Shown here in pieces: positions 1-62,533 of a DNA stretch of 62,533 bases. Under the pieces are notes generated by a model, which was given only the letters and a program-made list of their open reading frames with translations, was not told the origin of the DNA and ran no database searches. The first letter of the stretch is position 1, and each line of letters begins with the position of its first letter. The DNA lies in the IMG/VR virus record IMGVR_UViG_3300036861_000520, positions 1 through 62,533 of that record. The stretch is one strand, 5' to 3'. Origin of the DNA: a virus. Its lineage: Duplodnaviria > Caudoviricetes. A program made the translations under genes and the position numbers.

Positions 1-127
1 CGCCCCGATGTTGGCCCAATCGATACCCGCCTCCCCAGTGGCCGTGACGTCCAGCGTCCTGCTCGCCACGGTGGGCTTCAGGGCGCCGTAGTCGGAAAGC
101 GCGGTATCCGCCTCGGCGTTGACATCC
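1..127. repeat. 127-bp terminal direct repeat (circular assembly overlap), left copy
   Basis: 1-127 is identical to 62407-62533; a minus-strand ORF reads in frame across the junction. Confidence 0.95.
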
Positions 128-1296
128 AGCTTCGCTTGTGCCCCCAGGGAGCCGATGCTGCCGCCGACGTTACCGCCGACATTGCCCGTGACGCTCCCCA
201 CGGCACCCGTGACCGAGGCCACTGCGCCCGCCGCAACCGCCGCCTGAATCTCGGTCACCGCGTCAGTCGCCAGCGCGTCGGCGTCAATGGCGTTCGTGGC
301 GATAGCGGCTGCCGTGATGGCATTCGCGGCGACCGCCCCGACGGAAGCATCCATCCGGCCGGAAACCAGTACGGCGGGGAGCCTCGTCTGGATGTCGTCC
401 AGGTCCGCTTGAGCCGTTACCTGCGCCGCCGCAGTAGCGAGTCCGCTTTGTATTTCAGCCACCGCGTCGGCAGCGAGTTCGGAAGCACCGATGGCATCAG
501 CGGCAATGGCTGCAGCGTTGATTGCTCCAGCCGCGAAGGTGGCCGCGTCGATGGCTCCGTCCGCGATCTTGGCTGCGGTGATCGCATCAGCCGCGATGGC
601 TCCGGCATCGATGGCTCCGTCCGCAATGGCCGAGGCTGTCACCACATTCGCTGCCATCGCGACCACGTTCGCATCAGGCTGGCCTGCCGTCGTCATCGTC
701 GGCATAGCGGTCCCGCCCCAGGCCGCGACGTTGGCTGTCTCCGGGGCGAGGATGTCATACGTCGAGGCCGATGAGGGATTCGTCCCCCAGGCACTATCGA
801 CGGTGGCGACCTGGGTAGAGGCAATCGATCCGATGATCTTGCGGAGTTGATACTGCGCCCCGGCCGGACTGTTGTTGGTGATCAGCACATAGCAGCCGTC
901 GAGGCTGCCGTCCTTGAGGATCGCATTCGCCGCCAGGGTGATCGTGGAAGCCCCGCCCGCCTGCGCCGTCCCCGCTGCGATGGATTTGAGACGCTTCGGG
1001 TAGAAGGTGAGCGGCGTCGTCTTCATCCCCGCGGTGGCAGATTTTACGATGACGGCGATGCACTTCCCGGTCATCTCTGCGCCGGTCAGATCCAGGTAGT
1101 ACATCCCCGAGTTGGTGGCAATCTCGGTCGCTTCGTTGGTGCAGTCCGCGAAGGTGCCCTGGTCGATGCTCACCTCGGAGTCGGGTGTGGTAGCCCCTGC
1201 CACCAGGTCCCCGTCCGCATCCAGCATCGGGAATACCACGCGATAGTGGGCGCCGTAGATCGGCTCCTCGTGTGCGTCGCCAGGAGAATGCGCCAT
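1..1296 (-). CDS. 5' part of a ~724 aa Ala/Thr/Asp-rich repeat fibre-like virion protein spanning the junction (continues 62406..61528)
   Basis: Not in the ORF track. ATG at 1296 abuts the upstream TAG; manual translation MAHSPGDAHEEPIYGAHYRVVFPMLDADG... is open to base 1 and contains AIADGAIDA-type repeats. Confidence 0.8.
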   Translation of the reverse strand, partial: MAHSPGDAHEEPIYGAHYRVVFPMLDADGDLVAGATTPDSEVSIDQGTFADCTNEATEIATNSGMYYLDLTGAEMTGKCIAVIVKSATAGMKTTPLTFYPKRLKSIAAGTAQAGGASTITLAANAILKDGSLDGCYVLITNNSPAGAQYQLRKIIGSIASTQVATVDSAWGTNPSSASTYDILAPETANVAAWGGTAMPTMTTAGQPDANVVAMAANVVTASAIADGAIDAGAIAADAITAAKIADGAIDAATFAAGAINAAAIAADAIGASELAADAVAEIQSGLATAAAQVTAQADLDDIQTRLPAVLVSGRMDASVGAVAANAITAAAIATNAIDADALATDAVTEIQAAVAAGAVASVTGAVGSVTGNVGGNVGGSIGSLGAQAKLDVNAEADTALSDYGALKPTVASRTLDVTATGEAGIDWANIGA

Positions 1297-4002
1297 CTAC
1301 CAGCCCCTTCCCGCCGGAATCGGACCCGGCGCCATGTATCGCACCCCACCCCACCGCCGCAATGCCGGATGACCAGTGGCCGTCGTCGGAGTCCCCCAAT
1401 AGGTTACCGCATACGAGAAGATCGAGGCCCTGTCAGCATCGGACAGCGTTCCGGTTGCGATCCCATCCTCGCCTACCTCCAGGCCGGAAAACTGCTCTGA
1501 CACGCTGCCGCGGTAGAGGCAGCCGAAGACGTAGCGGAGGAAGGTCCAGAGCGTGTTCGGGAACATCGTATGCGTGATCACCAACGTTCCATCCACATAG
1601 AGCCTGACCGCCTCGGTGCCATTGTAATCCAGCACGAAGGCGTGGATGTTGGTATCCGGCGCCCCGCCCGAGGTGGAGTACGACATGCTGTTGTCGTCCA
1701 GGGTCTCGATCTCATAGACGGGGCCCGCCTTCACCCGGACCGTCAGAAACGCGTTCGTCGGCCCGTTCCTGGTCAGTGAGAGGAACGACTGCGCTGAGCC
1801 GCTCAAACTCGTGGCCTTCGCCACCCACCAGAGCTTGAAGGCTCCACCGCCCGTCACCTTACCCGCAATCTGGCCCGGCGTGTTCTCCAGCCATACCGCT
1901 CCGGCGCCGAGCTTCGTCATCGGCTTGCCGGTAGGCGATTCAGCGGTCTCGTAGGTGATCGTGCCCCCGCCCGCTGTGCGTTCGCAGAGATACCCGGTGC
2001 GCGGCGCGACGTCCGTCACCGCGGTTCCGTCGGCCAGCGTGCCCCCCGCAGCCGCCAGGAAGGCATCGGACCGGTGAGATGCCACCACTCCCGATACGAA
2101 CTGCAATGGATCCGCGCCCGGGGATGCCGCCGTGTTGAACCGCGCACTCAGCAGGGTCTGAAGATACCCCCACTGCGTGGCGTTCAGCCGGTATGGGTAG
2201 ACGACCACATCTCCGCAGGTCGCCAACATCCAGCCCGTCGTGCTGGTTCTACGGTGCGCCCCGACCGTGAACATGTTGGCGGTCATCACCGCCCCGCTAC
2301 TGAACGTCACTTCCTGGGTGAGCGTTCCATCCAGGAAGAGCTGCCCTTTCCCGGCCGCATCTTTGCAGCTCCCAGCCACATGGTAGGATGCAGTATCCCG
2401 CTCCCAGCAGCCGAGGGACTCTTCCACGGAGCCGTCAGTCCGCTGGTCACAGTGGACCATCACATTCGATGGATTGCTCACATACTCGTCGAACGTCGGC
2501 GTATCTGTGCCGGATTTGTCGGCGATGAAGTCCGTCTCGTTCCCAGTCCGGCCGGCCATTGAGCCCAGCTTGCGGACCATCGCGAACGAGACCTCGGTCA
2601 TGAACACGGAACCGATGGCGTCGCAGGAGAGCCAGTCGTCTGTGCCGTCCAGATCCCAGACCTTAGTCGCAGTTCCCCCGTTGCCGTTGGTCGCGACTAC
2701 GGGTTTGAAGCCCGCCGTTCCCTGCGCCAGCGCTCGACTGGATCCCGACCCACGATCCGCCCAACTGGTGATCGAGGAGCCTGCCGCGCCCAGGTCCTCG
2801 GTGCACCAATAGGCAGTGGTGGGCGCGATATCCGTGGGGTCATCCAGCACGGCCAGCGTTGTGCCGTTCGCCACGCTCGAATTGGCCGAATTGCCCGCCG
2901 TGTTCGTGCTGTAAACGCGATAGTAATAGATCGTGCTGTCCGCGAGGTGCCCGCCCGCCTGATCCGTGCCCATGTCGAAGGTGTACGTGGCCGTCAGCCC
3001 CGTGGCAATCGTGGTCCAGCCGGTGGCCCCGTCCAGGCTCCGCTGCACCGTATGGGTCTGGGCTCCCAGCCCTGCGGTCCAGGTGATCAAGTGTGATCGA
3101 TAGCAGGCCCGCACCGTGACCCCGGTCGGCGCATCCGGCACCCCGATCCACTTCGCTGCCAGCCCGTTCCGGACGTAAATCCGATCCGCATCGGACAATG
3201 CGACGTTGTAGACCAGCAGTTGTCCCAGATCAAACGCGCCGAAAAGTTGGCCGTTCGGGGCCGCTGGCCGCACGATCCCGCCCAGAACGACCTGATCAAT
3301 GCCGGCCGACGAGTTAGCGCCTTCCGTGGTCGAATGCGCGTTTCCCGCATCCGAGTCCGTGTAGATCGTGACGTTCCCGGTGGATGCGGAGTAGGACGCG
3401 CAGACGATGTGCCAGCCAGTCGCGATAGCCACGTTATCGTGCGCGGGAACGGCGTCATCGTAGTCCCGGAAGATCGTCTGTGCGTTGGGCGAGTATGTCG
3501 AGTCCCTGGTTTTGCAGTAGCCGTAGGAGACGTTTGAGGCTGCCGGGTTCCAGCTCTGGACAATGGCGTTGGCACCGATTGCGCCGAGTGCCCAGAAAAT
3601 CGTGAAGTCGTGGGTGGTCCCACGGAACAGGGTCGCCAGCGCCAGAAGCTGACAAATCAGGATGTTGGAGGTGCCGTTCCAGCGCAGGGCGTTCAGGCTC
3701 GTCGGGGAGACACTCGTCTTGAGAGCCGGCCCGGTCGCCGTGCCAGCGGCCTGGAGTTTGAAATCAGCCCCGCTGACCCAATCCCGCCACCCCTTGACCT
3801 GGGTGGCGTCCGAGGTAGCCAGGATCGTCTCGGCTACGTCGGTATAGGTGCCCTGCGTGGCGTCCAGATTGGCGAGGAGACCCGCAACAGTCTGCGGATC
3901 CCAGACCGGAGGAGCCGCAAACGCACTGAAGCGGCGGCGCGGTCTCGGAAACCACTTACGCCGCCGCTTCGGCCATCTTATCGAAACCGGCGGGCGCCGC
4001 AT
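1297..4002 (-). CDS. Large virion adhesin-like protein: LamG/ConA-like domains plus one FN3 domain
   Basis: 901 aa; three lectin-like units (WHIVCASY...YNVALSDADR pattern); FN3-like PDAPTGVTV...YYYRVYSTNTAGNS. Confidence 0.7.
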   Translation of the reverse strand: MRRPPVSIRWPKRRRKWFPRPRRRFSAFAAPPVWDPQTVAGLLANLDATQGTYTDVAETILATSDATQVKGWRDWVSGADFKLQAAGTATGPALKTSVSPTSLNALRWNGTSNILICQLLALATLFRGTTHDFTIFWALGAIGANAIVQSWNPAASNVSYGYCKTRDSTYSPNAQTIFRDYDDAVPAHDNVAIATGWHIVCASYSASTGNVTIYTDSDAGNAHSTTEGANSSAGIDQVVLGGIVRPAAPNGQLFGAFDLGQLLVYNVALSDADRIYVRNGLAAKWIGVPDAPTGVTVRACYRSHLITWTAGLGAQTHTVQRSLDGATGWTTIATGLTATYTFDMGTDQAGGHLADSTIYYYRVYSTNTAGNSANSSVANGTTLAVLDDPTDIAPTTAYWCTEDLGAAGSSITSWADRGSGSSRALAQGTAGFKPVVATNGNGGTATKVWDLDGTDDWLSCDAIGSVFMTEVSFAMVRKLGSMAGRTGNETDFIADKSGTDTPTFDEYVSNPSNVMVHCDQRTDGSVEESLGCWERDTASYHVAGSCKDAAGKGQLFLDGTLTQEVTFSSGAVMTANMFTVGAHRRTSTTGWMLATCGDVVVYPYRLNATQWGYLQTLLSARFNTAASPGADPLQFVSGVVASHRSDAFLAAAGGTLADGTAVTDVAPRTGYLCERTAGGGTITYETAESPTGKPMTKLGAGAVWLENTPGQIAGKVTGGGAFKLWWVAKATSLSGSAQSFLSLTRNGPTNAFLTVRVKAGPVYEIETLDDNSMSYSTSGGAPDTNIHAFVLDYNGTEAVRLYVDGTLVITHTMFPNTLWTFLRYVFGCLYRGSVSEQFSGLEVGEDGIATGTLSDADRASIFSYAVTYWGTPTTATGHPALRRWGGVRYMAPGPIPAGRGW

Positions 4003-4006
4003 TTCA

Positions 4007-4474
4007 TTACAATTCTTCCACGAACAGCGTGCCTGAGATGGTCAGTGAATCGGCTGGAGCCGCCATAAGCCGGGCAACCAGCGTGGTATTCGCCTGGCTG
4101 ACTTTCGGCCGACACTCGGGCGGGAAATAGTGCTCCAGGCCCTGCCGGATGTTGAACGCCAGCGCGAGAAGCACCACCGGGGTTCCGACGCTGGCGATGG
4201 TCGTGTTGTTCGTCTCTGCCGCCAGACCAGCCGCCGTATCATTCGGGTCCAGCGGGATAGGTGTAGGCGCTGCGCCGCCAGAACCACCCGTGGAGTGCCC
4301 CCGGATGAATTCAACCCGGAGCATCTCTTCCGCAGCATCCCCCACATCAGACGACTGCGAGAGCAGTATCCCGTGGACCGCTACCGGCTTGTCGTCAGCG
4401 GGAGTGATCTCGAAAAAGTCCACCTGGGCCGTGACGGCCACTCCCTCGAAACTGATCGTATACATTCGGCCCAT
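4007..4474 (-). CDS. Hypothetical beta-rich structural protein
   Basis: Protein-like ORF in the structural operon. Confidence 0.6.
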   Translation of the reverse strand: MGRMYTISFEGVAVTAQVDFFEITPADDKPVAVHGILLSQSSDVGDAAEEMLRVEFIRGHSTGGSGGAAPTPIPLDPNDTAAGLAAETNNTTIASVGTPVVLLALAFNIRQGLEHYFPPECRPKVSQANTTLVARLMAAPADSLTISGTLFVEEL

Positions 4475-4479
4475 TAGCT

Positions 4480-4695
4480 CTACTCCTGCGTTTTGAACCA
4501 CTGAATCGCGTTCTTCACGATCGGAAGGAGCCAGTCGGCGTCCTCAAACTCAACCACGAGACGCTTCGCATCTGCCCGGCTCGGTGCTTCGTGGTATCGC
4601 TGGCAAGCATCCAGAAGCGCCGCGCTCCGGACCGCAGGCGGATTGTTGGGGTTCCTCGCGGCTTGTTCGTGCGCCTGTGCTTCCTGGATGCTCAT
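4480..4695 (-). CDS. Hypothetical protein
   Basis: 71 aa helical ORF tightly packed in the operon. Confidence 0.55.
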   Translation of the reverse strand: MSIQEAQAHEQAARNPNNPPAVRSAALLDACQRYHEAPSRADAKRLVVEFEDADWLLPIVKNAIQWFKTQE

Positions 4696-4790
4696 GGATC
4701 AGCCGCGTTCTTCCGTAGGCAGGTGCCCACCGTCCGGCCATACGTCATCCGCCTGCCCTGATCGGACCGGGTTCCATCGGCAGTGCCACT

Positions 4791-6194
4791 TCAGTGTCTC
4801 CCGTTGCACGTGGCCCGCTCCCACAGGTCGGGATATTCGCCACGCGCCTCTTTCTCCACGTCCGTCAGCACCGCGAGTTGCGCTTGCCCCGGCACCGCAC
4901 CCGCGTTCCCGCCGGGGAGCGCCTGCGGCCCGTCGTAGCTGACCGCCACCGCCGGGGACTCGGTCTCTTCCTCGGCGTACTGCTCCTGGGTGTAGATCCC
5001 GTCGGCCCACCGCTGCCGGTTCACTCGCTGCCGGTTCAGGGCCGCCGTCGCCGCGAATGCCTCGGCCTGCGCCGTCTGGAGCACGTCCTGCAGGTTGACA
5101 TCCGGCCACACCAGTTCGTAGGGGACGCGCCGCGCCTGCAGCCGAAGCCGCAGATCCGTCACGAACCGGATGGGCGCTTCGAGCTCGCGCCGGATCGTAT
5201 CGACCTTCGCGAGCAGCATATCCGCCTGCTGCGTGGAGAGGCGCTCCGTCGTGCTCCACGAGTAGCCGAGCAGCCAAGGCGGCAGGCCCAGCGCGACCAG
5301 GATCTCCTCCATGATGTTGCGCTTGGACACCTGGATGTCCATCACCTGACCGTCCGCTCCGATGACGGTCACCGTGATACGGCCCGCCGTCACGAAGTCC
5401 TGCACCTTGCCGTCGATCACGGCCGACTTCATCCCGGCGTTCCACTGCTCGGAGAGCGCGTTGACTACGGCCTGCCCGATAGAGCCGTCCGCGTCGTCCA
5501 GGGTGTCTGGCAGAACACAGTTCACGTGGAAGCTCGGCGTGCCAGACCGCCGCCACGTCTGCCGGTGGTTGTGGAGGATGTCCATCCAGATCCCGGCCAC
5601 CGTCGGTATTGCCAGGAAGAGGCTTTCTCCGTAAGGCCCGCAGGCCGTGGGATCGTGCGTCAGGCTCACCGCCGTCTCGGGATTGAGCGGCTGCAGGCCG
5701 ACACTCGGCTTCTGCTGGAGCACCTGCAGCCCGCCGCCGGGATCGCTCCGAAAGCCGCACTGGCCGGATGCGTAGGACCAGAGGCGGGGCACTTCACGCC
5801 GCGCAGGATCGATCTCCGCCTCACCGACTGCGTAGCCGTAGCGGAGCGATTGCCCGCACATGTCGTCAACCCACGTGCAGAGGCCGGAGCCCGCGTGGCC
5901 GTAGGCAACCGTCTTCGCCCACGTGTTCAGTTCCAGCGTGTCGCTGTCGCTCTGGCAGAGGAACTCCGGCGAGCCCGCGAAACCTGCGAGCACCGAGACG
6001 GCCTGCTTCAGAGGCGGGATGTTCCGCCAGAAGGAATCGAGGAGTTGGAAGCTCTGGTCACGCGGCAACGCGCCGAAGCTCCCGAAGGCGCCGGCGTAGG
6101 ACGGGCGGCCGGAAAGCGTGATTGCCACCGGCGCGGCTTTCGCGGCTGGAGCCTTCTCGATGAACAGATCGCGAATGGCGGTGAGGAGGCTCAT
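4791..6194 (-). CDS. Portal protein
   Basis: 467 aa directly after TerL; PYGESL and ILVALGLPPWLLG motifs typical of portals. Confidence 0.8.
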   Translation of the reverse strand: MSLLTAIRDLFIEKAPAAKAAPVAITLSGRPSYAGAFGSFGALPRDQSFQLLDSFWRNIPPLKQAVSVLAGFAGSPEFLCQSDSDTLELNTWAKTVAYGHAGSGLCTWVDDMCGQSLRYGYAVGEAEIDPARREVPRLWSYASGQCGFRSDPGGGLQVLQQKPSVGLQPLNPETAVSLTHDPTACGPYGESLFLAIPTVAGIWMDILHNHRQTWRRSGTPSFHVNCVLPDTLDDADGSIGQAVVNALSEQWNAGMKSAVIDGKVQDFVTAGRITVTVIGADGQVMDIQVSKRNIMEEILVALGLPPWLLGYSWSTTERLSTQQADMLLAKVDTIRRELEAPIRFVTDLRLRLQARRVPYELVWPDVNLQDVLQTAQAEAFAATAALNRQRVNRQRWADGIYTQEQYAEEETESPAVAVSYDGPQALPGGNAGAVPGQAQLAVLTDVEKEARGEYPDLWERATCNGRH

Positions 6195-6230
6195 AGGCGC
6201 AGGGAGTGAACCGGCGAGGCGTGCTGTTGG

Positions 6231-6243
6231 TATTCTAACACGC
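6231..6243 (-). promoter_or_regulatory. Putative late promoter motif GCGTGTTAGAATA (extended -10 TGnTAGAAT)
   Basis: 13-bp exact copy at 59501-59513; both copies lie upstream of head genes. Confidence 0.6.
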
Positions 6244-6248
6244 CTGGT

Positions 6249-7727
6249 TCATACTGCGCCCCGTGGGGCTCCCAGTGCTACTCCGGGGATGTAGCCCGCC
6301 CGGTGCGTCAGCGCGGTGAACGCGTCGGATGCCGCGTCGATCTGGTCGTCGTGCGTGCCGTTTGGGAACGTCCGGCATTCTTCGATGAAGGCCGGCACCC
6401 AGGCGCCGCCGGACACGATCCACACGTTCCCTGCCTCGACCTGGGCGGCGAACGGCTCGGCACGGATCTCCTTCGGCCCGGTCACCCGCACGGTCCGCAC
6501 CCGGTAGCCGGCCAGCATCCGCGAGAACGCGCCGGCAGCCTCCACGCCCGCGGAACCAGGATCCTGCGGCCCGGTGATCTGCACCTCCCGGCCGTCCTGC
6601 CCGGCCGTGGCGACGATCTCATCGTTCCGGGCCCCCACCGACCACTGCCCGCGGCGCACGTGCTCAATGAAGTAGCGGCCGTCATCCGAGCGCGACATCA
6701 GCAGCCCGGCCGTGTAGTCCCCGCCGCCCTCGGTCGCCGCGTGGTCCCAGGAGCGCACCCGGCGCCGCTTGGCCGGCAAATCGCCGACGTCGCAGTATTG
6801 GAAGCGGCCGACCTTGAAGAACGCGCCCTCGCGGGGCGTGGGGTTGCCCTGGTAAAGTGCCTCGAACACGTATCCCCCCAGCGTGGCCCTCGTCACCTCG
6901 AGCTTCTCCGCGTCATACCGCGCCGGCCAGAGCGCCTCGCCCGGCTGCCGGCCGAGTGGATCGTTCGCCAGCGCCAGCGCCGGCAGGTTGAGCACTTCCC
7001 ACCGCTCGCCGCCTTCTGCCTGCGCAACGAGGATGCGGCCGGCCAGGTCGTCCTCGTGCCAGCGCGTCTGGATGAGCACTATGGCGCAGTCAGGTTCCTG
7101 CCGCGTGTAGAGGTCGCCGTACCAGTCCCACACACGCTCCCGGTAGGCCGGGCTCTCCGCTTCCTCGCGGTTCTTTACCGGATCGTCCATCACGATCAGG
7201 TTGGCGCCCCGGCCCATCGGGACCGTGCCGACGCCCGAGGAGAGGTAGGACCCGCCGCCGTGGGTCTCCCACTCCGCGGCAGCCTTCCGGTCCGGGCCCA
7301 TCAGGCTCCGCGATTCCGCCAGCCGACGCGACCGCCGGCCGAAATGGTTGGCGAAGGTCTGGTTGTAGCAGCCGACGACAACCCGCAGCGAAGGCTCACG
7401 CTCCAGCCGCCACACCGGATAGCGTATGGTGGCGAGCTCGCTCTTGCCGTGCCTGGGAGGGCAGAAGATCATCAGGCGCTTGAGTTCGCCGGCCGTCACC
7501 CGCTGGAGCGCGGCCTGGATGGCACGGAGGTGCGGGCGCTCCCAGTCCCACCCCGGCGCCGAGACCTGCGGGAGCCAGTCCGGGAACGCAGGCACGGCCG
7601 GCGCGTCAGTTGGTGGCCGGAGGAACTGATGGGTTGATAGCGCCTTGACCTGGGACCACGCCGCGGAGAGTTTCGCGCTCGAACCGGCTCCCAACCGCAT
7701 AGGCTGCCTGGTCTCCAGCGACATCAC
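6249..7727 (-). CDS. terL: Terminase large subunit
   Basis: Walker A PPRHGKS, Walker B IVMDDP, QTRWHEDD, nuclease motifs WDHA and FPNGTHDDQIDA; start position uncertain. Confidence 0.95.
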   Translation of the reverse strand: MMSLETRQPMRLGAGSSAKLSAAWSQVKALSTHQFLRPPTDAPAVPAFPDWLPQVSAPGWDWERPHLRAIQAALQRVTAGELKRLMIFCPPRHGKSELATIRYPVWRLEREPSLRVVVGCYNQTFANHFGRRSRRLAESRSLMGPDRKAAAEWETHGGGSYLSSGVGTVPMGRGANLIVMDDPVKNREEAESPAYRERVWDWYGDLYTRQEPDCAIVLIQTRWHEDDLAGRILVAQAEGGERWEVLNLPALALANDPLGRQPGEALWPARYDAEKLEVTRATLGGYVFEALYQGNPTPREGAFFKVGRFQYCDVGDLPAKRRRVRSWDHAATEGGGDYTAGLLMSRSDDGRYFIEHVRRGQWSVGARNDEIVATAGQDGREVQITGPQDPGSAGVEAAGAFSRMLAGYRVRTVRVTGPKEIRAEPFAAQVEAGNVWIVSGGAWVPAFIEECRTFPNGTHDDQIDAASDAFTALTHRAGYIPGVALGAPRGAV

Positions 7728-8325
7728 GCACGATCTCCATCAGGCGCGCCAGAATGACGATCATCTGCGCCTCGGTCATCACCATATCCGCCCGCTGGAG
7801 CGCCGCCGCCGCCTTACTCGCCAGTTCGGACCTGGACTTCGCGGCCCCGAGCACTTCCTGCCAGGCGGCGACCCGCTCCCCGCCTTCCTGAATCAGGCGC
7901 TCCATCTCACTCACGCCAGCCAGGACCCGCTTTCCATCTTGCGCATCCCACCCGGCCCGCACCGCCACGCCCGCCTCTGCCAGCGACTTGAGCCAGGCCG
8001 TTGAGAAGCCGCCCGCCAGCAGGTCTTTCCGCTCCAACAAGAACTGATCGAAAAGCGCAATCTCGGGTTCCGACTTCAGGATGTCTGGGTCTTCAACCAG
8101 CTCCCGGAACCGGTCGCCGAAGGTGGCGATGTAAGCCGAAACGCGCGTTCTCCCAGGCTTCGGGATTCCTCCCGGATGGACCGGACCGGGATTGTTCCCG
8201 CCGTGCTTATAGCACACTCGCTTACCATGCATAGCCCAGCGGCGGCAGGGACGGCCGTCAGTGCAGTGCCCCTGACACTTGATCGGAGCCGCAGGAGTGG
8301 ATACCGGCCCGCGTGCCTTACCCAC
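7606..8325 (-). CDS. Putative terminase small subunit with N-terminal CCCH/HGG zinc finger
   Basis: CQGHCTDGRPCRRWAMHGKRVCYKHGG followed by a helical body, immediately upstream of TerL; GTG start inferred. Confidence 0.65.
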   Translation of the reverse strand: MGKARGPVSTPAAPIKCQGHCTDGRPCRRWAMHGKRVCYKHGGNNPGPVHPGGIPKPGRTRVSAYIATFGDRFRELVEDPDILKSEPEIALFDQFLLERKDLLAGGFSTAWLKSLAEAGVAVRAGWDAQDGKRVLAGVSEMERLIQEGGERVAAWQEVLGAAKSRSELASKAAAALQRADMVMTEAQMIVILARLMEIVRDVAGDQAAYAVGSRFERETLRGVVPGQGAINPSVPPATN

Positions 8326-8956
8326 GCGCACCCCCAAACAGCCAGCCCAGGTCGTCTTCCCCACCGAGCGTCGGTTGGGCCGCGCCGAACTGGTAACCCG
8401 GCGCACCCTGCTGCCAGATGCGGTCGAAGAGGTTGGCGAAGAACGCCGCGACGTTGGCGCTCTCGTCCAGGTCGAAAAGCTCCATCCCGATCCCCCCAAC
8501 GAGGTTGAAGGTGCCGCGCACCGTGACCGCCCACCGCTCGTTGGTCACTACGACCACCTTCATGTGCGTTTTCGTGGTCCGGACCGCTTCGGCTCCGAGC
8601 CAATTGAGCACGAGCCGCGCCGCGTCCGGTGCCACGCCGGGGAAGCTCTCATCCGTCAGGAGCCGCAGGCTGCGAATGTCGCCGAGGCGCGTCAGTTCGC
8701 GCAGCTTCTCCACCGCCACCGGGTGCATTCTCCAGGTCGAGAGCAGCACCGAGGCCGGTCCGGTCTGGGCGAGGATCGCTTCGAGCGTGTCCCCGATGCC
8801 GAATTGGCCGGCGTTGACGCCGGTGATGTGGACGCCCGGCGTGAGCAGCCCGAATGCCTGCCGCGCGGTCTTTCTGGCCGTGCGGACTGTGCGCGAAGCT
8901 TCCCAACCGCCGACGCGCCGCAGTGGCCGGATGTCCGCCAGTGATCCTGGTCTCAT
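8318..8956 (-). CDS. Phospholipase D-superfamily (HxK...GT/SxN) nuclease-like protein, paralog 2
   Basis: THMKVVVVTNERWAVTVRGTFNL motif. Confidence 0.7.
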   Translation of the reverse strand: MRPGSLADIRPLRRVGGWEASRTVRTARKTARQAFGLLTPGVHITGVNAGQFGIGDTLEAILAQTGPASVLLSTWRMHPVAVEKLRELTRLGDIRSLRLLTDESFPGVAPDAARLVLNWLGAEAVRTTKTHMKVVVVTNERWAVTVRGTFNLVGGIGMELFDLDESANVAAFFANLFDRIWQQGAPGYQFGAAQPTLGGEDDLGWLFGGARG

Positions 8957-9690
8957 TCCGCGCCCCCCTCGAAGAGCCAGGACAGGTTATCGTGCGGCCC
9001 GGCCTGCGGTTCCACCGCTGCCAGTGGCTCGCCGAAGATGTCGGACAGGAGCGCGCGGTCCGTCTCGCTCACCTCATCGATCCAGCCGCGCTTCATCGTG
9101 CGGTTCGCCTCACCGCTGCCGACGAAAAAGCCCGGCTCCGCGACGCGCCAGAGGCGGTCGAAGGTCTCGTGGAAGAACGCGCAAAGCTCCGGCCCCTCGT
9201 CCAGGTCCCAGTTCTCAATGCCAAGTGTCAGGTTGAGGTTGAAGCTTCCCCGGATCACCACCTGCCAGCGGTCGTTGGTGATGACCGCCACCTTAAGGTG
9301 AGTCTTCGTCAACCGAATAGCCTCGGCGCCGAACCAGCCCTGGATCTGACGCGCGTAATGCGGCTTGAAGCGCGGGTATGCCCGGTCGATCAGCAGCCGC
9401 AGGTCCCGGACCGTGCCGGCCGCCTTCAGGTCCCGAAGCAACTCCGCCTCGAGGATCCCCATCCGCCACACGGATAAGGCGAGGTTCGCCGGTCCGGTCA
9501 GCGCGAGGACCGCTTCGAGGCAGTTCCAGAGCGAGTATTGCCCTGCGCTGATACCCGTCAGGTGGAGGCCCGGCTCCAACTCGCCGATGTGGGCTGCCGC
9601 GAGCGACGTCGCCGCCTTCACCCGCGCCGGCTTGCCGCCCCAGGTGGACTTGCGCTTGCGGGTGGCAGGATGGACCGTTGCGAGGATCAT
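8953..9690 (-). CDS. Phospholipase D-superfamily nuclease-like protein, paralog 1
   Basis: THLKVAVITNDRWQVVIRGSFNL motif; colinear with 8318..8956. Confidence 0.7.
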   Translation of the reverse strand: MILATVHPATRKRKSTWGGKPARVKAATSLAAAHIGELEPGLHLTGISAGQYSLWNCLEAVLALTGPANLALSVWRMGILEAELLRDLKAAGTVRDLRLLIDRAYPRFKPHYARQIQGWFGAEAIRLTKTHLKVAVITNDRWQVVIRGSFNLNLTLGIENWDLDEGPELCAFFHETFDRLWRVAEPGFFVGSGEANRTMKRGWIDEVSETDRALLSDIFGEPLAAVEPQAGPHDNLSWLFEGGAE

Positions 9691-9950
9691 TCTGCCACCG
9701 CCTTCACGCGCGGCCTCACACCTGGCTTCCTGCCGCCGCGGTATCGGCGATCGGTGCGGTTGCCGCAGGGTAGACGCAGGAAGTCATCGACCGCCTTGGC
9801 TGGTATCTCCCAGCGTGACCGCTTTCCGAAGCGGACCAACTCGCAGCCGGGGAACCGCTCCGGACTGCGGGCGAGGATTCGCTTCACGCGCCCGATGGTC
9901 ACCTCCAGGCGCGCAGCCGCCTCCGCCACCGTCAACCGCTGCTCACTCAT
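9687..9950 (-). CDS. Small excisionase/HTH_17-like DNA-binding protein (HTH-1)
   Basis: LTVAEAAARLEVTIGRV...RFPGC...WEIPA; basic C-terminal tail; ATG a few nt after a -10 box (likely leaderless). Confidence 0.75.
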   Translation of the reverse strand: MSEQRLTVAEAAARLEVTIGRVKRILARSPERFPGCELVRFGKRSRWEIPAKAVDDFLRLPCGNRTDRRYRGGRKPGVRPRVKAVAE

Positions 9951-9956
9951 ACACAT

Positions 9957-10018
9957 ACTATACCCTATCAGATATATTCTTGTCAATACTTGACATTCTA
10001 TACCCGTTCGGATATACT
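9957..10018. promoter_or_regulatory. Divergent sigma70-type promoters, each overlapped by an 18-bp operator TATACC-N6-GATATA
   Basis: Plus strand: TTGACA 9990-9995, 17 nt, TATACT 10013-10018. Minus strand: TTGACA 9986-9981, 18 nt, TATAGT 9962-9957. Operators at 9959-9976 and 9999-10016. Confidence 0.8.
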
Positions 10019-10063
10019 ATGAGTGTAAGCAGAGACCGCCCCCGACCCGAGGAGACCCACCCG

Positions 10064-10282
10064 ATGTTCCGCCTAGTGATCGTGAACCCCGACGGCGAGT
10101 ATTTCGCCCCCGTGCTCAATACCGAGGAAGGCTGCTATTACCCGTCGTGGACCGACTTCCTGCTCGGAGCGGTCCGCTACGACCTGCCTGCCGAGGATGG
10201 ACGCCGCATCGCGGACGCCCTGCTGACCCACGACCTGCAGTTCGCCGGCCCCGGCGCCCGCCCGCTGCTGATTGCCGCCTAG
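10064..10282 (+). CDS. Early hypothetical protein
   Basis: GAGGAG RBS then ATG 10064 (MFRLVIVNPDG). Confidence 0.7.
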   Translation: MFRLVIVNPDGEYFAPVLNTEEGCYYPSWTDFLLGAVRYDLPAEDGRRIADALLTHDLQFAGPGARPLLIAA

Positions 10283-10291
10283 ACACGCGAA

Positions 10292-10331
10292 GAGGCTCGG
10301 GGAAGCCTGCCAGCGCCCCGAGCCTCACTTT
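10292..10331 (+). terminator. Hairpin, possible terminator or processing site
   Basis: GAGGCTCGGGG/CCCCGAGCCTC 11-bp stem followed by ACTTT. Confidence 0.5.
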
Positions 10332-10354
10332 CCCCCGACGAGGAGAACGATCCA

Positions 10355-10864
10355 ATGGTATCACCGATCACCGGCCGCAGGCTCGATCTGGAACTGACGG
10401 TGCCGACTGCTGCGAGGCGCGCGGCTTACGTCCCCATCTTCCGCTGCTCGCTGGTCCGCGACGGACGCCAGCAGGTGGATGAGAAGGTCATCCGGTCGCC
10501 GGCCGACGTGGCCCCGATCCTCATCGACTACCTCGCCGGGACCGACCGCGAGATGATGGTCGTCGTGCTGGTGGACGCCCGCAACAAGGTCATCGGACTG
10601 AACACGGTCTCGGTGGGAACGCTCACCGAGTCCCTGGTTCACCCCCGCGAGGTATTCAAGCCGGCGATCCTGGCGAACGCCGCGGCCGTCATCCTGGGTC
10701 ACAACCACCCGAGCGGCGACCCGGAGCCGTCGCCCCAGGACATCGCCACCACGCGGCGCCTGATGGAAGCCGGGAAAGCACTGGGCATCGACGTGCTGGA
10801 CCACGTCATCATCGGTGACGGAACCGGCCGCTGGTACAGCCTGAAGCAGTCGGGGATGATGTAG
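10355..10864 (+). CDS. radC: RadC-like JAB/MPN domain protein
   Basis: REMMVV, GTLTESLVHPREVF, HNHPSGDPEPSPQD, LDHVIIG. Confidence 0.92.
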   Translation: MVSPITGRRLDLELTVPTAARRAAYVPIFRCSLVRDGRQQVDEKVIRSPADVAPILIDYLAGTDREMMVVVLVDARNKVIGLNTVSVGTLTESLVHPREVFKPAILANAAAVILGHNHPSGDPEPSPQDIATTRRLMEAGKALGIDVLDHVIIGDGTGRWYSLKQSGMM

Positions 10865-11053
10865 ATGAACTGGCCTTACCGCAAGCCCACCACTGGCGGC
10901 CCGTGCTCCGTGCTCACCTGCCCGGAGTGCGGCGCCCAGTCCGAGCCTTACTGGCCCGGCATCGACCCGGGGCCTGCCGTCCAGCACCGGCCGGAGTGCC
11001 CGAAAATAGCCGTCGATCCAGCCGAAAATACCTACCCCAACTCGTTGACATAG
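10865..11053 (+). CDS. CxxC...HxxxC zinc-binding microprotein
   Basis: LTCPECGAQSEPYWPG...HRPEC; paralog at 23313..23525. Confidence 0.65.
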   Translation: MNWPYRKPTTGGPCSVLTCPECGAQSEPYWPGIDPGPAVQHRPECPKIAVDPAENTYPNSLT

Positions 11054-11073
11054 TATACCTGTTGGGATATACT
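11045..11073 (+). promoter_or_regulatory. sigma70-type promoter with third TATACC-N6-GATATA operator
   Basis: TTGACA 11045-11050, 17 nt, TATACT 11068-11073; operator 11054-11071. Confidence 0.8.
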
Positions 11074-11137
11074 TTTATTGTAGGTAGAGACCACACCCGA
11101 GGAGCCCGCCGGTAAGCACCGGCAGAAGGAGACCACG

Positions 11138-11446
11138 ATGAGCACCGCGATTATCACGACCGAAGACGACTGGGCCTGGGCCGAAGAGCAGGTCGAAGCG
11201 ATCTCCCCGGACCAGGAGAGCATCCGCGCCTTCGACGCCAGCCCGGACGGGACGCGCTACCAGAGCATCACCGGGATGAGTATGTGGGTAAACCTGGCGG
11301 CCGGAACGCTTCCGGCGACCCCTGAATTAGAAGACGACGAGTGGATCCACATTGTAGGCACCGAGGCCATCCGCGAGGAGTTGGTCTCGTTCCCGATCAG
11401 TGCCGAGGCCATCTGCGAGGACCTGATCGACATCCCCGGTATGTAG
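11138..11446 (+). CDS. Very acidic early hypothetical protein
   Basis: AAGGAG RBS; 22 D/E versus 3 R and no K in 102 aa. Confidence 0.75.
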   Translation: MSTAIITTEDDWAWAEEQVEAISPDQESIRAFDASPDGTRYQSITGMSMWVNLAAGTLPATPELEDDEWIHIVGTEAIREELVSFPISAEAICEDLIDIPGM

Positions 11447-11484
11447 GGGGCTGCGCAATCTGGCGAAGTGAACCGGAGACCACG

Positions 11485-11826
11485 ATGCCCACCGAGACCT
11501 ACAACACCATCCACGAGGACAATCGCGGTGACTTCTACGCCGCCACGCATCCTTCAGAGGCGCTCCCGGCGTGCTGGCAGGGACCGTGCCGAGCGTGGCC
11601 GCTGGAAGCCGCGCGGGACCTCGGGGGACACGCAGACGAAGCGCTCCAGAACTTCCTCGCCGACCGCGAGGACCCGGAAGCCTGGGAGATCGTCGGACCG
11701 ATGAAGCCCGGTGATCTGGTGAATGGTTTCGAGGACCAGACCACAGAGAGTTTCGAGGCACTGGCCGTGGAATTCCCCGGCGTCGAATTCGAGTTCGGCG
11801 AGATGGGACTGCGAGCCCGGCTGTAG
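11485..11826 (+). CDS. Acidic early hypothetical protein
   Basis: GGAGACCACGATG start context; D/E-rich. Confidence 0.75.
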   Translation: MPTETYNTIHEDNRGDFYAATHPSEALPACWQGPCRAWPLEAARDLGGHADEALQNFLADREDPEAWEIVGPMKPGDLVNGFEDQTTESFEALAVEFPGVEFEFGEMGLRARL

Positions 11827-11924
11827 CCCACACCCATCCTCTCGCACGGCCGGCAGGGCGTACCGCGCAAAGCGGGCGAGAGGCATTCCCCGGCAATCCG
11901 GCCGGGGCGACAACTGGAGAGAGC

Positions 11925-12113
11925 GTGAGCGACCCAATGACTGCAAACCTCTGCGAGGGATGTGGCCGCATTTTCTCCAGGACCGGCGGGCGTCTCACCT
12001 GCTCGTCCTGCGGAGCCGACGTGCATGAAGGACATTTGATGGCCTGCGAGCGATGCGGATGCCTCGTAGATCCGAGCGATTATGACGACCACGCTCAGGA
12101 TTGTAGAGGATGA
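11925..12113 (+). CDS. Small multi-CxxC zinc-finger protein
   Basis: CEGC, CSSC, CERC, HxxxC. Confidence 0.6.
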   Translation: MSDPMTANLCEGCGRIFSRTGGRLTCSSCGADVHEGHLMACERCGCLVDPSDYDDHAQDCRG

Positions 12114-12373
12114 CCAGCACCCGCGCCCTGACAGCCTGCCCCCACTGCGGGGCGAAATTCTTCCCCGAGTGGGACAACGAGCCCGGCGACCGCGAGAGCC
12201 GGGAAGCCTACCACTACGAGCGGTGCCCGGTGCTGATCGCGGCGGCGAAGATGGTGGTCGAGATGAAGCGCCTCGATCCTTCGCTCTGGTTGGCTACCAT
12301 CGCCGTCGTCTGCAACGTCTTCGTCAGCGGAACTCTGGATGAGATGGAGAAGCCAGATGCCGCGAGCCGGTGA
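12110..12373 (+). CDS. Hypothetical protein with CPHC...HYERC motif
   Basis: ATGA-coupled ORF. Confidence 0.6.
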   Translation: MTSTRALTACPHCGAKFFPEWDNEPGDRESREAYHYERCPVLIAAAKMVVEMKRLDPSLWLATIAVVCNVFVSGTLDEMEKPDAASR

Positions 12374-12668
12374 ACGCGCCCTGGTCGATCCGGTCCGGGT
12401 CGCGGCGGCCGTCGCGGATTACCGGGCAGGAGCGGGCCTGGACGCGACAGCCACGAAGTACCGAATGGCGAAGCCGACCCTTCGACGCCTTCTCGGGGAA
12501 GCTGGCGTTTACGTTCGGACTACTCGCGACTGCCTGATCAACCGCCACGATTCTCCGCTGCGATTAGTCTCGGCGGCGAGATGGCAGGAGCTTTACTGGG
12601 GTCCGGATCGGCCTAGCCTGCGGGAATTGGCTCGACGCTTCTCGGAAACGATGGCGGAGAGGGGTTAG
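12357..12668 (+). CDS. Putative HTH DNA-binding protein
   Basis: LDATATKYRMAKPTLRRLL and PSLRELARRF HTH-like segments. Confidence 0.55.
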   Translation: MPRAGERALVDPVRVAAAVADYRAGAGLDATATKYRMAKPTLRRLLGEAGVYVRTTRDCLINRHDSPLRLVSAARWQELYWGPDRPSLRELARRFSETMAERG

Positions 12669-12717
12669 GACATTCGGGAAACCTCGGACGAATTCAGCCA
12701 AAGGTGATCCTTGGGAA

Positions 12718-13062
12718 ATGATCGCTGCTGCCGCTGCTAGGATGAAACCCATCCAACCGCCCAAACGGAGGTGGAGAGAGACACGCATCTGCCGCTGGTG
12801 TGGAGTGTCGTTTACCCGGCCGCAATCGAGCTTCAGGTGCCCGCCCGAACGATCTTGCTGCAACAACCCGCACAGAGGCGCCCTCATCACCCACAGACGC
12901 TTTCACAACGACGAGCCGCGCCCGCTGATCGTGCGGAAGCTGCGGGAACTGGTCACCGCTTCCGGCCGGCGACTGGACTACGCGACCTGCGAGCGCTTCG
13001 CGGGCGAGTGCGGGGCCGGGGAGTTGGAGATCGAAGCCCTGTTGCTGGACAGCGCGGAGTGA
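12718..13062 (+). CDS. Hypothetical zinc-finger protein
   Basis: CRWCGVSF...CCNNPH. Confidence 0.5.
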   Translation: MIAAAAARMKPIQPPKRRWRETRICRWCGVSFTRPQSSFRCPPERSCCNNPHRGALITHRRFHNDEPRPLIVRKLRELVTASGRRLDYATCERFAGECGAGELEIEALLLDSAE

Positions 13063-13065
13063 GCC

Positions 13066-13242
13066 CTACTTCCGCCGGCCGTGCTTGACTTCCGGCCGCA
13101 GGTAGCCCACGGCGCGGCGTTCCAGTTCCGTGATGCGCGCCTCGGCTGCCTCGAGCCGCTGGAGCACTTCCTCGAGCCGAACCGGATTACTCGGCGGCGG
13201 GACAACAGGCGTCCCTGACTGGACCCGGTATCTCTCACTCAT
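13066..13242 (-). CDS. Small coiled-coil protein after the endolysin
   Basis: ATGA overlap with endolysin stop; LEEVLQRLEAAEARITELE. Confidence 0.6.
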   Translation of the reverse strand: MSERYRVQSGTPVVPPPSNPVRLEEVLQRLEAAEARITELERRAVGYLRPEVKHGRRK

Positions 13243-14102
13243 CCGATGCTTACCTCTCGCCGGTCCGCGTCCCAGGTCACCGGAACGCCGAGCTTGCGGA
13301 ACTGGGTCGCCGGGACGAACCCGGTATTGCCACGGATGCTGAAGTCCGCGAAGGTCACCAGCTCGCGCGGGTCCATCCTGGTGACCTCCACGGTGTGATG
13401 CGGGATGTCCACCGCGCGGATGTCCCAGCCGAGCGCCTCGGCCACCACGCGCACCGCGACCCATGACCGCCCGTCGTCCTCGATGTGGCCCATCACGTCA
13501 GCCTGTGGGATGCGCTTCCGGCCCACGAACACGCCGACGTCCCGGTGATCGACGGCGGTCACCGCGACGGCCTGCCCGAGCACTTCGAGCGCCTTCCGGT
13601 AGTAGGCGTGGCGGACCGCGTAGCCGTTCAGGCCACCGTTGATCCGCCTGGTGATCGCTACCAGGTCGCCCCGGTCGGCAAGCGCGTTCAATCCGTGCTC
13701 ATTCCAGTAGGCGCCGGCCGTCAGCCAGGCGACCGCCGTTCCCTCGGCAAGCTCCGGGTGGTTCACCAGGTCGAAGCCGAGCAGCTTGCCGTAGTGGGTC
13801 ATATTCGCCCGGCCGGTCAATTGGATCCAGCCGCGGCCGAGGAACCGGTGCCCGTCGCCTGGGTGCGTGTTGCCCAGGTCCTTCCGTCCCTCGTAGCGGA
13901 TCTGCGCGGCAGTCGGCCCCCAGATCTCCCGCACGAAATGGAAGCCGCCGCTCTCGTGCGCTACCTGGGCGATGAAGGCGGCCTGCCGCAGTGGCGTGCT
14001 GATGTCGTACTTGTGGCACACATCATTGAGGCCCGGCACGAGGCTCGCTGCCTTCGACTCGTCCAGTTGCGGGACGATGGATCGCAGTTGATCGGATGTC
14101 AT
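13239..14102 (-). CDS. Endolysin: GH19 (chitinase/lysozyme-like) domain plus C-terminal copper-amine-oxidase-N-terminal-like domain
   Basis: AFIAQVAHESGGF, YEGRKDLGN, GRGWIQLTGR, TRRINGGLNG; C-terminus GRSWVAVRVVAEALG...VTWDADRREV. Confidence 0.88.
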   Translation of the reverse strand: MTSDQLRSIVPQLDESKAASLVPGLNDVCHKYDISTPLRQAAFIAQVAHESGGFHFVREIWGPTAAQIRYEGRKDLGNTHPGDGHRFLGRGWIQLTGRANMTHYGKLLGFDLVNHPELAEGTAVAWLTAGAYWNEHGLNALADRGDLVAITRRINGGLNGYAVRHAYYRKALEVLGQAVAVTAVDHRDVGVFVGRKRIPQADVMGHIEDDGRSWVAVRVVAEALGWDIRAVDIPHHTVEVTRMDPRELVTFADFSIRGNTGFVPATQFRKLGVPVTWDADRREVSIG

Positions 14103-14281
14103 CGGTGTTCCGAGGACGGGAAGACCGGATGCACCGGCAGTCCAGATGGGACGGGGGCGTCTAAATACTGCTCAATCGCCTCGTCGATCACTTCCTGAAG
14201 CCGCGCATCGAGATCCGCTCCCGTCCACTTGTCGGGCTCGCCACTCCACACATCGGCCACGAACGCCTGACGCTTCGTCAT
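14099..14281 (-). CDS. Hypothetical protein
   Basis: ATGA-coupled ORF (MTKRQAFV). Confidence 0.55.
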   Translation of the reverse strand: MTKRQAFVADVWSGEPDKWTGADLDARLQEVIDEAIEQYLDAPVPSGLPVHPVFPSSEHR

Positions 14282-14403
14282 TCGCCCCTCTCGTCCCATT
14301 TCCGGCGCTCTTCCTCGCCGAGGCAGGAGAGCGCGATGAGCAGGCCCACGAAGACCGCGACCACCGCGCCGATCGCTGCCAGGAGCCCGAGCCAGAGGTT
14401 CAT
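14278..14403 (-). CDS. Small single-TM membrane protein
   Basis: MNLWLGLLAAIGAVVAVFVGLLIALSC plus charged tail. Confidence 0.6.
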   Translation of the reverse strand: MNLWLGLLAAIGAVVAVFVGLLIALSCLGEEERRKWDERGE

Positions 14404-14497
14404 CCCCCACATCCGAAATCGCCACGCGGAGTCACGTTCTCCACAGTCGCGACGTGGCGCACACCCTCGTGTTCGATGATGACTTTCTGCCCCTCGG

Positions 14498-14818
14498 TCA
14501 TCGCCGGCCGCCGCGTTCGCCATGCACCCCGAGAGGCTGGATGTGCCCCGGCTCATCGCGGTAGTGCCAGCCGATCACCACGAAGCCCATCCCGCGACAC
14601 TCGGGGCAGGAAGCCTCGCGGCAGCAATCTTCCGTGTCGATTAGCTGATCGTCCGGGTGCTCATATGCCGGTTCCAACGTCGCGCCGTCGTTTGGGCACA
14701 CCTCGCGAACCGTGGCCCTGTCCACAGCCACCGTTCCATCACCAGCGAAGAGCTTGGCCTTATGGAGTCGGAAGACGCACTTCGGACACTGCCAGTCGCC
14801 CGGGATAAGCTCGCTCAT
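14498..14818 (-). CDS. Cys-rich zinc-binding hypothetical protein
   Basis: WQCPKC, CPND, CPECRG. Confidence 0.55.
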   Translation of the reverse strand: MSELIPGDWQCPKCVFRLHKAKLFAGDGTVAVDRATVREVCPNDGATLEPAYEHPDDQLIDTEDCCREASCPECRGMGFVVIGWHYRDEPGHIQPLGVHGERGGRR

Positions 14819-15057
14819 CACCCACCCCCTACCGGCAACGCTAAATCGCGCGGCTCTACCCCGGAAAATCGAAGGCAGGCTTCCACGGAATGCGGGTCCT
14901 CTTCGATGCATTCCGCTAACCCGCGAAGCGTATCTGCCCGAATGCCGCCGAGCGTTTTCATAGCGTCCGAAACATCCACGGCGGCATACGTCCGGTCGAT
15001 TGAGGCTGCCGTGCCGCGGAGAAAGACGGCGATATCCAGCGCGGTATACCCCTTCAT
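14818..15057 (-). CDS. Hypothetical protein
   Basis: Translationally coupled ORF. Confidence 0.55.
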   Translation of the reverse strand: MKGYTALDIAVFLRGTAASIDRTYAAVDVSDAMKTLGGIRADTLRGLAECIEEDPHSVEACLRFSGVEPRDLALPVGGG

Positions 15058-15308
15058 CCCCCACCTCCCACCGGCGGCACCGGAGGCTCCGGCGCGGATG
15101 GCGGATGCGGCCCACCGGTCGCGAGCGCAGAGAGAATGCCGAGGATCAATAAGGCGATGTCTTTACAATGCCCCGCCGCCGTCGGTGGGCCGAAGATCAG
15201 GCCGCCCATCGCCGCCAACAGCGCCGCGCCCGCGATGAAGACGATGAGCCGCGATTGCGACTGCGGCAGCGGGCCGGGCTTCGGCGGGTCGGTGGTCGTG
15301 CCGTTCAC
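15054..15308 (-). CDS. Two-TM membrane protein, holin candidate
   Basis: Two hydrophobic segments; upstream of the endolysin. Confidence 0.55.
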   Translation of the reverse strand: MNGTTTDPPKPGPLPQSQSRLIVFIAGAALLAAMGGLIFGPPTAAGHCKDIALLILGILSALATGGPHPPSAPEPPVPPVGGGG

Positions 15309-15928
15309 GTTATCTCGATCCTTGCGCTAGGCCGGGCCAGGATGACATTGAAACCGCCCCGTTCCCGAAGGAAGTCGTAGTGACTGACCCACTCTTCGGC
15401 GGGTGTGGACCGCGAAGAACAGGAGACCAAAACCTGCGGGCGCTGGATCACGTATGGACCCGTTCCATCGTCATATTCTTCCGGGAACTCCCGGCATCCC
15501 GCGAGCAGCACCCAGTGATCTGGCCCCGCCCGGATGCCGGCTTGCTTCTCGTGGCTCACGAGAGCGAGAGCGTAATAACCCGCCTCCATCGCCATCCGCA
15601 CGTAATCGAACCAGGGAGACGCCATATGCCACCCGGCCGTCAACCCATTCCAGAGCCACTTTCCCTCGGCGGGCCAAAGAGGCACCCGGTCGATATACCG
15701 GTCCAGCAGTCCCTCTCCCTGCGCCCACCTGAGAACCCGGACCGTGTTATCCCACCAGAGAGAGTACGGCTTCTCCCGCGGTATTGGCATCGCCACCTGG
15801 TAGATCCGTTCCAGCGGGATGTCCAGGAGCCCTGCCAGCACGCACGCGCCGCAGTCGCCGCCGTCGACCCAGGCCGGATCTGGCTGTGACAGGGATCGGC
15901 GGAGCAACACGAGTTCTCCCGTACTCAT
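15305..15928 (-). CDS. Papain-like/C39-like cysteine peptidase
   Basis: Q...GDCGACVLAGLL and DHWVLLAG motifs. Confidence 0.55.
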   Translation of the reverse strand: MSTGELVLLRRSLSQPDPAWVDGGDCGACVLAGLLDIPLERIYQVAMPIPREKPYSLWWDNTVRVLRWAQGEGLLDRYIDRVPLWPAEGKWLWNGLTAGWHMASPWFDYVRMAMEAGYYALALVSHEKQAGIRAGPDHWVLLAGCREFPEEYDDGTGPYVIQRPQVLVSCSSRSTPAEEWVSHYDFLRERGGFNVILARPSARIEIT

Positions 15929-16278
15929 CCAATCTCCACATCCAGCGCCAGCGGCCCGCACGGCCACGGGAACCGCCGCGCTTCCAGTGCAACCACGGCG
16001 GGCACTTTACTTTTGATAGCGCTCCAGCCAGGGACCTTCACCCAGCCGAGCAGCGGGAGCCGCTTCCGCACGTTCACGACCTCGATCCACAGTCAACCCG
16101 GCTCGACGTGCGCGGCAATCTCGGCCCGCACCGGCCCGGCCGGCGTGAGCAAGTCGAGCTCGATCTTGGCGTCCGCGCCGTGGATCGCTGCGACCGACTT
16201 CGCGGCCGGGAACTGCGCCTGGATCATCTCCAGGACCGCCGCCGCCTCCTCTTTCGTGGCGTCGAGGGTCACCTTCAC
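15925..16278 (-). pseudogene. 117-codon gene interrupted by an in-frame TGA at 16095-16093 (nonsense mutation or recoding)
   Basis: ...AHVEPG*LWIEVVNVRKRLPLLGWVKVPG...DVEIG*; final TGA overlaps the next ATG. Confidence 0.6.
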
Positions 16279-16721
16279 AGCGTCACCTTGAGCAGCCGCT
16301 CCGCCCAGGCCCTCGTCTCCGCGTAGATCGCTTCGGCCACCAGGCGCGCCGCCTCTTCCGGCGTGGTGGTCGCTGTGAGATCGGGCTGGACCCGCGCATA
16401 GACCCCGTGCGCCAGCGCGTCCCGCACCCAGTCGGTGAGGCGACCGGGGAGCTGCTTGAAGAACCGATAGACCAGATCGGCCGACCACGCCTGCCCGTCC
16501 CCGTCCGGGCGGTCCGCGGTCTTGCTGTCGTATCCCCAGCCCTGCTTCTGGGCGGTCAGGCCAACCTTCGGGGCGCGCTTGAGCAGCGCCGTGCGGAACA
16601 GCGGCAGCACGAAGCGCGCGCCTTCGACCTCACCCAGCGCCAGAATCTTCGCCCATGGGATCTTGGCCGTGTCCGCGAGGATCTGGAGCAGAATGCCGAT
16701 CAGGCCACGAATTGGGTTCAT
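16275..16721 (-). CDS. Hypothetical protein
   Basis: GGAG RBS; helical ORF. Confidence 0.65.
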   Translation of the reverse strand: MNPIRGLIGILLQILADTAKIPWAKILALGEVEGARFVLPLFRTALLKRAPKVGLTAQKQGWGYDSKTADRPDGDGQAWSADLVYRFFKQLPGRLTDWVRDALAHGVYARVQPDLTATTTPEEAARLVAEAIYAETRAWAERLLKVTL

Positions 16722-17171
16722 TCACTTCTCCTCCGCGTCGCGCTTCATCACGCGCCGCTCGAATTGGCGGAACCGCTCCACCGTGGCGAGCAGCTCCTCG
16801 GCCTGGGCGGCGAGGTCCCGCGCGTGCTGCCAGAGTTCCGGCTGGTCCGCCGCATTCTGGCGGTCGATCTCGGCCTGGATGGATGCCAGGTCGGTAGCCT
16901 GATCTCGCTTTCGGGTTCGGAGCCACACCGCGAAGGCCCGGATGTTCCCCACAACCAGCGTGCGCGCTTCGTCGCCGACGTAATCCGACCACTTGAGGGA
17001 CCGGATGTAGCCCTCGACCTCTTCGCTGGATGCCACTTCGCGGGCCGTCCCAGGCGTGAAAGCAAAGGACTTGCCAGCGCCGCGTTCCTGGTTGGCTGCT
17101 TCGACGATCTCCATCGCACGCTTCTCGCTTACGTGGGCGAACCCAGTCGATGAAAGCGGCTCGTAATTCAC
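16722..17171 (-). CDS. Hypothetical coiled-coil protein
   Basis: GTGA-coupled start (VNYEPLSS). Confidence 0.6.
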   Translation of the reverse strand: MNYEPLSSTGFAHVSEKRAMEIVEAANQERGAGKSFAFTPGTAREVASSEEVEGYIRSLKWSDYVGDEARTLVVGNIRAFAVWLRTRKRDQATDLASIQAEIDRQNAADQPELWQHARDLAAQAEELLATVERFRQFERRVMKRDAEEK

Positions 17172-17311
17172 TGCCCTCTCCACGCCCGCACGAGCCGCGC
17201 CACGTTCCCCGGCAGCGTGCCCACGAGCCAGCCGAGGCCGACGAGCAGCGCCGCCAGAGCGCACGCCTCGGGCCAGCTCTCCCGCACCTGCTCCCAGTAG
17301 TGCGGGATCAT
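17168..17311 (-). CDS. 47 aa membrane microprotein
   Basis: Manual translation MIPHYWEQVRESWPEACALAALLVGLGWLVG...; coupled at both ends. Confidence 0.55.
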   Translation of the reverse strand: MIPHYWEQVRESWPEACALAALLVGLGWLVGTLPGNVARLVRAWRGQ

Positions 17312-17469
17312 CCCGCGGGCGGATTGCGGAAAGGCCACCCGGCACCCACGATCATCGCCGAGGCGAGGAACGTCAGGCCGAGATAGCCCAGATGCACCGT
17401 TCCACTCGGAACACCAAACGTGGCGAGCAGGAAGAGACCGGCAGCCACCAATAGCAAGATTGTGCCCAT
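17308..17469 (-). CDS. 53 aa two-TM microprotein
   Basis: Manual translation MGTILLLVAAGLFLLATFGVPSGTVHLGYLGLTFLASAMIVGAGW... Confidence 0.6.
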   Translation of the reverse strand: MGTILLLVAAGLFLLATFGVPSGTVHLGYLGLTFLASAMIVGAGWPFRNPPAG

Positions 17470-17850
17470 TCAGTCCCTCTCATCCGCTTCCATCTGGAGC
17501 CGCTTGGACTGCTCTTCCGCAATGACCGCTGCCCGCTCCAGGCCGACCGTCATCCGCGCCGCCGTGCGCTCCAGAGCCGCCCGGTTCAGTGGCTCGGTCG
17601 ATAGCGTGACCTGTTGTGCAGCGTTGTGTGCGCTCAATGCTCGGAGCTCGATGGCGACCTGGGCGAATGCTGTCGCCAGGATCAATCCGCGCACGCCTTC
17701 CCGCCGCCGTTCGTTCTCGCACTCCTTAAGCCTTTCCTCGATATTGTCAACCCGCTTCGCTTCCGCACCCATCCGGTGCCCAGTCCATACCGCCCAGGCC
17801 GCCATACCCGCCGCCACGATTCCAGCGATGTTCGTCGGAACATCAGTCAC
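17470..17850 (-). CDS. TM plus coiled-coil protein (lysis-associated candidate)
   Basis: N-terminal hydrophobic helix then IEERLKECE coiled coil. Confidence 0.6.
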   Translation of the reverse strand: MTDVPTNIAGIVAAGMAAWAVWTGHRMGAEAKRVDNIEERLKECENERRREGVRGLILATAFAQVAIELRALSAHNAAQQVTLSTEPLNRAALERTAARMTVGLERAAVIAEEQSKRLQMEADERD

Positions 17851-18259
17851 GCGTCGGCCACCATCGAGCCGTCCGACCCACCACTACCCAGAGGCTTGCC
17901 ACCGCAAAATGGATGTCCACCCAAGGCGCGTAGCGAAGGGGCGTCACCATCAACTCCAGGACGGCGAGGTAGCACCAATAGAGTGCAGCCGCCACCGCAC
18001 CCAGTACGCGGAGTCGATCCGAACGGAGAAAGAGCCCGAGGCAGATCAGAGTAGAACACACCGCAGGCCAGAGGGTGGCGACAATCTCCAGCCCCGCCGG
18101 TGACACAGACCAGCGCGAAAAGCGCCAGGTCGCCAGGCTGCCGAGGATCAGGAAGAAGAAAAACTCCAGCGCCTGCGTGTCCCAGAGCAGCGCGGACAGC
18201 CACGCCCGCCGGAGACGCGTTGCAGCCTCTCGGATATCTCGCCACCCTCCGAATCGCAC
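17843..18259 (-). CDS. Multi-TM membrane protein
   Basis: About four hydrophobic segments. Confidence 0.6.
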   Translation of the reverse strand: MRFGGWRDIREAATRLRRAWLSALLWDTQALEFFFFLILGSLATWRFSRWSVSPAGLEIVATLWPAVCSTLICLGLFLRSDRLRVLGAVAAALYWCYLAVLELMVTPLRYAPWVDIHFAVASLWVVVGRTARWWPTRD

Positions 18260-18601
18260 TCACTTCTTCGCCTTCCGGTGCTGCCAGCAGTATAGCGCAC
18301 CGCCGGCCACGAGACGACGGCAGCGAGCGCCGTCCTGCGTCAGTCCGCGGCAGTGGACCGCCGGCATCGGCTCCACGGTGGTCCGTGTCGTGGTGGAGAC
18401 CAGCAGCGCCGGGCCGGACCAGCTTGCCGCGGCCGTCGATGAAACCGGCGCATCAGCCCGGGCGGGAAGCACAGTGCGGATAGCCCACCAGGCGGCGACT
18501 GCGAGCAGGGCAAGACCGAGCAGGATGGCAGCCACGCCCGACGTCAGCCGTCGGAGTGGGTGTCGGACTGATGGGAGTGTGGCCGGTGACGGGTGTTGCA
18601 T
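18260..18601 (-). CDS. Membrane-anchored protein with C-terminal CCCH zinc finger
   Basis: TM segment, S/T linker, CRGLTQDGARCRR...YCWQH; start uncertain. Confidence 0.55.
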   Translation of the reverse strand: MQHPSPATLPSVRHPLRRLTSGVAAILLGLALLAVAAWWAIRTVLPARADAPVSSTAAASWSGPALLVSTTTRTTVEPMPAVHCRGLTQDGARCRRLVAGGALYCWQHRKAKK

Positions 18602-18774
18602 TCCTGGTCCTCCTGGCATTCTTCTACCCACTCCACCGCCCGGCGAACCCGGTCGAAGTCTCGGATCAAGCCGACCAGCCACTTCACCCCGGTAACCACC
18701 GCGCCAATCGCCCCGAGCGTCAGGGCGAGGATTGCGGACCACGTTTCAAGCGACCCTGCGTGTAGGATGTCCAC
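18544..18774 (-). CDS. Single-TM holin-like protein
   Basis: GGAGG RBS; WSAILALTLGAIGAVVTGVKWLV. Confidence 0.55.
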   Translation of the reverse strand: MDILHAGSLETWSAILALTLGAIGAVVTGVKWLVGLIRDFDRVRRAVEWVEECQEDQECNTRHRPHSHQSDTHSDG

Positions 18775-19098
18775 AGCGGATGCCCTCCACATATAGAGAG
18801 ACATCCCGATGCCCATTTTTATGGGTCGCTCTCAACTTTTTTTTCATCCGGGGACCCCCGGCGAGCTGCTGAACCCGCCGGGGGCGGACCACCCGGAGAA
18901 CACGACGCCCTGTGAGCGCCCCCGCGACCACCCCTGACCGCAGGACTGAACCGCCCCTGCTACGGGCGGAAGAAGAAGGACCCCCAGCGGTTCTCCCGAT
19001 GCCGGAGGCCAGCAAAGAACTCAAGTGTACGAAGCAGGGGCGAAGAGCGCCCCACGCCGGTAGTCTATCCCAAGCGCCCGCAGGATGCCACACCAATT

Positions 19099-19117
19099 CT
19101 ACCAGCCGTGGTAGTAT
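19099..19117 (+). promoter_or_regulatory. Palindromic operator CTACCA-N4-TGGTAG overlapping extended -10 (TGnTAGTAT) of the HTH-2 gene
   Basis: CTACCAGCCGTGGTAG 19099-19114; TAGTAT 19112-19117; ATG 19124. Confidence 0.6.
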
Positions 19118-19123
19118 AGCCAC

Positions 19124-19339
19124 ATGGATGATATGCTCCGCGTTTCCGAGGTCGCTACGCGCTCCGGCCTTTCCGCGCGTGCCGTGCGGCGCGTCTGCCT
19201 GCGCCAGCCGGAGCGCCTGCCGGGCTGCGTCCTGACCGAGACACCCTGCGGGCCGGTCTGGCTCGTGCCGGCAAGCTCACTCGCCACGTTCACCCGAGGC
19301 CGACCAGGGCGCCGCCGCCGCGAACGTGACACCTCTTGA
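19124..19339 (+). CDS. Excisionase/HTH_17-like DNA-binding protein (HTH-2)
   Basis: LRVSEVATRSGLSARAVRR...PERLPGC...WLVPASSL; basic tail. Confidence 0.7.
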   Translation: MDDMLRVSEVATRSGLSARAVRRVCLRQPERLPGCVLTETPCGPVWLVPASSLATFTRGRPGRRRRERDTS

Positions 19340-19365
19340 CATAATGCTGCCATGGCTGGTAGTAT
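19336..19365 (+). promoter_or_regulatory. sigma70-type promoter with second copy of the CTRCCA-N4-TGGTAG operator
   Basis: TTGACA 19336-19341, 18 nt, TAGTAT 19360-19365; CTGCCATGGCTGGTAG 19347-19362. Confidence 0.65.
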
Positions 19366-19395
19366 TAGGGAGTAGTGATCCGAAGGAGGCTGCGC

Positions 19396-19734
19396 GTGAA
19401 CCCGATCCAGTGGATAGCCGATCTCATCCAGGCGCCGAAGCGAAGGCAGATCGCCTTCGACCACGTTGTGTTGGGAGTGATCGATGACTTCTACGGCCAC
19501 GGCTACGGCGTGCCAATCTTGAAGGAATTGACGCACCGGACAGGGCGGTTCATCTCCATCGGCGAGCTGTATACCGCCTTCGACCGTCTGGAGCAGGCGG
19601 GGCTCGTGACATCCAGAGAAGGCGACCCGACCGCGGAGCGCGGCTGGCGCCCGAGGCGCTACTACACCATCACAAAAGCAGGCGTGGACTGGTGGAATAC
19701 CCACCGCGCCGAGGAGAACACACCCGATGACTGA
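19396..19734 (+). CDS. PadR-family winged-helix regulator
   Basis: HGYGVPI...ISIGELYTAFDRLEQAGLV...RPRRYYTITKAG. Confidence 0.85.
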   Translation: MNPIQWIADLIQAPKRRQIAFDHVVLGVIDDFYGHGYGVPILKELTHRTGRFISIGELYTAFDRLEQAGLVTSREGDPTAERGWRPRRYYTITKAGVDWWNTHRAEENTPDD

Positions 19735-20167
19735 TACACCCCCCATTGCTTCGGCTGCACAGGAGCGAGCACTGGAAGTCGTGCGAGAGATGGATCCGCG
19801 CTGTTGGCCTGCCGTATGGGCGTTGGGCCACCGGGTTGACGAGGCAATGGGCTTCGGATACGTCTACGAGCAAGCCGTTGAGACACTCTACGCTGACCGG
19901 TTTCGCGCAGAACTGAACCGCCGTGGCGAGTTAGGCTGCTCGCTCGGGATTGAGTGCAGCGACCTGCCCCACGGCCTGCTGGAGATCCTCGCGGACGTGG
20001 ACTGCCTCAACCGCATCCAGTGCACTCGCTTCGAGGCGTCTTTCTGGAAGATCAATGGCAGCGTGGCCCTTTACGACTGCCACGAGCCGAACCAGCGGCC
20101 CGACCGGCGCACGCCGGAGCAGTGCGCGGCCGTGGACAAGTGGCTGGGACTGGAGGTGGCGGGATGA
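19727..20167 (+). CDS. Hypothetical protein
   Basis: GAGGAG RBS, coupled ORF. Confidence 0.6.
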   Translation: MTDTPPIASAAQERALEVVREMDPRCWPAVWALGHRVDEAMGFGYVYEQAVETLYADRFRAELNRRGELGCSLGIECSDLPHGLLEILADVDCLNRIQCTRFEASFWKINGSVALYDCHEPNQRPDRRTPEQCAAVDKWLGLEVAG

Positions 20168-20685
20168 CGGCGACCTACCCCGGCCTGACGGTGGCGGATC
20201 TGGCAGAGTACTGGGTGCCGGTTGACGAAAGCCTGGCAGCGTGTGACGTGCTCTGCCAGGCGTTTCAAGTCCCGTGGATTGGGTTCCTGACGGATGATGT
20301 CTGCATCCAGGCTCTCGCGACCATCTCCCGACACCAGGAACTGACTGACGAACAAGAAACGATCACCTACGCATTTCGGGTTATGGCCGGATTGGCGGCC
20401 GGAAGAGAACGCGGCCATATCCGGGCGGCGGTGGACGACCTCGCCGAATGGCGCGCGCAACTCCAGTGCATCGCCTGGGATGCGGTGCGCTCGCGAGTGC
20501 GGGAATATCTCGCGGACGTGTGGGATGACGCCGCGAACGCGCTCGGCGTCGAGATCGATGACCTGCCGCCCACGATGGATTGGACCGGCTTCGATCCGAT
20601 CCAGGGCGACGGCTGGCGCGCCACGCTGACCGGGAAGGACCCGGCAAGCGCCACGCTGCTCTTCTCGGTGGAGGTGGTGGAATGA
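20164..20685 (+). CDS. Acidic hypothetical protein
   Basis: GGAGG RBS, ATGA coupling. Confidence 0.65.
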   Translation: MTATYPGLTVADLAEYWVPVDESLAACDVLCQAFQVPWIGFLTDDVCIQALATISRHQELTDEQETITYAFRVMAGLAAGRERGHIRAAVDDLAEWRAQLQCIAWDAVRSRVREYLADVWDDAANALGVEIDDLPPTMDWTGFDPIQGDGWRATLTGKDPASATLLFSVEVVE

Positions 20686-21074
20686 ACGCGTGCCCCACCT
20701 GCCGCCGGCCGCTGGCGGACAGCCGCACCCTGCCTGCCTACGGACAGTGGGAATACGTGCTGGACGGAAAGGGTCGTGTCGTGCTTCCGCGGCCGGTGCG
20801 CGACTGGCTCGGTGAGCAGGTCTTCTTCGCGCCGCGTGGCCGTGGGCTCGCGCTCCTGCCGGTGGAGATGCTCCCACTGCTCCGGCTCTTCCCGCGTGCT
20901 GGACTGGCGCTGGATGAGGGACAGGCCGTGCTGGTGAACCGGGGGCGGGAGCGGCGCGTGCTCGTCCCACTGGACCTGCGGCACCGCGTTGGACTGGCGC
21001 CTGGGGCGCACGTCGTTCTGCGCATCGTTGATGGAATGGTGGTCCTGATGACACGAGAGGAGGCAATTCGATGA
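20682..21074 (+). CDS. MraZ-like tandem SpoVT/AbrB-domain regulator
   Basis: GQWEYVLDGKGRVVLPRPVR and a second unit RRVLVPLDLRHRVGL; N-terminal CPTC. Confidence 0.7.
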   Translation: MNACPTCRRPLADSRTLPAYGQWEYVLDGKGRVVLPRPVRDWLGEQVFFAPRGRGLALLPVEMLPLLRLFPRAGLALDEGQAVLVNRGRERRVLVPLDLRHRVGLAPGAHVVLRIVDGMVVLMTREEAIR

Positions 21075-21334
21075 CCCGAGGCCCCTACGACCTGACGGAG
21101 CTTGCCGAGATGAGCAACCGGCAGGGCGAGCTCGCCGCCCGCGTGCGATCCCAGGAAGAACTCGACGCGTGGTCCGCCGTGCTGGATGCCCGCGACCGCC
21201 AGCAGGACCGGCGGGAAGCGCGGCTGGACGCGATGCGGCTGGCCCTGTGGCTCATCGCCGGATGCGTGGGAGCGCTGGCCTGCTGGCTCATGGGAGCCGG
21301 GAACGGCCTGATGAACCGAAGGCTCTGGCCGTGA
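21071..21334 (+). CDS. Hypothetical protein with C-terminal TM
   Basis: Coupled ORF. Confidence 0.55.
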   Translation: MTRGPYDLTELAEMSNRQGELAARVRSQEELDAWSAVLDARDRQQDRREARLDAMRLALWLIAGCVGALACWLMGAGNGLMNRRLWP

Positions 21335-21567
21335 CCGACGAACTGACGGCCACCCTGGACCCACGCAAGCCGGGCGGCAAGATCCACCTGCGCCGCGGCC
21401 TGTCGTCCTCGAGCCTCTGCGGGGCCGAGATCTGGGACGACGCCGTAGTCAAGCCCGCCGAGGCCGTTACCTGCGCGCGCTGCATCAGCCTGCGGGACAC
21501 CGGCACGCTGCAGGGCAAGCAGCCCGCCCCACAGCACCGATTCGCCCGTGAGTGGAGGAAGCGATGA
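21331..21567 (+). CDS. Small zinc-binding protein
   Basis: H...LCG...TCARC. Confidence 0.55.
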   Translation: MTDELTATLDPRKPGGKIHLRRGLSSSSLCGAEIWDDAVVKPAEAVTCARCISLRDTGTLQGKQPAPQHRFAREWRKR

Positions 21568-21806
21568 TCATTGATGAGACTGGGACCGCGATCGACGAGC
21601 GCACTGGCCTGGGTGCGCGGCAGTGGGAGGACAGCACCCACCCGGAGAATGGACTGCTGCTTTCCCGCACCCAGGAAGGCTACTACTGCGGCAGCGTGAG
21701 GGAACCTAATTGCGTCGTCGTTTTCATCTCACGAACCGACCCGGACCCGCGCACCGCCGTCGTTTGTGAGGCGCTGGAACGCCTCTGGGATGCGCTGGCA
21801 GAATGA
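21564..21806 (+). CDS. Hypothetical protein
   Basis: GGAGG RBS, coupled ORF. Confidence 0.6.
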   Translation: MIIDETGTAIDERTGLGARQWEDSTHPENGLLLSRTQEGYYCGSVREPNCVVVFISRTDPDPRTAVVCEALERLWDALAE

Positions 21807-22027
21807 GCGACTTCCTCACCACGACCCAGGCCGCCGAGCTGCTCGGGCTCTCGCGGCAACGTGTCGGGGTGCTGGTGAAGGGCGGCCGGTTCCCTGGCGC
21901 AGAGCAGTCCTCCCGTGGTAAGTGGTCGATCCCCGCCGCGAGCGTGGCCGGTTTCGTGCACCTGCCCAGGTCCGGGAACCGGACGCGCGGCAAGAAGCGG
22001 CGCGGCAGCCCACCCAAACGCAGGTGA
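21803..22027 (+). CDS. Excisionase/HTH_17-like DNA-binding protein (HTH-3)
   Basis: FLTTTQAAELLGLSRQRV...RFPGA...WSIPAASV; basic tail. Confidence 0.8.
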   Translation: MSDFLTTTQAAELLGLSRQRVGVLVKGGRFPGAEQSSRGKWSIPAASVAGFVHLPRSGNRTRGKKRRGSPPKRR

Positions 22028-22141
22028 ACACTCAACAATTACGCAATACTCTGGCGCCCTGTTTACTGCCTATATCAGTATTGACGTGATAACATGACAC
22101 GTAGGAACTTGATCCTACCCCCACCCGAGGAGCCCGCCCCG

Positions 22142-22399
22142 ATGACCACCGCAACCAACCCAACGATCCCTTCCCACCGCATCGGGGATTCTGACTACAG
22201 CAAGCTTTACCAGGTGCGCTACACCGGTCAGTTTGGCAAGACCCGAAAGTTCTTCTGGGGGCGTAACCTCACCGCCGCTATGAACTGCGCTATCGTCCAC
22301 GACGGAGAGATTGAGGTCGTATCTTGGAAAAAAGGACTTAAGATCGAGAACCCGAGCATCGTCAGGACCCCTGTTGACTCGAACGCTGGTTGCTGGTAA
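22142..22399 (+). CDS. Early hypothetical protein
   Basis: CCCGAGGAGCCCGCC leader shared with 11096-11110. Confidence 0.65.
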   Translation: MTTATNPTIPSHRIGDSDYSKLYQVRYTGQFGKTRKFFWGRNLTAAMNCAIVHDGEIEVVSWKKGLKIENPSIVRTPVDSNAGCW

Positions 22400-22505
22400 A
22401 TCACCGCCGGCTAACCACCGGCACCGTAACCCACCGTTGGCCGGTCCCCAGTCCGGCAGGAAGAAGCGCGAGGGCGGATACCCCACCCCGAGGAGAACCA
22501 CCCCG

Positions 22506-22796
22506 ATGACCATTCGTTACATCTTGTCCGAGATCGCGCTCCGGGAGCAGTTCGTGAAGAACGGAGAGGTCCTGAATGCCGACCAGGTATTCGACCCGCG
22601 CGAACTCATCCTTTCGGAACGGAGGGAGTTGGCTCCGTTCTTGCGCTACGAGCACGCTGCGTCAGGGTCACCGGTCTTCGTTGGCCCGCGCGGTTTCCGA
22701 GCACCGATGCTCCTCTCAGGCGGGGCCGTCGAGGACTTCGTAGACGCGCTCAAAACGTGGATTGTGGCCGACGAGCAGGGAGTTGAGTTGGGATGA
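22506..22796 (+). CDS. Hypothetical protein
   Basis: GAGGAG RBS. Confidence 0.65.
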   Translation: MTIRYILSEIALREQFVKNGEVLNADQVFDPRELILSERRELAPFLRYEHAASGSPVFVGPRGFRAPMLLSGGAVEDFVDALKTWIVADEQGVELG

Positions 22797-23026
22797 ACAC
22801 TTTCGAGATTATCACTGAACACACGCCGGACGAGATCAAGCGCACCCACGCCTACTGCGGCGGGAAGGTGCGAGCCTGCGGGATCGACGGCGGGAAGGTG
22901 ATCCTCCGCTGCTCCTGCGGGATGTTCGGCCCCACGGAGACGACGACTGTGAAGAGCATCACTAAGGCCGAATGGAAGGCGCGCGCGCAGGGCGGCGAAC
23001 TGGCGCGGATGCTTACCGGACGATGA
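22793..23026 (+). CDS. Small zinc-ribbon protein
   Basis: HAYCGG...CSCG. Confidence 0.6.
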   Translation: MNTFEIITEHTPDEIKRTHAYCGGKVRACGIDGGKVILRCSCGMFGPTETTTVKSITKAEWKARAQGGELARMLTGR

Positions 23027-23316
23027 GCGACCTACGAGCCCGCCAAGAGCGCATCCTGGCCCGCGAACGGGAGAACGACGGCAGGATCGACGGCGCCATT
23101 CTCCAACGCCTCGCGAACTGGCTGCACGCGGAGGCGGCCTTCCCGCTGCCTGCGTTGCGCTGGTGCCGTGGGTATCTCTCGCAGTGCATCTACCCGCAGT
23201 CGGATGAGGACCTGCAGGACTGCCTCGCGGATTGCCGGCAGCAGCGGCCGCAGTGGTTCCGGCCGGCACATCCTGGACGCGCGCCGGAAGCAGGCCCGCG
23301 CGGAGAACGAGCGTGA
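23023..23316 (+). CDS. Hypothetical protein
   Basis: ATGA-coupled ORF. Confidence 0.55.
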   Translation: MSDLRARQERILARERENDGRIDGAILQRLANWLHAEAAFPLPALRWCRGYLSQCIYPQSDEDLQDCLADCRQQRPQWFRPAHPGRAPEAGPRGERA

Positions 23317-23525
23317 GCCACAGCCTGCAGAACATCGGGGGCCCGTCCGCGCGGCTCACCTGCCCCCACTGCGGGGCAACCTCGGAGCATTACTGGCCCG
23401 GCGTGGATGCGCTGCCTGGCGTGGTCCACGAGCCGGAGTGCCAGGACTACGGGAAGGACTTGCCGGATCCGTTCGTGGGACCGGGCAGCGAATGCCCAGG
23501 AGAAGACGAAAATGATGAGGGATGA
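23313..23525 (+). CDS. CxxC...HxxxC zinc microprotein (paralog of 10865..11053)
   Basis: GGPSARLTCPHCGATSEHYWPGVD...HEPEC. Confidence 0.65.
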   Translation: MSHSLQNIGGPSARLTCPHCGATSEHYWPGVDALPGVVHEPECQDYGKDLPDPFVGPGSECPGEDENDEG

Positions 23526-23688
23526 AGAGAAGCAGGCCGTAGTGGCGGCAATGCGCGCCGTCGATGATCTGGCTCACGCGATCTCACCGCCGCGTGGGAC
23601 GCGAGAGGAGATCGAGGCTGCTTGCGATCGACTGGACGAGGCCCGCAATCGGATACGGGCGCTCATCATAGAAGAGAAGACCGGATGA
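23512..23688 (+). CDS. Small helical protein
   Basis: Coupled ORF. Confidence 0.55.
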   Translation: MMRDEEKQAVVAAMRAVDDLAHAISPPRGTREEIEAACDRLDEARNRIRALIIEEKTG

Positions 23689-23942
23689 GCGACCGACTGC
23701 GGGAAGCGGCGCGGGCCGTGCTGGCCGAGTACGAACGGCTGTCCGGGCAGGCGAACTGGACAGGCTCGCTGCGCGTGCAGCAGTCCGCACCGTGGAAGTG
23801 CCTCGCCCTGCCACTGGACGAGCTTGCGGCGGCCCTGGATGCGGCCGACGCGCCGACCTGCACCCAATGCGGCTGCGTGGTGGAGACCGGCATGATCTAC
23901 TGCCGGGACTGTGACCCGGATAGCGACCACGAGGGGGAATGA
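23685..23942 (+). CDS. Hypothetical protein with C-terminal zinc ribbon
   Basis: CTQCG...YCRDC. Confidence 0.55.
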   Translation: MSDRLREAARAVLAEYERLSGQANWTGSLRVQQSAPWKCLALPLDELAAALDAADAPTCTQCGCVVETGMIYCRDCDPDSDHEGE

Positions 23943-24133
23943 TGACCGCACCCATCCCGATTGAGGAACTGGCCCCGCGAGAGGAGCGCTGCACCCGCTG
24001 CCGGGGGCGGGGCTCGCTCTGGTTCTCGTGGAGCGATGCGCTCGAAACGAACGAGATCTGCCCGCAGTGCGGCGGGACTGGAAAAGAACCGCTGCGAGAG
24101 GAAGGAATAACCGAGCCCCACGGCGAACTGTAG
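23939..24133 (+). CDS. DnaJ-type CxxCxGxG zinc-finger microprotein
   Basis: CTRCRGRG...CPQCGGTG. Confidence 0.6.
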   Translation: MMTAPIPIEELAPREERCTRCRGRGSLWFSWSDALETNEICPQCGGTGKEPLREEGITEPHGEL

Positions 24134-24146
24134 ATCGACAAGCTTT

Positions 24147-24247
24147 GGCGCAGGAGGTGACCTCTCCCGCGCCGATGGCAGTGTCCCGTAAAGGCACTAC
24201 CCGAAGCGCCCGCCCGTGGAGAGGTCACCTCCGCAGGCGGGCGTTTC
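24147..24247 (+). ncRNA. Structured leader A: hairpin, small hairpin, terminator; first and last loops complementary
   Basis: GGAGGTGACCTCTCC 24153-24167 is the exact reverse complement of 24218-24232; loops GTGACCT/AGGTCAC. Confidence 0.7.
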
Positions 24248-24263
24248 CCGTCAGGAGACCACG

Positions 24264-24494
24264 ATGGCGCAGGTTAAGACCATCTGCATCACGGTCGGAC
24301 GCAAGATGTGCGACAAGGTGAATATGGACATCCGCACCCGCGAATATGGATTGTCGGCAACCCTGGAAGTGGCCGACGGCGAGGACGTGCGACAGGTCCT
24401 CTCTGCCTGGACGCCGCGACTTCAGGGCGTATGCGACGCGGCGGTAGGCGACTTCGGCCCCTACTCATTCCGCGAGCGCTGCAAGACGGATTGA
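24264..24494 (+). CDS. Hypothetical protein
   Basis: AGGAGACCACGATG start context. Confidence 0.65.
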   Translation: MAQVKTICITVGRKMCDKVNMDIRTREYGLSATLEVADGEDVRQVLSAWTPRLQGVCDAAVGDFGPYSFRERCKTD

Positions 24495-24596
24495 AAGACT
24501 TCGGGTAGGGAACGGCGCGCCCTGCCCGATTGACACACACGACGGCGCCAATGACAGGGGCGATGGTCTGCGGACCCGGCCCCGGAGAACACGCAA

Positions 24597-25211
24597 ATGG
24601 CTGGATGGGGTGGTGGTGGCGGGGGACTAGACCTCCCGCAGCGCGCGGAACCCTACACCGCGCAGGTGACTGATTGGGCGCAGGTAGAAGGCAAGGCCTT
24701 CCAGGACAAGCCCAACCCGGGGCCGCGGTTCAAGTTCTCGGTAGACGTGTGGATGGGCAACGCCTGGCAGCGGAAAACCATCTTCACCGGGACGAACTTC
24801 TGCGATCCGAACCAGGTCTCGGCCGCGAGCTTCATCCCGAAGCTGGTCAAGCTGGTCCGCGCCTGTGATATGCCCCTGCCGATGGACGCGCAGCAGGCCG
24901 CGGCCTGGACCGCCGACTGTCTGATCGGTAAGCGGTTCGGGATCCTGATGAGCCCGGACCCGGAAACCGGGAAGGTGGAACCGCGGTTCGTGCGACTGGC
25001 CCAGGCGCCGGTGTTGCCGCGGCCACCGGAGCGGCCGGCGCCTGCGGCACCACCCGCGCAGCAGTTCCAGCCACCGGCGCCGACGCCCGCACCGCCACAG
25101 TACGCGCCGCCGCCCGACGATCCCTTCGTCGAAGAAGGACCGCCGCTGACCCCGGACGGGACCTACGCCACGGCGCCGGCCGTCACTGGCCCCGTGGACG
25201 CCTGGAAGTAG
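24597..25211 (+). CDS. Putative single-stranded DNA-binding protein
   Basis: OB-like N-terminal half, Pro/Gln linker, DDPF and acidic/aromatic C-terminus; upstream of the primase. Confidence 0.55.
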   Translation: MAGWGGGGGGLDLPQRAEPYTAQVTDWAQVEGKAFQDKPNPGPRFKFSVDVWMGNAWQRKTIFTGTNFCDPNQVSAASFIPKLVKLVRACDMPLPMDAQQAAAWTADCLIGKRFGILMSPDPETGKVEPRFVRLAQAPVLPRPPERPAPAAPPAQQFQPPAPTPAPPQYAPPPDDPFVEEGPPLTPDGTYATAPAVTGPVDAWK

Positions 25212-25287
25212 TGTTCCACCAGGCCGACCACACTAGATAAGGGACTGCTACCAGCGACCTGATGCGGTAAAATTACTCACACCATCT

Positions 25288-25389
25288 TGCTCGCTGGGAG
25301 ACTTCACCTCCGAGCAGCTCCCACGGTGCCCCGCGCACTACAGACGCCCGTCCCCGGAGGTGAAGTCTCCTGGGACGGGCGTTTGTTAT
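25288..25389 (+). ncRNA. Structured leader B (homolog of A) upstream of the primase
   Basis: GGAGACTTCACCTCCG 25297-25312 is the exact reverse complement of 25355-25370; loops ACTTCAC/GTGAAGT; terminator stem 25344-25354/25372-25382; TAAAAT at 25268-25273. Confidence 0.7.
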
Positions 25390-25394
25390 CACCT

Positions 25395-27347
25395 ATGCCA
25401 AACCCAGAACCCGACCTCGGCCAACTGGAACAGGCCGCCGCTCTGCTACTCCCGCCCGGCCAGGTCCTCGAGCTCCGCGTTATTGGGAGCCACCGCGGGA
25501 CCGTCAGCGGCTACTACGACGATCCGGCCGCCCTGGTGCGAGACGCCGCCCTCTGGAGCGGGAAGGCCGGCGGGATCTACGTCACCCCGAACCCGGTCCG
25601 GCCGGACCTGCTCGCCCGCAGTTGTAACCGCGCCACAGAATTCGCCCGGCATACCACCAAGGCGGATGACATCCTCGCCCGCCGCTGGCTCCTGATCGAC
25701 TTCGACGCGAAACGCCCGGCGGGTATCTCGGCCAGTGAAGCGGAACACCGCGCCGCCCTGACCCGGGCCGCGGAATGTGCGACCTGGCTGATCGAGCGGC
25801 AGTGGCCTCCGGTGCTCTACGCGGACAGCGGGAACGGAGCGCACCTGCTCGCCCGTGTGGATCTGCCCAACGACCCGGAAACGCACAGCCTCTTCGAGCG
25901 CTGCCTGAACGCGCTCGCGGCCCAGTGGGATACGCCGGAAGTGTCGGTCGATCCGACCACGAAGGACGCCTCGCGAGTGTGGAAATTCTACGGGACAGCG
26001 GTTTGCAAGGGCGACAGCATCCCAACCCGGCCGCACCGGATCGCCCGCATCCTGCAAGCCGAGGGACTGGCCCCGGTGCCGCGGGCGCTATTGGAAGATC
26101 TCGCCGCACTGGTTCCAGTCGCTGCCGTCCGCACTGTTGGGAATGGCGCTTCCAATAGTAAAGCGCCGCTGGCGACTGGCTCTCGCGGCGATTATTCCTC
26201 GTTGGATGCTGTGGCCTGGTTCGGCGCCCACGGAGCTTACGGCAGGCCGCTGGCTAACGGCGCGCATGCAGTGCTGTGCCCCTGGGCCGGCGAGCATTCC
26301 GACCATCGACCCGCCGAGGACTCGGATACCGTCGTCTGGCCGGCGCAGGGTGAGGTCTGGCCGACCTTCCACTGCTCGCACGCCCATTGCGCGCAGAGGA
26401 CCCTGAAGGACGTTCTAGCCTTCTGGGGAGACGCCGACCGGTTCTGCTCCCTTTCGTTCACCAGTGCCCCGCGTTGGCCCGTGTCGGCGTCCCCTGCGGT
26501 ATTTCAGGACACTGCCCCGGTTAGCGGACGGATCGAAGAGCAGAGCCGACAGCACGCTCTGTTGACGCAGGCTGGTGCGCTGCGCCGAACCGGCCTGGAG
26601 CCGGCCGCGATTGAAGCCGCCCTCCAGGTGGTCAACGCGGAACGCTGCGAGCCGCCGCTACCCGTCGATGCCGTGGCAGAGATAGCTGCCCAGGTTGGCC
26701 GCTACGAACCGGCCGAGGCCCAGGACTGGCGGGTCGGCGCCGCTGGGGTCGCGACGTTCACCGGATTAGACCCGCTCATTCGGATCGGATCGACACCGCC
26801 ACGCTATAAGGCCACAGTGCGCGGCAGAGTGATCGAACTCTCTGGGAAGGAGATGGCCGAATGGCGGCTGTTCAAATTCCGATGCATCACCGAAATGGGC
26901 TGCGTGCTGGAGTTGCCTTCAAATCCGATACAGGAGAAGGTCCCGCTACAAATCCGTTGGGAGCGTGAGTTCATCGGGCCTGCGTTGGAGCGAATGAACC
27001 GCTTGGGGCAGTTCGAGGAAGCCCCGGAAGACGCCGGAGAACCAGGCGCAGCCTGGCAGAGTATCCTGCGCTGGTTTGAGAACATCAAGCCGGATGCGAC
27101 CATTGAGGACGTTGCGGCTGGCAGGGCTGCCAGGATCGATGACCACTACGTGTTCAAGGGAGAGTCGCTCCGGCACTGGATGCAGGCTAACCGGGTGGAC
27201 AAGCTCCCACCCGATCAAATCTGGCACGTCGTCAGAGCCCACGGCGGGAAACCGCAAACCCACCGGATAGGGCGAGGCACCGTCTTTGCCTGGCGGGTGC
27301 CGGTGCCCGGAACCGGTGCTGATTGTGTGGTGAGTGTGCCGGAATAA
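25395..27347 (+). CDS. AEP-type primase-polymerase with zinc finger and PriCT-1-like domain
   Basis: LIDFD, DSGNGAH, CPW..EH...FHCSHAHC, AGALRR...VNAERCEPPLP; no Walker A seen. Confidence 0.8.
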   Translation: MPNPEPDLGQLEQAAALLLPPGQVLELRVIGSHRGTVSGYYDDPAALVRDAALWSGKAGGIYVTPNPVRPDLLARSCNRATEFARHTTKADDILARRWLLIDFDAKRPAGISASEAEHRAALTRAAECATWLIERQWPPVLYADSGNGAHLLARVDLPNDPETHSLFERCLNALAAQWDTPEVSVDPTTKDASRVWKFYGTAVCKGDSIPTRPHRIARILQAEGLAPVPRALLEDLAALVPVAAVRTVGNGASNSKAPLATGSRGDYSSLDAVAWFGAHGAYGRPLANGAHAVLCPWAGEHSDHRPAEDSDTVVWPAQGEVWPTFHCSHAHCAQRTLKDVLAFWGDADRFCSLSFTSAPRWPVSASPAVFQDTAPVSGRIEEQSRQHALLTQAGALRRTGLEPAAIEAALQVVNAERCEPPLPVDAVAEIAAQVGRYEPAEAQDWRVGAAGVATFTGLDPLIRIGSTPPRYKATVRGRVIELSGKEMAEWRLFKFRCITEMGCVLELPSNPIQEKVPLQIRWEREFIGPALERMNRLGQFEEAPEDAGEPGAAWQSILRWFENIKPDATIEDVAAGRAARIDDHYVFKGESLRHWMQANRVDKLPPDQIWHVVRAHGGKPQTHRIGRGTVFAWRVPVPGTGADCVVSVPE

Positions 27348-27517
27348 TGGTGTATTACACACAACTATTAGCCACGAAAATGGCCATGTGTGGCCGTGTG
27401 GTCAAATCTCCCCGCGCGCGAATGCGCGAGCCACACAACCACACAACCACACATCAGGGGATTTTAGGCACGAAATCCGGTGTGGTGTTGTACGGCACAC
27501 GCCGACGGAGACCACAC
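27321..27517. repeat. Iteron-like GTGTGG/CCACAC cluster, candidate replication origin
   Basis: GTGTGG at 27325, 27388, 27396, 27480; CCACAC at 27431, 27439, 27447, 27512; locally AT-richer. Confidence 0.6.
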
Positions 27518-27751
27518 ATGCGGATCATAGATGAGGGCAGCCCGGAGTGGGCTGCCCGTCAGGAAGAGATGGCCAATACCTGGCTCTGGATAGAAGGATC
27601 GAAGGTCTATCATCACTGCATAGCTAATTGCGCGCCCGGTTGGGGCATTCCTTCTTTCCACGGAAAATCTGGAACAGAGGAAGAGGCCCAAGCCGACGGT
27701 CGGCGGTTGTGCCGCTACTGTGCTCGTTACCAGAGGAGAAAGAATGCCTGA
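27518..27751 (+). CDS. Small metal-binding protein
   Basis: SKVYH..C...GRRLCRYC pattern. Confidence 0.55.
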   Translation: MRIIDEGSPEWAARQEEMANTWLWIEGSKVYHHCIANCAPGWGIPSFHGKSGTEEEAQADGRRLCRYCARYQRRKNA

Positions 27752-29444
27752 TTCGATCCGCTGTTACGGCCCTCCGGGGACTGGGAAGACCTACCGTGGG
27801 ACGACCTACCTGAACTCACTGGCCGTGGCCGGTGCCGATCCGGCTGGGATGGCCTTCTCCTCGTTCACCAACGCGGCCTGTGATGAGGCGCGGTCCCGCC
27901 TCTGCAAGACGCTCGGCCTCTACGACTACGAGGTGCCCTACTGCGGCACCATCCACTCGCTCGCAAAACGCGCCCTGGGCATCGGGACGGACGGCCGCGA
28001 CTGGCTCGCCGCCGGGAAGAAACTCAAGGAGTTCGGCGACAGCTACGACTACGACCTGATGCCGGCGAAGAAAGCCGCGGCCGAGGATATGGACGAGATC
28101 CAGAAGCAGGGCGGGCAAGACGCCATCCTCGCCACGATCTGGGAAGTGGGCCGGAACCGGCTCAAGACCACCGCAGCCGGCGCCTGGGACGCGTTCGATG
28201 CTTACGACCCCGACACGCTCCAAAGAGTCGAGCGTCCGCGGTTCCTGCAGTTTGTCGAGGAATACGAGGAGTGGAAGCACGTGGCCGGCGGATACAACCG
28301 CCTCTACGACTTCACCGACCTGCTCCAGGCCGTGCTGGACGCCCCGGAGCGAGCCGCCCTGCCAGTATCCTGTGCGGTGATCGATGAAGCGCAGGATATG
28401 ACCCCGCTCCTCTGGCGCGCCGCGGACATCCTCTTCGACTACGCGGAACACCGGGCGTGCCTGGGCGACGACGATCAAGCCATCTTCGGGTACCAGGGCG
28501 CGTCCCCGGAGCTCTTCAACAGCCGGGCGGCGGAACGCGTGGTCCTGCTCCACCAGTCCCGGCGCCTGCCCCGCGCCGTCCTGGAGCTCGCGCAACGAGT
28601 GATCCAGCAGAACCGTGACCGTGTGGCAAAGGACTTCCGTCCCGTCACCCTGGATATCGTGCGCGAGCGGCACCCAGACGACGCCACGTTCTGCCCGAAG
28701 CGCGAGTTGGACGGACACGTGGGACGGGTCCGCGGCTTGCGCGAATTGGACCTGTTGAACGGCGAAAGCTGGTTTGTGCTCGTCCGGAATTGGGCACACG
28801 TCCCGGCGATGGTCAACGAACTGGAGACGGCTGGCATCCCCTACGCCGTGGGCGGCGGGCAGTATTACTCTCCCTGGGCCGAGAAGGGCCCCTTACGAGC
28901 CGTCAGGACGCTTTACGCCCTCTCGGACGGTGATCAGGTCACCCTGTCCGCGTTAGGCGCCCTGATGGACCGCAGCAGCACCGCCACGAAGGACCGCCCC
29001 GGGGCGTGGGCTTACGGGCAGAAGGTGCGGATCCAGGAACGGATCGACACCACTCCCGACGAGAAAGTCGGACTGGCCGATCTACCCCACCTCGGGTTGA
29101 CGGAATGGGGATTCGACCGCATCGTAACCCGCGATCTGGAGATCTTGCGCGGCGGGATCAGCGACCGCGACCTGACCGCCTACAGCGCCGCCCAGGACCG
29201 CGGAACCTGGATGCAGGAGCCCCGCGTCCTGGTATCCACCATCCACGGCGTGAAGGGGCAGGAAGCGGACAACGTAGCGGCCCTGATGACCTGCACCGGG
29301 GCACCGCAGAAGAACCTCAACCGGCCCGACCGCCGCGAAGAGGAGATCCGGCTGGCTTACGTAGCAATCACCCGCGCCAGGAAAGCGTTCTATGGCGTGG
29401 AAGGGATGGGTCAGGGATACCCCTACGAGATCTTCGGAGTGTAA
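27744..29444 (+). CDS. UvrD/Rep (SF1) DNA helicase
   Basis: GPPGTGKT, TIHS, IDEAQD, GDDDQAIF, QSRR, STIHGVKGQE, YVAITRAR. Confidence 0.92.
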   Translation: MPDSIRCYGPPGTGKTYRGTTYLNSLAVAGADPAGMAFSSFTNAACDEARSRLCKTLGLYDYEVPYCGTIHSLAKRALGIGTDGRDWLAAGKKLKEFGDSYDYDLMPAKKAAAEDMDEIQKQGGQDAILATIWEVGRNRLKTTAAGAWDAFDAYDPDTLQRVERPRFLQFVEEYEEWKHVAGGYNRLYDFTDLLQAVLDAPERAALPVSCAVIDEAQDMTPLLWRAADILFDYAEHRACLGDDDQAIFGYQGASPELFNSRAAERVVLLHQSRRLPRAVLELAQRVIQQNRDRVAKDFRPVTLDIVRERHPDDATFCPKRELDGHVGRVRGLRELDLLNGESWFVLVRNWAHVPAMVNELETAGIPYAVGGGQYYSPWAEKGPLRAVRTLYALSDGDQVTLSALGALMDRSSTATKDRPGAWAYGQKVRIQERIDTTPDEKVGLADLPHLGLTEWGFDRIVTRDLEILRGGISDRDLTAYSAAQDRGTWMQEPRVLVSTIHGVKGQEADNVAALMTCTGAPQKNLNRPDRREEEIRLAYVAITRARKAFYGVEGMGQGYPYEIFGV

Positions 29445-29449
29445 AGAGG

Positions 29450-29837
29450 ATGAAGAAAAATGCCCCGTACGTCGCCTCGTTCGACCCGGCGGAAAGGCTG
29501 CGCCAACTGGCCGACGCAGCAGCCGACGACACCGATCACGCCCGTCTCCAACGCCTGCTCAGTGGAAGCCGCGCGCCTGGACCTGATCACGAACCCGCCG
29601 AGCGACTGGCACGAGCAGCGGATTCGGTGGGTGTGTCAGGCAGCGGGTTGGACAGGCCAGCAGATGCAGGAGCGGTATCTGGCGCTGAACCACGATGCTC
29701 TGACCCTGGAATCGCTGGTGAAGTCCCCTCCGCCGGACTGGGACGGCGAGACCTACCGGACGATGTATCGCCGGCTCCAGGGCTGGAAAGGCCAACTTTC
29801 GGCCCTCGACTGGCTGATGCGCGGCAGGCGCTGGTGA
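29450..29837 (+). pseudogene. Hypothetical gene with an apparent +1 frame change near 29561
   Basis: MKKNAPYV...HARLQRLL in one frame continues most naturally as VEAARLDLITNPP in the +1 frame. Confidence 0.4.
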
Positions 29838-30070
29838 ACTGGCTGGCGCTCTGGGACGTGGTGAAGGTGCGGACCGCCTGGATCGAGTCACACGACACGC
29901 ATCCCGAATGGGAACGCCGGGTGATCGCAACCGGTCAGGCCGTCCTGAAGTGGGGGGATGCCGGCGACGATCTGGCAGCACTGCTGAACCGTGAACCGGG
30001 CAACCTCGTGCGGGAACTCTTGAGCGCTGAAGCGCTCGGGGATGACTTGGCAGAAGCGCTTGGCATTTGA
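29834..30070 (+). CDS. Hypothetical protein
   Basis: GTGA-coupled (VNWLALWD). Confidence 0.55.
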   Translation: MNWLALWDVVKVRTAWIESHDTHPEWERRVIATGQAVLKWGDAGDDLAALLNREPGNLVRELLSAEALGDDLAEALGI

Positions 30071-30139
30071 AGCGCCGCGGCATGCCCGTGCCTTCAACTC
30101 ACGTTGACGCCTACTGCAATACGTGATAATACATTGACT

Positions 30140-30343
30140 ATGAAAGAGAGACAGCCAACCCAGCGCCGCGCCGCCTTCACAACGATGCTCTCGGACGACG
30201 AGCGCGCGATTGTGAGCCGGTTCGCCGATCTCTGGGACTGCAGCGAGGGAGCGGCCGTCCGCAGGCTGATCAGGAACGCGCACCGCCTGAACGCCGGGGT
30301 GCTGCTCGGCAATGCGCCGGTGGCGGAAGAGGCAGCCAAGTGA
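30140..30343 (+). CDS. Ribbon-helix-helix-like regulator
   Basis: AFTTMLSDDERAIV...SEGAAVRRLI; AT-rich promoter-like region immediately upstream. Confidence 0.6.
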   Translation: MKERQPTQRRAAFTTMLSDDERAIVSRFADLWDCSEGAAVRRLIRNAHRLNAGVLLGNAPVAEEAAK

Positions 30344-30555
30344 CCGCCGATCTGGAGCTATTCCTACGGACGCCGCCGCTGCCAGATCCACGGCCCCCGG
30401 TGGCCCGGCTCACGAGCGCGGAGGTGCTGGCCGAGTGGGCAAGCCTCACCGGGAGTTACCGCCGTCTGCCACCTGTTGACCGCGCACGGTATGACGCCCT
30501 CGGCGCGCGGCTGGATGCGATCCTGGGACGTGGGAAGCGGAGGGCGAGGGGATGA
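30340..30555 (+). CDS. Hypothetical protein
   Basis: Coupled ORF. Confidence 0.55.
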   Translation: MTADLELFLRTPPLPDPRPPVARLTSAEVLAEWASLTGSYRRLPPVDRARYDALGARLDAILGRGKRRARG

Positions 30556-30746
30556 GGCCACCCGGCGGTTGTATCTGCAGGCACCCGAACGCGAGGGAGT
30601 GCTACGCCCTGCGGCACCCTCCCGTTCCATTCGACGATTACGCAGACGATGATTGGCCGGAGGGAGAGGTCTGCGAGTGCTCCTGCCACGACCTCGACCA
30701 GGACGGATACGACGGCTGGGGCGACCGCCACGAGGACGACCTATGA
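30552..30746 (+). CDS. Cys/Asp-rich microprotein
   Basis: CIC...C...CECSCH. Confidence 0.55.
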   Translation: MRPPGGCICRHPNARECYALRHPPVPFDDYADDDWPEGEVCECSCHDLDQDGYDGWGDRHEDDL

Positions 30747-31084
30747 ACGCGCTCTTCGATGACGGACCAGCGCTGCCAGAGCAGGCGGCACTCCCGCCGA
30801 TCCAGGGCACCCAGAATCAGATCCCGTGGGCCGAGCAGGTGCGGAAAGGGAAGCTCGCGTCCTGCCGAAAGGCGCTACGGGAGCTGCGGGCCTACGCGCA
30901 GCGGTTCAAAGACCGGGGACAGGCAGAGCAGGCCGAGCGCCACTGGAGCCGCCTGCGTGGCTGGATTGACCGGATGGAACTGCTGGAGCGGGAGGCGTCC
31001 GCGCGCTTCTGGTTGGATCACAGATCCAATGAGGCCGCAGAGTTATTGTCGAATGAGCCCGCCAATCCGGGCGGGAGTTGGTGA
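30743..31084 (+). CDS. Hypothetical protein
   Basis: LPPIQGTQNQIPWAEQVR...SARFWLDHR. Confidence 0.65.
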   Translation: MNALFDDGPALPEQAALPPIQGTQNQIPWAEQVRKGKLASCRKALRELRAYAQRFKDRGQAEQAERHWSRLRGWIDRMELLEREASARFWLDHRSNEAAELLSNEPANPGGSW

Positions 31085-31230
31085 AGGACCGGGACGGGGA
31101 GCCGCGAGGAGTGCGGGTGCTGATTGAGCCCGCAGGAATGCCCACGAAGTCAGTGGGTGCCGGACGCAGAGGGGCGGCGATGCGGGGCCGAGGCAACCCC
31201 CGCGATTTGAGGACCACGAGAGGAGACACG

Positions 31231-31821
31231 ATGGCTACCACCTTCAGAACTGACGAGCCACTGACCGCACTCGGCCGCGAGTTGACCAGCCTCTACCATT
31301 CCCACCTGACGAACTACGGCGTGCGGGTTGACTTCCTGATGCGCTCGGACACGCCGAAGGTCGGCGGCAAAGAGAAGTGGGGCGAGGCGGTCAAGGTCAC
31401 CGGACGCAACGCCTTCCTGGCGACCGACATGGATCTGCAGGAATGCGCCGCCTTCTTCTGCGTGGTGATCAGTGAGCCGATCTGGGACGACCTGTCCGGG
31501 TACCAGCGCCGCGCCCTGGTCGATCACGAGCTGGCGCACTGCTGGTGTGAAGAGAACGACGACGGGGAAGTGAAGCTCTCCATCCTCCCCCACGATCTGG
31601 AGGAGTTCCGCGCCATCGTAGACCGATACGGCCTCTGGCGCGAGGATGTGCGGCACATGGCCGAGAGCTTCCGGCCGCACTGTGGGCAGCTCGCCCTGCG
31701 GCTCGAGGACGGCGGGCAGCCGCAACCTGCCAGGAGCCACAGCCGCGAGCTCACCGAGGCTGTGCGGGACCTCACGTCCGAGTCTCGTGATCGGATCAAC
31801 CGAAAGCTGGCAGCAGGATGA
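31231..31821 (+). CDS. Putative phage metallopeptidase
   Basis: ALVDHELAHC (HExxH), PHDLEEF..IV.RYG. Confidence 0.8.
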   Translation: MATTFRTDEPLTALGRELTSLYHSHLTNYGVRVDFLMRSDTPKVGGKEKWGEAVKVTGRNAFLATDMDLQECAAFFCVVISEPIWDDLSGYQRRALVDHELAHCWCEENDDGEVKLSILPHDLEEFRAIVDRYGLWREDVRHMAESFRPHCGQLALRLEDGGQPQPARSHSRELTEAVRDLTSESRDRINRKLAAG

Positions 31822-32117
31822 CCGTCGCAGAGATCGAGATAGCGGCGAAAGCGGCCGAGGTGTTCCCGCCAGAACACGGCACCGAGTGGATAGTTGACGG
31901 CTACCCCTGACCGGCCGCTGCGGTGTGGTCACACCGGACCGGTAAACCAGCGGGATTGCTTCAGTCTGAAGCCTGGCCAGAGGATGAAGTCGAGGCCGGC
32001 GCGGTGCTGAATGAGATCGCTTCGGAGTTCGCTGGCGGCAGAGAGGCTTACCTGGAGTGCCTGAACGAGACCCCTGGCAAAGTCGCCCGCATCCTGCGCG
32101 AGGTGACGCCAGGATGA
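31818..32117 (+). pseudogene. 99-codon gene interrupted by an in-frame TGA at 31908-31910 (nonsense mutation or recoding)
   Basis: MTVAEIE...VDGYP*PAAAVWSHRTG...EVTPG*; ATGA-coupled at both ends. Confidence 0.6.
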
Positions 32118-32647
32118 CCGCCGCCCTCGTGGAAGCCCCCTGCCAGGTGCCGGTGGAGGTCCGGCTGGCAGCGAAAGCCTGGAGCGAGCCTGCCCCGCTC
32201 GCCGTGCTGTTCGTCCCCTTCGATCCATCGCGTCTCTCCGCGAACCGGATGAAAGGCCAGCACTGGGCGAACCGCGCCCGGCGGCAGGCGCTGGATGACG
32301 CGGCGCTGGCCGCCAGGTGGGCTTACCGCGAGGCCGGCGACCCGGTGCTGGACGTGCCGATCAGCGTCGATCTGATCTTCTGCCGCGGCCGGAAGATGGA
32401 CGATGACAACGCCGTGGCGGGGTTCAAACACGTGCGGGACGTGCTCTGCACCAAGGCGCTCGTTCCGGACGATTCCGCGCGGTGGGTGAGCTACGGTGCA
32501 ACCCGCTGGGTGACCGGCGACCGCTGGGAGCGGCATCCGTGGGTGGTGTGGATCTGCCGGAGTCGGGAGCCGGTGAAGGAACTTCCGCAGTTCGTGGCGA
32601 ACAATGAATCGACCCCGGCGAGCGCGTCAACGCCAACCGGGGCCTGA
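32114..32647 (+). CDS. RusA-like Holliday junction resolvase
   Basis: SANR...HW, MDDDNAVAGFKHVRD, VPDDS. Confidence 0.7.
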   Translation: MTAALVEAPCQVPVEVRLAAKAWSEPAPLAVLFVPFDPSRLSANRMKGQHWANRARRQALDDAALAARWAYREAGDPVLDVPISVDLIFCRGRKMDDDNAVAGFKHVRDVLCTKALVPDDSARWVSYGATRWVTGDRWERHPWVVWICRSREPVKELPQFVANNESTPASASTPTGA

Positions 32648-32672
32648 CCCTGCCCGCTTACCAAGAGCGAGA

Positions 32673-34085
32673 ATGGCTAACCCGGTTTTACCACCAACCG
32701 ACTATGATCGGTTCATCGAGTCCAAACGACTCGCCGCCGTCAAATCCGGGTTCGAGGTAGCCCCGGAGTCGATTAGCCTCCTACTCTTTCCGTGGCAGAG
32801 TGCAATCGTCCGGTGGGCATTGCGCCTCGGCCGCGCAGGGATCTTTGCGGACTGCGGGCTCGGCAAGACCCCGATGCAGCTTGAGTGGGCGCGACACGTC
32901 AGCGCCCAGACAGAGTCCCCAGTCCTGATCCTCGCCCCGCTCGCCGTCGCCGCGCAGACCCACCGCGAAGGCGTGAAGTTCGGCATCCCGGTAAGCGTCT
33001 GCCGTTCCCAGGAAGACGTCACTCCCGGCGTAAACGTGGCCAATTACGAGATGCTCCACCACTTCGACGCGACGCGGTTCGGTGGTGTGGTCCTTGATGA
33101 GTCGTCAATCCTCAAGAATTACATGGGCAAGACGAAGCAGGAGATCGAGGAGACCTTCCGACTGACCCGCTATAAGCTGTGCTGCACTGCCACTCCGGCA
33201 CCGAACGATCACCTGGAGCTCGGGAACCACGCGCAGTTTCTCGGCGTGATGCCCTCGAACGAGATGATCAGTCGCTGGTTCGTCAACGACTCGATGAAGG
33301 CCGGTGGATACCGCTTGAAAGGACACGCCGCATCCGACTACTGGCGCTGGGTCTCGTCCTGGGCCGTGTCCCTGTCCTCGCCGGCTGATCTGGGTTATGA
33401 GGCAGGGGACTTCGTTCTCCCGGCGCTGAACATCCGTCAACATCTAGTGGACGCCGGCCTACCTCCAGGGATGCAGGACCAGCTCTTTGGAGACGCCACC
33501 CTGTCGGCAACCACGATGCACCGCGAGATGCGGCGGACCGTCACGGAACGCGCAGAGAAGGTGCGCGCACTCGTGGCGGATACCCCAGGGCCGTGGGTCC
33601 TCTGGTGCAATACGAACTACGAAGCCGACGCCCTGCGGGTCGTCATCCCGGAAGCCATCGAAGTCCGCGGCAGTGACACTCTGGCCGAGAAAGAGACGCG
33701 AGTCGAGCGGTTCAGCCAGGGGGAAGAGCGGATCCTGATCAGTAAAGCAAGCATCTGCGGCTTCGGGATGAACTGGCAGCACTGCCACAATATGGCCTTC
33801 GTAGGCTTGTCCTACTCCTACGAGCAACTGTACCAGGCAATCCGCCGTTCGTGGCGGTTTGGGCAGAAGTGCCCGGTTAACGCGCACGTCGTGCTTGCGG
33901 AGACCGAGGGGGCCGTGCTGGCTGCCATCGTCAAGAAGCAGGAAGCGCACGAGGAGATGAAGCGGGCGATGGTGGCGGCGATGCGAGAGACCCAACTCGA
34001 CGGTGCGGCCCGACTCTCGCTTTCCAGGTATGAGACGAAGCAGGAGACCCACTTGCCCGCGTGGCTCACAGGAGGTGCCCGATGA
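32673..34085 (+). CDS. SNF2-like SF2 helicase
   Basis: DCGLGKT, LDESS, TATPAPND, QAIRRSWRFGQ. Confidence 0.88.
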   Translation: MANPVLPPTDYDRFIESKRLAAVKSGFEVAPESISLLLFPWQSAIVRWALRLGRAGIFADCGLGKTPMQLEWARHVSAQTESPVLILAPLAVAAQTHREGVKFGIPVSVCRSQEDVTPGVNVANYEMLHHFDATRFGGVVLDESSILKNYMGKTKQEIEETFRLTRYKLCCTATPAPNDHLELGNHAQFLGVMPSNEMISRWFVNDSMKAGGYRLKGHAASDYWRWVSSWAVSLSSPADLGYEAGDFVLPALNIRQHLVDAGLPPGMQDQLFGDATLSATTMHREMRRTVTERAEKVRALVADTPGPWVLWCNTNYEADALRVVIPEAIEVRGSDTLAEKETRVERFSQGEERILISKASICGFGMNWQHCHNMAFVGLSYSYEQLYQAIRRSWRFGQKCPVNAHVVLAETEGAVLAAIVKKQEAHEEMKRAMVAAMRETQLDGAARLSLSRYETKQETHLPAWLTGGAR

Positions 34086-34978
34086 TGAACGGAGTAATCG
34101 ATCAGCACGTTACGGACCGCTGCGCCCTCTATCAGGGCGACTGCTGCCAGGTGATGCGGGACCTGCCCGACGAGAGTATCTCGCTGTCCGTCTACTCGCC
34201 GCCCTTCTCCAATCTCTACATCTACTCGGACTCCGAGGCGGATATGGGGAATGCGGCGAGCCACGAGGAGTTCTTCGAGCATTACCGGTTTATGCTCCGT
34301 GAGCTCTACCGCTGCACCTATCCGGGCCGGTTGACGGCCGTGCACTGCAAAGACCTTCCACTCTATAAAGGACGCGACGGGGCCGCCGGACTGTATGACT
34401 TCCCAGGTGACATCCGACTGGCTCACGAGGCCTGTGGATGGACGTTCCACAGCCGCGTGACGATCTGGAAGTGCCCGGTGATCGAGATGCAGCGCACGAA
34501 GAATCACGGCCTGCTTTACAAGAACCTGCGGAAGGACTCCTGCGGCTCGCGGCAGGGTATGGCCGATTACCTGATGGTCTTCAGGAAGTGGGATGATCAG
34601 AGCCGGTGGCGTCCAGTGCCACACGAGAAGTCGGAATTTCCGCTGGAGCAGTGGCAGGACTGGGCTAGTCCGGTGTGGATGGACATCCAACAGCCCCGCG
34701 TCCTCAATTACCAGATCGCCCGAGAAGACGGGGACGAGAAGCACATCTGTCCGCTCCAGCTTGACGTGATCGAGCGCCCCGTGACCCTCTGGAGTAACCC
34801 AGGCGAAGTCGTGTTCAGCCCCTTCGCCGGGATCGGCAGTGAACTCTACGTGGCCCTTCAACTCGGTCGTCGTGTGGTTGGGGTAGAGTTGAAGCGTGCC
34901 TACTGGCAGATCGCGGTGCGGAACCTGGAGTCAGTGGAGTTCAGCACGTCTCAGCCATCGCTCTTCGCGGGAGTATGA
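34082..34978 (+). CDS. Amino (N4C/N6A) DNA methyltransferase, beta class
   Basis: SPPF catalytic motif precedes SPFAGIGSE SAM-binding motif. Confidence 0.88.
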   Translation: MMNGVIDQHVTDRCALYQGDCCQVMRDLPDESISLSVYSPPFSNLYIYSDSEADMGNAASHEEFFEHYRFMLRELYRCTYPGRLTAVHCKDLPLYKGRDGAAGLYDFPGDIRLAHEACGWTFHSRVTIWKCPVIEMQRTKNHGLLYKNLRKDSCGSRQGMADYLMVFRKWDDQSRWRPVPHEKSEFPLEQWQDWASPVWMDIQQPRVLNYQIAREDGDEKHICPLQLDVIERPVTLWSNPGEVVFSPFAGIGSELYVALQLGRRVVGVELKRAYWQIAVRNLESVEFSTSQPSLFAGV

Positions 34979-34979
34979 G

Positions 34980-35462
34980 ATGAGGATCTATCTGGCATCC
35001 CGATACTCCCGCCGCGAGGAGCTCTGCCGCTACCGCGAGCAACTCCAGGCGGTCGGCCACGATGTGCAGTCCCGCTGGCTGGACGGAAACCACCAGATCA
35101 GCGATGCAGGCACGCCGCTAGGCGACCACGGCGAGGCGCTGGTCGAAGGTGACGACGGCTCGCAATCCGAGCGCGCCGCCGCCCTACGTGCCCGGTTCGC
35201 GGCGGACGACTTCGAGGACGTGGCCGGATGCCACCTGCTGATTGCCTTCACCGAGCCGCCGCGGTCCAGCGCGAGCCGGGGAGGTCGCCACGTAGAACTT
35301 GGGCTGGCCCTCGGGATGCGGAAGCAAGTCGTCATCGTCGGCCCGAGAGAGAACATCTTTTGCTGGCTACCCGAGGTGCTCCAGTTCGAAGACTGGACCG
35401 CCTTCACGTGGGCACACGATGCGGATATCTGGCCACCAGCGATGAAGAGAGCCGGGCGATGA
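34980..35462 (+). CDS. Nucleoside 2-deoxyribosyltransferase-like protein
   Basis: IYLAS...D..DV..C..LIAF...GGRHVELGLA. Confidence 0.7.
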   Translation: MRIYLASRYSRREELCRYREQLQAVGHDVQSRWLDGNHQISDAGTPLGDHGEALVEGDDGSQSERAAALRARFAADDFEDVAGCHLLIAFTEPPRSSASRGGRHVELGLALGMRKQVVIVGPRENIFCWLPEVLQFEDWTAFTWAHDADIWPPAMKRAGR

Positions 35463-35734
35463 GCCTGCGCCTGAACGTGACCCACGAGGAGTTTCACCGC
35501 CTGGGCGAGATCCTGGTCGGCTACCAGCGCGGGCGGCTGGATGCGGTGGAAGTCGTGCAGGCGGTGGACGAGCTCCTGGGCGCCGGCACCCACGCGCGGA
35601 TGGCGCTGCTGTCCGCACAGCACGGGGCCGCCGTGGTGACGGAGTGCGAGTATGCGGAGGAACGGCTGGAGGTCGTGGCCGGCCCGCGCCTGGTGCCGGG
35701 GAAGCGCGGCCGGATGAGGGAGCACTTGCGATGA
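35459..35734 (+). CDS. Hypothetical protein
   Basis: Coupled ORF. Confidence 0.6.
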   Translation: MSLRLNVTHEEFHRLGEILVGYQRGRLDAVEVVQAVDELLGAGTHARMALLSAQHGAAVVTECEYAEERLEVVAGPRLVPGKRGRMREHLR

Positions 35735-36492
35735 GTCGTATTCAGCTTTGGTCCTGTGGCGGCGGCAGGCAATCTGCCGGAATAGCCGCGCTCATCGTGG
35801 AAGGTTCGCTTCCACGCCCGGACCATTGCTGTATGGTCGTTTTGGAGTGGGAGATCCGCACGACGTGGCGTTACGTTAACGCGTGGATCAAGCCAGCGAT
35901 GAAAGTGCTCGGCATCCCATTCACGGCTATTTCGAGGAAGCGTTATGCGACTCATGACTTCTTCGGCGGGGCAGGACGGGTGACACCCCTCCTGCCTGCG
36001 TTCACCGATCAGTCGGGCGCGCCAGCCAAACTGAACGAGTGGTGCTCTGGCGAATGGAAGCGTGACGTGTGCCTACGATGGGCGGCAGAGCAGCCGGGAT
36101 GGAAAGATCGCGGTGTCGATAACTGGGTGGGTATCAGCTTCGAGGAGCGGCGTCGGGTTCGCGCGCCGCGGCGTGAATGGCTGAAGCCGGTGTACCCACT
36201 CGTGCACGTGAGGCCGACAGGGCTTGATGGCTGCCTGGCTGCCGTGGCACGCGCCGGGTGGCCCGAACCGCCGCGCAGTCGATGCCGCAACTGCCCTAAC
36301 CAGTCAGACGCCGAATGGTCAGAGCTTACGCCGCAGGAATGGGATATGGCCTGCGATCTAGAGGACGAGCTTCGGCTCACCGATCCGAACATCTACTTTC
36401 ACAAGAGCCTCATTCCGCTTCGGCAGGTAGTGCTTAAGCCCGAGCGGGAAGGCGGCCTGTTCGGCGGGTGTCACGCTGGAATGTGCTTTTAA
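35731..36492 (+). CDS. PAPS reductase/PP-loop family protein 1
   Basis: SCGGGRQS PP-loop, CSGEWK, YPL, SRCRNCP, C-terminal C..G.C. Confidence 0.75.
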   Translation: MSRIQLWSCGGGRQSAGIAALIVEGSLPRPDHCCMVVLEWEIRTTWRYVNAWIKPAMKVLGIPFTAISRKRYATHDFFGGAGRVTPLLPAFTDQSGAPAKLNEWCSGEWKRDVCLRWAAEQPGWKDRGVDNWVGISFEERRRVRAPRREWLKPVYPLVHVRPTGLDGCLAAVARAGWPEPPRSRCRNCPNQSDAEWSELTPQEWDMACDLEDELRLTDPNIYFHKSLIPLRQVVLKPEREGGLFGGCHAGMCF

Positions 36493-36758
36493 TGCCGATC
36501 ACCCCCACTCCCGCCGACATCGCCCGCGTGCTGGCGCTAATCGAGGACGAGAGCCCGCACGTGGTGGCCTTCTCGGCTGCCGACCGCGCGGCCCTGCGGA
36601 TGCTTCTGGGGGCGGTGGATGAGGTTCAGAGGGTTAACGGCTATCGCCTGGCTCGCGTGAAGGTGGGGTGGGTCATCTTTAATGGCTACGTTCCGATGAG
36701 AGCTTACCCCACCCTAGCCGAGGCGTGGGCGGCGGCCTGCGGGGAGGTGGCGGAGTGA
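36492..36758 (+). CDS. Hypothetical protein
   Basis: TAATG-coupled ORF. Confidence 0.55.
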   Translation: MPITPTPADIARVLALIEDESPHVVAFSAADRAALRMLLGAVDEVQRVNGYRLARVKVGWVIFNGYVPMRAYPTLAEAWAAACGEVAE

Positions 36759-37204
36759 ACGCCCTCTCCCTCTGGCAGCCGTGGGCCACGCTCATGGCCA
36801 TTGGAGCCAAGCATATCGAGACTCGCTCGTGGGCGGCACCGCGTCACCTGATCGGGAAGGAGCTCGCGATCCACGCGACCGCCAAGTGGGATCGGGAGAC
36901 CCTTCACTGCATAGCCTTCGATAACGGCTGCTGGGAGAGTATCCGTCGCGCCATTGGACGGGCAGGCTACAAAGCCATCGGGGAACTGCCCTTAGGATCA
37001 GTCGTGGCAGTGGTGAGGCTCACCTCCTGCGAGCGCACGGAGCACCTGCGTACGCGCGACCTGCAGGGAGAGCAGGATTTCGGCGACTTCACGCCTTGGC
37101 GCTACGGCTGGGTGACGGAGCTCGTGGAGCGCATCGAGCCTGCAATCCCTGCCAGAGGTGCACAGGGGATCTGGGCCTGGGAACGGCCCGAGGCCGCCCC
37201 GTGA
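36755..37204 (+). CDS. ASCH domain protein
   Basis: ALSLWQPWA...GAKHIETRSW...IHA...ARGAQGIW. Confidence 0.88.
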   Translation: MNALSLWQPWATLMAIGAKHIETRSWAAPRHLIGKELAIHATAKWDRETLHCIAFDNGCWESIRRAIGRAGYKAIGELPLGSVVAVVRLTSCERTEHLRTRDLQGEQDFGDFTPWRYGWVTELVERIEPAIPARGAQGIWAWERPEAAP

Positions 37205-37590
37205 GAACGCCCTACCACCGCCCGACGCCCCTCGGCGAGGAGTGGCGGCACCCACCGGAGCAGCGGCTCGCGATCCTGCCATATCCGGTAGGCGCACCGA
37301 AAGCCACGGACCGCCTCGCCGCCTGGCTCCAGCAGGAGGGACTCGAGCCGCATCACCGCCACGTGAGCAGGGCGGCCCACGATCTGTGTATGCACCCGGA
37401 GAGCGTGGCGACGAGGATGGATGCCCTGGTGGCCGCGCACCAGGCCGAGAAACGCCGGGCGGCGCGAACCGCCCGAGGAGAAGCAATGCCCACCGAGACA
37501 CCCATCCCCACTGCGCCCGCCCCGAGAACCGGCGGCCCAGGATCGAATGGCCGCGAGATCGGAAGGCCGGCCGGTGCCGGAAAGGGGTGA
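37201..37590 (+). CDS. Hypothetical protein
   Basis: GTGA-coupled ORF. Confidence 0.5.
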   Translation: MRTPYHRPTPLGEEWRHPPEQRLAILPYPVGAPKATDRLAAWLQQEGLEPHHRHVSRAAHDLCMHPESVATRMDALVAAHQAEKRRAARTARGEAMPTETPIPTAPAPRTGGPGSNGREIGRPAGAGKG

Positions 37591-37593
37591 GGA

Positions 37594-39006
37594 GTGAATC
37601 TGCTCTCGCTATTCAGCGGCGGCGGGCTCGCGGACACCGGCGCGGCGCAAGCGGGCTTCGTCCCGGTGGGTGCGGTCGAATACGATGAGGAGATTGCTGC
37701 CGCCTACCGCGCGAACCTGGGGAGCCACATCACGTGTGCCCGCGTGCAGGATGTCGCTTACCGCCCGTTTACCGGCGTTGACGCGCTCTGGGCGTCCCCG
37801 TCCTGCGTGAATGCCAGCGTGGCGAACCAGGACGCGGGAGAGACGGAAGCCGACCGTGAGGCAGCCGAGGCAGTCTGCCGTGCCCTGCGGGAAGCGCGGC
37901 CCCGCTGGTTCGTGCTGGAGAACGTCTACGGCTATCGGAGTTTCGACTCGTTCCGCGCCATCTGCCGGGAGCTTCAGTCTCTCGGCTACCAGTGGTCCTA
38001 TCAGCACGTCAACGCGGCGAACTTCGGCGTGGCCCAGACCCGGAAGCGGCTGATCCTGCGGGCCGTGCTCGGTGGCCCGGTGCCGCCGCTGACCGCGACC
38101 CACTGCCGTGGCGGTGGGATGGAGAGCCTGTTCGGTGCGGGCCTGCTGCCGTGGGTGGGCTGGTATGCGGCCGTCGAGGACCTGATACCCACGCTCCCGG
38201 AGAGCCGGTTGGCGGACTGGCAGAGGAAGCGCTTGCCGCCGGAGTTGCTGGAGACACTGCTGATCAGCGGTGCCGCGACCACGAGAGGCGACAGCGGGCC
38301 TTCCTGCGTCCTGCTGGGCTGTGATGAAGGCTCGGTCACCCTGACTGCCGAGGTTGGCTCGAAGGTGCCGCTCCGCGCCCTGCTCGTCGGCCAGCAATCC
38401 AACCTGCCGAGCGATTGCCCCGACCGCAGGCCGAGCACGGCTGGCGCGGATGAGCCTGCGATGACGGTCGTTGGCTCGCATCACTCGAAGGGGAAGATGC
38501 CGCAGGCCGTGCTGGTCTCGAACGCTACCACGGAATACAGCGACGGAACCCGCCAGCCGCCGGAGCCTGCGTTCACCACGACGAGCGAACAGCGACACGG
38601 ACGGCGCGGAGCCGTGCTGGTGGATGGGAAGCCCACGAACTACGCGGGCGACCTGCGGCTAGAAGGACCGGCGAGGGACTCGCCGGTCCTCACTGGCTCC
38701 CAGTCACAGCACCCATTCCGCGCAGTGCTGGTCGGCGGCGGGAACACCAGCGACGAGCAGGCAGCGATCGGCGTGGGATGTTCCGAGTCCGACGAGCCGA
38801 CCCGCTGCGTCGCGCCCAACGGCGACCGCTGGAAAGCCACCGACGGATACCGCGTGGTGGCGATGACCCCGCGCGCGCTCGCCCGCTTCCAGTCGGTGCC
38901 TGACGATTACATCCTACCCACGAAGAACGCGTTGGCTTGTAGGATCGTGGGGAACGGCGTGCCCTGCCTGCTCGCCCGCCGCATTATGGAGAGCTTCCTA
39001 CAATGA
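37594..39006 (+). CDS. C5-cytosine DNA methyltransferase with expanded, repeated variable region
   Basis: FSGGG, SPSC, ENV, QTRKR, RALARFQ, GNGV. Confidence 0.9.
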   Translation: MNLLSLFSGGGLADTGAAQAGFVPVGAVEYDEEIAAAYRANLGSHITCARVQDVAYRPFTGVDALWASPSCVNASVANQDAGETEADREAAEAVCRALREARPRWFVLENVYGYRSFDSFRAICRELQSLGYQWSYQHVNAANFGVAQTRKRLILRAVLGGPVPPLTATHCRGGGMESLFGAGLLPWVGWYAAVEDLIPTLPESRLADWQRKRLPPELLETLLISGAATTRGDSGPSCVLLGCDEGSVTLTAEVGSKVPLRALLVGQQSNLPSDCPDRRPSTAGADEPAMTVVGSHHSKGKMPQAVLVSNATTEYSDGTRQPPEPAFTTTSEQRHGRRGAVLVDGKPTNYAGDLRLEGPARDSPVLTGSQSQHPFRAVLVGGGNTSDEQAAIGVGCSESDEPTRCVAPNGDRWKATDGYRVVAMTPRALARFQSVPDDYILPTKNALACRIVGNGVPCLLARRIMESFLQ

Positions 39007-39347
39007 CCACCCGAGCCGCCGACCTGCGCCGCCGGGCCGAGGAGTACCGGCCCGACAAGTACTACCCGGTGCCGAAGCAGGATTACCGGCGCCTCGCCGC
39101 ATTCTTCCGCCGCTACGGGCACGTTGGCCCACCCTACAGCAACGACAGCGACGGCGAGGACGACACCGGCCACTGCGGGATGGAGTACCTGACCGCAGTG
39201 GTCCCGGAGGAGCGCGCTGCGGCCCTGGACGCTGCCCTCGACCGCGCAGGCTACGAGACCAGTGGCGTCTGCCTGTGGGACGACAGGCCCGGCGAGGCAG
39301 TGATCGACGTTTTCGGTGGGTGGACCGGCCCGGAGGAAGTGCTATGA
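39003..39347 (+). CDS. Hypothetical protein
   Basis: Coupled ORF. Confidence 0.6.
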   Translation: MTTRAADLRRRAEEYRPDKYYPVPKQDYRRLAAFFRRYGHVGPPYSNDSDGEDDTGHCGMEYLTAVVPEERAAALDAALDRAGYETSGVCLWDDRPGEAVIDVFGGWTGPEEVL

Positions 39348-39580
39348 CGAGGCTGGAGAAGGCGGCGCGCGAAGTGTTGGAAGCTTTCCACGGGATGGCT
39401 AGCCTGGACGAGAGTATGTTCGAACTCGGGGAGGCGCTGGGGGATGCCATTACGACCGATCCAGCGCTGTGCGGCGCGGTGTCCCCGACAGGCATCCCGT
39501 GCATCCGTCCGGCGGGGCACGGTGAGCACCACGCCAACAGCGGCGCGATGTGGTGGGATTCGAAGGAGCCGACCGAATGA
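39344..39580 (+). CDS. Hypothetical protein with C..C..H..H motif
   Basis: LCGA...PCIRPAGHGEHH. Confidence 0.6.
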   Translation: MTRLEKAAREVLEAFHGMASLDESMFELGEALGDAITTDPALCGAVSPTGIPCIRPAGHGEHHANSGAMWWDSKEPTE

Positions 39581-40494
39581 AGCATATCGTCGGGTTCTCT
39601 GGCGGTTGTGACAGCCAGGCCTGCGCCCTGTGGGTGCGGCAGCGGGTCCCGGCGGAAGACATCATCCTGCTCAATTCCGAGGCGGGCCGGAACGAGCATC
39701 CAATCACCGTTCAGTTCGTGAAGTGGTATTCCGAGAACATCTTTCCGGTGGTTCAGGTCGTGCCACTGATCAAGGACCTGGGCAACCGTGGCACGATGCC
39801 GGGGGCGACCCGAGATCGGCGGCGGGAGTTCAGCGATGACGATGAGCTGACCTTCGACCGGCTGGCTTACGTGAAGGGAATATTCCCTTCACGTAAGGCG
39901 CAGTTCTGCACCGAGAGCCTCAAGATGGCTCCGCAGAAGCGGTGGACAGAAGAGAACCTGCCTGACGGAGACTTCGAGCGGTATACCGGCGTGCGGTGGC
40001 AGGAAGGCGAACGTGGCGGGTGTTCGGTGGCGCTTCCAGTGATCGCAGCAGGAGGACGCCGACCACGCGGGCGGCTGCACACGCCAGAGCGGGAATGGGA
40101 TGACTACTTCGATTGCTACGTCAACCATCCACTGGCATCCTGGACGAAAGCCGAGGTGTTTGCGTTCCTGAAGGAGCACGGCGAGCCGGTGAACCCACTC
40201 TACACACACGGGTTCTCTCGGGTGGGCTGCGCCCCCTGCATCAACAGCGGCAAAGAGGATATCCGTCTGTGGGCTGCCCGGTTCCCGGAGATGATCGACA
40301 AGCTTCGCCAGTGGGAGAAACAGAACGGACGCACGTTCTTTGCACCCTGCGTGCCCGGCTATGTGATCAATTGGGTTGACGAGGTGGTGGCGTGGAGCCG
40401 CACGAGCCGAGGTGGGAAGCAGTTTGACCTCCCGATGGTCGAGGCCGACGCTGCCGATGGAGCCTGTTCCAGCAGGTATGGGCTATGTGAGTGA
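39577..40494 (+). CDS. PAPS reductase family protein 2
   Basis: GFSGGCDS, QFCTESLK, TGVRWQE, NPLY..GFSRVGCAPC, CSSRYGLCE. Confidence 0.85.
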   Translation: MKHIVGFSGGCDSQACALWVRQRVPAEDIILLNSEAGRNEHPITVQFVKWYSENIFPVVQVVPLIKDLGNRGTMPGATRDRRREFSDDDELTFDRLAYVKGIFPSRKAQFCTESLKMAPQKRWTEENLPDGDFERYTGVRWQEGERGGCSVALPVIAAGGRRPRGRLHTPEREWDDYFDCYVNHPLASWTKAEVFAFLKEHGEPVNPLYTHGFSRVGCAPCINSGKEDIRLWAARFPEMIDKLRQWEKQNGRTFFAPCVPGYVINWVDEVVAWSRTSRGGKQFDLPMVEADAADGACSSRYGLCE

Positions 40495-40507
40495 AGGAGC
40501 CGACCGA

Positions 40508-40945
40508 ATGATGAAAGAGCTTGAAGAGATGACCGGGATGGACTTCGCGGGCGGCCTGATGGGTGCGCTGAAGACCTCCCGCGAAAATGGCGGGCGCGCC
40601 CCTGAAGCAGAGAAACTCATCGAGTCGTCTCTACGCATCACGCCCTACGAGAGGCGCCGAGAGACAGCGATAGCCCTGCGCGAGTTGGCGCGTGAAGCCC
40701 CGACACCGGCAGGGCAAGCGTGGCTCTGTCGGCTGGCTGAACGGTTCGATGCTGCCGCGCAGCCCAAGATGTGTGAGATGGATAACTGCGGCGAGCAGGC
40801 CGCGACTACTCTGCACTTCCCAGGCCTGCCCAAAGATGTCTGCCTGCGGCATTGCCGGGAGATCGAAGCCAAACTGCACCTTCTGCGCGGCGGTTCGATG
40901 GACGAGGCGCGCAAGATCGCCGGGCCGACCGCGAAGCACTGGTAA
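40508..40945 (+). CDS. Hypothetical protein with zinc-finger-like C-terminus
   Basis: Starts in the boundary repeat; C...C...CxxH. Confidence 0.6.
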   Translation: MMKELEEMTGMDFAGGLMGALKTSRENGGRAPEAEKLIESSLRITPYERRRETAIALRELAREAPTPAGQAWLCRLAERFDAAAQPKMCEMDNCGEQAATTLHFPGLPKDVCLRHCREIEAKLHLLRGGSMDEARKIAGPTAKHW

Positions 40946-40958
40946 GGAGCCGACCGGA

Positions 40959-41366
40959 ATGAGTGAAGTTGAGAAATCGCTGACCCTGGACGAGATCCTC
41001 TCCCACGCCCGGCACGCGCTGAAGGCGGCAGAACAGCGGCTCGTGGCTCTGACCGGCGAGCGTATCGGCATCGAAGGCAAGCTCGCCACCTGCCGCGAGG
41101 AGATCAAAGCACTCCAGAAGCTCATCCCGCACGAGCCAGGCGGGACGCGCGGCCTGGGCGAACGCACCGGCGTGTTGAATTACCTGAAGGCCGTCCCAAT
41201 CGGCGGCGAGACCACGTACACCATGGCGGTCGCCGCCGTGATGCAGGTGGAGCCGGACTACCAGCCGGACGCGGTGAAGAACGCGCTCCGGACCGAGTTC
41301 AAGCGGGCCGACCAGTGGGATCGCGTGGCCCGCGGGCGGTACCGGAAGCTGGATGTGAGGGAGTGA
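40959..41366 (+). CDS. Coiled-coil plus winged-helix-like protein
   Basis: Starts in the boundary repeat; ends RVARGRYR. Confidence 0.6.
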   Translation: MSEVEKSLTLDEILSHARHALKAAEQRLVALTGERIGIEGKLATCREEIKALQKLIPHEPGGTRGLGERTGVLNYLKAVPIGGETTYTMAVAAVMQVEPDYQPDAVKNALRTEFKRADQWDRVARGRYRKLDVRE

Positions 41367-41590
41367 GCGCAGAAGTGAATGACATTGTCCAGATCACCGC
41401 ACAAGATCACCCGTGGTTCCCCTGCTTGCTTCTGGTAACAGAGGTGAAGGGCTGGGGGGTTCAGGCGTGCGTCTTAATCCCAGAAAGCAACAGCGGCAGC
41501 GAACCGCCAAGTCGGGCATTTACCCGATTGACGTGGGATGAGATCGAGAAGGTCGGAACAGCGATCTTTTCTACGAGGATGAGGGAATGA
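41363..41590 (+). CDS. Small SH3-like hypothetical protein
   Basis: DIVQI...LLVTEVKGWGVQ. Confidence 0.6.
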   Translation: MSAEVNDIVQITAQDHPWFPCLLLVTEVKGWGVQACVLIPESNSGSEPPSRAFTRLTWDEIEKVGTAIFSTRMRE

Positions 41591-41671
41591 AGCTCCGTAA
41601 GAGAGAGAACGGGTTTCGCCAGTAGCCTGGCTGGACGAGATCCCCTCGCGCTGGGAGAAGTAGACGCAGAA

Positions 41672-41703
41672 GACCCCGGCAGCCGGTGAAGCTTGCCGGG
41701 GTC
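41672..41703. terminator. Hairpin between convergent operons
   Basis: GACCCCGGCA/TGCCGGGGTC 10-bp stem. Confidence 0.6.
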
Positions 41704-41738
41704 GTCGTTCCGCCCTGGAGTTTACGAAGGACAGTTTA

Positions 41739-42437
41739 TCAGCAGACGAGTTCCTTCGGCACTTCCAGCCACCCGGCCGAGATAAACCCGGTGCTCGCCT
41801 GCGCCGCCGCAAACGCGTTCCAACGAGCAATCCCGCCGTTGGCGATGAGGACCGGGAAGCCCCCTATACCACGCCGCCAGCGGTAGGTCTCACCCGTGCG
41901 GCTGCTCGTGTCATTGCCGGTGGCGATGGTGGCTGCCGCCTGGATGCCGAAGCGGAAGTACTCCGCAACGTTGCTGGTCATGAAAGTGGCTCCCGCATCG
42001 GCGGCGCCCCCGACCACGCACACGGAAGCATAAGGAGCATCGGTGCGGACGTTCTTTGGGGTGACGCTGGTCATCGTACCCTGAACGCCGCCCATTCCAG
42101 TGCACATCATCCCCTCGAAAATGGCAGTTGTGCCGAAGGCTTCCATTTCGATGTCCAGCCACAGAGGCAGGACCGCGATCGGCGAACCGGATGGCAGGGC
42201 GAGGTCCCAGTCCGGTTCCGTGGTGTCGATGCTGCCGGCGCCGAAGGTGGCCGGAGAAGTGGCCGAGCCGAGATTGCCAACGAACATCCGGCCCGCGCGG
42301 GCGTACGCCTCCTCCCAGGGCGTCAGGACCAGCGAGCCGTCCCGCTGATACCACGGGTCACGTTCGACGCCCTCGCCACTGAAGGCCGGATTGAGCCAGC
42401 CCTTCGCCCGCACGAAAAAGTCTGCGACAGCTCCCAT
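41739..42437 (-). CDS. Putative minor structural protein
   Basis: Last gene of the tail operon; beta-rich. Confidence 0.6.
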   Translation of the reverse strand: MGAVADFFVRAKGWLNPAFSGEGVERDPWYQRDGSLVLTPWEEAYARAGRMFVGNLGSATSPATFGAGSIDTTEPDWDLALPSGSPIAVLPLWLDIEMEAFGTTAIFEGMMCTGMGGVQGTMTSVTPKNVRTDAPYASVCVVGGAADAGATFMTSNVAEYFRFGIQAAATIATGNDTSSRTGETYRWRRGIGGFPVLIANGGIARWNAFAAAQASTGFISAGWLEVPKELVC

Positions 42438-42450
42438 TAGATTTGCTCCT

Positions 42451-43338
42451 CTAGCGGCGGGCGCTGCCCGCAGTGAACCGGCTGGACATCTCGCCGATCA
42501 GTTCCGGCGCCAGCCTCAATCCAAGATAGTATACAACCCTGTTCAGGTCGCGCTCCTGCAGGTAGAGCCGTGCCTCCAGGACAGCGATCTCATCCGACAA
42601 CGACGAGACGACCGGATCCTCCAGCGCCCGCAGAACATCCGTCCCGTCCGTGGTAAGGAGCGCCTTCTCACCGGCCGCGAGCGTGACTCCCTCACCCGCC
42701 GCCGTCGTGCACTCCAGATCGGATGAGAGCGCGTTCTCCACGAACCAGCGCCGCCCGGCTGCAGCCGGGAAGACGACCGTGTTCCCCGACCCGCTGAACG
42801 ACAGGAACCCGCTCTGGTATTGGTCCGCGGTGAGCGTGGTCGATCCAGCCGTCAGGGTAATCGCGTGCAGGCCGAGCATCGTCGTCGGCCGCGCGTACTT
42901 GCCGGGCGGGTCGGAATTGACGGACGTGATGCCCGCCGCGTCCGTGGCGAGGATTGCCAGGCAGAAGTACTCCGCGCCCGGCGAGACCCCCGTGGTGTTG
43001 TGCGTGACCGTGAGCGCGTAGGTGTCCGAGGCCGTGGGCTGCGTCTGGTCCGCCGCCGTCCTGGTGATCTTGGCCCACAGGTAGACCGTGGAAGAGGCGA
43101 CCGCCGCGGTGTATGCCTGGGCGACGGAGAGCGTCAGCAGTACGCCCTTCAGGTGGAAGACGGAGCCGGAAGCCACCTCGACCGAATAGCCGGTCGTGGC
43201 CGTGACCGCTCCCCCGCTGATGACGCCTGGGGAGAGGACTTCCTGCAGCGCACCTTCCAGGAGCGTGCGGAGTTGCGTGTCCCTGGTGAGGGACCACGGC
43301 TTGCCGGTGGCGGCTCCCTGCAGCGGTAATACAGCCAT
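42451..43338 (-). CDS. Putative tail fibre
   Basis: GVISGGAVTA...; TLTADQYQSGFLSFSG...WFVEN...LTTDGTDV tail-fibre-type module. Confidence 0.6.
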   Translation of the reverse strand: MAVLPLQGAATGKPWSLTRDTQLRTLLEGALQEVLSPGVISGGAVTATTGYSVEVASGSVFHLKGVLLTLSVAQAYTAAVASSTVYLWAKITRTAADQTQPTASDTYALTVTHNTTGVSPGAEYFCLAILATDAAGITSVNSDPPGKYARPTTMLGLHAITLTAGSTTLTADQYQSGFLSFSGSGNTVVFPAAAGRRWFVENALSSDLECTTAAGEGVTLAAGEKALLTTDGTDVLRALEDPVVSSLSDEIAVLEARLYLQERDLNRVVYYLGLRLAPELIGEMSSRFTAGSARR

Positions 43339-43514
43339 CAGTCGATCATCACCGTGAGCAGGAACGGACCGAGCCAGCGGCGGGCAACGCACCCTTCCGG
43401 GAACCGTTCGGTGAGCACCCGCCAATGCCACCCGCCGAGCCAACGAAGCCGGGCGCGGTATCGGTGCCCACGGAAGTTGAACACAGGAATGAAGAAGAGT
43501 CCCATACCGCTCAT
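43338..43514 (-). CDS. 58 aa Trp/Arg-rich microprotein
   Basis: Manual translation MSGMGLFFIPVFNFRGHRY...; coupled at both ends. Confidence 0.5.
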   Translation of the reverse strand: MSGMGLFFIPVFNFRGHRYRARLRWLGGWHWRVLTERFPEGCVARRWLGPFLLTVMID

Positions 43515-44422
43515 ACCGGAGCCACCCAGGACGCGGCCCGCGTGTCACTGTAGCGCGTCGCGATGCTGCTTCCCAGCTTGCCCAGCGCATACCAGTGCGG
43601 GCGGCGGGCGATGAGCGCCCCGAGATAGCCTCGCTGGTAGGCTGCCGGCGCCGGCGCCGTGTCTGCGACCGCGCCATAGGTCTCATCGAGCCGCAGCAGG
43701 TTCAATGTGGACCCGCTAAAGTATGTCACAAACCCGTCACCTATCCCAACCGCGAAGGCCGGATACTTGCCGGTGGCGAGCGTGCCCGTCACGGTGAAGA
43801 CTCGATCAGAGACCGAGTAGGAATGTTCCAGCACGTCTCCGGCGGTCCGGTGGATGACGTGCACGAGGTTGCGCCGATCCACCCGCATCGCCGCCAGTTG
43901 GATCGGAGCCGTGATCGATTGGAACGCCAGCAGGTTCGCGCCCCAGTCGTCCGTCTCGTGCAGCACGAGCGCCGTGCCGTTGTGCGCGATGAGCACTTGC
44001 CGGTGCTGCTGCACGACGAGCCGCGGATACGTCAGGCCGACGTTGACGGAATGCAGCGCCCAGGTCTCGCCCCGGTCCGCGGACCGCCACCCGTAAGCCG
44101 CCGTGCCGCCGTGGAAGAACACAAACAGGTCATCCCACCTCGTGCGCGCGAGCGTGGGAGCCGCCCCATCTCCGGTAATACTGGCTCCGACGGTCACCAC
44201 CCGATCATTCCAGGTCACGCCTGCATCTCGCGAGATACCGACCACCACGGAGCCGACGGAAAAGCCGGTAATCGCTACGTCAGGTGCGCGGACCGCGTAG
44301 GAGCGCACGAGCCACCCACTCCCGCCGAGCTGGAGCAGGTCGCAGTGGAAGAGCGGAACCGCAGTGGCGGGAACGACCAGCGGAAGCCGCTGTTTGTCGT
44401 GCGCGCGCAGCAGGACGCTCAC
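43511..44422 (-). CDS. BNR/Asp-box beta-propeller tail protein
   Basis: SRDAGVTW, SADRGETW, TDDWGAN, SDTRAASW. Confidence 0.7.
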   Translation of the reverse strand: MSVLLRAHDKQRLPLVVPATAVPLFHCDLLQLGGSGWLVRSYAVRAPDVAITGFSVGSVVVGISRDAGVTWNDRVVTVGASITGDGAAPTLARTRWDDLFVFFHGGTAAYGWRSADRGETWALHSVNVGLTYPRLVVQQHRQVLIAHNGTALVLHETDDWGANLLAFQSITAPIQLAAMRVDRRNLVHVIHRTAGDVLEHSYSVSDRVFTVTGTLATGKYPAFAVGIGDGFVTYFSGSTLNLLRLDETYGAVADTAPAPAAYQRGYLGALIARRPHWYALGKLGSSIATRYSDTRAASWVAPV

Positions 44423-46734
44423 GGCGCCACCAGCGAGTATGCCACGAGCCCGTTCGCCGGCACTGCCTCGAAGTTGACGTAGCCGTGTGGATCAGTGGTC
44501 TCCGGTGCAGTGGCGGGCGACGTCACTACCGAGATTGACGGACCAGCCCGCACGCCTTCTGCGGAGAGGAGCGCCTCTAGCGCCCCGTGTCCGAGCACCT
44601 GACGCGTGTAGATCGCAAACGTTGCACCGGCGGCTGGCCACAGTTCCCGCACCATTGGGTTCGCCTGCGGATCGCAGCCCGCACCCGGCACGAATTGCTT
44701 ACCGCCGATCTCCGGCCGGAGCCACTGGGCGAGCTCCGGTCCCAGCGAGTTGCCGAAGCCGTCCTGGTTCGCCGCCTCATACGCCGCGCTGTCGTAGACC
44801 GCGGACCACCCCTCGATCTGATCCAGCCAGCCCACGAACTCCTCTAGCGAGAGCTGCGCGTCGAGGATCGTGCCGGTGCCCGCCCCCGTCAGGTAAGAGA
44901 ACGCCCGCACCGCGCGCCCGTCCTGGGAGAACAGCTCCGTGCAGGCGGTCCGGTCCCCGAGGTTGGACATGCAGGCCGCGCCGTTGTGGGCCGCGTGGAG
45001 CGCGTCGTAGTCCTCGCGCTGGACCGGTGCCCCGAAGTCAAGCTTGAGGTGCGCCACTCCCGGCCCGCCGTGCGCCGCGGGTGACGCCTCGGACGAGAGC
45101 GAGAACCGCTCCATCGTCCACAGAATGGCGTTCGTCTCCAGCGTCAGGAGCACGTCATCGACCCGGCCGAGGTAGAAGGGCGCGTCCGTCGAGAGATTCA
45201 CATCCACGCCGTTGACGCTTGCCGTGGTAGGGAAGTGCAGATCCACCAGGTGATTGACCGTGACGCCGGCCATGTCGGCGGTGAATTCGTAGGTGGCGAC
45301 AAATGGGATCTGGCTCACCGCGAAGGCGTTGGGACGCGAGGAACCTGTCTCGTGGTTGTCCGTCACCACGGCATAGACGCCCCGCACCCGGAGCGTGGCT
45401 GTCGTAGAGGCCACATCCGACGGTTGGGCAAGCCTGATCCACAGGTAGGCATACGAGGACCAGTCCCAGACATACTCGCCTGCTGCGTGCTTCGTGCGGC
45501 TCTCCAGATCCGGGTTGAAGCTCGGCTCCGCGTGGCCGAGCGTGCCGACCCCCAGCCACTTCCGCCACGCCGGTGCATCCGTGCCCACCGCGCCGAGCGT
45601 GAGCGACCAGGAAGAATCGATGCCAATGCCCAGGACCGGGGAGCCGTCCGGCACGATGACGGACAGTTCCGCGAGCAGATCCACCGCCACCGGCAGATAG
45701 CTCTGCCCGCCGCTGGTGGGAGCCTCGAGCGCCGGGTTAGCCCAGATCAGCACCTGTAGATCGTCGACATCCCAGGGAACCGTCTGATCAGCGGCCCAAT
45801 CGGTATCGATCGTCAGCTTCTCGTTGCCGGTGAAGACGGCAGCATCCCACGAGACCTGCCGCAGGTACAGCGTGCCGGTGTAGGGGCAGACAATGGTTCC
45901 GTTGTTCTCGGTCACCACTTCCGCGGCCGTGGTCACGCCGTTCGTGGCCTTGAGCACGTCCACATCGTAAGCCAGCGCCCAGGACGGCTGGAACCCCTGT
46001 GTGCCGCCACCCGTCCCCGAGCCGTTCGCGCTGCCGGAACCCACTCCCAGCAAGATGCCATCATCCAGCCCAGAGGTATCTACCGACACGCCGTTGATCG
46101 TCATTGAACGGAACGTGGCTCCTGAATAGCCGAATGGGCGGCCTGCCACGGCTTCAAGAATACAGCCGAATACCACTGTGTCATACAAGCCACGCTCCAC
46201 AGGCGTCATTCCTGGGTTAGGTGTCGTCTGCCAGCCTGCGTTCCAGCCAGGCCCCATCCCAGTTGGGTTCCACCAACCGGTGACGGCACTTGCTGACCCA
46301 AGCGACGTTTCCCGCTTCGTGTTCTCGTCACCAAACCATTTATATGTAATCTTATAATGCTGTGCAAACTGTGGATACTCCGTCGTCCCGATCAGTTCGA
46401 TCCGTACCCCGAGCCGCCACGGTCCGGTAGTCTCCGCGAAGTCCAGATCCTGCGTCATTTCGCCTGTGCCGTCGTGGCACTGGTAATCGATGAAGTCTAC
46501 GAGCGTAGACACGCAGAATTCAGGGATGCTGGCATAAGCGGAATGGCTGGTGAACTGATCAGGTGGGAAGTTGGGGCAGAGGACGGAGTTATCGATGGAC
46601 GCGGTCCCGATCAGCGTCCACGAGCCGATCTTGAGGCTCTGCTGGATGGTGTGCATCAGGAGCCGGACCGTCGCCGTGGTGGTGACGCTTCCGGTGATGC
46701 CCGTATCCACATACCCCGGCAGGGCGAGGCTCAC
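44419..46734 (-). CDS. Large minor tail protein
   Basis: 771 aa beta-rich ORF in the tail operon. Confidence 0.65.
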   Translation of the reverse strand: MSLALPGYVDTGITGSVTTTATVRLLMHTIQQSLKIGSWTLIGTASIDNSVLCPNFPPDQFTSHSAYASIPEFCVSTLVDFIDYQCHDGTGEMTQDLDFAETTGPWRLGVRIELIGTTEYPQFAQHYKITYKWFGDENTKRETSLGSASAVTGWWNPTGMGPGWNAGWQTTPNPGMTPVERGLYDTVVFGCILEAVAGRPFGYSGATFRSMTINGVSVDTSGLDDGILLGVGSGSANGSGTGGGTQGFQPSWALAYDVDVLKATNGVTTAAEVVTENNGTIVCPYTGTLYLRQVSWDAAVFTGNEKLTIDTDWAADQTVPWDVDDLQVLIWANPALEAPTSGGQSYLPVAVDLLAELSVIVPDGSPVLGIGIDSSWSLTLGAVGTDAPAWRKWLGVGTLGHAEPSFNPDLESRTKHAAGEYVWDWSSYAYLWIRLAQPSDVASTTATLRVRGVYAVVTDNHETGSSRPNAFAVSQIPFVATYEFTADMAGVTVNHLVDLHFPTTASVNGVDVNLSTDAPFYLGRVDDVLLTLETNAILWTMERFSLSSEASPAAHGGPGVAHLKLDFGAPVQREDYDALHAAHNGAACMSNLGDRTACTELFSQDGRAVRAFSYLTGAGTGTILDAQLSLEEFVGWLDQIEGWSAVYDSAAYEAANQDGFGNSLGPELAQWLRPEIGGKQFVPGAGCDPQANPMVRELWPAAGATFAIYTRQVLGHGALEALLSAEGVRAGPSISVVTSPATAPETTDPHGYVNFEAVPANGLVAYSLVAP

Positions 46735-46934
46735 GTGGTGAAGGTCCCAATGATCGTGTCGATACCGACGAGGTACTTCCCGGTCTGGTCCAGGATGTCA
46801 CCCTCGCGCGGGTTGATACCCGCAAGCCCTGCGGCTCGCACAGGAAAGAGTTCTTCCTGCCGCGCCCCATGTGGCCGTGCACGTCGCGCACTCTCGCGGA
46901 ACGCATCACGGATGCGTTCTTCTTCGTAAGCCAT
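46731..46934 (-). CDS. Small tail-operon protein
   Basis: Coupled ORF. Confidence 0.55.
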   Translation of the reverse strand: MAYEEERIRDAFRESARRARPHGARQEELFPVRAAGLAGINPREGDILDQTGKYLVGIDTIIGTFTT

Positions 46935-46935
46935 G

Positions 46936-49530
46936 TCAGACCCCAATCCCTGGATAGTCCCCGGCCGTCAGACTGGCGACCACCGGGTTACCCGCCGCAT
47001 CAATGGGCGGAAGCTTCTCGCAGGTTAGTGTCGTGCGCCAGACGTAGGTCCCAGATGCTCCGGTTCCGCGGCCGAGCAGTTCCCACCCGAGGTGTGTTAC
47101 CAGGTGGTCGCCCTTCACCGTGCCTTTAAGCTTTACCACCCGGCCGAGTTCGACTTCGTTCGGGCTGAACTGCCACGGAGCGATGGGCACCCGTATCTGC
47201 CAGCCCTGCTCCCGTCGCCCCAACCGCCGCAGGAGATACCGCGCAATCTGTTCCGCTGCGCCCTTCCCTACAGCCAGTTTCGCGACGATGGTGAGGACGC
47301 GTTCTTCTCCGAGGAAGTCCGCTGGATTGGAGAGATCCGTCCAACTGGTCGTGTTCTTGTCGATTGCGTGGAACGGTCGGTCAGGGTCGCCCTTATTGCC
47401 CTTCGGGTCCTTCCCAGTCACTCGCACAGAGTTGCAGACCATCGGATTCACGTAGCGTTCCGGTGACGCCTCGAAGCACTGGCCCGGGACGCTGGCGGTC
47501 GTCGCTTCGGCGTGGGTGCGGTAGATGGTGGCGGAGACGAAATAAGGCTCGCCGTTGAGCAGCGCCGTGATGATATCTGGGTGATACCGGATCTTCGTGC
47601 CCACCTCGTAGAACTGCCAGCCACGCCACTCTCTCGCGACCCGCTGGCAATATTGGATGCGGTGCTCCGACCAGTCCGGCGCCCAAGGGTCGTCTACATC
47701 CTGACCATCCGCTCCCACCAACTGATCAGGGGTGCCAGGCAGGCGCGCGATCTCGGTGCCGGAATAGAGATCGGTGTGGAAGGTAAAAAACGCCGTATCG
47801 GTCACGTCGAACCCCGACTTCTTCAGGGCGTCCTTAATGGCGAAGTCGTGCTCGATCTCTCCGCCCCCATCCGGGTTGACGATGGTAGGAGAGAACAGCC
47901 ACTCCTGATCGAGCCGCTGGAGCAGGCCGTGTGTCTCCAGGTGGTATCGCCGCCACGGCGCCGGACCGGTCCCGGAAGCCTCGGTGAGCAATTCGACCAG
48001 TGGTGCTTCGTGCATCCACCCACGCGCCAGGACGGTCATTGTGAGCGGGTCTGCATCGCCTGGGTCATCACGCAGGACGTGGACCCCATACTGCTCGCGA
48101 AGGTCCAGTCCGTTGAAGGCGAGCAGGCCGAGGTCCGGTTCCGTCACCTCGAAGCTGATGCGCTTCCCTAATGGCTCACGCAGGCTCATTTCAACCTTCA
48201 GGTTGGCAAACTGCGTATCATCGAGCAGCAGAGGGTCGGTGGCACGCGTAGTCCGCTTGACTGGAAACTTCACGGTCACGAACTTGATCTGCGGGGCGAG
48301 GTAAGGCGCGCCGTAGCGAGTGGAACCGGGCTCCAGAGTGACGACGAAGGAGCCCTCGAAGTGTGTGCCGTCCGAGTTCCAGATGATGCCGGCTTCGTCC
48401 TGAAGCGCGAACTCCAGCGCCTCATCATCGTCATTCAGGATCTCATTAATGCTCGTCGGTGTGGTGATACGTGTCAGGTTGGAGAGGTCGGCGTCGGTCG
48501 GATGCATCAACCTTAGGATGTTAATCGTCGGGTCCTCGTTGGGCTTGTAAAGCTCACCGAGGGAGAACATCTTAGGGATAGTCCCGCCGACCGCGAGGAT
48601 GCCGGATTGGATGTCATCCGTGCTTGCCCGGTCATATCCGACCACCTGAACCTGGAAGCCGAACGCGCTTTCGGTTGGTGCGGCCCACCACCAGGAAGCG
48701 GTTTTGAAGAGGAGCCCTGGGTTGCCGGTATCGGAGTCCCGCAATGCAAAAAGTGCGCTCTCGCCGCGGAAGACATCCACAAAGAGGTGGTCGAGACCGA
48801 CAGGATGCATCGCAATCTGGTACTGCCTCGGCGTGATGGATGGATCTGGGATACCCGCCCTCGGCGCGTCGATCCCTTTCCCGAGCTTCACGGACTGCAG
48901 CAGTTCCCACGTTTGACGAGTGCCATCCGGGCTCCGCAGGATGTGCAGCGCCGGCCCGTTGACCAGGAAGGCTAGGTCCGAGAACCCGAATACGGTCCAG
49001 TCATAGGGCTCCGGGTATTGGATGAGTTTGATGAACGGGTGGAAGTCAGCCTTGCCAGAGAGCGGGTGTCCGGTGGGTGTCTCGGACGCAAACGCAATCG
49101 TCCGCATCGTGGTCGGCATGGCGAGGTTCGCCGCCGCGCCCATCGCAGCGAAGTCGGTCGAGTCGAACGGCGCGGCCGTGGCGAGGACCTGCACCTCTAC
49201 GGCCTGGTTGTTATTGTAGGACGCCCCGGCCGGAGTGCGGGAGAGTTCGTATTCGTGGACGCTGACCCCGCTCGTGAAGGTCCAGTTGATGCGCCTCACA
49301 ACGTGAAAGAACATCCGGGGATCCTGATACCAGCCCGGCCGGTGATGGAGCGGCGCCGGCAGGAGCCAGTTGCTCCCGGGTGGGTTCCAGAAGGCGTTGT
49401 AACCCGTCCCGCCCTGCTGGGTGTTCAGGAGCTTCGCGAGTTGCGCCCCGGTCAGGAGCCGATCCCAGCCCGGCTCCTCACACCGGTCGTAGTCCTCCGG
49501 GTCGAGGTAGATATAGACCCTACCCGCCAT
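46936..49530 (-). CDS. Tail tip/hub-like protein
   Basis: 864 aa after the tape measure; NSVRVTG...IARYLLRRL...VELGRVV hub-like C-terminus. Confidence 0.65.
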   Translation of the reverse strand: MAGRVYIYLDPEDYDRCEEPGWDRLLTGAQLAKLLNTQQGGTGYNAFWNPPGSNWLLPAPLHHRPGWYQDPRMFFHVVRRINWTFTSGVSVHEYELSRTPAGASYNNNQAVEVQVLATAAPFDSTDFAAMGAAANLAMPTTMRTIAFASETPTGHPLSGKADFHPFIKLIQYPEPYDWTVFGFSDLAFLVNGPALHILRSPDGTRQTWELLQSVKLGKGIDAPRAGIPDPSITPRQYQIAMHPVGLDHLFVDVFRGESALFALRDSDTGNPGLLFKTASWWWAAPTESAFGFQVQVVGYDRASTDDIQSGILAVGGTIPKMFSLGELYKPNEDPTINILRLMHPTDADLSNLTRITTPTSINEILNDDDEALEFALQDEAGIIWNSDGTHFEGSFVVTLEPGSTRYGAPYLAPQIKFVTVKFPVKRTTRATDPLLLDDTQFANLKVEMSLREPLGKRISFEVTEPDLGLLAFNGLDLREQYGVHVLRDDPGDADPLTMTVLARGWMHEAPLVELLTEASGTGPAPWRRYHLETHGLLQRLDQEWLFSPTIVNPDGGGEIEHDFAIKDALKKSGFDVTDTAFFTFHTDLYSGTEIARLPGTPDQLVGADGQDVDDPWAPDWSEHRIQYCQRVAREWRGWQFYEVGTKIRYHPDIITALLNGEPYFVSATIYRTHAEATTASVPGQCFEASPERYVNPMVCNSVRVTGKDPKGNKGDPDRPFHAIDKNTTSWTDLSNPADFLGEERVLTIVAKLAVGKGAAEQIARYLLRRLGRREQGWQIRVPIAPWQFSPNEVELGRVVKLKGTVKGDHLVTHLGWELLGRGTGASGTYVWRTTLTCEKLPPIDAAGNPVVASLTAGDYPGIGV

Positions 49531-49720
49531 TTAGCCACCGCAGGACGATCACGCGGAGCAGGTTAAACGGGTTCGGGAACTCACCATAGACGACCCAACA
49601 GCCGACGTAAGCCGCCAGAAGAAGGACCCAGATCAGAGCCATCCGCACCTGCCGTTGATTGCGCCGGATGACCTGGGGGGAACGATACCCCGGCGGCGGT
49701 CCCGCCATTCGCCTCATCAT
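49520..49720 (-). CDS. 66 aa membrane protein between tape measure and tail tip
   Basis: ATGA overlap; MALIWVLLLAAYVGCWVVY. Confidence 0.55.
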   Translation of the reverse strand: MMRRMAGPPPGYRSPQVIRRNQRQVRMALIWVLLLAAYVGCWVVYGEFPNPFNLLRVIVLRWLNGG

Positions 49721-51222
49721 GTGATCACCTGCCTGAGCGTCGCAACACCGACCTGTTGCGCGCCGGGGACCGTCTTCGTGTCGAATGCGGTGCCGCGCCG
49801 GAGCGCCTTCAATTCGTCCAGTTGCGCCTGTAGCAGCGCGGTCTGCTTCTGCGCCTCGGTCTGTGCCGGAGACTTCGCGGGATCCGCTTTGCGTGCGTCT
49901 TCTTGTCCGAGGTAGGTAGAGAGGACACCGGCGATACCACCGACCGCAACCCCCACGGCTGTTCCGATAGGCCCGCCCAGTGACCCAACCAAGGCCCCCA
50001 TCGACGCGCCTTCCAGGCCGGCAAAGAGCAAATCCTTTGTTTCCTGCCCGCCCGGCACGTTCTTGGGCGGGAGCATCTGCACGCCTATGGCGCCGAGTTG
50101 CGCGATGGTCGCGACGCCGCCCGGCGACTTCAGGAACCCGCCCGCCCGCGACAGGAACCCGCCTCCAGCCGCGGCCGCTGCCCCTGTGCTGCCTGCGCCA
50201 ATGATCGGAGCACCTGCAGCAGTGAACCCTGGAGGCGGGCCCGCCTGAACCCGGTTCATCTGCCGGGCAACATTCCCCAGCGCCCCGGCCTGGGTGTTCG
50301 CCGCTGCCGCGGCCTTCAGTGTCTCGTTCGTCAGGCGCGCGTTGGCCCCGGCGAGGTTCCCTGCCTGGATGACCGACCACGCCAGCCGGCCCGAGACCAC
50401 GAGCAGCGCCACGGCCGCCGCGCCGGCCCCCAGCGCAATAGCCCCGAACACCTCGGGTGGCGCCTTCGAGAGCGCGTTCGTGAAGTGCGACACGCCCTGC
50501 ACGAGGCTGTTCAGCGGGGCGAGCGCGCCCCCGATGCCTTCCTGGATGTTGTGCATGTCGGTATTGATGGCCTGGAACGCACCCCCCATCGAGGCGCGGA
50601 ACTTCTCGGCCGCCGGTCCGCCCTGCGCGTCCAGTGCCGCAGCAATCAACTTCACCCGGCCGGCGACGTCGGAAGCCTTGAAGGCCACCTCATCGAGGAT
50701 GATGCCAGAGCGCCGCAGCGCCGTCGGCTCACCGGTCTGGACAGCTTTCCCGACCTGGTTACTCACCTGCTCCGCCGTCAACCCGAGCGCCTTCAGCGCC
50801 TCGGTCGCATTGAGGATCGGCAAGACGAGTGACTCTGCATCGCCCTTCCCGACCTGGAAGGTGCCGAGAATGCCGGCCAATGAGGCAATCTTACCGTCAT
50901 CGATGCCGGTGAGATCGGAGAGGCGCGTGGAGAACGCCTGCAGGTCGTTGACCGGGAACGCGCCCTTGAAGTTGTCGCTGGCCCGCTGGAAGCTCGCCGC
51001 TTCATCGTCCGCCGCGACGGCCGCCTGCCCCAGCGCCGCGATGATCCCCAGCCCGGCAGCACCGGCGCCGATCGCCATTCCGAGCTGCTTGCGCGTGAGA
51101 TCGTCCAGCTTGCCGCCGAGGATGCCCGCTGCCGCCGCCGCCTGCCCGAACCCGGCGGTGTACTGGCCGAGGCCGACCAGGTCCAGCCGGGTCTGTAGGA
51201 TGTCCTCGGCGACAGCAGGCAC
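49717..51222 (-). CDS. Tape measure protein (short, 501 aa)
   Basis: Ala/Gly-rich helical with TM-like stretches; VGKA...LRRSGI motif; follows the chaperone. Confidence 0.75.
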   Translation of the reverse strand: MPAVAEDILQTRLDLVGLGQYTAGFGQAAAAAGILGGKLDDLTRKQLGMAIGAGAAGLGIIAALGQAAVAADDEAASFQRASDNFKGAFPVNDLQAFSTRLSDLTGIDDGKIASLAGILGTFQVGKGDAESLVLPILNATEALKALGLTAEQVSNQVGKAVQTGEPTALRRSGIILDEVAFKASDVAGRVKLIAAALDAQGGPAAEKFRASMGGAFQAINTDMHNIQEGIGGALAPLNSLVQGVSHFTNALSKAPPEVFGAIALGAGAAAVALLVVSGRLAWSVIQAGNLAGANARLTNETLKAAAAANTQAGALGNVARQMNRVQAGPPPGFTAAGAPIIGAGSTGAAAAAGGGFLSRAGGFLKSPGGVATIAQLGAIGVQMLPPKNVPGGQETKDLLFAGLEGASMGALVGSLGGPIGTAVGVAVGGIAGVLSTYLGQEDARKADPAKSPAQTEAQKQTALLQAQLDELKALRRGTAFDTKTVPGAQQVGVATLRQVIT

Positions 51223-51225
51223 GGC

Positions 51226-52101
51226 TTACCCCACCCCCGCCAATTCGCGCTCCGGCGTGAAGGAACACTCGGCCGGCTCGGCGTCTTCCGGCGGCAGCCC
51301 CAGGACCATCCGCATCAGTGCCAGATCACCCGCTCCCAGCGGCGTCCCGCGCCGCGTCATAGAGCAGACGGAGCTCACGAAGTCCGAGAACGCGCTCCGT
51401 ATCGAGGCGGGCGGTGAGTCCGTGTTCCACCGCGAAAGCAACGTCTCGCCCCAACTCCCCATTAAGCCGAAAAAATCCGTCAGCGCCTCTTTCATCTGTG
51501 CCGCTTCGCTCTGGCCGTTGGCGAGCCGGTCCGAAAGCTTGGCAATCTGCTCCGCTGCCTCGCCCCACCCCGGATTGAGGCGCAGCGCATCCGCGTCCTC
51601 GGGCTGGAACACACGTGGCGAGTTGGGCCCCGGCCCCTGTCGGCACACCCAAATAGCCTGCCAGACGTGAGTGCGGAAGTGCGTCTGGATCTGCAGGTCG
51701 TGAGCCACATACTGCGCCCCGACGGCATCGAGCGCCTCTTTGAACGCGCCGGCCTTTCGGAGTTCTTCGGCAATCCGCAGGTTCAGGTCCAACCGTTCCG
51801 AGATGGAGAGCGGGTGCACCCACACCCAGGATCCGTCCGGCATCACGTAGCGTTCAGCGCGGTTCTCCAGCGGCTGATAGAGCGAGTTCCGGTCGAAGCA
51901 GCCTGTCAGGCCCGGTGCCGTGGTGGCTGTGGATGCTGCGATGGGTGCGGTAGGCCGGAGAACCGCATCCTCGCGCCGGCCGTTCTTCGCGAGATCCACC
52001 AGGTAAGCCTGTCTGGCAGCCCAATCGTCAGCCGCGATACCGTCGAGCTTCGGATCGTAGAATGCCTCACCCTGCGTCTCGTGCGGCGGTGCTTTTGCCA
52101 T
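51226..52101 (-). CDS. Tail assembly chaperone with candidate -1 slippery site T TTT TTC (51475-51469)
   Basis: Located between tail tube and tape measure; in-frame GAT TTT TTC. Confidence 0.65.
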   Translation of the reverse strand: MAKAPPHETQGEAFYDPKLDGIAADDWAARQAYLVDLAKNGRREDAVLRPTAPIAASTATTAPGLTGCFDRNSLYQPLENRAERYVMPDGSWVWVHPLSISERLDLNLRIAEELRKAGAFKEALDAVGAQYVAHDLQIQTHFRTHVWQAIWVCRQGPGPNSPRVFQPEDADALRLNPGWGEAAEQIAKLSDRLANGQSEAAQMKEALTDFFGLMGSWGETLLSRWNTDSPPASIRSAFSDFVSSVCSMTRRGTPLGAGDLALMRMVLGLPPEDAEPAECSFTPERELAGVG

Positions 52102-52142
52102 TGGCGCGCGCCTCCATTTCGCGCTTTGCTCCAGAGATGATA

Positions 52143-52201
52143 GCACCGGGGAAAGCGGCCTGGAGGATCCGCCGTGTCGGGAGCGACCCTATCCCCGGTG
52201 C
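52143..52201 (-). ncRNA. Three-way-junction-like structured element between tail tube and chaperone genes
   Basis: 10-bp outer stem GCACCGGGGA/TCCCCGGTGC enclosing two small hairpins. Confidence 0.45.
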
Positions 52202-52213
52202 ATTATCCGCCGG

Positions 52214-52612
52214 TTAGGTGGCCGGCGACAGGTCCCAGGTCGGAGCGACGCCTGCCGTGATGCCGCGAATGTGGATCTTGATCATGTCGTCGAAAGCCGC
52301 TTCGATCCGGAACTCGTCCACCAGCATCGTGCCGGACACAATGCCGTTCGTGTCCGCAGTCAGGACCTTGCAGACGAAAGCCACTTTCGTTCCGCGCAGT
52401 GCGTTCGGGATGACGTACGGGTTCGCCACGTCGAGGAACGCGTCAGCCTCGACCACGAACTTGCCGCGAAGGCTGTTGTTGTCCTCCCACACGTCACCAG
52501 CCGCGGTCGCGTTGACATTTACGTCGGTGTCCGTGTAAGTCCACCCGTGGAGTGCCGAGACCGCTACCGAATTCGCCAGGAAGGCGCACAGGCCCCCATC
52601 TCTCCGTGCCAT
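52214..52612 (-). CDS. Major tail tube protein
   Basis: 132 aa; GWTYTD...TAAGD.W...G...SGTMLV TP901-like tube pattern; position. Confidence 0.7.
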   Translation of the reverse strand: MARRDGGLCAFLANSVAVSALHGWTYTDTDVNVNATAAGDVWEDNNSLRGKFVVEADAFLDVANPYVIPNALRGTKVAFVCKVLTADTNGIVSGTMLVDEFRIEAAFDDMIKIHIRGITAGVAPTWDLSPAT

Positions 52613-52615
52613 CGC

Positions 52616-53107
52616 TTACCCTCCCACCGTATTCGCGGATAGCGCCCGCAGGACGTGCCGCCGCCGCACTTCCAGGATGCGCGCCCGCTTGTTGCTGATC
52701 GCCTCTTCCTGCCACTGGACGGACCGCACGCCAGCACTCACGATGCGCCGGCCCTGCGAGGTGCCCAGCCGATACCGCGGCCCCGCATACTTGACGTTAT
52801 TGGTCAGGATGAGGACCGGCCCCACCACCCGAAAGCCCTCGTTCCGCTTGAGCGCACCGCTCCTCGACCACTGCCCGTGCTTCCCCTTCGTGGTCTTGTT
52901 CCGCACCGGCGCGTTCTTGCCTAGCCGCCGGTTAGCGGACGCCTTCAGCGGGATTGGGACATCGTAAATCTCGCTCTGCAGGATGCGCTTGCACTCGCCG
53001 GAGACCTCCGGGCCCAGGACGCGCGCCGCCTCGGTCAGTTCGCGGACTACCGCGCCCTTCCGCCGGTTCATCGCCTGGATTATGCTTCCCACGTTATGGG
53101 TGATCAT
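52616..53107 (-). CDS. Neck/tail completion protein (HK97 gp10-like)
   Basis: Basic; RSGALKR...NNVKYA motif. Confidence 0.55.
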   Translation of the reverse strand: MITHNVGSIIQAMNRRKGAVVRELTEAARVLGPEVSGECKRILQSEIYDVPIPLKASANRRLGKNAPVRNKTTKGKHGQWSRSGALKRNEGFRVVGPVLILTNNVKYAGPRYRLGTSQGRRIVSAGVRSVQWQEEAISNKRARILEVRRRHVLRALSANTVGG

Positions 53108-53637
53108 CCGTTCACCAGGTCCCAGGAACCGATGTCGTCTCGCTCGTCCTGCAGTGCCTCTCGCTCGCTCGGCGTCCGGTCGCTGCTCGTGCTCGTGAAG
53201 GTGCTGGAGACCGCCGCCGGCATCGCGAATGGAGTGCTCGCCTGGATGCCCGTAAATGCCAGGTTCACCAACTCCAGCCCTCGGTTTCGCAGCCGTTCCG
53301 ATGCATCCGCAATCTCTCGCGCATCTTCCATCCGAAGCGGCGAGTGGCTCCCTGTGACCTTCTGCACCTCTGGCGACGTGAGCGCCGCACCGCCGATCAG
53401 ATAGGCCACCGCGCGCCGCAGGAGCCCTGCCTGCCGCTGCGTCCAGCCATCCCCGTCGAAGGCGTCCTCACCCACGATCAGGGCCACCTCGCCCTCGGCG
53501 TCCGGTGTGAGAGCTTCCAGCCAGGCCAGGAAGACCGCGGCGGTCGAGTCCTCAATGAACGCGTTGAGGCCCGTCCAGTTGACGATCTCCGCACCGCTCG
53601 GCGCCTGGTAATAGAAGCCCGTCGCTGCCACGATCAC
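53104..53637 (-). CDS. Putative head-tail adaptor
   Basis: Helical, LRRAVAYL; position. Confidence 0.5.
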   Translation of the reverse strand: MIVAATGFYYQAPSGAEIVNWTGLNAFIEDSTAAVFLAWLEALTPDAEGEVALIVGEDAFDGDGWTQRQAGLLRRAVAYLIGGAALTSPEVQKVTGSHSPLRMEDAREIADASERLRNRGLELVNLAFTGIQASTPFAMPAAVSSTFTSTSSDRTPSEREALQDERDDIGSWDLVNG

Positions 53638-53703
53638 CCCTCAAATGCACGGGGCAGGCCGGCTTCGCGCACAGCCCGCCCCTCTGCCTGAATACGACAA
53701 ACG

Positions 53704-54159
53704 TTACTCGTAGCGCGTCAGGATCGCTTTGTTGATCCGCCACTGCGAATCGTTGTCCGCATCTGTGATGTTGCCCCGGAGCCGCACGTGGCTTCCGAGC
53801 AGGTGCATCACGAACACGGTCGAGGCCGTGGTCCCATCCGCCGCCGCCTTCCGCGCGGGAGCCGTGGCCCCGGCCGGCGAGTGGATCAATTCGTTGACCG
53901 CCGCGACCACACCACCTGCCATCGTGCCGGCTGCCGCGCAGTCCCACCAGACCGTTCCACCGTCGAAGCTGGTCTGCAGGATCGGCACGAACGAATCGCC
54001 GCCATCGCCCGCGAGCCCCTCGTAATTGAGATGGAGCACCCAGTTTTTGGTTGGGCACCCCCGAAGCAGGACCGCAGTCGTCACGTCGGTGGTGCCCGGG
54101 GTGACGTTGGTCAACGTGCGAGCCGCCCCACCGAGCAGATCGACGTGCTGCTGGCTCAC
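53704..54159 (-). CDS. Beta-sandwich structural protein
   Basis: LQTSFDGGTVWWD...LLGSHVRLR. Confidence 0.55.
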   Translation of the reverse strand: MSQQHVDLLGGAARTLTNVTPGTTDVTTAVLLRGCPTKNWVLHLNYEGLAGDGGDSFVPILQTSFDGGTVWWDCAAAGTMAGGVVAAVNELIHSPAGATAPARKAAADGTTASTVFVMHLLGSHVRLRGNITDADNDSQWRINKAILTRYE

Positions 54160-54389
54160 CGTCTACCTCGCGGCTTCGGCGCCTGCACTGGCTCGGGCAC
54201 CTCGGGCACCTCGGGCTCCTCGACTTCCGCCAGATCGATCACCACGCACGTTCCCCGCTCGATGTGGCCCTGCAGGAACCCGGCGAACCGCTCATCGTCC
54301 GGGAACTCGTACTCACCCGGGCCCCAGGCTGTGAAGCCCGAGGCCCGGTGGTGAAGCCCCCCCGGCGCCATAACGCGGATGCGCGGCAC
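54156..54389 (-). CDS. Hypothetical protein
   Basis: Coupled ORF; EVPEVPEP repeat. Confidence 0.55.
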   Translation of the reverse strand: MPRIRVMAPGGLHHRASGFTAWGPGEYEFPDDERFAGFLQGHIERGTCVVIDLAEVEEPEVPEVPEPVQAPKPRGRR

Positions 54390-54641
54390 TTACCCGCCCG
54401 CCTCGACCGGTTCAGGAACCGGCGACACGATGCGCTTGCCGTTCCGGTCCTTCGCCGTCGGCTCAACCGTCATTGGCACGCACACGCCTTCCGCTGCCGG
54501 CGCCGCCTCTGAAGCTACTGCCTTCGCAAGCAGGTTCTCGATCACTGCCAGCGCGCCGGATGCGCGGTGGAAGTTCGCGAGGTGCGACTCCCGCTGCTGC
54601 AGGAGCGCCGCCCTCTCGATCTCAAGCTGTTTCCGATCCAC
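54390..54641 (-). CDS. Small coiled-coil protein (fibre assembly candidate)
   Basis: Directly follows the fibre-like gene. Confidence 0.55.
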   Translation of the reverse strand: MDRKQLEIERAALLQQRESHLANFHRASGALAVIENLLAKAVASEAAPAAEGVCVPMTVEPTAKDRNGKRIVSPVPEPVEAGG

Positions 54642-54644
54642 TGG

Positions 54645-56162
54645 TTACCCTCCGAACGCAGGGAGCGCCTTCACGGCCGCGAGTTCGTCCCGCAGCTCCT
54701 CGATCTTGTTACCGGCCTGCCGAACCGCCCCCACGAGCAGCATCGCCAGCCGGGAGAAGTTTACCATACCGCGCGGTGCCGTCGGATCGTAGAAGTTCAC
54801 GATGCCGGCTGCCTGGAGCTCCTTCCGGTGTTCGTCGAGGAACGCTCCGAACTGCATCTTGACCGCATCGCCGCGCCGGTCAGCGAACTCGCTCTCCAAC
54901 GCGTTGAGGAGTGCGAGGTCATCGTGTTCGTCGAAAGCGATCCACTCGACGTCACCGTGGGCACTGCCCTCGGCGTCGAAAATGAACCGGGTCGTGGTCA
55001 GGTTGCGGATGACGAGGAGGTTCTCATCCGCGCCGCAGACGGCCGGGACGTTCGTCCCCTCGAGCGTGGCGTCGAGCGTGATGACCCCGATGCCCGCCAC
55101 GCTCTTCGTAGTGTCGGCCGCCGTCTCGTCCAGGACCCCCATAATCCGGACAGCGTGACCGCTCACGCCGTCCCCGTCCTTCAGCCCGGTGATCAGGAGC
55201 CCGCCCGCCGTGGCTTCCGCCTTCGCGAATGCGCCGTAAGTGTCGGTTTCCGCACCGCCGGCCCCGGTGGCCGCGTGAGCCACGTCCGAGGACTTCAGTT
55301 GGAGGATGCTGTCGTCAGCCGCGCCCTGGTTGATCGTGAGGCCGAGGGTTACCCCGGCATTGGACGTGTCGCCGATGTAGGCCGTGCCGTCGAGCCGCGT
55401 CGCTCCGGCGTCCACCCAGAAGGCCCAGTTCGCGGAGCCTTCGGTCGGCGCATCCACAACCCGGAGCGTCACCGCATCCGTCACCGTGCCGGTCGCCGTG
55501 ATGTTCGGCTCGTGGATGTTGAGCGACCCCACCACCGGAGCCGTTCCCGCCGGGATGGTCGTCGCACCCCCCGGAAGAATGGTCCCGTGGAAGTAGCTCT
55601 GGTTCGTGGTGACGCCCGACGCATTCGCGGGCGGGAGCAGAGCGAACATCGCCTGCGGGTTGGTGGGCACCGCGGCGCCGATGGACAGCTCTCCGTTCAA
55701 GCAGGCGCTGGCGTCGATATTGAAGAAGGCGGACAGGGCGTTGCTCTCGATGCGGAAGTCTACGTCCCCGCTCGCCTCGTTGAAGACGACTTCTCCCACT
55801 GCGGTGATGTCCAACGTGCCACCCACGCAGGCAATCTGCGCCTGCGTCCCGTTGTGGTTTCCAATCAGCAGGTAGTCCGTGGTCGGCGTCGTGTTGCTGT
55901 GGACCAGGACGGTCGGATCCGCGTTGTTCGTGAAGCCCCAGTCCGTGGCCCGCGCGCCCTTATCGGTGATGTGGAGTGTCTGGGTGGCGTCCGCGACGAA
56001 CAGGGTCGTACTCGGATCGGACACATCCGCTGCCGAGTAGAGGAGCCCGGCGAGGCTGCCCGTGCCCACATAGAGCGGCGTGCCGGTCGCGGAAACGCCG
56101 GGAGGTGATGCTTCCGCGTTGCCCAGGAACGCCCGCGGCAGAGTGTTGAGAGGGTCGCCCAT
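54645..56162 (-). CDS. Fibre/spike-like protein with C-terminal intramolecular-chaperone-like coiled coil
   Basis: Beta-rich body (DVDFRIES); ends VNFSRLAMLLVGAVRQAGNKIEELRDEL. Confidence 0.6.
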   Translation of the reverse strand: MGDPLNTLPRAFLGNAEASPPGVSATGTPLYVGTGSLAGLLYSAADVSDPSTTLFVADATQTLHITDKGARATDWGFTNNADPTVLVHSNTTPTTDYLLIGNHNGTQAQIACVGGTLDITAVGEVVFNEASGDVDFRIESNALSAFFNIDASACLNGELSIGAAVPTNPQAMFALLPPANASGVTTNQSYFHGTILPGGATTIPAGTAPVVGSLNIHEPNITATGTVTDAVTLRVVDAPTEGSANWAFWVDAGATRLDGTAYIGDTSNAGVTLGLTINQGAADDSILQLKSSDVAHAATGAGGAETDTYGAFAKAEATAGGLLITGLKDGDGVSGHAVRIMGVLDETAADTTKSVAGIGVITLDATLEGTNVPAVCGADENLLVIRNLTTTRFIFDAEGSAHGDVEWIAFDEHDDLALLNALESEFADRRGDAVKMQFGAFLDEHRKELQAAGIVNFYDPTAPRGMVNFSRLAMLLVGAVRQAGNKIEELRDELAAVKALPAFGG

Positions 56163-56228
56163 TTCAATTCTCCCCAAGTCACCCAGGCCGGATGTTACTC
56201 CGGCCCGAGCTTAGTAATACACTCTACT

Positions 56229-57356
56229 CTATGCGGTGATATCCAAAACCTGCGTCGCCGAGTTCTCGAGCTTCATCCAGCCTTCCCACACGCTCATGGT
56301 CGTGCGGTTGAGCTGGCGCTCGATGATGCGGTCGCTCTCCTCCAGCATGTCGCCTTCCTGCAGGCGGGCCGCCGCGAACCGGCTGTCCACTGCGAGGATA
56401 CGGTCCGTGGAGAAGGTCGTGCTGCCGGTGCTCGTCCAGCGATGGAACCGCGCCCCGAGGATGTCCATTCCAGCCGGGTCGAGGCCGCGGTCCTGGAACT
56501 TCACCCGCACGAGCGGATCCATGAACTGGCTCATGTTCAGGATGGTTCTCGTGTTGACATCGTTGATGATGGCGCGGTCCATCTGGTAGCCGATGGGGAA
56601 CGCCTGCAGGAGCCGAACGAGCTCGTCGTAATCGAGCGTGCCGCTGACTTCCGCATCCGTATCCACAACCGTGGAGCCGGACGTGCCGTCACCGGCGAGC
56701 AGGACTTCGATCATGTCGTCCGTCTGATCGATGCCCATCTGGATACCCGCCCGCTGCAGGTGGAGTGCCACCTGGTTGACCCGCATCCGCCGCGCCGTCT
56801 CGTACGACCACTTAAGCTGGAAGCCGTACTTGTAGAGCTGGACGCTGCCTTCCGCGCGCGCCAGCACGAGTTCAGCCAGTTCCGAGCCCTCACCGGAGAG
56901 GGATGCCCGGCGCTGGCTGGCCGTCTCGTTCATCGTGATCTTCTCGACCACCTGCTGATCGACCCGCTCGTCCATCGCGACGAAGAACGGGACCAGCGAC
57001 CCGGCCAACTGGCCCGCGATGATGCTGTTCGCGAGGAACGCCGGGAACAGGTTGCTGTCGTTCACGCTCTCGAAGAACGCTTTCTCGATCCGGTCGCGCC
57101 CCTGGATCTTGCGCTCCGTGAGGCACTTGCCGAGCGCCGCCGCCTGCTCCGCATGATCGTAGATCGCTGAGGCCCGATAGGAGCCGTCGTCGGCCTGCTT
57201 GAGCTGCTTGAGCTTGCGCTGGTAGACCTTCTCGACTTCTGGCGGCTCCGGCTCGACCTGCTCCGCCATGTACTGCAGGGGAGTGATCCCCTTCGTCCTG
57301 GCATCCAGGTAGAAGCCCTTGTCGGCATTCTTCAGGAATTCAGTGGTCTTGCTCAT
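56229..57356 (-). CDS. Major capsid protein (HK97 fold)
   Basis: 375 aa; GEGSEL...VQLYKYGFQLKWSYE; follows protease and decoration genes. Confidence 0.85.
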   Translation of the reverse strand: MSKTTEFLKNADKGFYLDARTKGITPLQYMAEQVEPEPPEVEKVYQRKLKQLKQADDGSYRASAIYDHAEQAAALGKCLTERKIQGRDRIEKAFFESVNDSNLFPAFLANSIIAGQLAGSLVPFFVAMDERVDQQVVEKITMNETASQRRASLSGEGSELAELVLARAEGSVQLYKYGFQLKWSYETARRMRVNQVALHLQRAGIQMGIDQTDDMIEVLLAGDGTSGSTVVDTDAEVSGTLDYDELVRLLQAFPIGYQMDRAIINDVNTRTILNMSQFMDPLVRVKFQDRGLDPAGMDILGARFHRWTSTGSTTFSTDRILAVDSRFAAARLQEGDMLEESDRIIERQLNRTTMSVWEGWMKLENSATQVLDITA

Positions 57357-57361
57357 TGCCG

Positions 57362-57814
57362 TTAGCTCCCGAATACCAGGCAGTCGAGGGTGCCGGTAGT
57401 GCCGGTGCCCGCCGTCTCCGCGATGACGACCAGCGGCCCGGTCGTGGCGGCCGCGTCGTAGTTGCCGTCGTTGCCGTCCGTGCCGTCCACAATCGCGGAC
57501 TGCAGGAGCGCCGTCGTGGACACGTCGTCCGTGGGAACCTGCACGACCCGGATAGCGTCGAGCCACTTCACCACGCAGTAGCCGCGAGCCGTGCCCGACG
57601 CCGCGAGTTCGATCTTCACGATGACGCCCAGGCGGTGGGTGTCGTTGTTCGCCGCCGCCTTGACGTAGTAATTGCCGGTCGCCGAGGGAGTGACGATCCC
57701 CCCGACCACCGGAACCGTCGTGCCGCCCCCGGTGTAGTCAGCCAGGGTGAACGCGTGCATCAGGACCAACTCCGGTCCTCGCTCCCCAATCATTGCCCTC
57801 GATGGATGCGCCAT
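57362..57814 (-). CDS. Capsid decoration/cement protein
   Basis: 150 aa beta-rich, directly upstream of the capsid gene. Confidence 0.6.
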   Translation of the reverse strand: MAHPSRAMIGERGPELVLMHAFTLADYTGGGTTVPVVGGIVTPSATGNYYVKAAANNDTHRLGVIVKIELAASGTARGYCVVKWLDAIRVVQVPTDDVSTTALLQSAIVDGTDGNDGNYDAAATTGPLVVIAETAGTGTTGTLDCLVFGS

Positions 57815-57816
57815 CC

Positions 57817-58023
57817 CTAGCCTCCTGCCGCAAGTGCGGCGGCCCGTTCCAACGTCGTCTCTGCCGGCTCACCCGGCACCCCAACTAAAAGCCCCAGATA
57901 CCGGCCGTGGATCACCGCCCCACGGTCCAACCGCTCATACACTGCCCACCACTGCGCGCCCGCCGCGGACGCCGGAACCAGGATCACCGGCCCGAGCGCG
58001 AGGTTGTGCGCCAGATCAGACAA
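57817..58023 (-). CDS. Hypothetical protein
   Basis: Fills the gap between protease and decoration genes; TTG start inferred. Confidence 0.4.
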   Translation of the reverse strand: MSDLAHNLALGPVILVPASAAGAQWWAVYERLDRGAVIHGRYLGLLVGVPGEPAETTLERAAALAAGG

Positions 58024-59419
58024 AGGCCGCGTCCCGCGCTGCCTGCTTCGGAGCCTGCTCGTCCTCGTCCCGGATGCTGGTGTCCCCACTCGTGCCGGCC
58101 GGGAACTTGGCGAGGACCGCCGCCGCCTTCGCGTCCGCGAGCTTCATCAGCTTCTCGTAGTCGCGCTGTTCGGAGAGGTGCTCGGTGATGAGCGCCAGTT
58201 CCGCGTTCTCGGCGGTGCCCGTCAGGCGGAAGTCGTCATCGAGGATGGACTTCACCGTCCGCGCGAGCGCCTTCCGGCCGATCTCCGCCACCGGCTCCAG
58301 CGCTTTCACCTGGGCTTCCAGATCGAGAGCCCGCTTCTCGACGGCTGCGAGTTTCTCTGCGGAGCCGTCCTGGTCGGCCCGGCTGGTCTCCAGCGCCTTC
58401 AGGCACGCGGCCTCGTCGGCGTCGTCGGCCAGGCCGAACATCTTGCGAAGCTTCTCCAACATCACTTCATCCTCCGCGGCGTCCGGGTGACCGCCTGTCA
58501 ATGCGCCGAAAAACCGTTCAAGATCCGCCGGGGTCCCGCTTACAACAGAAGACTTGCCGCCCGAAGAGAACCCCCACACTCGCTGCTTGCTGCCGAACTG
58601 GCGAGCGAGCCCTTCCGCGACCTTGAGCGCGACCTCATCAATGCCGTAAGGCGTCGAGCAGAGCGCTCGCACATCCACCGCCCCATCCGCGCACATCTCG
58701 TAGGCCTTGCGGATGCGGGCATTCGGCTGCGCGCCGAGGTAGACGATGCTCGTCTCTACCGCCTCAACGTGACGCTGGATCTCCTCGGCCGTGCCGCTGT
58801 AGGTCAGCGTGACCAGCGGCGAGTCGGGATTGTCGCGTTCCGCCGGATAGCCTGCCCAATGCGGACAATCCGAGAAGTACGACTTCTTGCACACATCGCA
58901 GTTGATGTCCGCGTAGGAGAAGCCGATCGAAACTGAGTTGTAAACGCCCTGCCGGATGCGGGCGTCCATCGGCTCCGAGGCCGCGTCCTTCGGGTAGTAG
59001 AAGCCTGCCGAGAGGACATTGACCTTCCGCCGCTTGGTCTCGAAGCCGGGCACCGGCTCCACCGCAAGCGACTTTCCACCCGGCTGGACGAAGATCGGGT
59101 GATCCTGCATCCGGCTCACCACCTCGGCGGAGTGGAACTTGCCGAGCGGCAGCGCCCCGCGCGTCTGGTGGCCCGCCATCAGCCCCTTGCCGGGGAGCGT
59201 CTCCGCGAACCGCTGGAGATACTCGACTGGGAACCGCTCTAGCGTCCGGTCGTACTGGTCGTGGCACACATCCATCTGCCGGATGGTGACCTCGTCCGCC
59301 GCGACCGGCTCGAGGGTGTGCTGGTTCACCGCCGCGAGCGCCGCCGCGTCAACCTCGGCCGCTTTGAACGCGGTCCCCAGGTCTCGCAGGTCGAATTCGC
59401 GGACACGGATGTGGGACAT
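58016..59419 (-). CDS. Prohead protease-scaffold fusion
   Basis: DRTLERF, GH, SVSIGF..CDVC, C.H..G, ETSIVYLGAQ; C-terminal coiled-coil scaffold. Confidence 0.85.
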   Translation of the reverse strand: MSHIRVREFDLRDLGTAFKAAEVDAAALAAVNQHTLEPVAADEVTIRQMDVCHDQYDRTLERFPVEYLQRFAETLPGKGLMAGHQTRGALPLGKFHSAEVVSRMQDHPIFVQPGGKSLAVEPVPGFETKRRKVNVLSAGFYYPKDAASEPMDARIRQGVYNSVSIGFSYADINCDVCKKSYFSDCPHWAGYPAERDNPDSPLVTLTYSGTAEEIQRHVEAVETSIVYLGAQPNARIRKAYEMCADGAVDVRALCSTPYGIDEVALKVAEGLARQFGSKQRVWGFSSGGKSSVVSGTPADLERFFGALTGGHPDAAEDEVMLEKLRKMFGLADDADEAACLKALETSRADQDGSAEKLAAVEKRALDLEAQVKALEPVAEIGRKALARTVKSILDDDFRLTGTAENAELALITEHLSEQRDYEKLMKLADAKAAAVLAKFPAGTSGDTSIRDEDEQAPKQAARDAAFV

Positions 59420-59435
59420 TGGCTCCCAGAAATGC

Positions 59436-59469
59436 AAAAAGGCCAGGCACCCATAAGGGCACCCGGCCT
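59436..59469 (-). terminator. Intrinsic terminator just upstream of the protease gene
   Basis: AGGCCGGGTGCCC-TTAT-GGGTGCCTGGCCT followed by TTTT on the minus strand. Confidence 0.65.
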
Positions 59470-59500
59470 GCCGTTCGACGGCTCAGACGGTTCTAGATCC

Positions 59501-59513
59501 TATTCTAACACGC
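59501..59513 (-). promoter_or_regulatory. Putative late promoter motif GCGTGTTAGAATA
   Basis: Exact copy of 6231-6243. Confidence 0.6.
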
Positions 59514-59534
59514 TAGATCACATTCCTGCCCACT

Positions 59535-59939
59535 TCACCCGCGGCGTGGCAGACGAAGGCTCTTGAGCACCATCTCCCACGGCCGATACGCGCGACCCTG
59601 TTCGAGCCTGCTCCCGTCCAGCCAACCACGGTTGAGCATCCAGTGGATAGTGGTCCACATCCGATCCTCGCCCCAAGCGAGCATTCGCCACATAGCCCAG
59701 GTGATCCACCGCCACCCATCAACCCTCGCAATCTGATGCTGCCGGCGAAGCAGATCAACCCGACCGGTAACCCGCAGGTCAGGGCCAAACCGTTCATCCT
59801 CACCGATCCATACAGGCTTCCACGTCGGCCCGACCCACCAGATCTCTCTGCCGAAATTGTAGAGTTGAGGAGTGGTGATCCGATGGCGCGCCCGCGCGCC
59901 AGTCTCGTCGCGCTCCCAGGCCTGGACTGTCCTGATCAT
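59535..59939 (-). CDS. Trp-rich hypothetical protein
   Basis: Coupled ORF. Confidence 0.55.
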   Translation of the reverse strand: MIRTVQAWERDETGARARHRITTPQLYNFGREIWWVGPTWKPVWIGEDERFGPDLRVTGRVDLLRRQHQIARVDGWRWITWAMWRMLAWGEDRMWTTIHWMLNRGWLDGSRLEQGRAYRPWEMVLKSLRLPRRG

Positions 59940-60121
59940 CGTCTCCTCCTCCCGAAGTCGCGTGACTGCCGGGTGTCCGTAAACTGGATCGGCCGGCCGT
60001 CCTGGATGGTGATCTTCACCTCGCCGTGGTCTATCGCCTGCCCGACCTGCCGCGCCAGATCGAGCACCTCATCCCACTCCCGCTCGGCGGCGGTCTGCGG
60101 CAGACGGAGCGGCTGGCTCAC
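59936..60121 (-). CDS. DUF2292/YezD-like small protein
   Basis: IDHGEVKITIQDGRPIQF pattern. Confidence 0.55.
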   Translation of the reverse strand: MSQPLRLPQTAAEREWDEVLDLARQVGQAIDHGEVKITIQDGRPIQFTDTRQSRDFGRRRR

Positions 60122-60348
60122 TTCAGCACCTTATTCATCGTGGTCCGCAGTTCTTCCACGGCAGCTTCCATCGTCAAGAGCGTTTCTCGGATGCCTTCCA
60201 AGTGTTGGCACTCCGATCCTGGACCGTCACGCAGTGCGAGCTTGAATGAGATCGCTAGATTGGCGCCGGTGTTCTCCAGCCAGTTACCCCACTGCTCGCC
60301 TGACTGCAATCGCGAGAGTTTCTCTGCTGGCCAGTATTTCCGGCTCAC
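60118..60348 (-). CDS. Hypothetical protein
   Basis: GTGA-coupled (VSRKYWP). Confidence 0.5.
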   Translation of the reverse strand: MSRKYWPAEKLSRLQSGEQWGNWLENTGANLAISFKLALRDGPGSECQHLEGIRETLLTMEAAVEELRTTMNKVLK

Positions 60349-60503
60349 TTCGTCCCTCGCTTCGGCCCGTGGATCAGGATCACCTGCCCGCACGGACACA
60401 CGACCTTGCCGACCGTGCTCTCGTGCTGCCGCCCGCACTTGGGACACGCCACGAGGTGCACGTGCTCCGGGGGGATGAGATCGAACCGCGGTTTCGGTGT
60501 CAT
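60345..60503 (-). CDS. 52 aa zinc-ribbon microprotein
   Basis: Manual translation ...ACPKCGRQHESTVGKVVCPCG...; coupled at both ends. Confidence 0.55.
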   Translation of the reverse strand: MTPKPRFDLIPPEHVHLVACPKCGRQHESTVGKVVCPCGQVILIHGPKRGTK

Positions 60504-61531
60504 AGGTTATCGCCCCACCACGCCTTCTGTTCTTCTGCGGTCCAATGCTGATACCGGATGCGTTCTTCCGGCATCCCTCTTGCGCGGTACTCCGCGTCGG
60601 CCGCTTCACAATCGCCGTGCTCCGCGCAAGACCGCACACCAGGCTCCCACCCGGTGCGAACGCTTCTTACGAATGACTGGCCTTCTGTATCTATTACAGG
60701 AATGCAAGAACAGTAGCAGTTAGGGTGCAGAGGCGGCTGGTTCTCCAGGTCGTCTATGGAGTAGGTATTCCCGATGCGGTCAGTGCAGGTCTCGTCGGTG
60801 TTGGGGTCACCGATCACCTCGACCCGGCTCACTCCGTGCTGCCGATACATCTCACGCGTGGCCGTCTCGGCGCTGACTGCCATTTCCGTACGTGTGATCG
60901 TGCGGAGCCGCCCCTGTTCATACCCGGACAGGTTCCGGCCCAGATCGGCAGCGACCTTCAGTGGGGAGTCGCCGGCTGCCGCGCCGTCGATCATCGCCTG
61001 CCTGATCTCGTCCAGCCGCTTCTCGAAGCGCAGTCTACCATTCTCCGAGAGCCGCGCAAAGGACTGCTCCAACAGCACCCGCCGCTGACCCGCCGCCAGT
61101 TCCGGGTTCGGGATGTCCGCGTTCAGGAGCTCGATGGCGCGCCCTGCCCCTACCCGGTGCGCGAGGAAGACCGACTCCTGCACTTGGCCCTGCTCCCCGT
61201 TCGGATCGGTGAAGCCGAGATAGCCCGCCGACGGTCCGCGGAAGTCGCCGAGGAACCGCTCGATGGCAGCATCCACGTTGTCAACTTGGGTCTGCGTCAG
61301 CGCGTCTTTCCCGGCCTGCTTCCACGACTGAACCAGTCGCCCGCGCAGGCTCGTCTCCTTCGGATCACCGAGACCGAGCGCCGCGAACCAGGCCCGTCGG
61401 AGCGTGGCGAAGGACGCCCGCACCTGTCCCCACTGGCCGTTCAGCGCCTCGGCCAGTGCCTCGTATTGAGGATGCTCGTTGGCTGCCGCCGTCAGCGGAG
61501 CCGCTTTCGGCTTGCGCATCAGGATCGTCAT
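60500..61531 (-). CDS. MuF/SPP1 gp7-like minor head protein
   Basis: RLRTITRTE, TDETC, PPLHPNCYCS. Confidence 0.85.
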   Translation of the reverse strand: MTILMRKPKAAPLTAAANEHPQYEALAEALNGQWGQVRASFATLRRAWFAALGLGDPKETSLRGRLVQSWKQAGKDALTQTQVDNVDAAIERFLGDFRGPSAGYLGFTDPNGEQGQVQESVFLAHRVGAGRAIELLNADIPNPELAAGQRRVLLEQSFARLSENGRLRFEKRLDEIRQAMIDGAAAGDSPLKVAADLGRNLSGYEQGRLRTITRTEMAVSAETATREMYRQHGVSRVEVIGDPNTDETCTDRIGNTYSIDDLENQPPLHPNCYCSCIPVIDTEGQSFVRSVRTGWEPGVRSCAEHGDCEAADAEYRARGMPEERIRYQHWTAEEQKAWWGDNL

Positions 61532-62406
61532 AGCAGATCGTGCAGGTCAGCCGTGCTCTGTGAAGGCACGGTAATGGCTCCGTTGATCTTGCAGAGGCCG
61601 CAGGTGACGAGGTAGTCCGTCGAGTCGCCGCTGTTCTCCGGAACGAGCAGCGCACTCCGGATGAGATCGGCCTGGAAGTATCCGCTCGCGTTGGTGGTGA
61701 CGGTCACCTCGGCGTGCCGCAGGATGATACCCGCCGCGAGGACCTCCCCGCGTGCCTTCAGCCGGAAGGTGATGTCCACCGACGCCGCCACCGAATTGTC
61801 CGGCAGCCGCAGGTAGCCGTACACCCGGCAGAGAGCCGGATCGCTCGGGGCGCTGATCGTGGTCCGCGTCAGGGTGTAAGTGGCCGTAGTGGTCCCGCTC
61901 ACCGTCAGCGTTTGGGCCGCGAGTGCGTCATAAGCAGGCGTACTGGTCACCAGCGCTTTGTATGAGCCGTCGTCCAGGTTAAAGACCACGGTGCCGAGTA
62001 GGCCGGTCACACCAGCCGCAATGACCGCCGTTTGGGCGCTGTTCTTGATCGTCACGCCTGCCCCGACGATGACCGCGGCCGCGTCGTCCACCACCGTGAT
62101 CGTCACCGTGTTTGCGCCGCCACCCCCGCCGCCGCCCCAGGACCCGGCATCGTGGTTGGTGGTCAGGAGCGTGTCAACCGCCGCGGCGATCTCGGTTCCC
62201 GCATCAGCCGCCAGCGCATCGGCGTCGATGGCACCGGTAGCCACTGCGGCGGCAGTCACCACTCCGGCAGCCATCGCTCCCACACTGGCATCCATCCGGC
62301 CGCCGACCAACACTGCCGGAACGCGCGTCTGGATGTCCTGCGTGTCCGTCTCGACGTCCGTGGCTGTCTTGACCTTCGTCGCCGAGAGGTCCACAACCGT
62401 GGTCGG
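61528..62406 (-). CDS. 3' part of the junction-spanning fibre-like protein, with C-terminal Ig/carboxypeptidase-regulatory-like beta domains
   Basis: In frame with 1..1296; second copy of DIQTRxPAVLVxGRMDASVGA; poly-Gly linker followed by beta-rich domains. Confidence 0.8.
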   Translation of the reverse strand, partial: PTTVVDLSATKVKTATDVETDTQDIQTRVPAVLVGGRMDASVGAMAAGVVTAAAVATGAIDADALAADAGTEIAAAVDTLLTTNHDAGSWGGGGGGGANTVTITVVDDAAAVIVGAGVTIKNSAQTAVIAAGVTGLLGTVVFNLDDGSYKALVTSTPAYDALAAQTLTVSGTTTATYTLTRTTISAPSDPALCRVYGYLRLPDNSVAASVDITFRLKARGEVLAAGIILRHAEVTVTTNASGYFQADLIRSALLVPENSGDSTDYLVTCGLCKINGAITVPSQSTADLHDLL

Positions 62407-62533
62407 CGCCCCGATGTTGGCCCAATCGATACCCGCCTCCCCAGTGGCCGTGACGTCCAGCGTCCTGCTCGCCACGGTGGGCTTCAGGGCGCCGTAGTCG
62501 GAAAGCGCGGTATCCGCCTCGGCGTTGACATCC
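62407..62533. repeat. 127-bp terminal direct repeat, right copy
   Basis: Identical to 1-127. Confidence 0.95.

Follow-up and report, generated by a model that had tools for sequence, protein, structure and literature searches.

In the rep leaders of pT181-type systems (pIP501, pAMbeta1), the antiterminator (preemptor) and terminator pairings are mutually exclusive. Near the replication functions of ColE1, RNA I and RNA II form three-hairpin RNAs of about 100 nucleotides with fully complementary 7-nucleotide loops; the two RNAs are complementary because they are sense and antisense transcripts of one DNA region, and their pairing controls primer maturation. The c4 antisense RNAs of P1 and P7, for which Rfam holds a model, act on the ribosome-binding site of the ant/icd mRNA, and their heteroimmune codes are created through compensatory changes in both partners. 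In pT181, loop-loop contacts control termination at the replication genes, and recognition of this type involves a hairpin loop and its upper stem with an interior mismatch below, features that set specificity (PMC3753616). In phage P4, RNA-RNA pairing inside one transcript, involving CI RNA, controls termination at replication genes (PMC4825925).

The stretch of DNA analysed here (the window) is the complete 62.5 kb record of an uncultivated soil phage. It carries two elements, leaders A and B, in which complementary loops also lie upstream of replication genes. We propose, with a probability of about 0.5, that A and B are a pair of cis-acting RNA transcription attenuators in the rightward early/replication gene block.

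Two paralogous leaders in the replication gene block

Leaders A and B fill intergenic spacers in an array of + strand genes (Table 1), where the GC content is 0.64-0.67, and both would be read on the same strand as these genes as paralogous cis-regulatory leaders. A directly precedes the 76-aa gene and the DUF669-like gene, and B directly precedes the primase gene. Upstream, only 8 nt separate the end of the 64-aa protein gene from the extended H1 of A. The weak PHROG 'Q-like' matches of this protein (E 4.5e-5 and 3.1e-4) are confined to the zinc motif of its CXXCXGXG finger, and its identity as a Q-like antiterminator was rejected on that ground. The 204-aa protein had been called SSB-like, for which Pfam and PHROG give no support; the only lead, from Atlas features, is DUF669, and no relative was found among the viral contigs searched. 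Genes of this phage use GGAG-type Shine-Dalgarno (SD) sequences. The ATG of the 76-aa gene lies 17 nt past T_A, whereas the primase ATG has no SD in front of it and lies 8 nt after the last paired base of T_B, rather than 6 nt as first reported. Three sequencing runs, all of soil DNA, are listed with the phage; the independent soil DNA run X2 is identical to the window across both leaders and therefore supplies no natural variants.

Table 1. Positions of the leaders, their parts and the neighbouring genes in the window
Feature	Position	Strand	Description
64-aa protein gene	23939..24133	+	two CXXCXGXG motifs, DnaJ-type zinc finger
Leader A	24142-24250	+	H1, H2 ending GCACUAC, long GC-rich T, then U's
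H1 of A	24142..24179 (extended stem); 24147-24173 (core)	+	from sequence and fold
Box a of A	24153..24167	+	15-mer GGAGGTGACCTCTCC, includes GGAGGTGA; exact reverse complement of box c of A
H2 of A	24180..24198	+	6 bp, one of them G.U
T_A, terminator-like hairpin	24203..24247	+	from fold; custom script -32.6 kcal/mol
Box c of A	24218..24232	+	15-mer GGAGAGGTCACCTCC at the T_A apex, includes TCACCTCC
76-aa gene	24264-24494	+	SD AGGAGA and ATG (24264) within 24253..24266
204-aa gene (DUF669-like lead)	24597..25211	+	between A and B; N-terminal domain, Pro-rich linker, DDPF motif
TAAAAT, possible -10 box of a B-specific promoter	25268..25273	+	weak -35
Leader B	25289-25389	+	H1, H2 ending GCACUAC, long GC-rich T, then U's
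H1 of B	25289..25318	+	from sequence and fold
Box a of B	25297..25312	+	16-mer GGAGACTTCACCTCCG, includes TCACCTCC
H2 of B	25325..25339	+	5 bp, one of them G.U
T_B, terminator-like hairpin	25340..25386	+	from fold; custom script -32.8 kcal/mol
Box c of B	25355..25370	+	16-mer CGGAGGTGAAGTCTCC at the T_B apex, includes GGAGGTGA
Primase gene	25395..27347	+	PriCT_1 domain; prim-pol relatives

Both leaders consist of a first hairpin (H1), a small second hairpin (H2) with the GCACTAC motif and a terminator-like hairpin (T) with a GGAG-N7-CTCC apex, and all sequences given for this layout in the original prediction were confirmed. The H1 core of A, GGCGC-A-GGAG-GTGACCT-CTCC-C-GCGCC, has a basal stem of 5 bp, an A/C mismatch, a GGAG/CUCC apical stem and the 7-nt loop GUGACCU. 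Its counterpart in B has basal stems GCU-(C)-GCU/AGC-AGC, a G/G mismatch and a GGAG/CUCC apical stem with the loop ACUUCAC (GGAG-ACTTCAC-CTCC, 25297-25311). The 3' arm of H2 is GGCACU in A and GCACU in B, each followed by AC. T_A comprises a 12-bp basal stem, a C/A mismatch and a 6-bp apical stem whose apex reads GGAG-AGGTCAC-CTCC, and its U-tract is UUU only (24244-24246), with CCC next. T_B comprises a 15-bp basal stem, a C/U mismatch and the apical stem GGAG(G)/(U)CUCC, with the apex GGAG-GTGAAGT-CTCC (25356-25370) and the tail UUUGUU (25382-25387). A repeat search recovered boxes a and c as perfect inverted repeats of 15 bp in A and 16 bp in B, each 100% complementary, as had been claimed.

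This layout is real and lies far beyond chance. Inverted-repeat seeds of 15 nt, spaced by 25-90 nt, occur 3 times against a mean of 0.01 in dinucleotide shuffles, none of 100 of which held three or more, and 12-nt seeds occur 9 times against 0.66. In the whole record, the double GGAG-N7-CTCC pattern is found only at A and B (the reversed control gave zero), and GCACTAC..CGCCCG matches twice against 0.08 expected, with no shuffle among 100 doing so. The leaders fold at -66.3 (A, z -5.35) and -58.3 kcal/mol (B, z -4.88), and none of 200 shuffles folds as well.

Homology of the two leaders is borne out by a covariance model that was built from A alone and finds B (31.5 bits, E 3e-4). Run across the whole genome, the same model returned A, B and the reverse strands of their terminators, and no third copy; the next match has an E of at least 0.086. 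Between A and B, 6 of the 7 loop positions differ and the partner loop changes along, such that loop complementarity is retained under different codes (GUGACCU/AGGUCAC in A, ACUUCAC/GUGAAGU in B), as originally noted. By sequence and folds, no pair is broken. All five of the basal H1 pairs compared have changed on both sides with pairing kept; in two of five H2 pairs a single partner has changed, which creates or removes a G.U pair, and one of eight T basal pairs goes from C-G to U-A. This covariation comes from two paralogs, because no homolog was found in the collections searched. Cognate loop duplexes reach -9.7 (A) and -7.3 kcal/mol (B) versus -2.8 and -2.9 for the cross pairs. The two loop codes are thus predicted to be orthogonal, and with different loop words the elements should therefore not cross-pair.

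Relatives were sought in several collections. No Rfam family reaches its gathering score across the window, and nothing in Rfam overlaps A or B at E values up to 10, in agreement with the original prediction, which could not assign them to a named family. The A-only model gave no match in 96 loci of primase relatives (14 genome, 15 viral and 67 metagenome loci; 484,608 bases), and the closest primase relative, 51% identical (L003 = L035, one contig), is without such a leader. A blastn search of 50,697 phage records matched 181 of them; in the 25 listed, all matches are short low-complexity or coding ones and none falls within A or B. Scans of viral contigs yielded three stretches with H1, GCACTAC and CGCCCG, all unlike the leaders on reading, seven with GCACTAC and a terminator stem, none convincing, and none with either order of the SD/anti-SD boxes or with a terminator bearing a GGAG-N7-CTCC apex. 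A generic scan of these contigs for the double GGAG-N7-CTCC pattern returned at least 118 stretches. A count over 219 loci, which took in those of the window itself (L001/L002) as well as the primase loci, gave 141 double-box pairs, and the three foreign cases with complementary loops (L110, L112, L170) were rejected as plain long palindromes. An H1-like hairpin in another locus (L220) follows a maturase ORF and domain V, and we take it to be domain VI of a group II intron. A search for trans targets of the loop words gave no clear site.

Terminator-like hairpins and their competing pairing

On the + strand, T_A and T_B are GC-rich stem-loops of the intrinsic terminator kind, and they are the two most stable of 106 hairpin-plus-TTT sites found genome-wide with a custom script (the next score -31.0, -30.8 and -30.1). 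The T-run follows the stem on this strand only. A consensus terminator scan (at least 5 T in 8, loop 3-8) called neither hairpin; short U-tracts are also seen at other likely operon-end terminators of this phage. The TAAAAT box that had been noted before B is present, but it lacks a good -35 element, and a consensus scan called no promoter there.

The boxes give each leader a second conformer. When a truncated transcript ends past the T apex but short of the T 3' arm, the minimum free energy (MFE) structure is the duplex of boxes a and c, at -47.9 versus -34.4 kcal/mol for the local hairpins in A and -40.5 versus -27.3 kcal/mol in B, an advantage of about 13 kcal/mol. Once the T 3' arm is present, the MFE structure becomes H1, H2 and T together (-59.7 to -64.9 kcal/mol in A, -53.8 to -58.3 kcal/mol in B). 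Pairing between the tops of H1 and T excludes the complete terminator because the connecting loops of this H-type pseudoknot are only 1-3 nt long. Thus, in both copies, as long as the terminator is unfinished, the favoured structure is one incompatible with it, as expected of an attenuator, and folding upholds the original proposal that this alternative is energetically competitive in nascent transcripts. Along nested paths, a barrier of 22-38 kcal/mol separates the local hairpins from the antiterminator. A pre-folded H1 therefore blocks the switch (by at least 22 kcal/mol), and the outcome must depend on a kissing route or on a factor; without either, the alternative fold may never form.

From these features we infer that A and B are transcribed, that transcripts end at T and that the switch is used. 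T would serve as a strong intrinsic-type terminator, with 8-17 nt between it and the next start codon. Its top combines a weak GGAG/CUCC stem and a loop of 7 nt, and a 1x1 mismatch separates it from the basal stem; it is exactly complementary to the equally built top of H1 and could pair with it over 15-16 bp. Because H1 should fold first and lock its box, termination would be the default outcome. Read-through would require either that the loops kiss and the 4-bp apical stems then exchange, or that a factor opens or occupies H1. In this manner, A would gate the 76-aa and DUF669-like genes and B the primase-helicase genes. As to a sensor, no Rfam aptamer, plausible leader ORF or annotated antiterminator was found. 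The sensitivity to ribosomes or antisense RNA suggested in the original prediction is conjectural.

Several of these observations also suit another account. T_A and T_B could be ordinary intrinsic terminators between genes, or hairpins for RNA stabilisation or processing, such as RNase III-type sites, that act as constitutive punctuation of the early operon with no regulated switch. H1 and H2 would then be accessory, and the H1 and T loops would at most form a tertiary kiss that compacts or protects the RNA. The two hairpins resemble the phage's other likely terminators, only stronger; the full-length three-hairpin fold is the MFE structure by 9-14 kcal/mol; the barrier to the alternative fold is at least 22 kcal/mol, and no sensor or effector was found. 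What constitutive punctuation leaves unexplained is a perfect complement of 15-16 nt that extends beyond the loop and is kept in both copies despite the change of code, together with apical stems that are short and mismatch-bounded in four of four hairpins. In addition, a geometric estimate suggests that keeping every stem closed would put an intramolecular kiss under strain, as about 10 nt plus H2 would have to span about 36 stacked base pairs. We consider this account unlikely, although it fares best among the alternatives.

A related possibility, which we rank slightly lower and likewise consider unlikely, is that the leaders are self-addressed riboregulators on the sense strand, such that RNAs ending at T kiss the complementary loops of newly made copies of their own leader and force termination. 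Accumulated T-ended RNAs would use their free T-apex and H1 loops for this purpose, and the kissing would block the cis exchange between H1 and T. The result would be an autogenous, countertranscript-like feedback on the replication genes that needs no antisense gene, with the orthogonal 7-nt codes keeping the A and B circuits separate. The reciprocal loops could also pair such RNAs head to tail into dimers or rings.

DNA-level and ribosome-linked readings

The same repeats might instead act as DNA. H1 would then present the GGAG-loop-CTCC hairpin on the top strand, and T would present it on the bottom strand, as sites of single-strand initiation or origin type, or as a pair of sites bound by the primase or by some other DNA-binding protein. 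With one site per strand, the complementarity of boxes a and c would be a mere consequence. RSF1010 provides a precedent in ssiA and ssiB, homologous DNA hairpins on opposite strands that adjoin a plasmid-type primase system. The location directly upstream of the primase gene and around the DUF669-like gene fits this reading, and the - strand folds about equally well (-71.6 and -57.6 kcal/mol). Long perfect inverted repeats are also common in the 96 primase-relative loci, some of which bear iterons (L018/L019/L055, L052, L099). In others, which belong to distant relatives, perfect palindromes of 16-17 bp lie inside the prim-pol ORF (L028, L029, L030=L082, L086), where a terminator would be senseless, which favours DNA-level roles for inverted repeats close to genes of this kind.

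However, no iterons and no AT-rich stretch surround A or B: among the 20 largest of 25 repeat families in 23500-26000, none consists of iteron-like direct repeats. The G.U pairs in H2 and at the base of T exist on the + strand only and become A.C mismatches on the other. A DNA site explains neither the T-run nor the GC-rich basal stem of T, nor why H1 and T differ in their basal stems or why both elements stand exactly before start codons, and since the words of the two sites differ, two specificities would be required. We regard it as improbable, slightly more so than either possibility above.

Far less probable is a device linked to ribosomes. In it, the perfect SD word GGAGGUGA, which A carries in H1 and B in the T apex, would bind free 30S subunits or act as a standby site and the anti-SD word UCACCUCC would mask it, so that ribosome availability would be coupled to termination or to translation of the primase gene, which has no SD. 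The words noted originally are present, as both 8-mers occur in both leaders in swapped order, the phage's genes use similar SDs, and the AUCACCU that precedes the primase ATG could base-pair with the AGGUGA at the apex of T_B. Yet no usable start codon lies at a working distance (AUG 24175 is 17 nt past GGAGG in A, and the distance in B is 34 nt), and with the words in opposite order A and B would behave differently. GGAG/CUCC can also be read as nothing more than the apical stem, and there is no leader peptide signal. Leader-peptide attenuation was rejected because AUG 24175, 17 nt from GGAGG, opens 48 codons that run through T_A and has no counterpart in B, as was a riboswitch, whose P1-like helix of 15-16 bp would be too stable and for which there is no Rfam aptamer.

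Implications and comparison with known systems

If the proposed switch is real, then A and B represent a natural attenuator whose antiterminator is addressed to its own terminator apex by a kissing-loop code, and a single genome carries two mutually orthogonal copies of this attenuator. Such leaders would give a phage a new means of controlling when, or how strongly, its replication genes are expressed. Orthogonal RNA transcription regulators are at present engineered from pT181 (PMC3753616), and the leaders would offer a compact natural template for them. If there is no switch, the locus still illustrates cleanly how misleading a sequence can be on its own; the same repeats fit a DNA hairpin.

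Among the described systems, RSF1010 ssiA/ssiB differ from A and B in that the leaders have a U-run, G.U pairs on one strand and a position before start codons, with no iterons nearby. Like the loops of ColE1, those of A and B are 7 nt long and fully complementary (at the cognate energies given above), but both lie on the + strand of one element, and one of them sits on a terminator. As in P1 and P7 c4, compensatory changes are predicted to give A and B separate specificities, although the partner here is a terminator apex. The arrangement of complementary boxes in one sense transcript upstream of replication genes resembles seqA-seqB-seqC of P4, where pairing of the boxes determines whether transcription ends prematurely (PMC4825925). 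Whereas the processed, stable CI RNA of P4 pairs with two target boxes, each leader has one box pair, and both boxes are hairpin tops.

The pT181-type leaders share with A and B a position before replication genes and exclusive antiterminator and terminator pairings. They also share a hairpin loop and upper stem above an interior mismatch, with specificity set by sequence (PMC3753616). In contrast to those systems, no countertranscript gene was found for A and B, and no antisense promoter or terminator was seen: no promoter-like site was found on the - strand within 18-32 kb, and hairpins on that strand are not followed by a U-run. The partner of the sensing hairpin is instead the leader's own terminator apex, on the same strand, and this arrangement resides in a phage, in two copies that carry different codes in one genome.

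Two leaders ahead of the replication genes

The window is a complete-rated IMG/VR record: it measures 62,533 bp, carries direct terminal repeats, has a GC content of about 65% and lacks tRNA genes. Three soil metagenome runs contain it or parts of it. Judged by third-position GC, minus-strand genes occupy about 1-19 kb and 42-62 kb, and a plus-strand block extends from about 19.4 to 41.4 kb. This block opens with a PadR-type regulator and continues with a run of small ORFs without known function. Past a zinc-finger gene, the order is a 76-aa gene, a 204-aa gene, a primase gene (PriCT_1, E 2e-8), a UvrD-type helicase, a SNF2 helicase and a C5 methylase. Leaders A and B occupy both spacers flanking the 76-aa/204-aa gene pair. 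The hairpin between these two genes has, from its sequence, neither a T-run nor a good -10 box.

Coordinates of features in the window and in fetched foreign loci (L-numbers)
Feature	Position	Strand	Remarks
Sigma-70-like promoter	19336-19365		Only one called in 18-32 kb; just upstream of PadR-type gene
PadR-type regulator	19375-19734	+	Pfam E 4.7e-13
HTH/excisionase-like protein	21803-22027	+	
64-aa DnaJ-type zinc-finger protein	23939-24133	+	
Leader A	24142-24250		
76-aa gene	24264-24494		
Hairpin, then TTGACA	24501-24535		9 bp, GC-rich (CGGGTAGGG...CCCTGCCCG)
204-aa gene	24597-25211		
Leader B	25289-25389		
AGGUGA in T_B apex	25358-25363		
AUCACCU before primase ATG (25395)	25382-25397 (region)		
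Primase gene	25395-27347		
Primase linker	26080-26230		Weak folding, z -1.63
Gene with putative start	58016-59437	-	
Canonical terminator	59440-59469	-	13-bp stem, then UUUUU
Perfect inverted repeats in prim-pol ORFs	L028:2981-3043; L029:2876-2959; L030:2898-2955 (= L082:3898-3955); L086:512-598		16-17 bp, 31-54 nt apart
Perfect inverted repeats, 17-18 bp	L018:866-953 (= L019, L055); L052:3177-3271; L099:6104-6204		1-2 kb from primase relatives
Self-folding box pairs	L110:6990-7140; second pair 6658-6750		411-kb viral contig
Group II intron 3' end (presumed)	L220:4711-6110		Domain V-like hairpin 5964-5998

Complementary boxes and competing folds

Each leader consists of hairpins H1 and H2 followed by a terminator-like hairpin T (T_A or T_B), and the tops of H1 and T carry complementary boxes. 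All sequence features listed in the original prediction, which read the leaders as a kissing-loop or strand-exchange antitermination switch, are present. The box pairs (15 nt in A, 16 nt in B) are 100% complementary and are the only two perfect inverted repeats of at least 12 nt in a scan of the whole record. Three 15-mer inverted-repeat seeds with 25-90 nt spacing were observed, whereas 100 dinucleotide shuffles averaged 0.01, so repeats like these exceed what chance would be expected to give. The paired GGAG-N7-CTCC pattern is confined to A and B in the window. The three-hairpin folds have z-scores of -5.35 (A) and -4.88 (B), and a covariance model built from A alone retrieves B at 31.5 bits (E 3e-4) but nothing in the genome that would be a third copy. 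Separately, GGAGGTGAAGT with up to two mismatches has 33 matches in the window versus 14.4 expected (0/100 shuffles); these are scattered genome-wide, so a codon-usage effect is possible.

When the leaders are compared, anchored on their shared GGAG/CUCC stems, GCACUAC and CGCCCG...CGGGCGUUU, no pair is broken. All five H1 basal pairs adjoining the mismatch differ on both sides with pairing kept, two 5'-arm bases of H2 switch to or from G.U opposite an unchanged 3' arm, and C-G becomes U-A high in the T basal stem. The H1 loop differs at six of seven positions, and the T loop changes in step. The four apical hairpins are built alike: a GGAG/CUCC stem of 4-5 bp carries a loop of 5-7 nt and sits on a 1x1 mismatch. 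B looks like A with its loop words swapped and two central bases altered (GUGA-CC-U versus GUGA-AG-U), such that GGAGGUGA and UCACCUCC occur in both copies in opposite order. As far as two sequences can show, complementarity between the H1 and T boxes is maintained; the comparison does not show at which level, being compatible with selection on RNA or DNA alike.

Transcripts of increasing length were folded for both leaders. With the T apex out and its 3' arm absent, a length close to the RNA emerged when polymerase is at the U-tract, the minimum free energy (MFE) structure is a long-range duplex between the H1 and T-apex boxes (-47.9 versus -34.4 kcal/mol for local hairpins in A, and -40.5 versus -27.3 kcal/mol in B). 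Once the 3' arm is included, the three-hairpin fold is the MFE structure (-59.7 to -64.9 kcal/mol in A, -53.8 to -58.3 kcal/mol in B). Duplex and complete T together would make a pseudoknot with 1-3-nt connecting loops across a 15-bp helix, and we infer that their coexistence is sterically excluded. Mutual exclusion of this kind constitutes a terminator/antiterminator arrangement.

H1 forms first and is stable (-20.9 kcal/mol in A, -15.2 in B), and the lowest nested refolding path from local hairpins to duplex costs 22-38 kcal/mol (findpath). Unaided leader RNA would therefore terminate by default. Read-through would need a route that lies beyond what findpath models, such as loop-loop kissing and a subsequent swap of the short apical stems, or else a factor that unfolds H1 or keeps it from forming. 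Duplexes between cognate loops (-9.7 and -7.3 kcal/mol) compared with A/B cross pairs (about -2.8) predict that the two codes do not cross-talk.

Alternative explanations and the search for relatives

The leaders might be plain terminators or stabiliser hairpins whose H1/T kiss is incidental or purely structural, which would suit both the high refolding barrier and the three-hairpin MFE at full length; we judge this unlikely, as it does not account for a perfect match of 15-16 nt or for why that match is maintained.

Among 106 hairpin-plus-TTT sites genome-wide, T_B (-32.8) and T_A (-32.6) rank first, and a stricter terminator scan called neither. Other likely operon-end terminators of the phage also have short U-runs, so the UUU of A, though short, fits the phage's style. 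From the end of T_A, it is 17 nt to an ATG with an AGGAGA SD; from the end of T_B, it is 8 nt to the primase ATG. The latter lacks an SD and is backed by a 51%-identical relative aligned from residue 3. The AUCACCU preceding this ATG and the AGGUGA of the T_B apex are complementary, which may be chance. Elsewhere, a canonical terminator lies 3 nt ahead of a minus-strand gene start, suggesting that pre-start terminators are a habit of this phage.

Slightly less probable than plain terminators is a DNA-level element that displays the same hairpin on both strands, from which an X...rc(X) arrangement follows automatically. The fetched loci do often have long perfect inverted repeats close to their prim-pol genes, and some of these fall within an ORF and hence cannot be terminators. 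However, no iterons were found around A and B, and the U-run (3' of the stem on the plus strand only), the G.U pairs in H2 and the T base (again plus strand only) and the placement ahead of start codons are RNA-type features. A ribosome-linked role of the SD/anti-SD words is conceivable but improbable, and a start codon at working distance is absent.

The intra-ORF repeats occur in four distinct distant prim-pol genes, in the linker, little conserved, that joins the primase domain to the zinc/PriCT part; their arms vary by locus while complementarity stays perfect. The repeats near primase relatives are composed of short direct repeats (TGCAAGCTT, GTTGCAG, GTGAAGGTC) and look like replication origins.

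No RNA run is among the sequencing runs listed as containing the record. A second soil study (X2) carries both leaders identical letter for letter and thus gives no variants. Its contigs split within H1 of leader A (pieces stop at 24160 and resume at 24163), probably because of how the inverted repeat shapes the assembly graph. Primase relatives are distant (14, 15 and 67 loci in three collections; best 51% identity), and the covariance model matches 0 of the 96 loci searched. For the 204-aa protein, the viral collection yielded no relative; leader-pattern scans of that collection gave nothing credible among the matches listed. One locus, L220 (22.1 bits), was rejected as a leader relative because it presumably represents a group II intron at its 3' end, with domain V-like and domain VI-like hairpins; a maturase-like ORF ends at 5949, and a strong terminator and a ParB-like gene follow shortly after the intron end. 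Another contig (L110) has paired self-folding 23-nt boxes, GGAGGGAG-N7-CTCCCTCC, whose loops are complementary and some 70 nt from each other, with flanking TTTCAATT repeats.

Comparative support is therefore limited to the two paralogs, which is the main weakness of the switch interpretation; its kept complementarity, competing predicted folds and predicted orthogonal codes stand. The best reading of A and B is as orthogonally coded kissing-loop terminator/antiterminator leaders ahead of the replication module, to which we assign a probability of about 0.5.

Relation to known attenuators

The pT181 mechanism sets a preemptor against a terminator. The fully complementary 7-nt loops of A and B recall ColE1 RNA I/II, and their two codes recall P1/P7 c4. 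A promoter scan of 18-32 kb found no antisense gene at A or B, unlike the pT181 class, and, set against both that class and P4 immunity, each element has one box pair and no Rfam match. A and B belong to neither system. Regardless, these two are the closest in function: one source describes pT181-class rep-gene attenuators with loop-loop recognition (PMC3753616), and another describes P4 immunity, in which box pairing inside one sense transcript terminates transcription ahead of replication genes (PMC4825925).
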